A DNA stretch of 64,000 nt from Anthoceros angustus. Lineage: Eukaryota; Plantae; Anthocerotophyta. Each line of letters begins with the position of its first letter. Position 1 is the stretch's first letter. The stretch covers positions 1,426,001 to 1,490,000 of the forward strand of contig MU008161.1 in NCBI GenBank assembly GCA_010909165.1, read 5' to 3'. The notes under the pieces are model-generated. The model was not told where the DNA came from. It ran no database searches and saw only the letters and a list, made by a program, of their open reading frames with translations. Of the stretch, positions 1 through 64,000 are shown piece after piece. Both the position numbers and the translations under genes were made by a program.

Positions 1-1882
1 TGGGGATGAGCTTGTGACAGAACCATGTTCTCTTCTATTATGTTAAGAACAAGGCAACAGTAATACCTGCAGTTCCTGCCCCAGGAGGATCGATAATCGA
101 CCAATGCCCATCCTCCACCACTGTCACCACATGCTTAAGAGGAGAAGATCAGCAACGAATTTCTACAAGGCATATGCATTCTCCTGTTTGAAAAAGACCC
201 AATGGCCTGCAGGACCTGATGCTCTGGATTCCTTACCGATTTCCTTCAGTAACACCGCACCTGGAACTGATGGAGGTCGATCAAAGACGCCAGGTACGTT
301 GGTCTTCAAACATGTTAGGGGTGGGCAGTTCAATAGAGATGAAAAACTTGCAGCACGGCTCTCTCTCTATACAGGGTTGTGATAAATAACCCATCTCATG
401 TACAGAACTGGAAGGATACGAGGAATACCACATAGCTGGGTTTCAAACTCAGTGCCAAATGACGAACAACGATGTCACCACTAAGAATTCGGCAGCCCTG
501 AGCAAGGGAATGGGCATGTGTGGCTGAGTAAGCTGCAGATAACATAAGAAACATGCATACGAGCCTCACCTGACTGCTGTCCAATACTGCATCTCCATGC
601 AAAATCTGTACCACATTCAGGATCTGTTCAGTGAATGGCAAGCCTGTGTGAACGGGAAGTAAGAAGCATGCCATGTCAAGGGGCTGCTACCGGCAAAAGG
701 CCTGCGTCGAGGGCTCGCTTGACAGCAGCTGTGTTTTCCTGTTCAACCTGCAATCAGGACTAAGACTTTAAGGTAGTTAAGCCAATACTACGCAACGGGT
801 GATCAACCTGGCTTATGATGACTCCTGAAACCAGGGGACGTCCTACTTCAGACAGCTGAGTACAATGGCAACAACAAGCATACCAAACTATACAAGCATT
901 TCAGATAGTGCCACGTATTACTTCTCCAGCAGCAGTTGACCAGCCGCCAGAGAATGGAGAGAGACTGACAGCTGGAATACCCTCTGCAACAAACAAGTTG
1001 TCAATGGACTAGCAGCAAGAAGGCCAGCTAAGACATTTTCTGTTGCAATGTGCATCAAGTCTTTCAAATAATGCTTTGTTTTCAAGAGCACACCTGTGGC
1101 AAATGCCCTAACGACTTGATGGTTAAGGGTTGTCACCTACATTCACAGAACAGTGCAGCATACATAAGAGCAACGCAGCATACAGAATTGTAAGCAATGA
1201 CTTCGATGCGGCATGAAAATACAAAGGACTACTGTAGGCACTTACAGATATTCTTGTGGCCACAAAACCTGCTTTGACAAATGGGGCTTCAAGATTACCC
1301 AAATTGACTTTAGCTCTGCTAGCTTGGAAGTGACCGAAAGAGCCTGAGACACCCATTTTTCTGCTCAGAGTTCTGAAGAGAAACTCAGACTAGCCCAAGC
1401 GGCAAAACGTCACCAACCTGCACCGTGGACCAGAACAAACTTGGCCATATCCAGTGGAAGGTCCCAAGATTCCACATCAGGCAGCCCAGCATTTTCTGAC
1501 CCACTTCTCCTGCTCCAGTCCATGCTGAGCTTCTTTTCGTTGGAAAAGCCGATGGCATTACATATCTGCTTTGCTGTACAGGAGAGGACGGCCCCATTTA
1601 TGGTCTCTAGCTCACCTTTCTCCGTAACAGCAGCTCCCCCTGCAGTGTTATCAGAAGCTTGGTTGTCAATCATACTCTTGCGAATGGACGCAACTGGCTA
1701 GCCCAGGTGCCAACTCCCGTGGTGGCTTGACATGACATCCGTCAGGAGCGGAATACAAAGTTGTTGTTCTTCCCCTACATCTAGAGATAACAAAATGAAT
1801 ATCCCCCCAGACCCAACGACGTACCTAGCTTCACGATGCACCGAACAGGGATGTCACCCGCCTTGACAAGATCAGGCGCCAT
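1..1882 (-). CDS. IPK: Isopentenyl phosphate kinase (amino-acid kinase family), multi-exon, 3' end runs off the window
   Basis: Spliced translation MAPDLVKAGDIPVRCIVKLG|GAAVTEKGELETIN...FVLVHGAG|SFGHFQASRAKV...GFVATRISV...LHGDAVLDSSQ|GCRILSGDIVVRHLA...VPGVFDRPP. The KLGG, HGAGSFGH and HGD motifs are typical of IPK. GT-AG introns; ATG at 1880-1882. Confidence 0.9.
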
Positions 1883-2222
1883 TGACAGACAGATTAACTC
1901 CGCAAGTAAGCAGTTCCGCTCCAGAATTATATATTACCACACTGGTTCACGTAAGTATGACATGGCGCTATGATACGCTGCCAACTCGATGCTTGCAGCG
2001 CACGCTCTCTCAGACGCTGAGTTCGGAAGAGGAAACACCGGGCATTCTCCTTCAGCGTTTGCGGTCTGTAGGCTCGTTGAGCAGATTCTGCTCTGTGAAC
2101 CTGGGAAGCAGAGTCGTGTAGAAACAGGACCACCCAGACAAGCTGGAGGCCCTGCAGTCGATTGTGCAACACAGTGTTGAGTGAAAAGGATTATCTGGCA
2201 ATTCGGTGCTTGTAGTGAAAAT

Positions 2223-4056
2223 ATGGCAGTTGCTAGTGCTGTCCAGCGTGTGACCCACACTTCTCTTGTGCCGGGACTGTTGCAATTTAATCAGGATGCT
2301 GGCTCAGGGAATATGTACAAAATTGTATGCTGGAAAAATTCTTCAAACGGTAAGCGACACACTACAAGGGCTGCTGTTGCGAGGGAGGCATTATGGAGGA
2401 ATGCATTTGCAGGATCTCCAAGTGGCCTCCGACTGAATTCAGGCCCACTCAGAACCAGCACTGGTACTTTCTCTTTAGAAGAGAGTTTCATTCTCTCAAT
2501 TTAAGCTCACTTGATCATGTGAGGCTTTATGTAGGTTTTGAGAATACACTACTACAAAGCTCACACACCATTGACATACCTTCCTGTAACTTAGTAGTGA
2601 TGAGTGTCGGCAGGAAGTTGGCAGAATGTTATCCAGAGTCTTCAGTACGTAGACATGAGGAAAGGAGGAGCCATGGCCGCAGAGATGAACATCTTCTCAA
2701 GAATTTCACGGATAATCAGAGTAAGATGCTCCAACATTACGGCCACTCGACCTTGTCCTTACTTCCAAATGTGGCATTTGCCTTAATCTAAGCTGTCTTT
2801 GCTGCAGAGCTTTGTGGAAACTCTGCTGGGATCGGGTGAGGATCCAGAGAGGATAATTGAACAAGCTGTCGAGGAGATGACAGCAGATGTCCTAAAGTTC
2901 AAGCAGACAACTGCACTTGTGAGTACCAGGGAGAGCTGATTCAGCAGCTCCTAACATTCTTCTTTGTGACAATATAGACGACTGAGAACATATGGTGCAG
3001 GTGGTGGCATCCCAGAAGACGGCGGAGAGGAAGTACAAAGATGCTGCGGAAGCTAGTAGTTTATGGTAATTGAACTGCATTCAGAATCTTCTCCTGAAGA
3101 GCACTTGGAACAACTGGTCGGCATTTCGAACAACTTGTGACTGCATACGTTGACATTGGTTAAGCATATCCAGGTACAAGCGTGCTGCAAGAGCACTAGA
3201 GGCAGGAGAGGAAGACTTGGCAAAGGAGGCTCTTCGAAGAAGAAAGACCTGTGAGGTGGGATAGTTTGGCCTCAGTGGTGTCTAGGACTCCATTATGACT
3301 CTTCCTCCATGCGATTTAACGAAGAAGATTTGCATCACAAAAACAGGAGAACGTCAGAGTTTTGAAATCTCAGTTGGACCAACAAACTGCGGTCCTTGAC
3401 AAGATGATGACCAGTACAAGGGCGTTGGAGAGGAAGATATCGGAGGCAAGAAGTAAGAAGGACCTTTTGAAATCCAGGGCTCAAACAGCAAAGACTTCAA
3501 AGTATGTAGCTGAGGTACTGGGTTCAGTTGAGACTCGGAGTGCTATGGCGGCATATCTTCAGATGGAGGAAAAAGGTGTGTCCTTTGCAGAGAACCGATT
3601 TCTCGTCTCCATATATGGTGATATTAGAAATTCAATTGCAGCCATGTACTTGCAGTTGAGAAGCTGGAGGCAGAAGCTGCAGCTACTACACAGTTGGGAA
3701 TAGACGACCTTTCCACAAAGGTATTTTGGATGCAGCAAAATGTTTTGAACTTGGCCTCGTCAGGCATCGAGGTAACGTTATGTGCTGCCACTACCTGCAG
3801 TTTGACAAGCTGGAAGAAGACGTTAATGTTAACGACGATCTGGACTCCCTTAAACGAGAAATCCTCTCAAGGCCAAGGTTCCAGGTGATTTCTGCAGATC
3901 AGATCCCGACGGTTTATGTTTTCCACCGGAATCTCGACATGTTATGCATAATATTAGGAGATCTCACTGGCATAAAATGCTTGGTGGCAGTGGCAGGAGG
4001 CAGAGAAGCTCGGTCCCTGGGAGCGTGATTTTGAGAGATCATCAGGAGGCTTCTAA
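2223..4056 (+). CDS. VIPP1/IM30/PspA-family plastid membrane-remodelling protein (divergent paralog) with transit-peptide-like N-terminus
   Basis: Exons give MNIFSRISRIIR|...EDPERIIEQAVEEM...YKRAARALEAGEEDLAKEALRRRK...LERKISEARSKKDLLKSRAQTAKTS...QMEEK|VEKLEAEA...FDKLEEDVNVNDDLDSLKRE, matching the VIPP1 helical architecture. Start and last exon (WQEAEKLGPWERDFERSSGGF*) inferred from splice sites. Confidence 0.85.
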
Positions 4057-4403
4057 GATGTACTGTATAATCCGCTCCGTTGGGACATCAATAATTTCCG
4101 CTGAAACCCTGAACTACTTATCGACCAGCTCAAGCTTGTTGTAGTGATGTACCACAACCTATTGCTCGACGCAAAACCTTTCTGGGATGACAAAATTGCT
4201 GTTAACTCTCGTCATCAAGCTTCTACCTCCTAGGGTCATTACAGACCATTCCCTGGTCCCTATTGGTTGTCGTCTTCAGGGGCTCATCATCTCAGTCCTC
4301 TTTCTTGATGGCAGCTATGAAGGATAAGATACCGATGTACATTTCTACGACAGACAGCAATCAAGGTCACAGCTGAGATAAAAGGTCTTTCAGATCGGCT
4401 GAC

Positions 4404-5493
4404 CTAACTGCCTGTCTGAACTCTTTCACGGAAAACCACCAGGAGCGCAAACGCAGTGTATATGAGAGCACATGCGTAAGCCACAAGGGATCTATGTTCA
4501 TCTGCGTGTGGTACAAGCACAACTAGCAAACTAGTGCAGGCTCTTGTGCACCACAAGACTGCAATAGCAGCCAACACACCCCTTACTGCCCTGAAATGCC
4601 AGGCACCAGAAGATTACATCAGCAAGAGTCCAAGAAACCGACAGATACAGAATTCTGAAGCACTCGTTAGCACGAAGCCGCAAGCTTACCCGACAGGAAG
4701 AAAGATTGCCAAGGCCGAATACACCACCATCGGCACAAGACAGTAACCAATCAGGCTGAAGCAGCGGTGAAAATCCAAACTACCATTCCTCCCAGCCAAC
4801 ATGTTGAAGACTACGTAGAGAAACATAGCTCCCATCGTGCTCCAGCCAATGATCACCCCCATGTGGAATTTTTGAGCAAGAAATTGGAAAAATCCGAAGA
4901 GACACAAGAAAATAAAGGGCCCGGAGAGATCAGCCTCCTCGTGCAGATCGGCATTCACCCGCAAAGGGTTCAGGACTGCCAGTGTTCTTCTAAATATCTG
5001 AGGAATGTCAATCCCAAGCTCTGCCAAAACAGGTCACACGGTGTGAGCTCCCAGAGTTTATAAGCAAAATCCCTACTCTTCACCATCACCTCCCACACGA
5101 CAGCATCAGCAGTCTTGCGAAACAAGGAAATCCCAATCACACCGTGAGAAGCAAAGCGAGAAAGGCACCTTCGAGAAGCGGAGGTTCGTCATCAAAATCA
5201 TTGTATCCCGGTGCTCCATAGGCAACCCTAGGAGGCAGCATACTGCCGGAGGTGGACGACGAGCTCAGATCGAAGGGAAGAAACTGCAATCCTGAGCTAG
5301 GGCCGGGGCCGGGGCCTAGCCCCGATCCAGGGCCCAGGCCTGGTCCTCCTCTCATATTCGGAGGCGGTGGCGGTTGTCGGAATGGAGGCTGGCTTTGATA
5401 ACCTGGTTGCACACCGTACCCCCGTCTGTGCGTTGGCATTGACATCCCAGGAGCTGCATCAAATGAGAGGGCGATATCATCGTTAGGCCCCAT
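4404..5493 (-). CDS. Yip1-domain Golgi/ER membrane protein (YIP1/YIPF5-like)
   Basis: Pro/Gly-rich N-terminus, then FDDEPPLLE|ELGIDIPQI...DLSGP...SLIGYCLVPMV...LVAYACALIYTAFALLVVF. EPPLLEELGI and DLxGP are Yip1 hallmarks. Exact stop is approximate. Confidence 0.9.
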
Positions 5494-6228
5494 CCTCTCA
5501 AGCTCCTCTAACTGCTTGTTCCCCTACCAGCTGCCCAAGTTCACAGCTGCTTGTGCTTCAGCTCCGACCTCGGATCGCCTCGGTCCCGTCTAAAGCAACG
5601 ATTCCGGAGCCGACACCTTCCACCCGTTTCACGCTCCACATACGAAGCTATAGCTGGTGTACAATTTCCCTCCCTGGTGCTTGCTTTCTCAGGCATCCTC
5701 CCAGGCCATCGCTTGTACCTTCACAGCTGTCCATCAATACTACTGCCTGCTCCAGGTCCTGCTACACGGGCCGGGCCACCTGGAAGGGGCGGACTACCCG
5801 GGTAACGTAAACCCGATAACCAGAGTCATGACCCTCGACTCCCGACTTGCGTTGATCTTTGTGGGGTTTATTACAAAACAAAATGCAAACCTACAGAAAC
5901 ACAGAAACGAGACCGAGAGGTAAAGCCCACTTGCGGTAGGCACGTTCTCAACACGGTCTCGGAGACCCGGAAAGCATATCCTTCATCGGCAGGCACGCGT
6001 GCTCTCCCGCTCCCTTTGCCGCCTCGCCTCGCCCCCGCTAGATCGCCTCGCATCTGCGCTGTCGGCGTCTCAGATATCCAGCTGATTCCACTCAGGAGCT
6101 TTGTGGCTGATTGCTGACTTTTCTTTGCCTGGAACGTTACCTAAGGAGTGTGAATTTGGTGTAAGTCTCAAGTGCAATGCCCGGATCCATGGCTCTCTTG
6201 TTGTGAAGCTTTGGAAGGGCCTGTAGTG

Positions 6229-7818
6229 ATGTGGTCCAGCTTGGATCCCTGTGGCAGGATGGCGCTGATGTCAGGGCAGAACTGTTCCGTGGAACAGTCG
6301 GTTGTGATGGAAGCCGTGCAGAAATGCCCTTTCTTGAGGAATATCGAGAAGCCGACCGCCTTTGGGCTGGCATCGTTCAAGACTCCTGCACCTGTAAGTT
6401 GCTTGGGTGTTGTTTGTTGCCCGGTCATGGGGTGACGGAACTTGTGACTTATTTGAAGGGGTTGCTACGCATGTTTCGTGAACGCAGACTTTGTTGCGGG
6501 GTCCAATTTTTGAGGATGGACCGTCATTCGATGCGATGTTCAGAATTTTTCATGGACGCGGGGGAGTGGTTCCGTTGACAGATGCAGGTTCTGCGGAAGG
6601 TAGACGCTCTCATGAGCCCTCCGACGTGCCGTCTGCAGTCTCTGTCAGGTATCATCCCTTGGCCTCGTCTGCAGCGTCGATCAGCCTCTCAGCGTTTGGA
6701 GGTGGAGGGCCCTTCAGCTTTGACGCCTTTATGGGGAAAGGCAAGGCTAAGAATTTGAAGCAGAAGCAGCCTTCAGAGAAGAAGCCAGCTGATTCCGAAC
6801 GCTCTTCGAATGTGAGGCTCTCCGACTATACGAGTGTTGTGTGTTGCTGACAACCTTTTGTTTGTCACTGAGAACGGGGTGTGGGTATATGCAGGCGGCT
6901 CAACCACATGAAGCTCTTGGTAGTGAATGGCTGGCCTCTGGTAATTGTCCCATTGCCAAGTCATATCGTGCCGTCAGTGGGGTGCTGCCGCTTGTGGCAA
7001 AGATGCTGCAACCTCCCGCAGGGTTCAAGTATAAGTGTCCCCCTGCGATTGTTGCTGCCCGAGCTGCATTAGCAAGGACGCCAGCGGTGAAGTCTTTAAG
7101 GCCTCAAGCACTTCCAACGAAGGTACTTGCAATCGGCGCTTTGGGAATGGCAGTCAATATACCGCTAGGTGTTTGGAGGGAACATACGCAGAAGTTTTCA
7201 CCTTCTTGGTTTGTAGCGGTTCATGCTTCCGTCCCTTTCGTTGCTATGTTGAGAAAGGCTGTCATTATGCCAAAATATGCAATGATCTTCACAATTGCAT
7301 CAGCAATTTTAGGACAGGTTATTGGATCTCGAGCAGAAAGGATTCGTATTGCTGCACAGAAGGTCACTATGCAAGGTTCTATTGAGGTTTCGAATGTCCA
7401 GTCAGCTCTTGGCACTACTGTGGCAGGGACAGCATTTTCCGCCACTTTATCCACACATCAGGAGCCATCTATTTCAGCTGCCGGGGCAGAGCTGGTTCAG
7501 TCACCTCCAGCTGCTTTCACCGGTGGTCATGGACTGTTCTCTGATAGGCAGCTGGTGGCAGTCGAGCAGTGGGTAAAGGCTGGCGAGATTGTAATGCCCC
7601 AAGCTGTTAGCGAGGGACTTGAGTTGTCCAAATCAGCAGGTCAACACGGTGGTGGTGTTGAAGATGTTGGAACAGATTACAGACCGGGTGTGAATGGGAG
7701 GGGACAGGAACCCAACAGGCAGCTAGTCCTTCAGCCTTCTCACACATGCGGTCAGGAAGCTTGGGCTGTGCACAGTCGTTCGTGCATAGAACCTCCTGCT
7801 GGATCAGCTATATATTGA
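6229..7818 (+). CDS. Conserved plant protein of the NHR2A/NHR2B (At5g45410/At4g25030)-like family
   Basis: KCPFLRNI...GPIFEDGPSFDAMFRIFHG...HEALGSEWLASGNCPIAKSYRAVSGVLPLVAK...KCPPAIVAARAAL...PLGVWREHTQKFSPSWFVAVHASVPF. Three coding exons; start codon uncertain among several in-frame ATGs. Confidence 0.8.
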
Positions 7819-9790
7819 CCCTTCTGCAGAAGACGTCAGTTGTGGATTCGGCCATTTTCGTTGTCATATTCCCTGCAAACTGCTTGGTGTTTGGCCCCCT
7901 CATTGCAGGATGGATAGGACATCTCCAGCTAGTGGCTCGTAAGAATAAGTGGAGCTGGAGCCCTGCTTTGTGGGTGCCATTTCCCAGATCGACATTCAGA
8001 TAATTTGTTGAATATTGTTGAAGCTTCCTGTCTGAGGGACAGACACCTTTTGTTTTACATACTGCACCGGGGTCCCACATTCTTGTGCCGCACCTTCTTC
8101 ATGGCCTGCCTTGCCTCGGGTATCACTCCCCTCGTCTTACAGTCTCACTTGTAACAATCCTGACTAACATTTCAAGGCACAACACTAGGTTGCTCTAAAT
8201 TTCCTTATACTACCGATACTCTTGTAGCCCTTGGATCTTCTAGACTTTTCCATTTCTCTAAAAGAAACAGTCAACCTTGTTCCTCAATTCTACTTGGCCC
8301 GAATCTTTGGCCCTTTCCTAAGTTGTGGTGTAATTCAGTTTTACTTAACCCTTTCATAAATTTCTTTAATTTGTCATGCAATTTTCATTTACTTCTTCCT
8401 CCCCTAATCTGCCAATTTTAAATATGAGCTGGACTTCTCCCCCCTAATTTGCGGTGCAACTCAATTTTATCCATAAGCGGAATTTGAATCACCCCTCTGA
8501 GTAAAGTTGAAGTGAACACAAATAACGGAACATATGAACTTTATCTCCACTTTACTCCACAGCAAATGACCTCGAAACGTCCTACCCACAAGTGTAGTTT
8601 AGAAACGAGTGCTCAAACCGAGTTCCATCGGCCTTCAAGTTTTGTGCCCGGAGGCGCCAAACTTAAAGGCCGTCCACGGCAGACGATGTGGCGTGGACCG
8701 GGCTATAGTTAGGGTGTGGTTAGCTTGGTTTGGCCATGGCTGGAAGTTGTGAAGCCAAAGCAATCGTTTAGGCTTGTGTCTTTTATTTTTCGTATTAAAC
8801 AGCCCCCTAGTTTTTTGTGTGGTCATAGGGTAGGATGTCACGGTCCCGAAGATATGCCAAGCAACTTTTTTCATTCAGCAAATTTGGTAAACCATGGATT
8901 TTAATCCCTTGACATGAAAGGAGATTGAAAGAAGTGCATGCTCCAGTGTGGTATGTACTCATCCAAATGGGTAGTGGGAAGGTGTGTTGAAAAGGTCTTG
9001 TGCAGGTCTATGAGCCTTAAGTTTTTTGAAGAAAAAAATTGTAACAATGAAAACTAAAGAAAACTGCATTGCTGCAAACAAGCCATTTTCAGCCTAGTCC
9101 TTATGAGGTTAAAGTTCTAGTCTGTAAGAGCTCGGGTTCAAATCACATTGTCAATAATCATGTGGTGCGTCTACGCGCTTATCGTGGCCATTGGCAAACA
9201 ATTTCCAACACAATATTTTTTTTCCCCATGATGATTCCAAATATGGCTCACTTGTTTTGCTTGTTGTAGCCATTGGCAAACAATTTGTTTCATGTATGCA
9301 CTTCGCAGTATAAAACAAGTAAGCCATACTTGGAATCATCATGTTATAAACATCATGCCCTCCCCAAAGGAGTTATTGCCATGCGGGATTACTTAATATC
9401 AGAATTTGAGTGCGGGACTTCGATCTATACTTTGAAATATCTAGAAAGTCTCCAAATTCACTAAAGAAAAAGTATTTATTCTTCATTGCCTAACCTATTC
9501 TAAGACGTATAGAAAGTAATTAGTCATATTTCTATTTTAAAATTATTATAATTAATAACTCATTTCCTAGCTTGGTACACACAATTTCTAAGAGTCAGGG
9601 ACCTATGTAAAGTCTTGTGTAATACAATTTTAAAGGGTCGAGAACCTATACAAAGTCTCAAAGCATCCCTCAATTTGTAACAGGGAGGACCTCTCTAAAG
9701 TCTCTCAAAGCATCCCTCAATTCGAGCTAGGAATAAAGATTCGCTATTATGTTACACACAATATGTTTCACATGTGTCATTTAGATACAT

Positions 9791-10098
9791 GTTTCATTGA
9801 TGTTTTTGGGTCATAATATTACAATTTTTTTAATTAAAAATACTAGGAGATAAAGTAGAGAATTTGACATAGAAGACAATCTTGTGTTGAATTAGTGTCA
9901 TATAACTTTTGTTCGAAAAGTGTCAAAAAGGTACTCAAAAACTCGTTTCATTGATGTTTTTGGGTCATAATATTACAATTTTTTTAATTAAAAATACTAG
10001 GAGATAGAGTAGAGAATTTGACATAGAAGACAATCTTGTGTTGAATTAGTGTCATATAACTTTTGTTCGAAAAGTGTCAAAAAGGTACTCAAAAACTC
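9791..10098. repeat. Near-perfect tandem duplication, 2 x 154 bp, AT-rich
   Basis: GTTTCATTGATGTTTTTGGGTCATAATATTAC...GGTACTCAAAAACTC starts at 9791 and again at 9945; one substitution seen. Confidence 0.95.
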
Positions 10099-10481
10099 GT
10101 TTTGAGTGGCATTGTCCTTCTGGGGTTAAGCCATAGTCCTACTCTGCCATATCGACTTGGTTTAGTATGATATATGTTTGATGAAACTTTCCTTATGCAT
10201 GTTATATTCTGGTTGTTCTAAGCCCTTTTTGATTTCTCTAGAAGAAGCTCAAACTTTTCTTAAATCTACTTTAAACCTCAATCTAACTTTATTAGACCCT
10301 TTTATATTTAGTAGCCTATTTCAATTACTCAATCGTTTCCTAAATTTATAATGCAACTCAATTCTATTTCTCCCTTTTCTAACATGCAATCCAGCTCAAT
10401 TTTATCTATTGACGGAAACCGCTTCACTCTAGCACTTGAACATAAAGATAAGTTTAATGCTAGCTATTTTTTTAATGCAGT

Positions 10482-10682
10482 AAATACCTAGTTATTTTGT
10501 TAATCCTTCTGTGGAATTATTTAATAATATTATTTAATAACAATGACTTCAATATAATGGAAAGGAAATCAAGGAAGCTGTTGGTGGATGCAAATACCTA
10601 GTTATTTCGTTAATGCTTCTGCGGAATTATTTAATAACAATGAGGTAAATCTAATGGAAAGGAAAACGAGGAAGCTGTTGGT
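10482..10682. repeat. Diverged tandem duplication (~100 bp x2) upstream of ECHIDNA
   Basis: AAATACCTAGTTATTT...GGAATTATTTAATAA...TAATGGAAAGGAAA...GGAAGCTGTTGGT occurs twice in succession. Confidence 0.75.
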
Positions 10683-10815
10683 CGATTGTTCGACGTCCGT
10701 GATATGCAAACGGAAATTGCGACGACAGCCATTTTAGGTCTGGTTTTCTGTGCTGAATGTTGTGGCCAGGATCGTGGACTGCAGAGCAGACAAGCTGTAA
10801 CTGGGATTCCATGAG

Positions 10816-12117
10816 ATGGTGAGCACGAGGGCGTTCGCTTTCCCTACTAGCTTAGGGAATGCGTGCAAGAATTAGGCTGAGTGGAAAGTGGACAGGTTGA
10901 GAGAGGGCAAGGGTTGTCAGTAGGGAGGCATCGAAGATCTGGACGAGAGATAGCTCGATTTTCGTGGTTTCACTCATTTCAACTGCCTGCAGCTTGTGCA
11001 ATCCGGTCTAGGGGTTGCAATTCGGCTGGATCTGACCTTTAACAGCTGGCTGGGAACTTTTGGAACAGGCGGATGTGGTGCAACCCCTCTCTCCTTCTGG
11101 ACCGGTGACGGAATCTTATGCTCATCCTGGAGTCGCGTTCTTTCACACCATCTTCAAAGTACTGAGATTTGATCCCTATTAACGGATTAGCCACATTGAA
11201 ATTTTTCTGGCATCAGGCTTTTGTCCTGTTTGATCTGCGGATGCAACGTGGGGAAGCAGGAGCTCATTTTGACACTTGGAAGCTAGAGACGAGCTCAGTG
11301 TTGACTGTTTTTCGTTCAGCACGAATTCTCTGGCATCTCAGTGATAGGTCCGTTTGTTGTTGTCTACAGGGAGCAGCTCTGGCATGGTACCTCCTGTGTG
11401 GATGGCTTGTAGGGAGTTTTGTTCTTCAGTTTGTGATCACGGTGCTGCTATTGGCTTTGGACTTTTGGACCGTGAAGAATGTGAGTGGAAGGATACTAGT
11501 GGGGCTTCGTTGGTGGAACGAGACTAATGAGAATGGGGAAAGCATTTGGAAGTTTGAATCGCTGGATAAGAAGGTTTGTTCTACTGATGTTACTCTACGT
11601 CATGATGTAATTTTGTCCACAGAAACACTCACTGCACACTGTGACGATCCTTTTGCAGACACTAGATGCGATGAATAAGAAGGATACTTGGCTCTTTTGG
11701 TGGTCTCTTTATGTCACTGTAAGCTTTGATACGCTCATCTCCTTGGATGCACCACTCTTAGTGTCTTGCAGGTTACACTTCATTGTGCTTACTTGATATC
11801 TGTGTGTGCAGCCGGCCTTGTGGTTGGCACTTGGTGTCGTGGCTATCATTAAGCTGGAGTTTGATTACTTGCTGATTGTCGCCATTGCTCTAATTCTTGG
11901 TGGCGCCAACATTATTGGTTTCACAAAATGCCGAAAGGGTATGAGCCCTACACCTTGTCGTGCGTGCTCTCGATATATTCAACCTGATGCGTTGAGAAAT
12001 GTTTTGTTTCCCATTGCAGATGCAAAGAACCAGTTTCAGAAGATGGCAGGTCAGGCTGGGGCCATGTACATGGCGTCTAATGCCTTTTCTAGCTTGAGGT
12101 CTGCTATCGGTGGATGA
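10816..12117 (+). CDS. ECH: Golgi/TGN membrane protein TVP23/ECHIDNA
   Basis: [14 protein letters not shown]|GAALAWY...[25 protein letters not shown]...WKFES...FWWSLY...[12 protein letters not shown]|DAKNQFQ. The first coding exon appears to be only the ATG (10816-10818, followed by GTGAG), spliced in frame to ADVVQPLSP. Confidence 0.92.
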
Positions 12118-12694
12118 CGGATTAGAGTACTCGCTTGTTAAGCGCAGCTGAAAATCATGCCGTGGCTGTAGCCATAACACTCTTACGAGGTGGGCAGTGT
12201 CATAAACTACCGTGCCGATGCTGAGCCCTGGGCTCACGAAAGTGCTTCTCATTGAGCTGCGAACCTGAAGTAGGGGTTGGATAGCTTGATGTACATAAGA
12301 CGAGCCTGATATTCCTGTCCAGCAATTGGCATCCTATTCGCATGCCCTTTCCAGGAGCACCGGTATGTTAGGAGGAGTTGCGTATTGCTCTAGGAGATTT
12401 TGGCAAAAGACAGTCCGTAACTGGATGTGTGTGAATGATGGAGTGAACCAGTGTCTTCTGCTGACCGTTTTCTCAAGTTCTATGAAGCGGGGAGCCTGTG
12501 ACTGCAAGGACAGTTGGTGCAACAGTAGTGGAGAAGAAACTAACGAACCGATGAACAAGTTTTGCACTGCCAGAACCAGGTAACGACCGTGTGCAAACGG
12601 TTTCCGTGTATTTCTGCTCAGATCAGCAGCTTCGAAGGTGGCCACTGGTTTGGGTGGGACTGGTTAGCGTGTGAAAGTCACGTTGAAGCTCATG

Positions 12695-13697
12695 TTACAC
12701 TTGAGGAGGCCTCTCCTCATCGAACCACCTAGGGGGATCGAAGCCAGTGCCGCCTGCAACCACACCGTCACTCTCAAGTCATTCATAGAAGACATAGCAC
12801 ACAAGGCAGCATGCCATCCATGTGCAATGAAGTCTCACCAAGGGGATTGCAGCGAGCAAGGCGCCAGAGTGTCAAAACTGTTCCCTTGACAACTCCATAC
12901 CTCTTGTAGGCTTCCTGTGCATACACACTACATGTGGGGACATACCGGCAGCTCCCTGGCAGGTATGGCGAGATTTCACCTGCAAATGCACTTGCTTCAT
13001 AAGAAACACGTTTTCCGCGAAGGACAGTGCCATATTGAGGACTCAGTTGGGCAAGGGCCAAGAAATGGGTATGCATACCCTTGTAAAACTGCAGGAGGGC
13101 AAGTGCGAGCTTCACTCCAGGTTGCTCCTTCTCCGGACTCTGCTCTGTGTCTGCCACCAATTCCACTGCCTAGGGTTTCAATGCAGTACAGGCAGGTGTA
13201 GAGGTAATCCAAGTCCCATCCACGCAAAATTCCAAGCTGTGTGACGGCATCACCTTGAGGCTCGGTGCCATCTTGGAGTGAGCAAGAGCAAACCCACTTG
13301 TGGCTGGCACACTGCGACTTCCCAGCTCTACCCACCAGCTCCCCTTGATAGCAACCAGAAGGCTGAAGCGATGGTGCCACCTCATGGAGCCTGGAAGGAC
13401 CCCTGTTCACAACTGGACCATGGTCTTGACCAATGCTGGCCTGGCATCCCCGGCCTGAAACGGGCCTGCGAATTCTCATCACCCTCGGCGTGAATTCGTG
13501 ACGAGCCTTCGTCAAGCCTCACGCGGGAGGGTAACGGTGTGAAGAACAATGTAAAACATACAGACCTACCGCGCTACGAACGCAGGCTGCGGGCAGACGG
13601 TGATTTCGGCGAACGTGCGTGGCTTCGGCCTCGATTCACGAAGAAGCAAGGAGTGCGCACTGGTAGACAGCTTGACGAGGTGCACGCCAGTCGCCAT
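12695..13697 (-). CDS. YidD/UPF0161 membrane-protein insertion efficiency factor, with organellar-targeting-like N-terminus
   Basis: [13 protein letters not shown]|[47 protein letters not shown]|[14 protein letters not shown]. The CRYxPTCSxY, RCNP and GxDP motifs define YidD. Start at 13697 is inferred. Confidence 0.88.
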
Positions 13698-14040
13698 GGA
13701 CCGACCCAGAGGAGCAAGAGTCGAGGAAATCAGGAGGCCCCATGGACCGAACGATGAGAAGCCAAAATGAAGAAATGTTTTTGAATAAAATGATGTGCGT
13801 CTGGAGCGGGCTATACAGACTCCATCGTGAAGAGCAGAGCCAAGTGAAAATGAGCTTCGCTAACGAGAGATGCAATACACGATAATGGGAGCCGATGGAT
13901 TGATTCTGGTTCTACGAGGAATCCGATGAGGCAAGGGCAATCCAACGGCACCAGGTGCGTGCCGGGAGGCAGGCTCCCGGCGCGCTCTTTATTGTGCCCA
14001 TGTCAGCTCCTCCCCGCCCAGCTGCTCCAGCTGGAGCACA

Positions 14041-14280
14041 TCACTTGCAGTCGCACTTGTTGACGTCATCGTTGCACTTGCTGCAGTCGGGGTCGCCGGA
14101 CATGGCGACGGCCAACACATTCTCGCTGCACGCCATGATAAGAAGAAGCAAATGTTAGGACAGTCGAACGGAGCGAATTCCGAGAGCCACGGCCAGCGCA
14201 CCCAACAATTGAAGAAAGAGCAGAAGAGGAGGAGCAGAAGCAGATGCAGAAGCAGAAGCTCACAACATAGCAGAGGCCAT
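14041..14280 (-). CDS. Small Cys/Asp-rich peptide A, 33 aa: MASAMFENVLAVAMSGDPDCSKCNDDVNKCDCK
   Basis: Exon 1 14280-14264 (17 nt), GT-AG intron 14263-14126, exon 2 14125-14041 ending TGA. TATAAA at 14396-14391. Paralogous to peptides B and C. Confidence 0.85.
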
Positions 14281-14390
14281 TGCGAGCCGGAAGGAAAGCG
14301 AGCGGGGCGTTTGGGAAGCTCGGAGACAGCGAGAGCTCGAGAAGGCAGTGAGTGATTGCTTGCTTTGCCAAACGCAAGTTGCGGTGTGGC

Positions 14391-14396
14391 TTTATA
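14391..14396 (-). promoter_or_regulatory. TATA box of peptide gene A
   Basis: CTATAAAG in GC-rich context ~110 nt upstream of the ATG, followed by a pyrimidine-rich leader; similar spacing in all three paralogs. Confidence 0.7.
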
Positions 14397-15798
14397 GCCC
14401 AAGACGAAGCGGGATGCGCCGGGCGCGGCGAAACGGCGAACGAATCCAGCCAGTGGCGAGTCCATGTTGGCTCTGGGGTGTGTCGCAGTCGTGGTGGTAG
14501 CTGCGGGCCTCGTGGGCAAAGGACGCCGGCACGGGCTCGGCCCCACTCTGCTGCCCCATTTTCTAATGGCGAAACCCGCACGGGTTGCGCCCCTCGGGCG
14601 AAACGGGCGTTTAGCCGGGCGAGTGCTCGGGCCGCGCGCCCGGCTGCGTGCTCCACACAGGGAGGGAGTGTGCAAGTCCTGTGTCAGGCCTGGGCGAGTT
14701 TGTTACACCTGTGGCTCCGGAACGTATGTTGATCCACCATCTGTTTGTCTACCACTGTAAATACAGCGTCTGGGCTATCCGGCTCGCTAGCGCTCTTCAG
14801 ACGTTCGGACAAGAGTGGGTCCACGTACACCTTATCGAGCTCTGGGAGCCATGTCCATGCCAGTATGCGTTGGCAAGTTAATGCTTGCAGAGGTGCAAGC
14901 AGTGTCTCTGCTTGCAGTACGTCGCAGCATCATCTGTAAAGCTTGTGCTGTCAATGAATGGATCTACGGCCAAGGGAAGTTCTACCTATTGGATGAAGGT
15001 GTATAGACAGGAGTCTACGTTCTGTTCTCTTGGCTCCTTCCTGAAGCCAAAGTTCCCCAAGCAATTCTCGAGGGTAGAGAAAGAGTGTACACCACTGTAC
15101 ATGAGTATACATGTATGTTTGAATTCGGGCCCGGGGAATCGAGACAAGCTGGCAATCGCAAGACGATGACGAGCAATCTGGATGGGGGCATTGAAGTACA
15201 CTTGGTACAGGTGCAACTTGTTGGCGAGCGGCTGACGGCAGTGGGACTGTACTGCTGCAGCAAGAGCATGGCTACTGGCCAGGGGGCAGACGATTCCTGA
15301 AACTTCCAAGATTCCCAGCTGCAAACGCACTGACGCTTGCAATTGATACTTGCTGCCATTACCCAGACGGACAGGATGTGCATCGCCCATGTGAAGTGGG
15401 GGCCAGCTACTGTAACTCGCCAAGCAGGGGAGCCGCTGTGGCAAAACCAGGAGATATCCAGACTCCATCTGGAGCACGGTGTCGGATAGGTTTCAAATTT
15501 GGCAAGCTGGGAATCGGATCAGGCGGCTCCTCTCCTCAGGAAGCAGCGGGACTGCCGGTGTCGGTGCAGGTGCAGGTGTGGAATCTTCGATCCCAGCCTC
15601 GCAGGGGCCAGGATGTGGGTGGTGGAAGCACTAATCGCCGCTGTACAGCAACGGCAGGAGGTCGGTGGCAGTTGCAGGTTGGGAAGCCATCCGGACGACA
15701 GAGACCCGTCCGCTTCGCCCGCCTCTACCTCCCGGGGGCCCAGCTAGCGGGGCCAGGGCTCGGCCAATTGCAGGCCTCGCCTCGGCTTGGCTGGAGAG

Positions 15799-15804
15799 TA
15801 TAAA
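15799..15804 (+). promoter_or_regulatory. TATA box of peptide gene B (CCAAT ~35 nt upstream)
   Basis: GTATAAAG ~125 nt upstream of ATG 15928; CT-rich leader follows. Confidence 0.7.
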
Positions 15805-15927
15805 GGCGCAGCAGGCACTCAGCTCTCCTCACACTTTCAAGCTTCCTCGCCCTTCTGCGATCCAAGCTTCCTTCGCCTCTTCCGCTTTCGTCTTGTCTCC
15901 TTCGATCAGCCGCGCTCAGCGCCATCT

Positions 15928-16133
15928 ATGGCCTCTGGAAACATGTGTGTGCTTGCAACAGTCGCTCGGCTGTCCTGTCCTTAATTCACAACTTGTGAGC
16001 GAGTTGAGCGCTGATGAGTGTTGCTTGTGGTGTGAGTGAGTGCAGGAACATGAGCTCCGTCCTGGCGGCTGGCGCCGGAGACCCCGACTGCAGCAAGTGC
16101 AACGACGATGTCAACAAGTGCGACTGCAAATGA
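15928..16133 (+). CDS. Small Cys/Asp-rich peptide B, 34 aa: MASGNMNMSSVLAAGAGDPDCSKCNDDVNKCDCK
   Basis: Exon 1 15928-15944 (17 nt), GT-AG intron 15945-16045, exon 2 16046-16133 ending TGA. The last 18 aa are identical to peptide A despite synonymous nucleotide differences. Confidence 0.85.
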
Positions 16134-18254
16134 AGCGCGCCAATGCGCAAGCAAGCAAGCGTCCCCATGGAGGCGGATTTCACGTTCCATCTTCCGCCTC
16201 TGCCTCCGGCTTGCAGCTTGCTGCTGAAGTGGAGCTGTGCGTGTGCAAACCAAACCCTAACGGCCTGTCTCGATCTTTCAAAAGGCATGTCTCGCTCGAG
16301 TTGGATGAATCCAAGTCGACTCCATTCTCGGCTAGCGGGTAGGGGATGGGGAAAGGGGATGGGGATGGAGTGGGATGTGTCGTCATGTCATGTTGTCGTA
16401 ACTCGTTAAATATGTCAAAGACCTCTTTGTGCCTTTTTGGCTACCTATTATAAAGCGGCGTATATTTTGTTATTAACAAATGGATTGAATGATTCGAGAA
16501 CTCAGTGCGGATTCCCGAACTTCCTCAACATCGTTTCTTGCAAATGCATTGGCCTCTGCTATTGTAGTTGGAAACACTATACGCTATGTTGTGAGAGGCA
16601 TGTGAAACGTCGAGATCCCGGCAAACCTCCGTCAAAGCAGCTGGTCTGGACATTGTGATTTCAGTCAGAGCAGAAGGACATTGGATTATGCTGTTTAGAC
16701 ACAAGGTCTTCACATAACATATTTCATTATCAGGAACATTGCTCATTCCGATTAGCGTTAAGTCGTGCTTGGAGGTAACTGCAGACCACGGACCAGAAGC
16801 TTACGCTGCATAACTCGTTAGATACACGGTTCAGTAGTCCCACAGCACCACTCTCTCAGACTATCGATATCATGCAACTGCGAGTAGCTGGATCTGTCCA
16901 AGCTGCATGAAACAGTCACATATAGCTGCCCAAGTGAAAAAATTAAGGTACCTCCTTTTACATTCCAAATTTCCAACCTACGTATGTGCATACGATATCG
17001 CCCATCCATGACAAGGTGGGAAAAGGCCGGGGCCCGGAGTCTGATGTTGCCACCGATCGGCAAGGCCTTTCGGAGACTCATCCACTTGCCGGGGCCATTT
17101 TTAAGGAACTCCAATGTTGCACCTAGTGCCCAGTGCATCGAATCCCAGTCTCTCAGTAAGTAGCTAGTCTGTACTGAGCATGTCAAGACACAAATACATA
17201 CATGCACATATACGATGGTATGCCCTGAGGCTCTTGGAGTTCGCCGCCAGCGGCCAGGATGAGTTGTGCAATTTCAGGCAGATAGATAGCTTGCGTGGTA
17301 GTCAAGTTATACGGTATACCCCCTCATGCCCCTTCAGATGTACACGCAAGCTTAGAATTTTGATGCCCATGGATATCGAAGGTGTAGCAAAAGCAGAGCC
17401 TTTGAATACTCCGTCTGGACAGGATTCCTTCTTATCCACGATGGGCATTGGCGACAAACGTCCACACGTTGGAAATGTTATAGAAATACGACGCAGTGCT
17501 CAAGCCCAGAAGTTGTGGTCTGAGTTGGAGACAGAAGCTGTAGGAATTGAAACTATATTCCAGTTCCAAATCGTCATGGGCTTGCCACAATTCCAACTTG
17601 CAAGCAAGGTACGTCAGCTGTTTGAACTGATCTACAGGTATTGGATGGATGATGGTGTCACTGCGCAGACAAGCTTCCAATACTTGAACTTGGTTGCAGC
17701 AATGCAGACCGTGTCATGTAGACAGACAAGGCTTGAAATCCAGACAAGAATTTCTTGGCAACTAGGCCCCAATCATGTACACAAAGTTGTCCCATACCTG
17801 TCGCTGAAGCTGAAGCGCCCAGGGTTGGTACGTACTTTTCGAACACTTCCAGTTTACCGGTAGCGCGGACTGTATGTAGATCTTCAGGTTTGAGCTCGAT
17901 TCCAAGGGAACTGTAGAAGCCGTTGTACGTTGATCATGGGCACTGCAGCTGGGCCGATTCCGGGCTCGGGAAGACCTCTGCCGCCCAGATTCCTCAACAC
18001 GAGTCTGAGAAGAGATTCCTTGCGGAGAGTAGTGGGCCCGGGCCCGGGGTCCGGCTGCTCGGGCTCGGGCCAGCCCGGCCATGGCGTGTGTGGCTGCTGC
18101 TCTGCAGCGTCCTGCTCCTGACTCCTGACTCCTGGGGCCCCGGTAGTGGAGGCAGATGGACCACCACCAACCCGATCCAGGCCGTGCCTTTCCCACCGCC
18201 AACAGCCCAGCTGGTTGCGCCGGCCAGGCAGGGGCAAAACCGCTCCCGGCCCGC

Positions 18255-18260
18255 TATAAA
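18255..18260 (+). promoter_or_regulatory. TATA box of peptide gene C
   Basis: CTATAAAAG ~106 nt upstream of ATG 18366; CT-rich leader follows. Confidence 0.7.
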
Positions 18261-18365
18261 AGGCCTGGCAGGCAGACCATTTCTCATCAACTGCTCTCTC
18301 GCTTCCATCGCCTTCTGCTTCACTACACCACTCTTTGCTCTCCTCCGCGACTCTTCTCAGCGACC

Positions 18366-18561
18366 ATGGCCTCCGGCAACGTGTACGAGCCCCGCCTCCT
18401 CCTCCTGCGGCTGTCTCTCCGTTTGCAGACTTGTGCTGGCTCAGCGTTCTGATGAATTGAATGCTGTCTTTGATCACAGGCACTTCGTCCTGGCCGCGGC
18501 CGGTGGAGACCCCGACTGCGTCAGGTGCAGCGACGATGCCAACAAGTGCGACTGCAAGTGA
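18366..18561 (+). CDS. Small Cys/Asp-rich peptide C, 32 aa: MASGNVHFVLAAAGGDPDCVRCSDDANKCDCK
   Basis: Exon 1 18366-18382 (17 nt), GT-AG intron 18383-18479, exon 2 18480-18561 ending TGA. All 4 Cys and the Asp positions are conserved with A and B. Confidence 0.85.
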
Positions 18562-19604
18562 AGCGCCTGCTGCTGCAGACATGGGTTGAGTGGCTTCATC
18601 ATCCGGAGGCGGGGGTCAGGGAGAGCTGGAATCAAGGAAGGCTCTAGGCTGCAAATTCGGCCATTGTTTTGAAAAGGGAGTTTGTAGCATGGCCCAAGCC
18701 TCCGGAAGCATGTCAGCTATTTATCTAGAAATGAAACCTCAGCCCATCGTTGTAGACAGCTGCGCTGTAATGTGCGCTGGAACCTTTTGTACGCGTCTTC
18801 TTGCATATATGTAAAGGGTGAGAGATTTCCAGCTTACCCCTCTCTCCATCTTGTCAGCTATGCCAGCGAGTGTCTCCATGTCGTCAGCTGTGCTTCGTCT
18901 GTCCCGGAGACAGCTCTAGACTCTAGAGAACAACCACGCAATGTTCATGACAAGTGAGGCACTGAATCACATTGCAATTGTTTTCTGATCAGAATGGTTG
19001 CCTAGGGAGCCAGCATCGTGCCTCGCTTAGCCTCACCTCTGTAAAGTTGTATAGCCTGTCGCTAGTGCTCAGCGTTGGTGCAGGCGCTGATCGTGAGAAG
19101 GCCGGGCTGAAGCTGTCGAACAAACGATCCTGATGCTTTCTCGTGCTACTCATGCTTCTCTTGTTAACCTCGGATGCTTTCATGAGAGAGCGACACATGA
19201 GGAAGCTGTTTTGTTATAATCGTAGCTTAAAAGAGGTCCAAAGGGAATTCGTTCCCCTCCATGTGACCCGGGTTTTCACTACCTAACAAGGAATCACTCC
19301 AGCCGCTCTGAGGGAAGAAGAGATGTCCACGAGCACTACCTGGTGAAAAATGAAAGCCACAGCAAAATTGTGGGACCCGATAACTAAGGTGTGTCGAAAG
19401 GCCCCACAACTTCAGTCACGCACTCAAGATTTCAGGTTTCGGAAAGCCTAAGGGGCTTCACGGTGAAGCAAACAGATGAGACAGTGAGAATAAACACCAC
19501 GTTGGTTTGTTTCAATATGAAGGCGAGAGGCCCCTTGCCACGGGAAACAAAAACACGAGACACTGCCTCCACAGAAACAGCTTGAAAGACGCAACAAAAA
19601 TTGG

Positions 19605-20315
19605 CTACTCATCCTCCTGGCTGCGAAGACGAGCAGAGGCGTTGGTGACGGCAACATTCAACTGCTGAGCCCTTTCGACAATGGCCTTCCTCTTCGCAGT
19701 TGACACGTTGTGTGCAATTTCTGCACTGTACTTCCTGCACGTTGGAAGAACATCCATAAATTCCCGAGTCAACCCTACGTGCCCTGAGGATAAGGCTCTG
19801 CCCATCTCGCTTTGCAACATTCAGCAAGGAAATGACATACAGGTGCTTCACAACGTAACACACCTGTTGTGCATCAACAGCAGGTCCAGCTCCTTCACGT
19901 TGTGCACAAGGAACTTGACAAAACCGCTGGGCAGCACATGTCGGGTCTTCTTGTTCGAGCCGTAACCAATGTTAGGCATCAAAGTTGTCCCCTTGAACTT
20001 CCTCCTCACGCGGGAGTCAATACCCTTGGGCCGTCTCCAGTTCTCCTGGATCGCACAGGCAGTCACAAATCAACCACCCGAGTCCTCAACCGCATGGGCC
20101 TCACCTGTTGTACCCTATCATTCTCCAAAGCAGGACGCCTCTCAAACCTAGTCCTGCACAACACCACAGCGGAGACGCAAAACACACGACTGCGCACTCT
20201 CAAACCCTCGGCTCGAAAACCTCACCTTCACAGAGATCTTGCGGTCAGACTGCATGCGCTTGAACTTCTTCACGCGCTTCTTCACCACCACCCGCTTCAC
20301 CAAAGGAGTCACCAT
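19605..20315 (-). CDS. RPL32: 60S ribosomal protein L32 (eL32), three coding exons
   Basis: [30 protein letters not shown]|[19 protein letters not shown]...[13 protein letters not shown]...LLMHNR|[11 protein letters not shown]...[12 protein letters not shown]. Confidence 0.98.
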
Positions 20316-20520
20316 GGTTGCCGCAGCGCTGCCGCGCCCCGCACCCACAAGTTGCTACAGCCGATTGTCCGTGGCGGAAAACAGAAAGAGACAGGTGATG
20401 GTGGGCAACAAGGTTTTGTATGTGCCCTAGCCCTAATTCGTAATTCCTTCCCGAGACTAGTGTCCATATTTTCCGAGTAAGGTGCTACTTTAGGCGACTG
20501 GAACATCGTCGAGGAACGCC

Positions 20521-21147
20521 ATGGGTGTGCCCGCTGCGTCATCGTGCGCAGACATGAGCCTCAACACGCTCCACGAGGCCATACAAGCGAGGCGGTTCAA
20601 GGATCTGGCGGTCATCTGCGACACCTTGGAGCTGGAGGCTTTGGCGGCGGGGCGCGGCAAGCCGCAGGACTGGCCTTATGCAGTGCACATCCTGGCGCAT
20701 GTGGCCGTGCAGGACCTGGACTCGGCCAGGTTCGTGTGGAAGCAGATTCCGGCGCAGGTGAAGCAGAACCAGCCGGAAGTGGCGGCCGCTTGGAGGATCG
20801 GGCAGTGCATGTGGATCAGGGATCACGCCGGGGTGCACGAAGCGCTGCGCAGCTACAATTGGAGTCCGGAGGTGCAGCCTGTGGTTTGCGCTGTGGCTGA
20901 GGAGTACTCGCGCAAAATCTTCAAGCTCCTGTCCACGGCCTACTCCACCATCAGCGTCGCGGACGCTGCCAGGTTCCTAGGGCTGTCGGAGAACGACACG
21001 GCGGCCTTCACCGCGCAGCACGGCTGGGTGCTGGATCCCGCCACCAGGATGCTCTCTGTCACCCGGATCTCACCTCCTTCGCAGCAGAAGAAGGACAAGG
21101 GTCACTTGCAAAACCTGACCGAGTATGTCTTCCACTTGGAGCACTAG
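20521..21147 (+). CDS. CSN8: COP9 signalosome subunit 8 (PCI domain), intronless
   Basis: DWPYAVHILAH...DLDSARFVWKQIP...QPEVAAAWRIGQCMW...LLSTAYSTIS...LQNLTEYVFHLEH*, matching the plant COP9/CSN8 C-terminus. Start may be 20521 or 20554. Confidence 0.93.
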   Translation: MGVPAASSCADMSLNTLHEAIQARRFKDLAVICDTLELEALAAGRGKPQDWPYAVHILAHVAVQDLDSARFVWKQIPAQVKQNQPEVAAAWRIGQCMWIRDHAGVHEALRSYNWSPEVQPVVCAVAEEYSRKIFKLLSTAYSTISVADAARFLGLSENDTAAFTAQHGWVLDPATRMLSVTRISPPSQQKKDKGHLQNLTEYVFHLEH

Positions 21148-21696
21148 CGGCCACTGCTCCAGCTCTTTCACACGATTCTCATCCGGCCGGCTCTGGAGCA
21201 GGAGCTTCACCGGGCTGGCCTCTATTCTTCAGGACCTTTGTAAATTCCGCATCTTCGGTAGAGAATCACCTATGCCTGGATTGGCACATTCATTGAGCCT
21301 TTGTTGATGCTCTTGACATCTGAACAGGGTTTTTAGGTGGCCCTTGACATGAACATTTGTATGAATCAGCAAACACATTCTTCCTCTCTTCAACATTTCG
21401 CGGCATACCACGCCTGTCCTGGCCCCACACGCTACCTGCAGCTCGCATTAGTGCGTCTCAGGAATCGGATGCGCTAGTGTGGACAACGTCGTCTACCAGC
21501 GGCTTACATTACGGGCAGGATTTGTTGAGCGCTTAGGGCAAACAAGGCAAAAATACAAAGGGCAAAACCACACGAGGAAGTCACCAGAACTAGTAAGCGT
21601 GGTCTCGCTCGAGGAGTCTGTGCAAGGTGCCGGTCGAAGGGAGATCCGTGCGGCGCATTGAGCCGTCGCGCACGAGGAGCTCTCCTGCCTGCCATA

Positions 21697-24294
21697 ATGG
21701 TGGTCCTGGCGGCTTCCGTGATCAGCAAGACCGGGAAAGGTGCGCGATCTGGATCCGCTGGTTTGGGGTTCTGCACTGGATCTATGGCAGTCAGGCCTTG
21801 GCAATTGACGTTAGGGTGGTGTGACTATGCTGACTTCGATTTCTGGTGCGCCAGCTCTTGTTTCCCGGCAGTTTGTCGACATGCCAAGGATACGGATCGA
21901 AGGGCTGCTTGCTGCGTTCCCGAAGCTCGTTGGGAGTGGGAAGCAGCATACGTTTGTGGAGACTGAGAACGTTCGCTACGTGTATCAGCCGATGGAGAAT
22001 TTGTACCTCCTCCTTGTGACCAACAAACAAAGTAACATACTGGAGGATTTGGAGACGCTCAGGCTCTTGTCCAAGCTGGTATTGTTTAGATCGCTTTTTG
22101 TCTCTCTTGTTCCGGGAATGAAGCAGTTTTGCGAACGCTGTGTCATGCCCTGCTCAACTGGGATTTTGTTTGACTGGATTAGGTTCCAGAGTACTGCCCG
22201 ACACTTGACGAAGAGGGGATCTGCACTGTTGCCTTCACGCTGATCTTTGCCTTCGACGAAGTCATTTCATTGGGTCATAAGGAAAATGTAACTGTTGCGC
22301 AAGTTAAACAGTACACAGAAATGGAGAGTCATGAGGAAAGACTGCACAAGCTGATTATCCAGAGCAAGATCAACGATACTAAGGATGTGATGAAGCGGAA
22401 GGCCAGTGAGATTGATAAGAACAAGGTATTGACTTTGATGTTTCGTTTAGTTCTTGTGAGGTTTGGCCTAGCTGGGTTTGCGGTGTGGGATGCTTTGAAA
22501 CTGTGGAGAACTTGCCCAAGCTAAGGAAGTGGATGATTGTGTATGCAGATATTGCAGAGTGACAGGCAACGGGAATTGAAAGGAGGTTTTGCGTCTGTTA
22601 ACTCTTCGGGAGCCATCAGATTTGACAATGGTATCAGTGATTTAAGTGATCTGGGGAGCAGTTCGGGATTTGGCTCAGGCCTAGATTCAGACCCCTTCGG
22701 AAAACCAAAAGGTTGTATGCCCTTTCTCCCTCTTGCCAGAGCCTCTTGTAATGTCCAGGGCGAAATGCAGGTTAGGTGTGCTTCGTGCATCCTAATAAGC
22801 TTAACTTTTATCATTACAGGACGGTCAACACAACCTGTCCCCGCTGTTGCCAAAGGAGCTGGTATGAAGCTTGGCAAGTCACAGAAGGCAAACCAGTTCT
22901 TAGAATCCTTGAAGGCGGAAGGTGAAGTGATTGTAGAGGATGTCCATGCGGCACCTGGGCCTTTGCAGACAGCTTTTATTCCTACAGATCCTATCACTAT
23001 TACTGTGGAAGAGCGGCTTGAAGTCACTTTGAAGAAGGACGGTGGTCTGGAGAATTTTGAAGTGCAGGGTACCATGGCGTTAGTTGTTCAAAAACAAGAA
23101 GATGCTTTTCTTCAAGTTCAGGTCTGGTTTTCTTGAAGTTGAGTAAATGACAACATTTTTTTTGTCGAAAGTAGGGTTTTTCCTGCCTACATTGCCAAAA
23201 CCAACCTGAGGATGTATGCCATGCAATTCAGGGTGAAAGAAGTGTGGTAGTCTGACACTGTGAAATGATTGTCGCAGATTGAAACGGGTGAAAACAGAAA
23301 TTTCCAGTTCAAGACCCATCCCCTCATTGACAAGAACCTGTATCTAAGAGAGAATATACTCGGCTTGAAGGAGCCGAACAGACCTTTTCCAACTGGTAGC
23401 CCCTCAGGGATATTGAAGTGGCGAATGCAAAGCAAGCAGGACTCTCTTGTTCCTCTTGGCAGTAAGTGCTTGGCTGTTGGATTTCAATCTTGCACATTAG
23501 AGATCATAATTTTCTGTTGGATGCTCTGAGCCTGGCACCAAGAAACCTGAACTGCATGATGTGAGCTCTACCTCTGATGTGGGTTTGTTGTCTCCAGTAA
23601 ATTGCTGGCCCTCTGTCTCTGGCGGGGAATGTTACATCAACATTGAGTATGAAGCCTCAAAAGCATTTGATCTGCAGAATGTTGTAATCAGCATACCCTT
23701 GCCACCTTTGCGGGATCCACCAAGCATGAATCAAGTTGATGGAGACTGGACGTAAGTGAAGAGACTTCAAGTCCCCTGAACAGTATCATTGGCTGTCATC
23801 TTGTACTGATGGATCTTGTACTGGCAGGTATGATGCGCGAAAGTCCGTCCTGGAATGGTCTATCACCTTGATTGACAATACCAATCGGAAGTAAGCCATC
23901 ACGTCTATGTAATCCCAGTCTCTCCCGCTTTTGCTGCTTGTTAGACATCTGACCGTCGTCCTGTCTGTGAACTTCACCAAAACCATAGTGGGACCATGGA
24001 GTTTGTGGTGCCACCAGCAGATCCGTCGGCCTTCTTCCCGATTGATGTGAAATTCACTGCCACCAAGACATTCTGTGATATCAAGGTATGTACTTTGTTG
24101 CCTACGTGCTTAGTAAACAAGGACCTTTGGCAATTTAAAATTGTCTGACGTCGTTGAGTACTTTGTCGGCTGCATATTGCTGAATCTGTGTCGTTTGAAT
24201 TCAGGTTGGCACCGTTAAGAACACGCAAAGTGGATCTCTTGCAAAATTTGCCGGACCCACTCAGCTGGTGGTTGATAGCTACCAAGTTGTGTGA
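21697..24294 (+). CDS. Coatomer subunit delta (delta-COP), multi-exon
   Basis: [14 protein letters not shown]|[48 protein letters not shown]...[10 protein letters not shown]...[11 protein letters not shown]...NCWPSVSGG...[13 protein letters not shown]|SGTMEFVVP...SYQVV*. Confidence 0.97.
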
Positions 24295-24588
24295 TCTTAC
24301 TGCCGACAGTGATTACACGTCGGTGTTTTCATACGTTGGTAGGCAGGGCATTGAAGCCTGCCTCCACGTCGGATAAATGTGTACTCCTTATGGAAGGAAA
24401 GGTGCCGAACAGCCACTAGCACCGAGGAGAGGCCCTCAAATCGCAGAATGATCTCAGGAGGAGAGGCTCTCGCAATTTTTTCATTATGTGCTACTGCTTG
24501 TTGGTGGTGAGACCAGGATAGGCTGTAGCCGGGAGAAGCTTCTCCTGGCATTGTATGCCTTAGAACGGCCCCGTCATCTGTTCCCTAT

Positions 24589-25237
24589 TGTTTACGAAGC
24601 ACGTCCTTGTTTAGCAATCACAATTTTTAAATTGCGAAAGGTCCTTGTTTACTAAGACGTTGGAGCCGACGCAGCGATGTATGGCAGCCCTTACTTGATG
24701 TATGGCAGCCCTTACTTGCAATGTATGGCAGCCCTTATTTGCAATGTATGGCAGCACTCACTTGCAATATATGGCAGCCCTCACTTGCAATGTATGGCAG
24801 CCCTCATTTGCAATGTATGGCAGCACTCACTTGCAATGTATGACACCCTCACTTGCAATGTATGGCAGCCCCTCACTTGCAATATATGGCAGCCCTCACT
24901 TTAGGGCAAAGGAAATGATGAGGAGCTTTAGTGGGTGAGGAGTTTTTCCAAGTCCCACATAACCTGCAATGGTATAGCATTCATATGACCATGGGAAGAT
25001 TATAGTCTCTTTCAATTGCGCACCTTGCAGTATTGCATTGAGATGACATTGGGAAGAGTATAGTCTCTTTAAGTTGCGCACCTTGGGAAGAGTATAGTCC
25101 CTTTGAGTTGCACACCTTGGGAAGAGTATAGTCTCTTGCAATGATACGATGTGTAATGTAGGGGAATGAGAACCCCTTGCTGAAGATTTCTTCCCAGGTT
25201 TGTTTTGATTTATTTTAAAAATAATAATTTAAATAGA
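24589..25237 (+). mobile_element. Non-coding LINE-3'-tail (SINE-like or truncated) copy containing an expanded minisatellite
   Basis: From TTGGAGCCGA (24660) onward it aligns with the 3' UTR of the LINE at 26200-26464. It ends in an A-rich tail and is flanked by ATCTGTTCCC(T/A)AT at 24576 and 25238. Confidence 0.7.
24677..24900 (+). repeat. Minisatellite, ~22-bp unit ATGTATGGCAGCCCTCACTTGCA, about 10 copies
   Basis: Directly visible tandem array; the unit is present once in the homologous copy at ~26217. Confidence 0.95.
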
Positions 25238-25630
25238 ATCTGTTCCCAATGCATTATTGAAAATTTGTATCGTCTTGCCACCATCCGTTCCTCTACCATG
25301 GCTTCAAAAGTGTCTCATAGTTTCTAAACGATGGTTGCTAATCTCAAACATGAGTTGCATTGCACCCAAGCAAATGAATTGTAGGCGTGACTAATCAAAT
25401 TGAAAAACTGTGTACCTGCTCCTTATTATGGAAGGAAAGGTGCAGAACATCCATTAGCACCGAGGAGAGGCCCTCAAATCGCAGAATGATCGATCTCAGG
25501 AGGAGAGGCTCTCGCAATTTTCTCACTATGTGCTACTGCGTGTTGGTGGTGAGACCAGGATCGGCTGTTGTCGGGAGAAGCTTCACCTGGCATCGTATGC
25601 CTTAGAACGGCCCCGTCATCTGTTCCCAAT

Positions 25631-26464
25631 CTACAGCAGTTACTCATGTCATTCAGGCTAGAACAGGGGCTCTCATGCTGGCAGACGCCGCTATTCGGTT
25701 TGGGGTGGTGCCTCCGAACACACCCTTGAGCTGCCCTCTCTGCAACGCAGATCAGGGGGGGAAATCTTTAGCACATCTTCTTCTTGAGTGCAACCACGTC
25801 CTTCCGGCGCGGCAGAGGATTATGGGAGGGCTCATTCGCAAAGTCAGGCAATGTTCCCTCGGTTTTCGAGTGGAGGGGCGAGGATAAAGTAGTTGTTCTC
25901 TTAGGGGGTTCTGTGAGAGGGTCCGCGCTTTCTGGCTGGACCTATCCCTTGAAGAAAGGGGACACCCCGGGTTTCGTCCCGGTGGCCCTTTTTCTGGCGG
26001 AGGTATTACCCGCCTTCTGGGCCGCCCTTAAGGGTGACCTGGGATGAATTCGAAATCATCATCTTGGTGGGGCAGGTCCTATTGGAAGGATGCAGATGAC
26101 CTTCCCTGGGGAGTGCACGTTCTTGGGTGAGGGCAACGATCTGTTAGGGGGTGGGGAGACAGGTGGTTTGGGACGGACAGGTTCAAGATGGCGATTTTAT
26201 TGGAGCCGATGCAGCAATGTATGGCAGCCCTTATTCTCGGGCAAAGGTATAGGTGGGGAGTTTTAGTGGGTGAGGGAGTTCTTCCCAAGTCCCACATAAC
26301 CTGCGATGGTATCTAGGCACGTACTCAGATGACCTCGGGAAGAGTAAAGTCTCTTCCTGTTGGGATGATACGATGTGTAACATAGGGGAATTAGAACCCT
26401 TGCTGAAGATTTCTCCCCCGGGGTTGTTTTGATTTATTTTCAAAATACCAAATTAAAAAAAAAA
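25631..26464 (+). mobile_element. 5'-truncated non-LTR retrotransposon (LINE 3' end) with poly(A) and TSD
   Basis: ORF2 C-terminal zinc finger CPLC...SLAHLLLEC (frameshifted), 3' UTR, A-run at ~26455-26465, flanking direct repeat ATCTGTTCCCAAT at 25618 and 26465. Confidence 0.85.
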
Positions 26465-26819
26465 ATCTGTTCCCAATCAGAGGGGAATCAGAACCCTTGC
26501 TGAAGATTTCTCCCCCGAGGTTGTTTTGATTTATTTTTGAAATATCAAATTAAAAAAAATCTGTTCCCAATGCGTTATTGAAAATTTGTACCGTCTTGTC
26601 ACCATTCGTTCCTCTACCATGGCTTCAAAAGTGTCCCATAGTTTCCAAGCGGTAGTTGCTAACCTCAAACATGAGTTGCACTGCACCCGGGGGTTGGAAG
26701 CAAATGAATTGTAGGCGTCGCTAATCAAATTGGTGAGGGTTGTTCTCTACGGTAGTACATCCCTACATAACTTGTCCCAATGTTAAATTAGTCACTAGGT
26801 ATTTGTACCTACACCTTTA

Positions 26820-28054
26820 TTAGCCTCCAATTAGGAAGGCAATGCCATAAGCTGCAGCGCTAGCAACAGCTCCAATGGAGGCTGTTTGGAGGGCACTCCA
26901 CCAAGGCTTGACGCCTGTGAACTTGCCTTTGACGTACCCGAAAATGAGCAACGCAATGATGGTGAATCCCACTGAAACCTGTAACGCCTTATCGACTCTG
27001 GGTATGAGCATGTAGGGGAGGAGAGGAACCAAACCCCCACAGATGTAGGCCAGAGCGATAGTAAAGGCACTCTGCAGAGCCCTTCCAGGATCAGGCTTTT
27101 CCAAACCCAGTTCAAACCTGCATCAAAATAAGCAGCCGTCTGAGTAAGTGATTTCGTCTGATCAAATTTCTTAGAATAAAAGTGTGCTAGCCACGTGCTT
27201 GCAGAGATACTATGCAAACTGATACACAACTGAGCACGACATATCTTCCATGTCAACTGACAAGATATGAAACTCAATGCTATGTCACCGAAAGGAGATA
27301 CCTCATCATAAAATCCAGCCAAGCCTCTGGACGCTTTCGAAGTGCTGCCACCACTGGTCTGTACTCCTCAGCCGTCAAGCCGAAATTTTGCAGTATTTCC
27401 GCAACTTCATCGGCCTCTGCGAAAGCAAAAAGCACAAGTCAGCTTTCTGGAGTGAAGACATTCGACCACAACTCAGCAACATTTATTTTGTCAGGGCAGA
27501 TGCTTCTCACCAACATCTGGCACCGTCACAATTTCCTCTTCTTCTCGTTTGCGTTCGCTATTGTAGTGATCTGCATCACTCTTAGCTGCCAAGTACCTGG
27601 ATTCATGTCCATGTGTCAGTCTAAAGGGCACTGTGACTGATTCGTGTTAAGCACCTTCGTATCTACAGAACTCGGAACAGCTGAATGCGTTGCGCAGGGA
27701 CTGCACAGCGGTAGATCTTCTCTTCAAAGTGAGCGGATCATCAACAAAATTTCAACTTGCGGCATGATCCTTCTCTAGAGTACCATTTTCCATAACAGAA
27801 ACCAATCCGCAGCGTAAGGAAAGAGAGAAGAGAGCACACCCGCCGAGGCCCATGGAAATTGCGCCCGCAGCCACCTCCGCGAGTCCTGCAGTGACAACGA
27901 TCCTGGCGGGAGTGGCAGCTCCCGACAGGCCGGCGGCAAGGGCGAAGGGCACCGTGAGCCCATCCGACATGCCGATCACGATATCCCTCACAACGTCCCC
28001 CGCTGTGAAGTGCTTCTCCACATGGCCTCCCAGAAGAGGCCCGTCGAGAGCCAT
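26820..28054 (-). CDS. VIT1: Vacuolar iron transporter 1 (CCC1/VIT1 family), four coding exons
   Basis: HVEKHFTAGDVVRDIVIGMSDGLTVPFALAAGLSG...AGLAEVAAGAISMGLGG|YLAAKSDADHY...AWLDFMMR|FELGLEKPDPGRALQSAFTIA...GGLVPLLPY. Confidence 0.96.
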
Positions 28055-28617
28055 GGATCTCTCCTACCCCTGCTGTCCGAGAACTGCTTTCTGAGCTGGG
28101 ATTGCGCAGTGCGGGATACTCTGGACAAGAGATGTGCAAACTGCTGAAGGCCTGGCTTGAAGTTCCCAATCCCTGTGCATGGGCAAGCAGATAAATGGCC
28201 GGGGAAGAAGAGGTGTAGCTGCAGTAACGGGTACAGGTACAACTGGACAGGGGCTATAGGGAATCTTCCTTGCGACCAGGCTTTCGCCCACTTGGTCTTC
28301 CCGTTTCGTTCGGCATTCCAGCTCGCAGGGACAAGTTCTGCAGCTTTCGGGGTTCTGTATGGTTTTTTAATCGAACAACTTGGGTGAGTGATCAACACTA
28401 AAGTCCAAACATGAAGCAGCTAGCACCTCTCCTTGCACCTGCCATGCATAATAGGGGAGCATGGAAAGAAGATTCCGGAAGTGAGGCCTTTGGAGGTCGT
28501 GTGGCTGACATACGTAGGGATGGTACCCCATTCTGCAGGTGGGGATCCGGGCATCTACCTCAGACCACTCTCGAATGGCACAGCACACGGTGTCAGGGAT
28601 TCTAGTCTGGTGTGGGG

Positions 28618-30912
28618 ATGGCCTTCACTTGCACAACATCGTCTGTACTTGCCCATGACTTGGACTCCTGGGCATGGGCAGGCACGGAGCTGCTTACCCT
28701 GCTCCGAGGGGACCAGCAGGAAAGTAAGCCCTGTATTCAGACGTACAGGAATCTTTTGCAGGTGTGTATGAAACACAAACGCCTTGCGCAGGCCAAGTTG
28801 GTGCATGCTCACCTGGTTGAACATGGGCTGGAAACCAACAGAGGGGTGTGCGACCTTGTGGTGGCCACGTTGGTCAAATGCGGGGGCCTTGAAGATGGGA
28901 TCCAATTGTTCAACAGGCTGCCGCACCCAAGCATTTTGTCTTGGACAGCCATCATTTCAGGTTATGTCAACAGTGGGCTATGCCGGAATGCTTTGTCACT
29001 CTTTGAGCAGATGAAAAAAGAAGGCGTGCAACCCAACAGGTATACGTTTGTCAGCTTACTGAAAGCCTGCAGCAGGTTGGAAGACCTGGAGCAAGGCAGG
29101 CAGATTCATGCTCATGCTCTCAGACTTGGGTTTGGATCAGATTTGTTTGTTAGCAGCACGTTGGTTAGTATGTATGCCAAGTGTGGGAGCATCAAGGACG
29201 CTCAGCAGGTGTTTGATGCAATGTGTCAGCGTGATGTAGTGTCATGGAATGCAATACTTGGGGCACATGCACAGCAGGAGCAAGGAGCTGAGGCTTTGAA
29301 ATTTTATCGGCGAATGCAAATGGAAGGAATCACGCCCACAGCAAGAACTTTTGTCAGTGCTCTTCAAGCTTGCGGCAGACTTGCGGAAACGGAGGAATGC
29401 ACATTTCTGGATGGGCAGTTTCTGAAGGTGGCATCTCTGCAGAAGGGACGAGAAATACACGCTAGCACCAGAGTTGGGGGTTTTGAGACCGATATCTATA
29501 TTGGGAACACTTTAGTCAGCATGTACGCCAAGTGTGGGAGCATCAAGGATGCGGAACAGGTGTTCGAAAAGCTGTCCCAGCGTGATGTTGTGACATGGAC
29601 TGCCATGATAGCAGGATACGCCCAGCAGGACCGAGGAGACATAGCCTTGGAGCTTTTTGTGAAGATGCAAAATGACAGGGTCAGGCCAAACGCAAGGACC
29701 TTTGTCAGTGCTCTCCAAGCTTGTAGCAGCCTTGCAGGGAAAGAGGAAAGCATAATGGTGGATGGGCAATATGTGAAGGTGAGGGCACTGCAGACGGGCA
29801 GGGAAATCCATGCTGGGGCAAGTTTATGCGGCTTTGAACCAGACCTCTTTGTCGCCAACACTTTGGTTAGCATGTATGCAAAATGCGGGAGCATCAAGGA
29901 TGCGGAACAGGTGTTTGAAAGGCTGTCACACCGTGATGTGGTCTCATGGACAGCTATGATTGCAGGTTATGCGCACCAGGAGCAAGGAGATAAGGCACTG
30001 CAAATCTATGGGCAGATGCAATCAGAAGGTGTGAAGTCGGATGAGTCTACATTTGTGTCAGTGCTAGAAGCATGCAGCTGTGTAGGAGCGCTAGATGTGT
30101 GTGTGCAAGTCCACCATTGTATTGTAGAAAATGGATTGGAGTCCAAAAACTCTGTGGCAACCAGCCTCATTCATGCATATGGCAAATGTGGGAGCATGGT
30201 GGATGCTCAACGAGTCTTTGACTCATTGCTCCAGCCAGACGTGGTGTCCTGGACAGCACTGATTTGTGGGTACGCACGACTGGGTGATGGTGAGATGGCC
30301 ATTGCAAGCTTCGAGGACATGAAGATGGCAGGTGTGAGACCAAACACACTCACGTTCACAGCACTCCTGTCTGCATGTAGTCATGCTGGCATGGTGGACA
30401 GGGGCCTCGCTTACTTCCAGAGCATGACTAGAGATCATGGCATCTTTGCAGAGGTGGATCATTATGCGTGTGTGATCGATCTGGTGGGCCGTGCAGGACT
30501 CTTAAGCAGGGCAGCACAGCTGGTATCGCAAATGCCAATGCCGCCTGATCTGCCAGTGTGGTTGTGTCTGTTGAGTGCTTGTCGAAAGCATTGCAATGTG
30601 GTGCTCGCAAAGCGTGCCTTCGAGGCTGCCATGGATCTGGATCCTTGGCATGCGGCAGCCTACGTGCTCATGTCAAGCATATATGCTAATGCTGGGATGA
30701 GGGAGTCTGCAATTGGGGTTGATCAGTTCGGACAGAGTGCCATTGCAAGCAAGAAGCCCGGCCAGAGCTGGATCGAGCATAAACAACAGATACATACATT
30801 TGCAGTGGGCGACCACAAGCATCAGCAAAACGCCATGATGTTTAATCTGCTCCAATCTATGGGCATCGAACTGGAGAAAGCAGGGTATGGACCGGTGTGC
30901 AAAAGATCGTAG
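28618..30912 (+). CDS. PLS-class pentatricopeptide repeat protein with E1/E2/E+ extension, no DYW domain (organellar RNA-editing factor type)
   Basis: Repeated TLVSMYAKCGSIKDA..VF / DVVSWTAMIAGYA / TFVSALQACS triplets; ALLSACSHAGMVDRG; HYACVIDLVGRAG; PG box KKPGQSWIE...HTFAVGD; stops shortly after KAGYGP. Single long ORF. Confidence 0.95.
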   Translation: MAFTCTTSSVLAHDLDSWAWAGTELLTLLRGDQQESKPCIQTYRNLLQVCMKHKRLAQAKLVHAHLVEHGLETNRGVCDLVVATLVKCGGLEDGIQLFNRLPHPSILSWTAIISGYVNSGLCRNALSLFEQMKKEGVQPNRYTFVSLLKACSRLEDLEQGRQIHAHALRLGFGSDLFVSSTLVSMYAKCGSIKDAQQVFDAMCQRDVVSWNAILGAHAQQEQGAEALKFYRRMQMEGITPTARTFVSALQACGRLAETEECTFLDGQFLKVASLQKGREIHASTRVGGFETDIYIGNTLVSMYAKCGSIKDAEQVFEKLSQRDVVTWTAMIAGYAQQDRGDIALELFVKMQNDRVRPNARTFVSALQACSSLAGKEESIMVDGQYVKVRALQTGREIHAGASLCGFEPDLFVANTLVSMYAKCGSIKDAEQVFERLSHRDVVSWTAMIAGYAHQEQGDKALQIYGQMQSEGVKSDESTFVSVLEACSCVGALDVCVQVHHCIVENGLESKNSVATSLIHAYGKCGSMVDAQRVFDSLLQPDVVSWTALICGYARLGDGEMAIASFEDMKMAGVRPNTLTFTALLSACSHAGMVDRGLAYFQSMTRDHGIFAEVDHYACVIDLVGRAGLLSRAAQLVSQMPMPPDLPVWLCLLSACRKHCNVVLAKRAFEAAMDLDPWHAAAYVLMSSIYANAGMRESAIGVDQFGQSAIASKKPGQSWIEHKQQIHTFAVGDHKHQQNAMMFNLLQSMGIELEKAGYGPVCKRS

Positions 30913-31189
30913 ACGCTGGGTGGGACATGATATCCCTCTAATATCACAGTGTTGTCCCTAGCGATTTGAAAAGCACCTAGATACACTCCAGTTGTCCGGG
31001 AGAAGGGGAAGTAATCGCCAGCGTCTTATTTAGGTCTATTCAATATTTCAACACCGTTATCTAATATTTAGGTAGTCATTTTTTTTCCTTCAAAAAGTGC
31101 AACGCACTGCGGCAGCTGGGGTGCGCTGCGCCTTTTAGTGATAGCCCCCCTTCAAAATCTGGTGAACAAACAGCATTAGAGAACCAGAT

Positions 31190-32262
31190 TTTGCACCTAG
31201 AGCTACCAAAAACCAACCCAGCATCATAAAGCTCCTTGCAACGCTTCTCTACCATATCCTACTCAAGCGGGCTCAATCTGTGATGCCTCCGGAAGATAAG
31301 CTCCTGGGTGGTAGTCACGATCTTGAACTTGATGTGATCGTACCTGCCCAGCTCATTCCAACTCAATGCAAAAGCCCCCCGGTTTCGATCCAGCATCTCC
31401 CTGATCTTGACTTGATCCTCCTCGCTGCATCATCTTGAATTGATGAATCATCTTTATCTATGTCAGCAACCTGCAAAAAGCAGCATTTGCGTCTTTTGCA
31501 AGCAGCAAGCTACACTGTCAGCCCTGTGCTCACAAGCCACCTTATGCAGAACATGTCAAATGCATGCCCTAGCAACTTCTTCTTGTAAGCATCGCTGATT
31601 CCCATGGTCTGTGTGTTACCGACAACAAGCCCTAGTGCCGCCTCTCGCTCTTCTATAAACGGTTCACCTAGCTCATTTCCAGCACGATCTACAATCATGC
31701 CATCACCACCTCGTCTAAAAGCATAAGACTTTGGTGTACTCACCAGTGTTGGCCACGCCCTCCTTGGCTCACCAACCCTATTCACAGGAAAGAAAGCATG
31801 AGCTTGTCCATTTTCTTCACAAACTGCGCCTGTCTTCCCTCCTGCAATATGTCTGCAACATACTCGTCTTTTGGTACTGTTAAGGCCCTATGCTACTTGA
31901 GCACTTCTAGGCTTGCTACGTTTGTCAAGAAACTGCGGATTCTGTGAGCATAACAACCACACTGTACTGCATCAATGATCAATTCCTGCCCCAACCAGCT
32001 TCGGATCTTCTCGTAGTCATCCCTCACAGACTGTCGCTTGTCAAACCCTGCACACACATTCTCAAGTATGTACTAGTACTTTGGGTTGACAATCTGGATC
32101 TCCTTCACGATCGGGCCACTTCAACTGCCAGGGACATTCCATCTCCCTTCCCTTTGCCTGCAGCTGAAAATGACTTACAGTCTCATCCAACTATGACTAT
32201 GTCCACTGGATGCTTGAGAGCTTCAATTTGCCGCTTCTCTACCAACTTGATGTCAACTGGCA
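31190..32262 (-). pseudogene. Degenerate C5 DNA cytosine methyltransferase (motifs III-X) followed by the N-terminus of a Ty3/Gypsy-type reverse transcriptase
   Basis: Minus-strand translation across stops and frameshifts: LPVDIK...VDIVIVG*DCKSFSAAGKGKG (motif IV, ~32145-32206), YILENV (VI, ~32055), DAVQCGCYAHRIRSFLTN (VIII, ~31920-31973), EPFIEEREAALG...KKLLGHAFD (IX/X). Then AFALSWNELGRYDHIKFKI...IFRRHHRLSPLE*DMVEKRCKELYDAGLV. Confidence 0.8.
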
Positions 32263-33002
32263 ACCTATTCTGACAACCAAAAATGGCCTCCTCCAAAATC
32301 ATGGAAATTATTTTCAAATTTTAACGGTTTTTTAAGCACGCTGTTTGAAATTACCCATGCCCTAATATTCATGATTGCAAATTGTACTGGAATCGGAACG
32401 GTGAAGAGAGACATGACACGGCCAAGTTTCTTCCCTATTCTCGAGCTCACTACAGGCCGGGACTATCTTTCTATGGAGGTCATAGCAAATGAAACTCGTG
32501 TTTTGTGTGTTGGACACCATCTTTGTGAACGACCAAGGCTGCATTGTCATCTGAAGTGTCAAAGGTGATGTGTTCTTTCTCATCCTCTTGCGCAAACAAG
32601 CGACATATGGCCTAATGTATGTGAGTCATAATGTGCATGGGTGCACGACAAGTGGTTGTAAGCCTTAGTGTAATGCAGACGCATGCACATCGGCGCTCAC
32701 AGAAAACATATCAAAGGACGTCAGCATGCCGGCGCCCCATGGAGGAGCAATACATATCTAAGTATGGTTTAGGGTGCCGGCTTGCTAATGCCCATACCGA
32801 ACCCCTCCGACATGTTTACAATAGGGTGTCATGGACGGATCAAAAATCGGCCGTGAAGTCATTACTTGTGAAAGAATTTAGAAGTCAAAGGGCGCCGACA
32901 TGCCAGCGCCTTTTGCACAACACAAACTTTGACAGAACAGTGTATAACCCTCGACCTACAGAAGTGCACCGTAACCCGCACGCTCGTCAAAACAAGGCTA
33001 AG

Positions 33003-33026
33003 ACCCTAAACCCTAGGGTTAGGGTT
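33003..33026. repeat. Short inverted telomere-like motif (ACCCTAAACCCTAGGGTTAGGGTT)
   Basis: Plant telomeric CCCTAAA units abutting their reverse complement. Confidence 0.55.
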
Positions 33027-33318
33027 ATACTAATGAAGGCGCCAATATGCTAGCACCCTATGCTCTTATGGAGATAGCCTAATTAGAACAAAGGATTTCC
33101 GCTTGGGTGCCAGCATTCTTGCACCTTGTCACCATCATTTCAAATGATTTGGACACAAAAGTTACATCCCACTCTGATGGATTGCTAAGCACATGAGCGA
33201 GTGCTTTTGAAGTGCCGTGTTTAATGTGAATTAGTGACTGGACAAAAACTACCAAGCGATGATAACTTTCTCAGAACCGGCATTGATTATTCCGCCGGAA
33301 TGAATATTATCGTGTTCA

Positions 33319-33750
33319 CTGCAAAACTGCCTTCAAACCATTGGAAATCCAGAACAGAGCTCAAGCAAGTGGATGCCCTTCGAACCTGCCTACCATTTGA
33401 TCACAGTGTCATCGATCCTCTAATCCTGCGCTTTCAAGACTCCAATCTGTCACAGCGTGTGCTCGAGATACGCCTCTCCTAGCTGCCAAGGCTTCGTCTC
33501 TTTTCGATGCTGATTCTCACGCCATCTTGTATCCCTAAGATGCTCATTCTTGCAGATATTCAGTATGCCACCTCGCCCTTCCGGCTTCGTGGCTTTCACC
33601 CAACTAAGCTCCTACACATCCTCCCACATTTTCTCTCGATGCTCGTTGTGAGCTGAGAAGGCGGACACAGCACCATGAGCGGCCATCATCTTGCTCTTTC
33701 CAAACAGCCTCCGCATGTCCAAAGGTATCCTCGCCACCCTGGCGAAGTCA
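33319..33750 (-). pseudogene. Upstream fragment of the same methyltransferase (motif I) and linker
   Basis: 33380-33319 reads KGIHLLELCSG-(frameshift)-SNGLKAVLQ, resembling the SAM-binding motif I (xxELFxGxxxG) of C5-MTases. Same strand and correct order relative to motifs III-X. Confidence 0.65.
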
Positions 33751-34462
33751 CTGTTCCTTTTATAGAATTATGGTAGAGAGATCGAGCACACACCCACACT
33801 CGTGCACAAAGCTTATGTATTAAGAACAAGAGAAGGGCACGTATGTTCATGTCTTAAAAACGGTTATCATAACTACTACGTAACCCATCTAGGGTTTCAT
33901 AGACAAACTTTGGTATATTTTAATGTAACTCATCATTACCTAAATATCCTCAACACCCCCTCTCATTAGATATACGACTAGCACACTAATTGATAAGCAA
34001 AACCATAAGCGGATAAGGCTAGATATGCCATTCGCCCATCGCTAGGGAATCTTCTAAAAACTCGCTCCAATCTTCAGTGCCACAGCAGGGCTCAAGCTTT
34101 CACAGGTATGGCAGGATCTGCAACTGTTCCGATAGATCTGTAAACGTTGAACGACACGAACTATCTCATCACTGCTTCTGCACAACGAGCAACGAAATTC
34201 TGGGGACACTCAGGGAAAGCAAGCCGAAAGAGGTTTTACTCTTGTCACCTTCTAGTTTTAGAGAGTGAGGAATCATCGTAGTCCTATGTAGTTAGAAAGC
34301 TTACTAAGACTGCTCATAGACTGTTCTAATTAGCTACGAGACTGAGACAATGACTCTAAAACACCTAAAGCCTCTTTAAATTGATAGTGCTTTTGCGTGG
34401 GCAGGGACTTGGTAAGCACATCTACTGCATTTGATTCGGTAGTAATATACTCCAGCTTGACA

Positions 34463-36747
34463 AACATCATAATTTTTGAAGGGGGTGAATAATCTCGAAG
34501 GGGGTTTTCCGTAAATAATCTCTGAAGGGGGTTTTTGATGGGCCCTAAAATGGTTTTTAAGGCATTCGAAAACATCTCCAAAAAGGTGTCACCCACTAAA
34601 GTTCCTACTTTCCATCCAAAGAATGTTTGGAATGGTGGTTGCAAACTCGAACCTATGGGATTAATGCAAAGTAGGAACGGTAAGGAAGGCCGTTCCTGCC
34701 GAGAAGAGATGACTGTAAATTCAGTTTTGGGAGGAAAATGTGGTTTAGTAAGGACACAACAAAAGCCACGGACAGGGTATTTCCAAAACACGGTAACATG
34801 GAATCCGGACGTACAACATTCACTGGGACCCGGGACAAAGCGTGATTTCGGTTTCACTCATCACCAGAGTTCAATCCTTCGTCATCACTGGGTCCAGCTT
34901 CTCCAGCATTGTCATCACTATCTTCAGTGACACTTTGACTCGCAGGCTGCATGAAGCAGCGCAACTCGCAGAGCTTATCCCTTATCGCTTTTTTGTCCAC
35001 CGCATACACATGTTTCCGTGTGTTCAACACAAACCCACAATGTAGGATGGCTGTTTCATTCAAAAACACCTCCTGTATGTTTTTTGGATAATGGGCCTTA
35101 TTCCCTTTTTTCCTTGGCATCAAACCAGATGGGTTGGCACTCTGACGGACTATGTATTCCTACACATATCTCCCTTCGTACGCATATGTGTGCTCGGTCC
35201 GATACCAGTGGATAAGAAAGTGAGGTCGTAGTGCATCTAGACTCTCCCCAATCCAGAATGGCCTGTTATGTGTGTCCATAGTGCACGGCACTGCCAGAAA
35301 CATCCCCTTCAAGATTTCCATTATGTCCCCATTCATTCGCGCCATTCCCACTGTTGCCTTCCGGCATTTTGATATGCCCCCAAGTACATATCACGCCGTG
35401 GGAGGTCCCTCAATAATGCCTCATCTAGCAAAGCTTCATCCGCACTTGAAGTGGTCAGGCTGTATGATCCACTTCTGCACGTGAAAACCACTTCCAAGGA
35501 CGTAGCACTAGCCCAATGTTATTCTCCACAATGATAGCAATCTCCTTCTGGTCCACCCAAAAGGCTTCCCACCACTTGTACTCTTCAGCAGTCACCTATG
35601 GACGCAAATCTTTTAACCCTTCCTGCAAATGGGCCACACCTTCCGTCGATGATAGGATACCTGTCATTCCCTTCTTGTCCCCTCCCTAGCTCCACCCGCA
35701 TGCACGTAGGATGGTGCTAAGGGCGCCACCGACCGGCGCCTCCCTAGCACACGCCCATGGGCCGGCCGGCCTCCCTAGCACACGCCCATGGGCCGGCCGG
35801 CCGCCCCAACACGCCCGCCGCCCATGGGCGCCGGCCGGCCGCCCCAACACGCCTGCCCATGGCGCCGGCCGGCCGCCCCAACACGCCATGCCCCGCCATG
35901 GGCGCCGGCCGCCCGCCATGGGCTCCTCATAGGCTGTCTTCAAGAAAATGAATATTTAGCGCCTCTATAATCCCGTTGGTCAAGTGCTTGGGAAAAAAGA
36001 GTAGTAATGAATGGATTCCGTGTTCGAAACCTGTATCTTTTGAATAACTCAACTTTGTTGATTTTAAGGATGCTTGCATGGGCGCATGGGCAGCTAACTT
36101 TGTTCATTTTAAGGACGCTGGCATTGCCTTAAAGCCCAAGTGGTTGCATTGAGTGCGGAAGGTTGAAGACCACTGGCGACCTTTTGGATGAGTTGACCCT
36201 AGATCTTTGTGTGGCGGTCGATCGTCCGGGGGCCCAAGAATGATACTATTGAAGGCGAGCAAGCAATGGAGGAGATGACAACTTTGAGGCGGAGGATATG
36301 GACCGCCTCGAATATGGCGGTGGTACTTGACTCGATTTGGCGCAAGGCATGGATGAGTTGCCAGCCGCACTCTTGAATGACTATTGTCGATCTTGATGAC
36401 CACTTCCTCCTTTAGCGATTGTTTGTTGCAATGTTCTCACGACCATTGAAATGAGACTCCCGCTAGTACAGGATTGTTTTCATTGTGTTCCACCACTTGA
36501 AGTAAAAGTTTTCGGTTGTAATAAACATATGAAAATGGCAGCCTCTATGCATTCTATAAAACGCAGACGGGCCCACACCCTCATGCTCCAGTTCTCGGTG
36601 TAGACTTGAAAGTCGTCTTTTATCAAAGGTATGACCTCGAAAGGGTGTGCATTATCAAAGTAGGCGGATATCTCTGCGAGGAAGTGTACAAGGGGGTCTG
36701 TCTCGAGAAGGGTTACTATATTCCCTCCCTTCAAAAATTATCATGTT
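34463..36747. mobile_element. TIR DNA transposon (non-autonomous, superfamily unassigned) inserted in Copia RNaseH
   Basis: TIRs AACAT(C/G)ATAATTTTTGAAGGG..GAATA at both ends; 4-bp TSD GACA (34459-34462, 36748-36751); removal restores the Copia frame ETRHVKLEY. Confidence 0.85.
35735..35925. repeat. GC-rich minisatellite with CCCATGGG / GCCGGCCGGC palindromic cores
   Basis: Repeated ACACGCCCATGGGCCGGCCGGCC-like units inside the TIR element. Confidence 0.8.
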
Positions 36748-39131
36748 GACATGTCTAGTCTCTACAGCATGCCGAATGAAATGATAATGCACCTCTATAT
36801 GTTTGGTACGTGCATGGAAGACTGGGTTTTGAGCTAGGGTAGATGACAGTAGGCTCATGCTGCTTTTGCATAATTACCTTCCCCACTCAGCCTCTTTAGA
36901 GGCTTCAGTGAGTGCCTTATATTCGGACTCTGTTGAAGACAATGAAAGGCTGCTTGCTTACGGCAAGACCAATTCATTATTGTAGAACCAGCAAGAAAAC
37001 AATAAGCAGAGATACTCTTACAGGTATCAATATATGAAGCCAAATCTGCATCAACAATTAAAGCATGTGAGCAAGAGGTGATGATTCCCTGATGGTTTAT
37101 AGCATAGGCCAAAACTTGTTGTACCCTTAAGATAACGCATCATACACTTAAGAGCCACCCAATGATCTCTGCCTGGATTTTCATAGAACTGAGCAATAGC
37201 ATTGATTGTGTTAGCAATATCAGGTCTCGTCTGATTATTTAGGAACATAAGTGTACCTACTACCATGCGGTAGGGTATATCTTCCATGTCCTTTTTGTCT
37301 TGTTTAGATTGAGGACATGAGGCAGAGGAAAGCTTCACACCAACCGCACCGGGAGTGGCAATAGCTCGTGCTTTCTCCATGTTGAACCATTTGAGCATAC
37401 CAACCACATATCTACCTTGATGTAAATAAATAGCTCAAGTGCTATCTCTATGTACATGCATGCCAAGAATATACTTAACCTTGCCAAAGTCCTTCATCTC
37501 AAATTCCTTGCTAAGATCAGCCTTGATCGTGTTTACAAGTTCAACATTATTCCCTGGAATGACTAAGTCATCCACATAAAGTGCAACCAGTACAAATGAG
37601 CTATCTCGACGCAGCACATAGATGTTAGTGCCAGCTTTATTTTGAACAAAGCCAATCTGTTGAAGATTATCTATCCTTTCATACCATAGTCATAGACTTC
37701 GCTTAAGTCCATAGATGGAGCGGTTTAACTTACAGACTTTGTGAGGAAACCGTTTATCTTCATAGTCTTCAGGTTGATCCATGTAGATCTCTTCTTGGAG
37801 ATGACCATAAAGAAAGGCTGTGCAGACGTCTAGCTGGTAGATCTCTAGATTAAGTTCTGCACACAGTGCTAGCAGCATCCTTACGGAAGCAGCTTTAACG
37901 ACGAGTGAGTAGACCTTATCCCCTTGATAGTCCACTCCCTCTTTCAAGCTATAACCCTTAGCCACTAGCCTAGCCTTATATCTCTACTTCATGAAACTTA
38001 GTTTTAAGATCCCATTTACACTTGACAGTAGTTCTACCCTTAGGCAAGTTGACCAAAGTCCAAGTGTTGTTCTTGATTAACGAGTTGTACTCATCATCCA
38101 CAGCCAATTTTCACTTGGCCGCCTCGGGTATGGAATAAGCCTCTTGAATGGTTAAGGGATCTCTCTCTGCAACAGCATCACTTAAAGCAAAGAGAGCATC
38201 CGAAGAACCCTCATAAGCTAGACCAACTTGGTGGTTAAATTTAATGTCAAAGAGAAGGTTCTTCCAGAGGTGTCTGGGCTGGCGGTCGTAGGCATAGCAA
38301 AGTCTAGACCACGAGGTTCAGAATCACCTTTATCCACGGGCAAAGCCGTTGGCACATCCTCGTGGGCTTTCTCCATTTCCCCCGCTCGAGCAGGAACAGG
38401 GGGCACAGGGGCGGGCCCCGCAAGGGGACCAACAACCGGTGGCACTAGACGTGCTGGAGGGAGAGGAGCCATAGGAGCCACAGGGGGACCAGCATCGGGA
38501 AAGGTGAAAGGGTGAACAAGAGGGACAAGGGAAAAAACACCACGCGAGCGAGGAGTGCTCGAGCAAGAAGAAGCACCATTAGGAGTGTCAGGAGCGACCT
38601 CGAGGGCCGTCGCAAGAGCAGGCACTATCTTAGCCTCATCAAAGGTGACAGTACGTGCGTAAACAGGAGTTCGGGTAGCCAAGTCCACTAATTTGTAGGC
38701 CTTGCGATCATCGCCATAGCCAACGAAAACCAACTTCCGAGCACGAGCATCAAGCTTGTCGCAGAGCTGTGAATAGGCAGGGCAACCAAATACACACAAG
38801 TGTGAAATAAGGGGCTTGGTACCATGCTAGCACTCATAAGGTCTATGGCCAATAACCGACTTCGTGAGCACCTGATTCTTGATATAAGCAACAATAGACA
38901 TGGCCTCCGCCCAAAAGGACTTGGGCAGCTGGGATTGGGCCAACATTGCACGAGCTATGGACATGAGATCGCCATTGGCCTTCTCAGCCACGCCATTTTG
39001 TTCAGATATGTAGGGCACCGTGAACTGCCGCAATACTCCGGTCGTATCACTCTGCTTGTAAATATTGCAGGCCCATGAGTCGCATCTACACCGAGCAAGA
39101 CATCGTAGGTCCTTGTATTCATGACAAGACA

Positions 39132-40020
39132 CTAAACTTCAACCACACACGCATCTAGTGTACCTGGCTTCAAGTCAATTTTTACAGGCTCCTTGGTCAT
39201 TCCCAAAACCTGTTCTCTCGTCCCTGCTGAAGTCGTAATTGTCACATCACTAAGGACTAATTTGCTGCCATACAGCTTGAGCGCCTCCTGCACTCGTGCT
39301 CCCAAGAGGACTGGATTTGTTCTGGTGTCCACATGCACCTGCTTCGGAGCTAAACCATCAAAGGTGATCTCTTGACCTACGTTGGCTACCATGGCCACTC
39401 TGCCTTGTCCTTTGGCACCTGGTTTCAAGTGATCCTCACACAAGCTGAGCATTCCAGCTACAAAATCACCAACACAAGTCTCTGCACGGATCCATGCCTC
39501 ATTAATTGCTTGAATTGAGGAGACTTTACTCCCAAATCGCAAAGGATCACGACGGGAATTTCCATAGCCTTGTCCAACAGCAACTCTGTGCTCTACAACT
39601 GCTTACCCGTATATGTGCTCACGATGTCACCATCCAGCTGTCTAAATGACATTGGCATTCTTGCTAGTCATGCAGCTCTGCCACCTTCCGAGTGATCCCT
39701 GCACCGAGATATCAATTGTGGCTTAGCTTTCTTCCGCGTCTCAAATGTCCTCCTAGCTGCTAAGGCATACAACTTCTCCTCAGAGCTAGAATCCGCCTTG
39801 GGTGCTCATCAGAGTGCACATTCATGCTTCGAGCCAGCTCTTTCTGCAGTTGTTGGACCTAGCTCATGAGCGCCTTGCTTGTAGGTCTGCCCTTTGTCTT
39901 CGACTTCTCTGCATCCCTAGTAGACTTCTTTGGACGAAACTCTGGATGAGCTTGCCAACAGACCACCTCGATATGACCCCATCTGTTGCACACCTTGCAA
40001 TTCTCCTTGCCCTTCGATGC
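39132..40020 (-). mobile_element. Gag zinc knuckle and aspartic-protease-like remnant of a Gypsy-like retroelement
   Basis: KENCKVCNRWGHIEVVCW (CX2CX4HX4C) near 39950-40010, and PKQVHVDTRTNPVLL (degenerate D-T-G protease motif) in ORF 39132-39542. Confidence 0.7.
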
Positions 40021-40479
40021 TCCAAGCCTAATCTAAACCATATTACCGGAAAATATATTTTTATTGAACTCCATCATTTCCTTAGAAACTCTCCTACTAT
40101 CGTACCCCAAAGGGTGATTCGGCTTTAATTAATTAAAATTAAGAAAATTTGAAAATCCAGAAATTATTATACTTAAAACACCCAATATGTAAAAATTTAC
40201 AAATTTAAGATGCTGAAAACAAGGAAATAGAGTTTGTGTGGAAAATTAGGGCCTATTTAAGGGAGCTCTATCTTTATCTATTAATTTTGTATAGATAACT
40301 ATGTATTCTAATCAATGTTGAAATTTGATAAATTTATTTTTTCATAAATTTTGAAATTTTAAAAAATATAAATATTTATGTTGAACCTTACGTTTTCAAA
40401 AAAATAATTATTTCGGCATTACCCTGTTGAACCACCCCTCGGGGTACGGTACTTCAAAGAAGAAGAAGTATATTAAAAA

Positions 40480-41540
40480 GACCCTTAAGATGAAGACAAA
40501 AAAACCTTTGAAGTATTATTTCATATTACACATTACACGTCGGGTTTCTTATAAAATCGTGTACTATAGTTTAGAGTGAAAATCAATTTACCATTGAAGT
40601 TTATAAAAAAATTAAATTATTAATCCATTTGATGCAAAAAGTAATAATTTGATAAGAGGTTGTGTCAAAAGGTACTCCAATGGGCCTATGTAATTTGATT
40701 CTCGTGTTGGAACATCTTGACGCTTCCCGCGAATCCATTTTCTAACACAAGACAGAGAATCACACAAGCCCACTTCGACCTCGTGACCGGCTAGCAGATA
40801 GCTTTACATCCACACCACTAAACCATTGGTCTTTAGTGGAACTTGAAGGTTTAGATATTCTATTAGTATTTAAAGTTTGTTCAACTCTTTACATAATCTG
40901 AACCATATTCCACAAAGAAATATTTTTGTCGAACCTCCATGATTTACTTAGAGAATCTCCTACTTTTTTAAACAAGGCCATTGACTTGGAAGATGGAGAA
41001 AGTATATAACACCCTTAGGATGAAGACATAAACTCCTGAGATATTATTTCATGTTACACATTACACGTTGGGTCTCTTATAAAATAGTATTCTATAGTTT
41101 TGGTTAAAAATTAAGTTACAATTGAAGTTTATAAAAAAATTGAATTATTAATCTATTTGATGCAAAAAATAATAATTTGACAAGAGGTTGTTTCAAAAGG
41201 TACTCCAATGGGCCTAGGTAATCCGATTCTCGTGTTGGAACATCCTGACGCTTCCCGCGAATCCATTTTCTAACACAAGACAGAGAATCACACAAGCCCA
41301 CTTCGACCTCGTGACCGGCTAGCATATAACTTTACATCCACACCACTAAACCATTGGTCATATAACTTTACATCCACACCACTAAACCATTGGTCATATA
41401 ACTTTACATCCACACCACTAAACCATTGGTCATATAACTTTACATCCACACCACTAAACCATTGGTCTTTCGTTGAACTTGAAGGTTTAGATACTCTATT
41501 AGTATTTATATTTTGTTCAACTCTTTACATAATCTGAACA
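40480..41540. repeat. AT-rich ~520-bp tandem repeat units including a 4 x 36-bp internal array (41323-41467); homologous copy at 60776-61075
   Basis: Shared blocks such as ATTACACATTACACG, GGTACTCCAATGGGCCTA, CACAAGACAGAGAATCACACAAGCCCACTTCGACCTCG and TAAACCATTGGTCTTT recur. Confidence 0.85.
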
Positions 41541-41559
41541 GAAAAAGAAGACTTTATTA

Positions 41560-44090
41560 TAAAAATGAGATGGGAAAAACCCATCCACCCCAATAAGAAA
41601 GGGGGAAAAACCCAACGAAGAGCACCATGCCATGGGGAATAGCCCCCACTATCACGCATTTCAAAACTACCAATCGCCCGAAGAACTTCGTGGTCAGGGA
41701 TGTGAAAAGGCCTACTTACCACCGGTGTCAAGAAGTCGTGATCTCGCCATCCCGTTCTATACAATCGCTAGCCAATGCCCTCTGCAGAGCGATGGAAACC
41801 CTCTGTCAAAAGAAAGCAACAGTACAAGAAAGGGGGAGGCCAACCCCATTCCCGCGGCTATGATAAGCCTTGGCGAAGGCCTTGACGAACCTAGAGAAAT
41901 CCTTGCCCAAGGCTTCGTGAGTCTCAATGGCAAGGGGCACGAAGGCGTGGTCGTCCTGCATAAGAGAGTACTTGTGGACCTTGGCTGTCGCGCATCCCTC
42001 CGCTGCCCAACCTGGAGGGTTAAACTCTCCCGGGTGGGATCAGGTACAACCACATCAGCAACCAAAACCTGATCCCCCTAGGTCAAAAATAGGTATGCCC
42101 TAAGCGAAACCCCATTGAGCAAGGTGTAAGGGCGCTCCCTAAATGGAAGGAACCTGCCTTCCCTGGCAATAGAGAACGTGACGTCCCGGACGGCATCATG
42201 TGTAGCGATACGCTGCCCACCCGCGGGACAGTGAGCCAAGTGCATCCCAAAGTCATCGAGAGGGGCCCCGCAACTAGAAGTTGAAAGAGAGCAAGCCAGA
42301 GGATGGACCAAGCTGCCGGTGAAAACGACAGCGTGGAAAAAGTTGTCTGATGCGATGGGGCGCTGAATACTAGGTCGAGCCGAAGCAGGCGAACCCCCCT
42401 TCCTCCCGAGCAAGAGCGAGACGAGCCCGAGTGGGCCTAGAATGGAGGAATCCTGAGGAGGGCCAATTGCGCCCGCCCATATAGTTTCTCCAGGAGGGAC
42501 GCATGAAGCCCCTGGAGCCCAACCTCGGAAAGCGAGGAAAAGACGCAGATGAGCCCTCGCGAGAGGATAAAGAGTCCCGGCTAATCTTAGTGAGGCTGCA
42601 TGGAAAAAGTCCCTTCTCAACGCCCGCGATAAAAGCCTGTGATATGTGAATGCCGAATTAAGAAACCAAGGACAAGATGGGGCGAGAGAGCCCGCCCCTA
42701 CAAAAGACTGAAGGCGAGGCCTCTGTGGCCGAAACTGCTGCCCCAAAAGCGATGGGAAGGAATGTCTGCCACTTCGCAAGATCCCCAGCCGCACACTCAA
42801 AGGTGCCTAGGCCAATGATGTCACCTAAAACCTGCATAAGCCGCTTGTTGAAATTCCTTAGGCTAGACAAGAAACCGGGAGGGGCAACTGCTCGAGAAGG
42901 TGCCACAGAGTAGCAAACAAAAGGAGAGGATCCCAAACGCCACTTGCGGGTCTCCCAGTTGAGAAAGGTCGTCGATGTGCGTCAAATCCTCAGCCAAAGC
43001 CGCGTCCACATAATCTTGGGTGAAGGCAGGAGGCCCAATCGAGACACCAAGAACCCGAAGCCCCGGCAGAGAAGCAATATGCCCTTTCGGGTACTGGAGA
43101 AAAGTCACAACGCCAAAGGGAGACCAAACCTTGCATTTGATGATTTTGACCTTCAAACCAAGGCGGGAGAGCTCTAAAGCGAAAAAATCAAAAGCCACTT
43201 TAACCTTGTCTCCAGGCCCGAGGATATGGGTATTGTCGGCCACAGACAGATACAAACATTCCCACACCGAAGAGACAATAGAACACAAAGCCCTGAAATG
43301 CGCCATGGCAAAGAGAGCACCTCTCAGAGGGTCACCTTGCCTAGTGCCCGTGGCCAAGCTCAACACAGAAATCTCTTCCACCAAGGGGCCATGCTGATAA
43401 TAGAGGTTGGAAGGAGACCCATAAAAGGAGCGGACAAAGGGAATAAGGCTGGCCAACTGCCCACCTGCGTTCTTGAGCTCGTCGATAATGGCCGACCATG
43501 AGACAGAGTTGAAGACATTATCCACATCGACCTGAAGAGCAACCCAATAAGGGTGGGTCTCGAGAACCACCTCCACACCAAAAGCCACAGACTCCTAGCC
43601 CCTTGGCGTAGCAATCCCAAACTGATGAGGACTAAGATGGGCCTGGAACTGCTCCCGGAGCTGGATGGCAAATAAGCCGCAGGAACGCCTCCCCGACAGC
43701 GATAGGACGCACCCTTGGGGTGAGCTTCTCCATCGCCAATAACCTGCTCGCACCCATCACTTGGGAGATCCGAGGAGGAGTCTCCCCCCTCGCCACAGCA
43801 GCAACCAGAAGAAACAGCTTGGAAAAACTGCTAGAAGGATCCTTACGAGTAGAATGGTTTCGAAGATGGTCATAGAACGTTCCAAACAGGCCACCCGAAG
43901 AGAGGCGCGGGGCAGTGGTTAAGGCTCGACAGAAGATGGCCCTGTCAAGACAGAAGAGCTCCTCCGAGACAAAGTCCCGAATATCCTGCGAAGGAGCTCT
44001 TTGTGCCCGGATGAAGGGCGCGAAGAGTAGCAATGGTCTCCTTAGCCTCCTTAACTCAAGAAGTGATGAGAATCTCCAGAAGAGCACGCA
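41560..44090 (-). mobile_element. Degenerate non-LTR retrotransposon with RT plus restriction-like endonuclease (CRE/R2-type architecture)
   Basis: RPIAVGEAFLRLI, QFG, LQVDVDNVFNSVS, GTRQGDPL, VADNTHILG, then HLAHCPAGGQRIATHDAVRD (CCHC/RH motif) and VADVVVPDP (RLE region). Confidence 0.8.
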
Positions 44091-47000
44091 CCTTAGCCTC
44101 TTCAACCCAATAAGTGGTAAGAATCTCCAGACAAAAGCTATAAATCTTAGCATAAATGGACTCCACACTAATAAATCGATAGTTAGAAAGGAGGTAAGGA
44201 TCACCAGCCTTCAAAATTGAATGAATATCATTCTCACACCAGCTACAGAAATCCATGGGGGAGAGCATCATTGAAAATGGAAGCAAGGTGAGACGAGAGT
44301 GAGACAAGGTCAGCATAATGAAAGAGGTCTCCAAGGATGCCAGCAGAATCCATAGCAGTCCCACTCCGAAGCTTCTTTATGTCTCTGGCCACGAGATCTG
44401 GCGAAAAAAACCTTAGACTAGGATAAGAAGACTTAGGAGCGAGGATAGCAGAGGGGATATGGTAAAGTCCATCAATTAAGGAAAGAAGTTCGGGATTAGC
44501 TTTGAGAAGAATGGGGGACCTAGCGTGGAATTCCTTCCAGAAGGCGAGCCACCAGGAGACGTCTACAAGGGGGCGCTGAGACAGTTGTTTTCGGTTTGGA
44601 AGAACTGAGCCTTTTTCATGGAGAGGAATGTAAGGCTTTATAGTAGCTTTATTGAGAGGAGATGGCGAGACAGGGTAGAAGTTGGAGTTGGCGGAGGGTC
44701 TGGTGCAATTGGGAGCGCATGCGTTAACAATCGGCGTCAAACCAAGGATGGCGGGGAGCAGTTTTTGTGGGATGGAGGGAGGTTGAATTTGAATAGAAAG
44801 GTAAACCTGGCGGAGGAAAGAATAGCCGAGGAAGAGGCGGAGGCCATAGAGAGGAAGGGAAGGTTTTAAGGAATGAAGGCGAGGGAGACTTTGAGCAGGC
44901 GAGAATATTGAGAGGCTTGTACATGGGAAAGGCGGAAGTGGGTGGTGATAGAGAGTGGGGGAGAGGGAGGTGCAGAGGTAGGCAAGGCACGAAGCTGAAA
45001 GCAATCAGCCACATGGTAAGATTCAATGCGGACATCGTCATTAGTCCGCAAGTTAGAGATGCGGGAAAGAAGTTGAGCATCTCCAATAATATAATCCAGC
45101 CTGCTAGAATTATGACCATCGCCGGAAAAGAAAGAATTTCTGCAATCGTCCGGCCAGCGTGGTAGCCTACTGAAGATGAGGAGATTGTGAGCCTCAACAA
45201 GCTGTAATAAGGCAGAGCCATAGGCATTGAGATCATGGGTGTCATCAGAAAACCTGTTGAGCCCAAAATTCTGTGGGTCCAATGGGAATAATTTGTCAGA
45301 GTCCATAGAATCATAAATAGAAGCTTGCTGGCAACTAGTCCGAGCATTGAAATCGCCAATAGAAGAAAACTCAGACATAGATTCGGAGAGGTCGACATGT
45401 GGGTCGACACCGTTTGCAGCATATTTGGAGGACCGAGAAGCAAAATAACAAACAACCACATAAGGTCACGCACTGAAGACAGAAGGGAGGCGGAAATCTT
45501 GACCCATAGAAGGGTGCTTTGCACATCAATCCTGACCAAAGAGATAAAGGAAGCCAAGGACTCACGGAGATAGCAGGCGATACCTCCAAAGGCCTTGTCC
45601 CGAGTTACTGGAGGAAAGACATTGAAAACCTAGAAAAGAAGGCATAGAGCGGGTATGGTGCTCATGGGTTTCCACCAAGAAGACGATGCCATGGCTCGTA
45701 GGAGGCGAATTCCACCCTTGAGAAAATAGAACCATTGCACCGAGGAGGCAGGCGGTACACAACAATACGGGCCTCGTTTTCCTATGGAGGAGGCCGGCCT
45801 TGCACAATGTCCCTAATAATCAGTTTGTCATCAATGAAATACGCCACTCGTCTTTCCAATTTTGCCTGCTTGCATACCCTACTAGAAAAGGCAGCCTATG
45901 TTACACTTTATGTTAAGATTTGGACCCCCGGATGTAACACTTATGTTGCAATTTTGGGGTCATGTAACACACAGGCGCTTGTTACACTTTTGGCTTGGAA
46001 ACCAAACCGGGTGTTTGTTGCAACCATGTTGCAAGTGTGTTGCAATTTTGTTGAGATGAAGTGAGGCGCTTTTGTCCTCTCTCAAGATTGCAACACGGTT
46101 GCAACATATAAAGTGTTACAAGAAAAGTCTTGTAACACTTTTGGAGGCTTGGTACCGAACCTCCTCCCCATCTACCTTCCTCCTTTACTACATTTACCAT
46201 ATAGAATACTTGGTTTCCTTATTACCTCGTATGAATACATATAAATAAATACATGTATCGACGTAGAATCTGGTATTGGTAATATTCCATATACGATAAT
46301 TTCTATGACATACGGTTATATTTCATTTTGTATAAAACAGTTATCGACACACTTGCACGTAAATTGTACACGTCCGAGGATACTATACTTTGTATTCATC
46401 ATTCACGAAAACTACGGATACATCCATACATCCACATTTCACCCGTGCCTATTTTTGTGTATCCTGTCGCGAACCTACCTTCTCTAGCGGGCGTTACGTG
46501 CGGCTTGTCCCCATGCCCATCGGCTTCTTGCCATGGCTCGCCCACCCTTCTTATCGATTTACTACTTTGTCCTTCGCTAGGAGTTTGCTTTGCGCCGGTT
46601 GGTTCTTTCGCTCCATACAGGCGCTTCTTCATTTCTAATTTCCTACTCCTCATCGTATGCATGAGAAGGAAACCTCCTACAACCCCCATTTTGCGATTTT
46701 CTTCCTCCCTTCCTCTTGCGTTCGTCCGCGACCGCTTTTCCCCTTTCCATCGCATCCACCTCCCTTCCAGGTCTCTGCACGCGCAGTACAAACATCGCAG
46801 CATGCCCTTGATACATATGCAGCATATAGTGGTGTGCACAACGACCTTCAATTGCTTACCTTCCCCCCATCTTTTCTTATGTACCTCTTGCCCAATCGCT
46901 CCTTCCATCCTCGCTCTTTTTGTGGCGGCGCCACAGTCACCGGCCCCGCTCAGCCTCACCTCCCCGCTTTCCTCTTCGGCCTCCACCTTTTGTCACGGTG

Positions 47001-50000
47001 GCGTAGCCTCCAATGGGGCCCAGCGGAGGTCCATGCTTTCGGCAGAGTGCGCCGGTATGTGTCTGCACGAAGTTAGGCACGCCCTCAATGTCGTCCCCTG
47101 CCTCATACTCTGCGCCATTTGTTTGGCGTTCGCCATCAACTGTACCCCTTTTGCCGTCTGCCTCTTTCTCCCTCCCCCTCGAAAATTCCCTCATGGCTGC
47201 CACTCGCCTTTTGGCCCCACCACGACCATGGCTTCGCTTGCGGACCCCGCCTCTCCTCCATTCGCCACCCTCTCCCTCTCCCACCCCATTTGTTCCAGCG
47301 CCTGGCCATGACCCCGCCTCCTCCATTCGCCACCGCCTCCCTCTCCCACCCCATTTGTTCACGACGACACATGCCGCCTTGGGTGACGACACAATTGCCT
47401 CCCACGGAAATTCTCATCCGCCCTCCGATTCCATCCCTCATGTCTTTCACGGCCCTCGTCACTCCCTCGACCCCATCTCCGTCCACAATGTGCATTCGCC
47501 GTCACTGGCGATGGCGGGCACCCTCAACCACGCCCTTTACCGGCTGCCCTCTTGACACACCCTCCTTCCGTGAACCGGCATGGCCTCTGGTGATTCCAAG
47601 TCCCTCCACCTTGCAGCCATGGCAACTTGTGATGTGGGCACACCCGTGGTCGTCACGGTGCCCTCTCCCTACACATCTTCTCACACTCTCGGCATTCACA
47701 CTATCACCAGGCATGGACGTTCCATCACCTTCGGGTGATCGTGGCGTCGTCGGCACCACGATCACATTGCCCGTCATAGCCTCACTCTGGACACTGTTTC
47801 CACCATCTGCACCATCCCACCTTCGTGGCAGACCAAGCCTGCCCCTCCCCTCCGTTTCTCTTTCGTGTTTTGTCTCCCCTCCTCTCTCCCAATGCATTCT
47901 ACTCCCCTCCTCCTACTTATCCCCCCATCCACACCACCACCTCCTGCGGTGCACCGCCTGTCTTCCATCCTTCGTCTAATGCCACGGATCTGGATCCATC
48001 TCCAATTCCATGTCGTTCAACAAAATTCTCATCTCCCTTGTCCTCTGGCCATAGCCCGAACCTCCGGGTGGTTCGGTTATTCCATGTCTTACCCAGTATG
48101 AACTCGGGGAGACCCGCCATCGCGAACCGCCCACAGAGGTTGCATGGAGATCGTCCTCTTTAGTCTCCCAAATTCAGCCTCCTCTTGATTTGGGTACCTC
48201 CCATGCTTCTTCTCAAACCAAGCACCCATCCAAAACGCCCTCCCTTGCCCCAAGGGTTTGGCCCCTCCGTTTTGGCCTCTCTTTGTGCAAGTTCATACTT
48301 GATGGCTCGAACTTCCGTTCGTTGCAGCTCCATCCGAGCCTGTGCAAGGGCATCTTCCCACTCCTCCTCGTCCACCATGCTCGGCTTCTTACCCGCTCCT
48401 CCCCCTCTCCCTCTCCTCTAATGCCGCCTCCACATCGAGTGCGCGTGCGAGTCATTTGCGAGAAGTGTCGGCTTATGCTGGACTTCACCACCAGGTCGGG
48501 GAAGGCTTCCGACACCGATTTCACTAACCGTCCCTTCTCCCCCCTCGGAACGTCGCGCCATCTTGCCATGTTCCCCAGTTCATTCACAACCTTTGTCCTC
48601 ACCAGTTTCAACAGCTCTTCGTGCCTTGCTTCGCTCAGACCCCCGAACAACATCGGATTCCCTTCCCTTCCTGTCCTTTGCTTTTGCATTGCCTCCTTGA
48701 CCATTCGCCATTCCTTTTATCAAGGCATCGTGCATCGTTGTCCACCTCACACCACTCCATCGCATCCGGTTCTGCACACCTCCTCTCCCTTGTCATCACA
48801 CCTCCCCTTGGAACCGCCGCCATTCCTCATCCAGTTCTTGTCGGGCGGTGTGGACCCCGCAGGTTGCCTGCCATCCTCGGTTTCGTTTGCCTTCTCCCAA
48901 CCACCTCCCGTGTTGCCATGGGCTGCCTCCACATGTCCTCTGCATGAGCAGTGCAGCCCGGCAGGTGCCATAGCGTCCCAGCGAAGCGCATCAACGTGTG
49001 TACAAATTGTGAACAAGGCGTTCTTGTCAATCCGTCTCGAAACACCCACCTCATCGATAGCAAAGCATCGTCACCCTGCGTTCAATTCGCGCAATGCTCC
49101 AAGTCCGCGCCGGTGGGATATTCCACGTCTCCATGTCCTCAAATCGCCATTGGTTGGTGCCATGTTCCTTGTCCCTCACAACTCTCCGTGTGTCTATGTA
49201 GGATGCGGTGGCACGGTGGCCGCGCCGGATCGGTGTTAGGTGGGGGGTGGATGGCGAGGTAGCTCGAGGCAGCTTGCCCTCTCATCCTCCCCACCCACCT
49301 ACGGATAGGCGTCGGCGGCGGCGTCGGCGCCGGCAGTGGTGCTCTAGCGGTATCGATGTCGCAAACTCGCTTCCACGCCTTCCATCCATTGCCCGTTCGG
49401 GGCGCCATCTGCGAAGGCATTGGCTTGCCCTTCCGAGATAGTTGCCAAGCCAAGGTCGCCCCGCCAAAATTCAAAGCTCTTCATATGGAAAGCCTTTGTT
49501 TGCAAACTCGTCGGCCGTCATTAATTCTTTGGAAATCGGCGTCCTCACGTGCCCTTTCTCCGCCATAATGACTAGTGTTTTATATTACGACAACTTGTAG
49601 TCCCTTGCCCACAATTGAGTGCGGATCTAGGCGTCATCATTGCATATTGCCGATAATGTCGTGTCGTCATGTGAACACCGCCCAAGACCACGGTATTTAG
49701 TGTCACGTTGGTTCGCTTCCATTGGAGCCACATTACATTCGTTCGCCATCGGAGGTTCGCCCCATCTTCGTAGTGTCACGTTGGTTCTGTCTTCCAATGG
49801 AGCCACATTACATTTCGCTGGTCCGGGAGGTTGCCCATCCTCGGCGTCCATAGGCCACATGCCATGCGCTATATGGCTCGTCCACTCGCTCGTGTCCCTC
49901 CATCCCTCGCCGGCAGGGTACCAGCGATGGCCCATTTATGTTTTCATCCCGTCTCCGGATGCATGCATCACTGCGATGGCCACAAGCGGACCATCTATTG

Positions 50001-53000
50001 AGCGCAGCACACACAAACTTTCTCCGTATTTACAATGTCAAATCCGGTGTCGACTTTCGCATCGATGGCCTTGTCCCTCTGGTGACACTCTTCCATCTAA
50101 CCTTCAACAAAATTGGCTTAAAATCATGCGAACTGCAGCGGAGTATTTGTTCTATGTGCGTAGAGCGCTCCTCTTCAATGTCGCCAGCCGTCGATGATCT
50201 TGCTCACCGCGTCCTTTGTACTCGGCGTTTGTCCGCCTCACGATTTTGCCTTTGTTCCACATGTGGCTATATGCCGCTGCAACGCAGCCCATCCATGATT
50301 GCGGTCACTTTGGGTCATGCAAGGATGCCCATCCCATGCGTTCGAGCCCTTCTTCCATATATCCACGAAAGTCCGTCGACCATCCGTACCGTTTGTCCTA
50401 ACTTCTTCCTCGTACATGTCCAAACGGTGCAGCACCTCTGTGATACAACACATATGTGTGCGCCTGGCGTGCCTCCACGGCATCCATAATGTACGCACGG
50501 CCGACACCCAGCACCTTCTCCCCCATACGTTCATCTGCAGTCCATGCTTCTCCCACGTGAGCATAATAATAGCGGAGAAATGTCATGCCGAAATGCAAAC
50601 TCTCCTCCCGCATGTACCCCACCGCTATACTGGACTCGGGTCTCGCCGTCAGTCCGCTTCTGGATCCTAAATATCTCTCCACGGTACATCCACCTAGTGT
50701 GAAGCCCAGGCCCAGCCACCTCGTCCACTAAGTGTAATATGAGGTGGGTTGATATATCAAACATCTTGGGAAATTGCTTCTCGAGAGAGCACATTACCCT
50801 CACTTGCCTCTTGTGTGCTTGGATGTCCCGACTCGGTATCGTCCGTGGCAAATCCACCTAAAGGCGTCCTAGCTTTACAACCTTGTACACCTCGGCTCTA
50901 TGCACCCCGGGACGATGGGGAATATGATTTCCAACATAATGTGCGTCATGGCATTTCAGCCAACTTTCCCGCTTTCCACCTTAGCTATGTTGGACCCATA
51001 GCACGTGGGCGGATGCGTTTAATGCCCTCAATCACGGTCTTCAAGTCGATTTGGACAAAGCGTCTGGCGCTGGTATTGGCCATCGTCACCTGAGCCACAA
51101 CCATCTTTTCCCCGCTTGCTACCATGTCCATGCGAGCAATGTCATCTCGCTCTCCGTCGGCGTGTGCCATATGGCCTCTGCATTGTTTTTCCACGTGCAT
51201 CACATCCTTTGGCGCCCACACAAGCATGTGACGCCTTGGAGACTACGAACAAGGGCGACATTCTCCTGGTTCCAAAGTTGCCCGCGGGGACGCGGTGTCG
51301 CTTCTCTGCGTGCCATATCCGTCACAATATCATCGAAGCGTTGGCGGCTTTGGTTTGGGTCGGAGGTCCGGATCCATCAAACCAATCCATCCTCCCACCG
51401 TCCATCATTAGGCGGTAGCCAGGCGATCCGACATAAGCGGGCTTTTCAAATCTGGAATAGCGAGAATCAAGGTCCGACCAATACACGCCGCTTCCTCTCA
51501 CTTGCAATCCGGTGAGGTACCCAACCCGGTGTCGGCAATGATGCGAGAACATTGCGTAACTTGAAATGCCTCTTAGGATGGTTTAGCATTGAGAAATCTT
51601 CCATGTCCACCCCTCCATAACTCTCTTGAGTTCATCTACCGGGGTGCCATGTACACATCGAAATTTTAACCATCCCCGCACTGTCGGAGGCATGATGACA
51701 TGCGTCCTTTGTCTTGGCCTGGCATGTTGTGCACAAATACCAAAACCGCCATATGGACGTGTTTGCGACACTGTGGCGGTTGAACCGTCTGGATAATGCT
51801 AACCTCAAGTTCCTCGGCTCATCCGAAACCATCAAGCATCTAGTGCTCTCCATGCCGGGTATCCGCCATCATGGACATGTCCCCATTCTCGCTTTGCCTC
51901 CCGACATACCAAGTCATCAATCGCTATTTCCGCCATTCGAAACATGCGTTTGATCGTTTCAAGGGAAAATGCGGAGGACCTTCCGAGGACTCGGCCGTTC
52001 ATCAAACCCATCCACGAACGCGTCCACACTTTGGGCAATGGTTGCGTCCCGTACTCGCCCACGAGCGAGCATCTTCTCACAAGCATGGATTTTCTCATAT
52101 CGGGGCCAAATAGGTGCAAGGACTTGGCCTCGTACATGTCCTTGAGCTCGTTGATCGGCAAAAATCCACACTTAAGATCTTTAAGAGATTAATGCGGCGT
52201 CAACGATGTCAAACATGGTTTGCCAAGACAACAACAACGAGTGGCGCTTAGCGGCTCTCTTCGCTTTCACCCTTGTTCTGGTATAAAGGCGTCTCGCGGC
52301 CGACAAGCGGTTCTGCGCGGTTCCCTCCGTGCCAAGTGCATGATCGGTTGCTTCCGGCAAGTCGTCCACGAGTGCATATGAGGTACCTCTTCACATCCGT
52401 TCGTCCATGCTCCACATCGGGCGCCACTTTGGTCGCCCCATTGCCTTGTCGCATTTCATACTCCTCGGGCCCGTTTCCGTGTCTGCGGTGGAGAGCGCCT
52501 TCAAGGCCTCCGCCCGTCTGTCAAACTTGGCTCCGTGCGCGGATAAACCTCGGAATGCAAATTAGAGAGCAATGGGCGTGCGGGCACCATGAGCTTACGC
52601 GGCTTGAGCCGTACAGCAAGCATGCAGTCTTGAGATGTGCTGAATCACAGGTCGCCACACGCAGCATGGACAAAACATGTAAACCTCATTTGCAAATCGG
52701 GGCATCTTGCACGTGGTCCCGACCGGTGTCGACCACAAGCGGCAATCGGCGACGCACGGGCAACTATGAATCGCAGACTCGCCGGAATTCATGTCCAATT
52801 CACAACGACCCTCAGCACGCTTGTAGGTGCGAGGCATCACGCCGCGGTAGCGCGTCACCTCCAAATCGAGAACCGGTCCTTCAACATTAGAGCACCTCGG
52901 GCGAGATGACGTCGGCGATGAGCGATGACGGAGAGGAAGTACGGTTGTGGATTCACGCCATGTTCATCCGGGTGAGCGGCCGGGATGGGATGAATCATTG

Positions 53001-55632
53001 CATTGGCGGGATGTCACGGCCGAATAAACACTCCGACATTGAGCGCGCCGTCGGTAGTGGTGAGGTGTGGCGGCTATTGAAAGGGAGGAGATGAGCAGCG
53101 GCGGGCGCAGTTAAGCTCGCTACATGTTGTGAGTCATTGCACTTGCAAACATGTGTTCAGGCTAAAACGGATGCCCTCCTTCACAATTTTACATTCAAAC
53201 CCGGGGGCGGTTGCATTGAAAGGCGGAAGATGCTCGGACGGGCCCATCCTTGCGCCACCTCCTTGATTTGCACGCCGTCCATAGCGAGGATAGTGTTGAG
53301 CTCATGCTCTCAAAGTCTCTATACAACTCCCATGTTGCGTGCGCCATTGCGGTGAAAGGCGGCACCCGTGCGCCACAGTGTTCCATGCCGTCTCTTCGCC
53401 GCCCCAAGTCCATTCTTGAGGTGTGTGTAGCTTGACCATAGTGGCCGGCCGGATGTGAAGCCCCCACAACGGCAGTTTGTTCTATCCAGAAACAATCGAC
53501 TCAAGTTCGCAGAATCCTCCGGATCGTGGCCTGCAAAAGTGTAGCTCCGGTATGCGACTTGCCTCTTCTTCCCATTGGGAAATTGCTGCAGTTGGCGCGC
53601 GCCCGTGGGGAGACGGGCGTCCCAAAGCGAATCCTCCCCCAGCTTCCTCTCCCTTCGGCATGGTCGGTGGGAGTGTTGTGTCTTGCCTTCCCTTCCCTCT
53701 CAACCTCCCTTTCGCCTTCAACTTTCGAGGCTTGAGTCACTTCGTTCCACCTCGATCCATCACGGTTTGGGCGGACACTTGTATAGTTTGTCGGCACTAT
53801 CCGGAGGAACACGCGATGGCAAAGGATCCCAAAGTTTGTGAATCCATATGGCATCCGCGCACGATTGACACGCGTCAAACATAAGTGGCGTGGGTGGCGG
53901 TGACATGTCATACGCTCCACACGGTATGGATGGGCACCAACCCCATCCATCCATTCCGAAGTGGACATGACAGTCATCGACTTTTATTATTGATGAGTAG
54001 TACACGTGGTACAAATGGAGGAATCACATTTCCCAACGCCGCTTTAAGAATGGTGAAGTATACCCCGAATGAGGTATAACTGGCCCCGAACACGGCGATC
54101 ATGAGGCCAAGCAGGGCGACGGCCAAGCCCCTCGTCCTTGATGGCGTGGGGAGAGCAACCTCCGTCCGCCATCGATCGCCAGTGAGCGAACGCAGCCCTC
54201 TTCCTCGATGGCCATCGTCGATTCGCGGCCGTGTGTGCAATATCCACAATCGCAATGTTCAAGCAACATCGAAGGTGAGGAAATGAACGCTTGAGCAACA
54301 TATAAAGAAATCCAAACATCCACGAGGTTCAAAGAAATGATCGCCCACAGTCACGGCTTGCGAAACGAGGTGTGACAACCGATTTGTGACACCTTCCATG
54401 CCACATGAGGTTGGATACCATCGCCACTCGTGACCATTGGCTTCCACATTGCCACCCCAATGGCGGATTCCCAGTTGCATGCACACGACACGCCCACTAA
54501 GATGGGCGAGACGCCCCTCAGCGCGCTTGGGGTCCTTGATGGCCATCGGCGAGGGGCGGGTGTGCACCGGAGATGGAGAGAACAACAAACCAATGGTGGT
54601 TCTCGGTTCCACGCACCTCCAAGCGTGGTTGGTTTCCTACACATGCCCATGGCAATTGCGACGGATGAAGAGAGAGGAGAGGGCAAGGGTTGGGAGTTGC
54701 GCCTCCTCGACTATTCCACAAGGGCGCATCGCTTGGAGGAGCAACGGTCGCCACAACCATGAAGCGGAGGCCCGGGCAAGGTCATTTAAACCGTGCATGC
54801 GAGATGAGGGCGCGTGCAACCAATTGTGCGTCATGGCGAATGGAGGACAGTCGAGGAATCTTTCATGTCGACGTTCTGTAAAAGGCAGGCATGGCGGGCT
54901 TTCCGGCTATCGATTTCCATGAATGACCACTATTGCAAGTTGCAATGAGGATGGCGGTCGGTTAGTGCGGGCATAGAGTGGCGATTCCAATGCCGTGCTC
55001 TCTGCGTGATATGAAAAAGGCCACAAACGTCCGTCTTCCGACGTGAGGGTTGTCGTCATTGCGATTTTCACAATTTCAGCCATGTGTCATCCTCACCGCC
55101 ATGTCTCCTAGTTGATGGTCGGTGAGCACTGGCGGCCTCAACAGACATTATGCTCACGACCGCGATGATGGCGATCAGGATCTTATTTGCGATATCTGTG
55201 GTTGCGCATCTCTCTTGCTGGTCAAAGAGGAGCGAGCTCGACAAGTGCCATGCCGTGTGCGGAAATGATGATCACGGTCTTCCTTACATCACGGGACATG
55301 GCACGCCAAATGCTACCGTCACCATCACTTATTGGCAATGGCGCACGGTGTGGACATTAGCGGTATCTTCACTTTGATGAAGGCAACCAAGTCAAGTGGG
55401 TTTCAAGTAGGATACATCATAGGGTTCGACCTACCACTTGTCCTTTTGTCATGGCATATTGTATGCGGGCCATGTACTTGCAAGGATCATAATAGCAGAT
55501 GGGCGATGTTTATTGCCATTGTGGTTATAATGTCCCCGCAAAGGAAAGGCGGAAAAGAATGGTGGCTGTGGATGATCTCGCCACTCTTTCCCTCCTCCCC
55601 GTCACCACAAGGTTGACGAGTGAAATAACTAC

Positions 55633-56165
55633 TTGGACCATGGTCATTCGATTGCATTAAACAATGGTCCTTGGTCATTAGTATTCCATGCCACATGCAT
55701 TAACCATCCTTGGACCATGGTCATTTCGATTGCATTGCGAACAATGGTCCTTGGTATTGAAAAGTATTCAACAATGACACATATGCATTAACCATCCTTG
55801 GACCATGGTCATTTTGGATTGCATTGCGAACAATGGTCCTTGGATCGAAAAGATGCTCAACAACATTGAACACATATGCATTAATCCTTGGACCATGGTC
55901 ATTCGATTGCATTGAACAATGGTCCTTGGATCTCGAAAAGTACTCAAAAGCTCGATCACATATGCATTAACGTCCTTGGACCATGGTCATTCGATTGCAT
56001 TGCGAACAATGGTCCTTGGATCTCGAATAAGTAGTCAACTGTTCCACCACATGTCAGTAACCATCCTTGGAACATGGTCATTAATTGCATTGCGAACAAT
56101 GCTCCTTGGATCTCGAATAAGTAGTCAACACTTTACATATGCGTAACCATCCTTGGACCATGGTC
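55633..56165. repeat. Tandem array of ~60-90-bp units (CCTTGGACCATGGTCATTCGATTGCATTGCGAACAATGGTCCTTGG) inside the CACTA element
   Basis: About 7 visible copies, each containing the GACCATGGTC palindrome or a variant. Confidence 0.9.
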
Positions 56166-59100
56166 TTTTCAACTCACAAACCAACAACATCCATGGCCCA
56201 TGGGCATCCGCTTTAAGTTGCCAAATTCGTCCTTGGGTCACGAATTATCGTGCATGCCGCCTATATATGCAGTATGGGGACATGCCAACGAACAAAAGGC
56301 AGGTGTGTGGGAAAAAGCATAATGAGGTGCGAGCCATGGCCGACACACAGACACCATTCACCCATGGGCATCCAAAGCATCGCCAAATTGTCCTTGGTCA
56401 CGAGGCGTTCAAATCTGCCGGGCTATATATGTGAAGCAGGGGACATGGCACTTGAGCAGGTAGGTGGTGTGCGCCGGCAAGAGGCCATCAGCGTCTTTGG
56501 AGCCAGTGTACGCATTATGGCTCGACACTTGACATGAAGGTAAAACCACCGATTCGGACGTGATGTTCGTCCGGTATGGCATGTTGAGCCGGGCCATGGC
56601 GCATGAATGACCATACAACATCCTTGGCACATGGGCATCCGAGCTTGTTACCAATTTCGTCCTTGGGTCACGCAGTATTGTACTTGCGGGCTATATATGT
56701 GAAGCATGGGGACATGGAGCTTCGTTCAAAGAGGTGACGGTGTCCACGCCAAAAAACGGCATGGGGGCATGCCATGGCGGACACATGGGTAGGGCGGATG
56801 GAGTGCGTCGCGGAAACATGGCATCTTGTGGCAAGGAGCCAGTGGCATGTCCTTTCGCCCCTCCCTCCCTCCGTCACCACAAGGTTACCACCTTCGGAAA
56901 ACCCATATCGTCACTTTTGCACTCGCTCGCGGTTAGTCATCTAGCGTCGCGATTGGCGTGGTTCGCTATGGTTTGGGACGTGGACTTCAAGATTTGGCCG
57001 AGGCGTTCGTTAAGCCTACAACCCGCTATAACCCGTGACTTGGATGGCGATCTGTGAAAGTGGTTGTGACGCGGAAAGCGGAGGACGGAGGCCGCCCTGC
57101 TTTGCGCCCGGAGAGGCGGTGAAGGTTTGGAAAATGGAAGGGCGCGGCGGCGGCCGTTTGCATGGTCAAGTGGAATTGCGGCCTCGGACGGGTGCCAAAG
57201 CGGAGGAACCGAGGCAAGCGATGTGGGCGTCGCCGCCTCTGGGCGGGAGTGGATGCGGGAGGGTCCCGTGGAGCCGAATGGAGGCATGGAGGGGCTTGAG
57301 GGGAGGGAGTTGCACGGTGTGGAAGGTGTTGAGGAGGCGGCAACAAATCCTCCTCATTCCACGTCTGTCTCCAAGAGGTGGGCTAGCGGTGGAGCTTGTG
57401 GGTGCAGGGGACGACCCGCCGCAGGACTTTGAAAGGGCCCTCCACGCTGAAGAGTACGAAATTGCCCAGGTGCGAGCAGCGCGGTGGCATGTGGAGGACG
57501 GAGGTCTTCGAGGGCGCACCTCGGATGGCGGGAGGAGAATCGGGCTCTTCTAGAAGAGCTTATTTTTGGTGACCATGGAGACTCAAGGGCGGGCGGAGGT
57601 CTTTTCAAGGGCGCAAAGTGCGGCCTTTGGAGTTGATATTGCTTGAGCGGAGGAAGAGGAGGAGGCCACACACGCATGGGTCGAGAGGCCTGGTGAGGAC
57701 ACCACGGCACGAGGATGGTGGCGGGAGGAGGCGGGAGTGGAAAATGGCTGGTGAAGAGGTGGAGGAGGACCCGACAACATTGCCGGGAGATAGGGGAGGC
57801 AGAAAAGTTGGCGGTAAGCCACTTGGACATCATTGCCGTGTTGTGCACGCATGGTCGTGGGGGTTTACATGGTGAGCCTGTGTGATGGAGGGTGGGTGGA
57901 GAATGAAGATGAGGAGGAAGAGCCCATCGACGAGGAGGGGAGTCGGAAGGCCTTCCGGTAGCGTGTTGGAGCTAGTGTGCGAAGATGCAGTTGATGGTAC
58001 CATGGTCCACCACGAGACTTTGAGGGATGATTGGTGAGGAAGGTATGAGTTCCCTAGTGTAGATCGCGAGGATATCGTGTCCGGGTTTGCGGGGCTTGGA
58101 CAAGAAACCACAACGTTGGCAAGAAGGTGCGACAGTGCGGTTATTTGGAGGAGAAGGGAAAGATGCGAAATGGCTGCACCCTCCGACGTCGGCACAAGGC
58201 GTGGAGGCAGTGGAGCAAGCGGTGGTAACGTTGCACAAGCACGGTGGTGTGTGGCCAACCCCACAACAAGCGGCCCATTTCGACTTGCAAAAGCATGGGA
58301 CCAATCCATTTGGTCCCATGGGAGCAAAAAAGTTCGAGAGAGAAGGTATGTTCAGCGGTGGGGAAGGAGCGCAGCATACAAGAGTTGAAATGGGCTGCGA
58401 AACATGGATTGGAGAGCATGCGGGACTAGTGGTATGGCGATAGATCGGGGCCTTGGTTGAATAGCTATGTGGTCAAAAAGTGCGCATGTAGGACATGAAG
58501 GCGTGAGCGATGGCGATGTGTGTGCATGGCTGCAGTCGGAAGGAGAAGGAATAATGTGCGGTGAAGGGCACGAAAGATGGAAGGAACCATAGCATGTCCC
58601 GAAGGGAAGGGAAGGTGGAGCAGGAGGGCATCACACTCGTGATGTCGGAGGCGTGGGGATGGTGTGGAAGGTGGAGGCGTGAGTGTGTTGCCACCCACAA
58701 GGCGAATCACAAGATCTCTCCAAAAGTGTGAGTTTGGTGGCAATGGCGGCGGATGAATTGAATGCGATCATTTTGCCTAATGTAACTTCTTGCACGGTGA
58801 ATATGCAGCCTATGGGGCCGAGTGCAAGGCACAGCGTGGAGGTTAGTGGCTCGAATGCCGCTCAAAGGGTCGACATGGCGGGAGAAAGCAGGCGGGAGGT
58901 GCTAGGCCAAAAGGTCGAGCAAAACGCTATTGAAGATGCGAGTCGAGACTCGGATGGCCGAGCTGTAGTCTTGCCGCCATGGTATGTGCAAGTCCATGTC
59001 GGCAATAAGCGGATTGATTTGTCTTGTGGGACTCGTGGATTTTGATGCGGTTCCTTTCTTGCGTTGTGCAGCGGGGAGCAAGCGGCAAATGAAACACGCA

Positions 59101-59548
59101 CGGCAAGCGCATCGAGGACATTCACAAAGCCGCCATCGCGTAGCGTGGGGGTGGAGGGTGAGGGCGATGTGACGGCACACGCTTGATTGGTAGTGCGTCG
59201 AGGCGGGTGCGGTCGATCCGCGAGCAGATGAAGGAGATCGGCCTCATAGCACACACACGTGGGCGGGCATTCCATAGTTACGTGTAGCGTTTACATTGTC
59301 CTTCGATATGTTTTTGCAGTTGTGGAATGAACCCGAAAACTATGGCATATGTCTTTCAAGCGCACATGTTCGTATTTGAGCGGAAGTCTAGATAGGGAAA
59401 ACGCACAAATGGGGCGTTTGAAGAAAGCATGCATGTGTCGCATTTGGTGGTAAATGTGATGAGGTATTTATTAATCTATGGTGTATACTTATAACTATGG
59501 CATGGTTAGATATCTATGAATTTGTACCTATACATAAAGAATGTATTC

Positions 59549-59570
59549 AATATATATATATATATATATA
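59549..59570. repeat. (TA)n microsatellite
   Basis: TATATATATATATATATATA run. Confidence 0.9.
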
Positions 59571-60741
59571 TCATATTGATCATGTATGTAGGATTATACA
59601 GAACATAACATATAAATATATATAAATGGACATATAAATAATGTAGAATCCTACCATAATTAGTATAAGGGTTTGTTGTATATGGGGCTTGAAAAGAAAC
59701 CAGTGTGGACATAGGGTGCATTGAAGAGGGAAGATGGAAAGAGAATGATACCTACGAGGAGATAGAGTTCTTGGTAATTGCTATGTAGGAAAAGCAAGAG
59801 GAAGAATAAAATCTGGTGGGAGAGGGAGCTCATTGTCACAATCATAACAACACAAGAGGGAAACAATAAAGAAATGGGTGTCATCTGGAGCATTAACTAG
59901 GAGTGTGAGGTGAAAGGAGAGAGAGCATGTTGTTAAGATGGTAAGAGAAAGTGGAAAACAAAATCACAAACTTAACACCAAACCAACAAACTTGATGACA
60001 AGCTCTTAATGGCGAGGTGTAAGGTCAGAGACCACTTGCATGTTGTTAAGATGGTGAGAGAAGGTGGAGGAAAATCACAAACTTAACACCAAGCCACCTA
60101 ACTTTTGGGTGTACCACATGGAAAGTGTTACATGAAATTGTAACAAAGGACTATAACATAAGCAAGTTTTCATTGTATATGTTTGAAATCATAAACAATG
60201 CTAGCGAGAGGGATGTTGTACTTAGGAGGGTGAGGTGATGAGAGAGAGCCGGTTCATGTTAAGATGGTGTGACATGAGAAGAATAGTGTCAATCTTAATA
60301 CCAAGCCTAAATAGCATGTTGCAATTTGGAAGTGTTACATGAAATTGCAATAACGACTGTAACATAGGCTGCCTTTTCTAGTAGGGATACTAGCAACTAA
60401 TCCTTCATGTGGGCCCATTGGGTGGGGGTGAGGTCTGGGTTGACAAAAACCTCCAAGCCTTTCAAAGAAGTACATTGCCGCAACACCTACAACCTGTCCT
60501 CAAGGGAGTGGAACCAAACAATGAAAGTCAGGAGGACAAGAGTGGTCCTTACCAACTCTCCAAGCATGTTCAAAATGGACATTGACCTTAATGGTGTGCG
60601 CCAGAAAATTCCTATCTGCAGCCTCAAGCGTGTCACCATAAATACGTGTAATACGGAGATTCCTTGCTCGCTTATCACGGTCACGCGACTCTTGAATAGT
60701 TGCATTGACAATAGCAGGGGAACTAATTGTAGCATATGTCC

Positions 60742-60780
60742 AACCCTAAACCATAAACCCTAAACCCAACCCCCTAAACC
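60742..60780 (+). repeat. Degenerate telomeric (CCCTAAA)n run at the presumed LINE 5' junction
   Basis: AACCCTAAACCATAAACCCTAAACCCAACCCCCTAAACC. Confidence 0.7.
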
Positions 60781-61075
60781 ATTGGTCTTTAGTTGAACTT
60801 GAAGGTTTAGATATTCTATTAGTATTTATATTTTGTTCAACTCTTTACATAATCTAAACCATATCCCACAAAGAAATATTTTTGTCGAACTCCATGATTT
60901 TCTTAGAGAATCTCCTACTTCTTTAAACAAGGCCATTGACTTGGAAGAAGGAGAAAGTATATAACACCCTTAGGATGAAGACATTACACATTACACGTCG
61001 GGTCTTTTATAAAATAGTATTCTATAGTTTTGGGTTAAGTTACAATTGAAGTTTATAAAAAAAATTAAATTATTA

Positions 61076-64000
61076 ATCGAATCTATGTTCTTTACCTAAA
61101 ATAGATTCGAATAGATTCATAATCGAATCTATTAACTTTAGGTAAAGAGCTTAGTCGCTCCTTTTCAGCTTGACCCCCGAGGTCCACTTTGGTTGTCCCC
61201 TGCTAGATAGGTTTTTTCCCATCGTTTTTTTTTCTCAATAAAATATATATTTTATCATAAATTGCTCAATGTAAGATCATAACATATGTAATTAAAAAGA
61301 AGGTGGATGGAGTATGGGTACAAAGAGGACAGAGGACGATTTTTTTCTTCCTGAAAACTTTTGGTGTCCGGTTTGGTAACCCAAAATGGGGTAGCCCAAA
61401 GGACTCACCAAAGCGGCCACTTCGCGTCACCTAAGATAGAAAGGGAACTTTCTTTTTCCCGCACTCACTGGTTTTTCGCCAAGACGATGAAGAATTTTTT
61501 TCCCCAAGACCGCTCCACTTTAGGTGTAGGTGCATGCCACCCGCCTGCTTTTAGGTTCATGTCCTAAGAGATTGGAGCAGATGGTTTAGGGCGAGGCGAG
61601 AAGCACCGATTTGGCGGGCTGCTGCCGCCTGACCGTGGTTGGGGCGATCGGGCGAGCGGGGGCAGGCGGGGCGGGAGGCGAGTCGGGCGGGCGGCGGCAG
61701 TGCAGCGGCGTGTCGAGCGGCGAGCACGCAGCGCCTCCAGGCGGCGCGCCCGGCAGCGCCCTCATTGTGTGGCGGCGCGCGGCGGCGGCGGCGAGCGGCC
61801 ACCGCCACGCGGGCGTTAGCGGGCCGCGCGGCGGCGGCCGGGCGGGTGGGGGTTTCGCGCGATCAGCGGAGAAGGCGGGCTGCGCTCGGGCAAGGCACGG
61901 GGCGGAGGAGGAGGCTGCGGTGGCGGCGAGGACGAGGCGGGGCAGCCGGCAAAGTAGACGAGGGATCGAGGCAGGTGCGCGGGCCTGCAGGGCCGAGGAC
62001 GACGGGCAAAGGGCCTTCCTCCGGGTGACGGACGGAGGCGGCCACCAGTGCAAGGAGGCAAGGAGAGGCGGGCGAGGCGGGCGGGGCAAGGCGAAGGCCG
62101 GGGAGGCGGAGGAAGGCGGTGGGCGCAGGGACGCGACGCTGGGCAAGCGGGGCGGGGCGCGCGAGGCCAAGGCGGGGCAACGGAGGCGGCGGCGACCGCC
62201 AAGGCGCGCGCGAGGGAGGAGGCACCCAGTAGCCCTCCCCATCCTTGCACCAAGCCGCAACTAACCTCGCCCTCATTCCTTCCCGCCCATGGTGATGCCG
62301 AATTGTTTGATGCTCATTTCTTTGCAAACGGCCGACACGCAGATGGTCGCCGTGCCACCGCAGTATTATTGTAGGCTTTGCGGGCGGATGGCGCACCGCC
62401 CACCCTCTCCTCCTCACATGCCGCAGCGCACACCGCAGCCATCGATGTGGGCAAGAAGGAGGAGGGTTCCACGATCTCCTCCGAGCTCACCCGATCCTAA
62501 TATGTGGAGTGAGTTGTTTTGTCTTATGACCCCAAGAAGCCAATGCATCCTTTGTCCCACGAGGAGCTTGATGCGCTTTTGCAAAGATGCGGAGGACCAC
62601 AACGACCTCATCCGCCACATAGAGAACTACCCTTGACTTCAAGTTCTTTTCGAGTGAGGGAACGTGGTCGCAGTATTTGACCGGACTCGACTTTATCATG
62701 AGAGTGCCTTCGGAAGCGCACTATTTCATGCATACCCATTTTGATGGGTGGCCATTGGGTCCTAACGATCACCGCGAGGCCTCGCGGTCCAAGCACCCGA
62801 GTCACCGGAGGACTTGCCGTGGATGGCCAAGTTTCACTCCGGCTTGACTCATGTGCGCACTACCGGCCTCGACGCTTATCGCCCCTCCCGGATTTCATCT
62901 CAACGCCTTCTAATTGGACGACGCCAACCATGTCTTGTGGGAGGAGATGCGACCTCTACATCATCGAGTTGATCATGGGGTTAGGATCGTGGTCATGTGC
63001 TTTAGGCACCGTGGAGCAGGGTTTTGATAGGACTTGATGTACGAGGCCTTTACGGTTTAGATTTGTAGGTGTCTTCGCACCGCTTCCCAGCTTTTGACTT
63101 GACCAAATTTTGACGCTTCCTCTTTCGTGTATTCTCACCACTCGCCGATATCCGTGCCCACGTTTTCAACTTGGCCCTCGGTTCATGCTTGCCACAAGAT
63201 CGTGTTCCCTCGTGCGCATTTTGGCCCGCTTCCATTCTCCTTGGCCTTGTCAACCTCGCCTGCTTTTGCCCCATTTTCCATGCGCCACGCTTGTTTATTA
63301 ATTGACAACCCATACAGTGCCTTCTTTCGTGTGATTTGGGTCCATGGAACTCGCCTTCGAGGTTCGCCGCTTTGATAGCCGCCCACTTCAAGGGAATGCG
63401 GTTTCACACAAAGGTGATTCCGACACGCTGCCTCCACAATTTTCATGCACCATTCGGAAGGTCGTGATGTAACTTGCGGAATGTCTCGCCATGCCATGTG
63501 GACCGCGCTGAAACCGGTTCGGACGCAGGAGGCTATTCCATGAGCCCCGCACATGTGTCCACGCTGTGGCCCCTCCGCCCTCACGCTTTATCCTATCGGC
63601 GGTGATGCCCTCCCCCGCCGCCTTCCCTATCCATGTCTCATTGCCTCCCGCTTGCACCACACGCCCTAGTCGCCCCCGGCCACCCGCGACGCACCTCATA
63701 TGAAAAGTGCTCAAGAGGTTAAGGGCTCTCCATGTCCACAGGCAATCGGTCCGCATTCCACTCCCACACCATCTCCGCAGAGGGATCCCGTCGCCGCAAT
63801 ACAAGCACACGTCACCGCCTATGCAAAGCGATACATGTCCGGAGGTAATTTGTACACTTCAAGCCCGCCAGACGCCATGTCCTCGCCACTTGCATGTCCT
63901 ACACAAAACATTTGTCGTCATCAAGAATGCTGGTGTTCACATTCGACGGTCTTGGTGACGCTCACTTACCCCTCAAGAATGCTATCGAGGAAGCGGTGGC
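61076..64000. mobile_element. Unclassified probable transposon: repeat-rich AT end, very GC-rich segment, degenerate Cys-rich coding sequence
   Basis: Inverted ATCGAATCTAT/ATAGATTCGA repeats at 61076-61150; very GC-rich low-complexity tract 61600-62260; CxxC fragments (YYCRLC, CILCP) in broken frames; CAG/CTG-depleted like the neighbouring TEs. Confidence 0.4.

What the first reader, a model, noticed from the sequence alone, without database searches (positions are those of the whole stretch)
14041..18561. Cluster of three unannotated micro-genes encoding a 32-34 aa peptide family ending GDPDCxxCxDDxNKCDCK
Seen in sequence: three paralogs (A 14280-14041 minus; B 15928-16133 and C 18366-18561 plus). 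Each has TATAAA ~105-125 nt upstream, a pyrimidine-rich leader, an MAS start, a 17-nt first coding exon, a phase-2 GT-AG intron at the same position and a TGA right after CDCK. Introns and flanks show no obvious similarity, but the 18-aa C-terminal core is identical in A and B (synonymous changes only) and keeps all Cys/Asp in C, which indicates purifying selection on the peptide. They fall below the 60-aa ORF cutoff. Established knowledge: plant metallothioneins types 1-4 are longer and have more Cys in two or three clusters; IRON MAN peptides end in APAA; secreted Cys-rich peptides have a full signal peptide. None fits. Inference: a minimal single-site metal-binding peptide (CxxC + CxC + 5 Asp), or a precursor with a variable 14-16 aa hydrophobic leader and a conserved processed core.
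Basis: partly seen in the sequence, partly recalled or inferred. Interest (0 to 1): 0.92.

Follow-up and report, generated by a model that had tools for sequence, protein, structure and literature searches.

The report
Hornwort four-cysteine micropeptide gene family
A hornwort-type plant carries several tiny two-exon genes (splicing seen in RNA for two of the three here) encoding 32-35-residue peptides with a conserved acidic four-cysteine tail; a second, distant genome has the same gene layout, nothing described matches, and the peptide most likely binds a metal, which is untested.

Summary
The three micro-genes are real. All coordinates, the 17-nt first exons, phase-2 GT-AG introns and 32-34 aa frames check out. 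RNA contigs cover exons only and cross the B and C junctions exactly; A's own junction was not seen. This scan had already found the family on another piece of the same genome (s1-316622). New here: an exhaustive profile search returned two relatives, both from one other genome (run SRR33208241, species not identified). Both have the same 17-nt first exon and intron phase, with unalignable 341 and 377 nt introns; one keeps gene A's subtype (pS 0.80, pN 0.13). A neighbouring gene places this genome where hornworts branch. Pfam, NCBIfam, PDB, ESM Atlas, prokaryote, virus and literature searches found no match. It fails the definitions of plant metallothioneins, IRON MAN peptides and signal-peptide-bearing cysteine-rich peptides. 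Best reading (about 45%): an abundant cytosolic, metallothionein-like single-site Zn/Cu chelator or thiol buffer. Rivals: a regulatory microprotein (25%) or a processed, exported disulfide peptide (20%). Translation, metal binding and induction are untested.

The parts
14391..14396 (-). TATA box of gene A
   Evidence: sequence
14264..14280 (-). Gene A first coding exon, 17 nt (5 codons + 2 nt)
   Evidence: sequence; no RNA contig covers it; same exon seen in an expressed close paralog (loose ends) and in L122
14126..14263 (-). Gene A intron, 138 nt, GT-AG, phase 2
   Evidence: predicted; junction not observed directly
14041..14125 (-). Gene A second coding exon to stop; 33-aa product
   Evidence: RNA contigs cover the 13971-14141 bin, and 3' UTR pieces match with 0 mismatches
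13800..14040 (-). Gene A 3' UTR (at least this far; runs toward the YidD gene)
   Evidence: RNA contigs in X1 and X2
15799..15804 (+). TATA box of gene B
15842..15927 (+). Gene B 5' leader (transcribed part seen)
   Evidence: contigs begin at 15842-15868 in four runs
15928..15944 (+). Gene B first coding exon, 17 nt
15945..16045 (+). Gene B intron, 101 nt
   Evidence: joint 15944-16046, GT..AG, in runs X1, X3, X4
16046..16133 (+). Gene B second coding exon to stop; 34-aa product
16134..16468 (+). Gene B 3' UTR
   Evidence: contig 16137-16468, 0 mismatches
18255..18260 (+). TATA box of gene C
18366..18382 (+). Gene C first coding exon, 17 nt
18383..18479 (+). Gene C intron, 97 nt
   Evidence: joint 18382-18480, GT..AG, in run X1
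18480..18561 (+). Gene C second coding exon to stop; 32-aa product
18562..18836 (+). Gene C 3' UTR
   Evidence: contigs to 18811-18836 in X1, X2, X3

Best explanation
A small multigene family of stand-alone, two-exon microprotein genes, so far seen in a hornwort-type genome and one other plant genome. The product most likely stays in the cytosol and works like a minimal metallothionein. SHOWN: gene structure; spliced RNA for B and C; selection on the peptide; the same exon layout and subtype in a second genome. INFERRED: translation from the first ATG and removal of Met1; no secretion; the four invariant cysteines (CxxC, 6-7 residues, CxC) bind one Zn(II), or Cu(I) in a small cluster or dimer, with the invariant Asp residues helping to capture the ion; the short hydrophobic block before the core mediates dimerisation or docking. 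Several strongly driven copies would give an abundant metal and thiol-redox buffer.
For: Invariant columns across five genes in two genomes are 4 Cys, 4 Asp, a Pro and 2 Lys. CxC and CxxC are the metal-binding motifs of metallothioneins (PMC8070800). No signal-peptide-like run; exon 2 is net acidic, -1 to -3. TATA boxes, exon-2 GC3 of 0.86-0.93 against 0.55 for the neighbouring PPR gene (but 0.84 for CSN8), at least five copies and contig depths near 10,000-25,000 in X1 fit an abundant product, though contig depth is no measure of expression. One intron, as in MT types 1-2. The pre-core block (Val-Leu-Ala plus small residues) loosely resembles the MT2 spacer start VLGVAP (PMC3071770). That review lists no hornwort MT and says hornwort metal responses are unstudied.
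Against: Only 4 Cys (11-13%) in one cluster, against 10-17 in two or three clusters for plant MTs and 7 in the short fungal MTs. No Pfam metallothionein hit. Four-Cys microproteins do not always bind zinc: 5 of 14 archaeal examples were zinc-free (PMC11241148). GTAC (copper-response-like) boxes are about 2.5-fold enriched upstream here but not in the two relatives. Near-invariance of non-Cys core residues and subtype conservation of the pre-core block suggest a binding partner more than a plain sponge. No induction or binding data.
Confidence: 0.45

Rival explanations
1. Intracellular regulatory microprotein: the Cys4 tail is a structural zinc knuckle or a metal/redox switch, and the peptide acts by binding a partner protein through the hydrophobic pre-core block, in the way IRON MAN peptides block BRUTUS-type ligases.
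For: Core residues besides Cys are invariant. The A subtype keeps its pre-core sequence in the second genome while synonymous sites are saturated (pS 0.80, pN 0.13). IMA/FEP peptides show that short, Asp-rich, C-terminally conserved peptides can work this way (PMC10167411).
Against: No partner or motif match; no IMA-type C-terminus; apparent high abundance suits a stoichiometric role; AlphaFold gives no fold (mean pLDDT 55).
Confidence: 0.25
2. Precursor of an exported or processed two-disulfide peptide (signal or defence peptide, or RiPP-like product); the 14-17 N-terminal residues are a leader.
For: Two-part design: moderately hydrophobic N-part (GRAVY 0.7-1.3) and conserved C-terminal core; even number of Cys; multigene family.
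Against: Longest hydrophobic run 3-6 residues, with Asp, Glu, Lys or Arg in the pre-core segment of three of five genes. No modifying enzyme nearby in either genome: neighbours are YidD, DUF846, CSN8 and PPR here, RETICULATA-like, GT2 and golgin there. Acidic charge argues against a cationic antimicrobial.
Confidence: 0.2
3. Not functional as a peptide: noncoding RNA, repeat remnant or upstream ORF of a neighbour.
For: No direct evidence of translation. A's RNA appears to run toward the YidD gene, whose likely start lies about 340 nt after A's stop. B versus C alone shows pN about equal to pS.
Against: Synonymous bias in 7 of 10 pairwise core comparisons at p<0.05; frame kept across a conserved phase-2 intron in two genomes; B and C contigs end 250-335 nt after the stop, well short of the next gene; neighbours differ between loci.
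Confidence: 0.05

Closest known systems
Plant metallothioneins types 1-3 (Pfam Metallothio_2 and related)
   Same: Small, acidic, CxC and CxxC motifs, no signal peptide, multigene, one intron as in types 1-2; a hydrophobic Cys-free block loosely like the MT2 spacer start; CxC-Lys ending like MT1/MT2 (from memory, not tested).
   Different: 32-35 aa and 4 Cys in one cluster against 45-89 aa and 10-17 Cys in two or three clusters; no N-terminal Cys domain; C-terminal spacing CxxC-x6/7-CxC rather than three CxC; no profile match.
Short fungal Cu-thioneins (Neurospora crassa MT, Agaricus AcMT2 group)
   Same: Length up to about 35 aa; single Cys cluster; presumed metal chelation.
   Different: They carry a seven-Cys motif; here four Cys, many Asp, and a Cys-free N-half.
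IRON MAN / FEP peptides
   Same: Short non-secreted plant peptides with a variable N-part and a conserved Asp-rich C-terminal motif.
One-domain zinc-finger microproteins (Haloferax C(P)XCG proteins)
   Same: Under 70 aa, four Cys as the main conserved feature.
   Different: Two CxxC-type knuckles there, CxxC plus CxC here; prokaryotic; no match in prokaryote genomes.
Secreted cysteine-rich peptides (defensin-like, RALF, EPF)
   Same: Small multigene Cys-containing plant peptides with a conserved C-terminal part.
   Different: No signal peptide; far shorter; no Pfam match.

Membership tests
Plant metallothionein types 1-4 | 10-17 Cys in two or three Cys-rich domains separated by a Cys-free spacer | tested here: not met
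   4 Cys, one cluster against Table 2 of PMC10603854
Plant metallothionein types 1-4 | Cys arranged as CxC, CxxC or CC motifs | tested here: met
   CxxC and CxC in all five genes; definition
Plant metallothionein types 1-4 | Match to a metallothionein profile | tested here: not met
   No Pfam or NCBIfam hit for exon-2 sequences; HMMER filters drop weak hits, and a profile-profile test was not possible
Plant metallothionein types 1-4 | Binds d10 metals in thiolate clusters; metal or stress induction | not testable with these tools
   needs ESI-MS and expression series
Short fungal Cu-thioneins | Seven-Cys motif | tested here: not met
   four Cys
IRON MAN / FEP | About 50 aa with the Asp-rich IMA consensus at the C-terminus | tested here: not met
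   32-35 aa, ends Cys-x-Cys-Lys; definition
IRON MAN / FEP | Induced by Fe deficiency; binds BTS/HRZ | not testable with these tools
   no suitable RNA series or interaction data
Secreted cysteine-rich peptides | Cleavable N-terminal signal peptide with a 7-15 residue hydrophobic core | tested here: not met
   hydrophobic runs of 3-6 residues, charged residues in the pre-core segment; no SignalP available, judged by hydropathy only
Plant RiPP precursors (orbitide, BURP-type, PawS) | Conserved leader or follower around a hypervariable core, often with a linked processing enzyme | tested here: inconclusive
   the variable part is subtype-conserved across species; no enzyme among the neighbours examined, but plant RiPP enzymes are often unlinked
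CaaX-prenylated proteins | Cys at -4 followed by aliphatic residues and an accepted terminal residue | tested here: not met
   Cys is at -4, but followed by Asp/Asn, Cys and Lys; rule from established knowledge

The most novel reading that the evidence does not exclude
A previously unseen class of plant metal-sensing microprotein, old within hornworts: Zn or Cu binding to a four-Cys acidic tail controls a hydrophobic docking segment. It may be a 'half-metallothionein' that kept only spacer and tail, which would make it the lowest-Cys metallothionein-like peptide among those compared here and a bryophyte counterpart of IRON MAN signalling.
Probability: 0.18. Interest if true: 0.8.

Novelty: new variant of a known kind. 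Interest (0 to 1): 0.55.

Why it matters
Metal handling in hornworts is essentially unstudied (PMC8070800), and these genes lie below normal annotation cut-offs although RNA contigs suggest they are strongly expressed. If the peptide chelates Zn or Cu with only four cysteines, it is a minimal, chemically synthesisable plant metal-binding module and can be tested at once by mass spectrometry, in yeast mutants and in transformable Anthoceros agrestis. Conservation of a 17-nt first exon and of subtypes across two distant genomes shows an old family that annotation has missed.

Tried and rejected
Word-indexed homologue search with padded exon 2 of B: nothing, but it missed the two relatives found later, so it is insensitive here. 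A repeat with an alignment found only those two among 46 candidates. tblastn-confirmed scans of metagenome, prokaryote and viral contigs: no relative. PDB sequence search, Pfam, NCBIfam, ESM Atlas: blank. AlphaFold model too poor to use (pLDDT 55), Foldseek blank. GTAC copper-response boxes: noticed by eye, modestly enriched, not repeated in the relatives; rejected as support. Synteny between the window and L123/L124: none by tblastx; a weak CSN8 hit did not reproduce. The species of SRR33208241 could not be named. Ten literature searches gave no description of the family. The 'half-MT' origin rests on a six-residue resemblance and on remembered MT intron phase; it could not be tested because no MT sequence was available by reference.
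Full report
OBSERVATION. Each has a TATA box 111-129 nt before the ATG, a leader without upstream ATG, G at +4, a 17-nt first coding exon, a phase-2 GT-AG intron (138, 101, 97 nt) and a second exon ending in Cys-Asp-Cys-Lys-stop. Products are 33, 34 and 32 aa. A codon pattern for the core matches exactly three times in the window; shuffles give 0.00 even with two mismatches. Introns and 3' flanks do not align beyond chance; B and C share one short upstream match. A and B differ at four synonymous and no nonsynonymous sites in the 18-codon core (p 2e-4), whereas B and C differ at one synonymous and five nonsynonymous sites, all five at non-Cys, non-Asp positions.

EXPRESSION. Five runs hold part of the stretch; four were laid. 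They are RNA by guess only, but coverage falls on exons and UTRs alone, with zero over both intergenic stretches. Contigs cross B's intron (15944-16046, GT..AG; X1, X3, X4) and C's intron (18382-18480, GT..AG; X1). A's 3' UTR is covered without mismatch, but its first exon is not covered and its junction was not seen; a hole in filtered contigs proves nothing either way. Loose ends show two further expressed paralogues not in the window. Read by hand, one is A-like, already spliced at the same phase and one codon shorter (32 aa); the other is only partly visible. X2-X4 are near-identical to this genome at low depth and may be the same species or carry-over, so they are not independent conservation evidence. 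Depths of about 10,000-25,000 in X1 hint at strong expression but cannot measure it.

ORGANISM. The window holds a PPR gene with an E motif and a CSN8 gene. CSN8 is 58-62% identical to liverwort, moss and fern proteins and 56-58% to lycophyte proteins. In a tree it falls as sister to mosses plus liverworts (93/69 for that group, 97/92 for the clade excluding it), the position of hornworts. This is one gene with moderate support.

A SECOND GENOME. An exhaustive HMMER search of 1.84 billion representatives with an exon-2 profile gave two hits, P0001 (E 4e-6) and P0002 (E 1e-5). Both are gene calls from intronic ATGs on genomic contigs of run SRR33208241. Upstream of each lies a 17-nt exon starting Met-Ala, followed by GTAAG and an intron of 341 or 377 nt ending in CAG at the same phase; such an exon is expected about 0.02 times per 600 nt by chance. 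Products are 35 and 33 aa. L122 is A-type: it keeps the pre-core residues of A, has TATAA about 127 nt upstream, and shows pS 0.80 against pN 0.13 over exon 2. L121 resembles B and C, has one extra residue between the Cys pairs and no TATAA within 750 nt. Their introns and flanks barely or not at all align with ours. The A and B/C subtypes therefore probably predate a split deep enough to saturate silent sites. That organism has a plant-type RETICULATA-like gene and compact genes with short introns, shown by a companion RNA run; another hornwort is likely but not shown. The relatives' junctions are predicted, not observed. No synteny was found.

WHAT IT IS NOT. No hit in Pfam, NCBIfam, PDB, ESM Atlas, prokaryote genomes, viral or metagenome contigs. 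Absence from mosses and liverworts is weak evidence, since such short products are rarely annotated. It fails the Cys-number and two-domain criteria of plant metallothioneins, the seven-Cys motif of short fungal ones, the IRON MAN motif and a signal-peptide test by hydropathy. Ten literature searches found no description.

MECHANISM. Eleven columns are invariant over five genes: four Cys, four Asp, one Pro, two Lys. With no export signal the peptide should stay in the reducing cytosol, where four thiols plus carboxylates most simply bind one Zn(II), or Cu(I). Multi-copy, TATA-driven, GC3-rich small genes resemble metallothionein genes in behaviour. I put this metallothionein-like chelator or thiol buffer at 0.45. 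A regulatory microprotein with a metal or redox switch (0.25) explains better why non-Cys residues and the hydrophobic block are conserved. A processed, exported disulfide peptide (0.20) explains the two-part design but lacks a signal peptide. Four-Cys microproteins can be metal-free, and the AlphaFold model is uninformative. A descent from plant MTs by loss of the N-terminal domain is suggested only by a six-residue resemblance to the MT2 spacer and is untested.

METHOD NOTES. To meet minimum lengths, exon 2 of B was extended by reference with in-frame upstream codons, essentially intronic: 2 in alignments A2 and A4 and; P0001 and P0002 also carry intronic residues. Joined exons were translated only inside local scripts to check frame and length.

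VERDICT. A real, expressed, conserved and undescribed microprotein family; new variant of a known kind (small Cys-rich metal-binding peptides); function untested; interest 0.55.

Noticed in passing
window 13697-about 12700, minus strand: A YidD (PF01809) gene starts about 340 nt after gene A's stop, with a transit-peptide-like first exon; a 574-nt X1 contig covering A's 3' UTR runs past 13800 toward it, so the transcripts may overlap or read through.
   Followed up: partly
window 15842-15945 joined to 18486-18836: One contig of run X2 joins B's 5' end and B-type core to C's 3' UTR: a B/C recombinant allele in that sample or an assembly chimera.
   Followed up: no
window 13800-14093: An X2 contig has A's 3' UTR with the core of the A-like paralogue (five differences), suggesting gene conversion, an allele, or a chimera.
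   Followed up: no
window 14136 (minus) and 16014 (plus): In-frame ATGs near the 3' ends of the A and B introns would give 31- and 39-aa unspliced products with the same tail; the two database relatives were called from similar intronic ATGs. Probably incidental.
   Followed up: no
window 14825-15249 and 17609-17925: Clusters of GTAC boxes (7 and 5) upstream of the genes, about 2.5 times background; not repeated in L121 or L122.
   Followed up: yes
Possible loose linkage, not testable.
   Followed up: partly
window 20521-21147 and 28612-30912: Intronless CSN8 gene and a PPR gene with an E motif; DUF846 exon at 11169-11678.
   Followed up: yes
window 60742-60780 and 24677-24901: Short interstitial plant telomere-like AACCCTA array and a 23-bp, ten-copy tandem array.
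   Followed up: no
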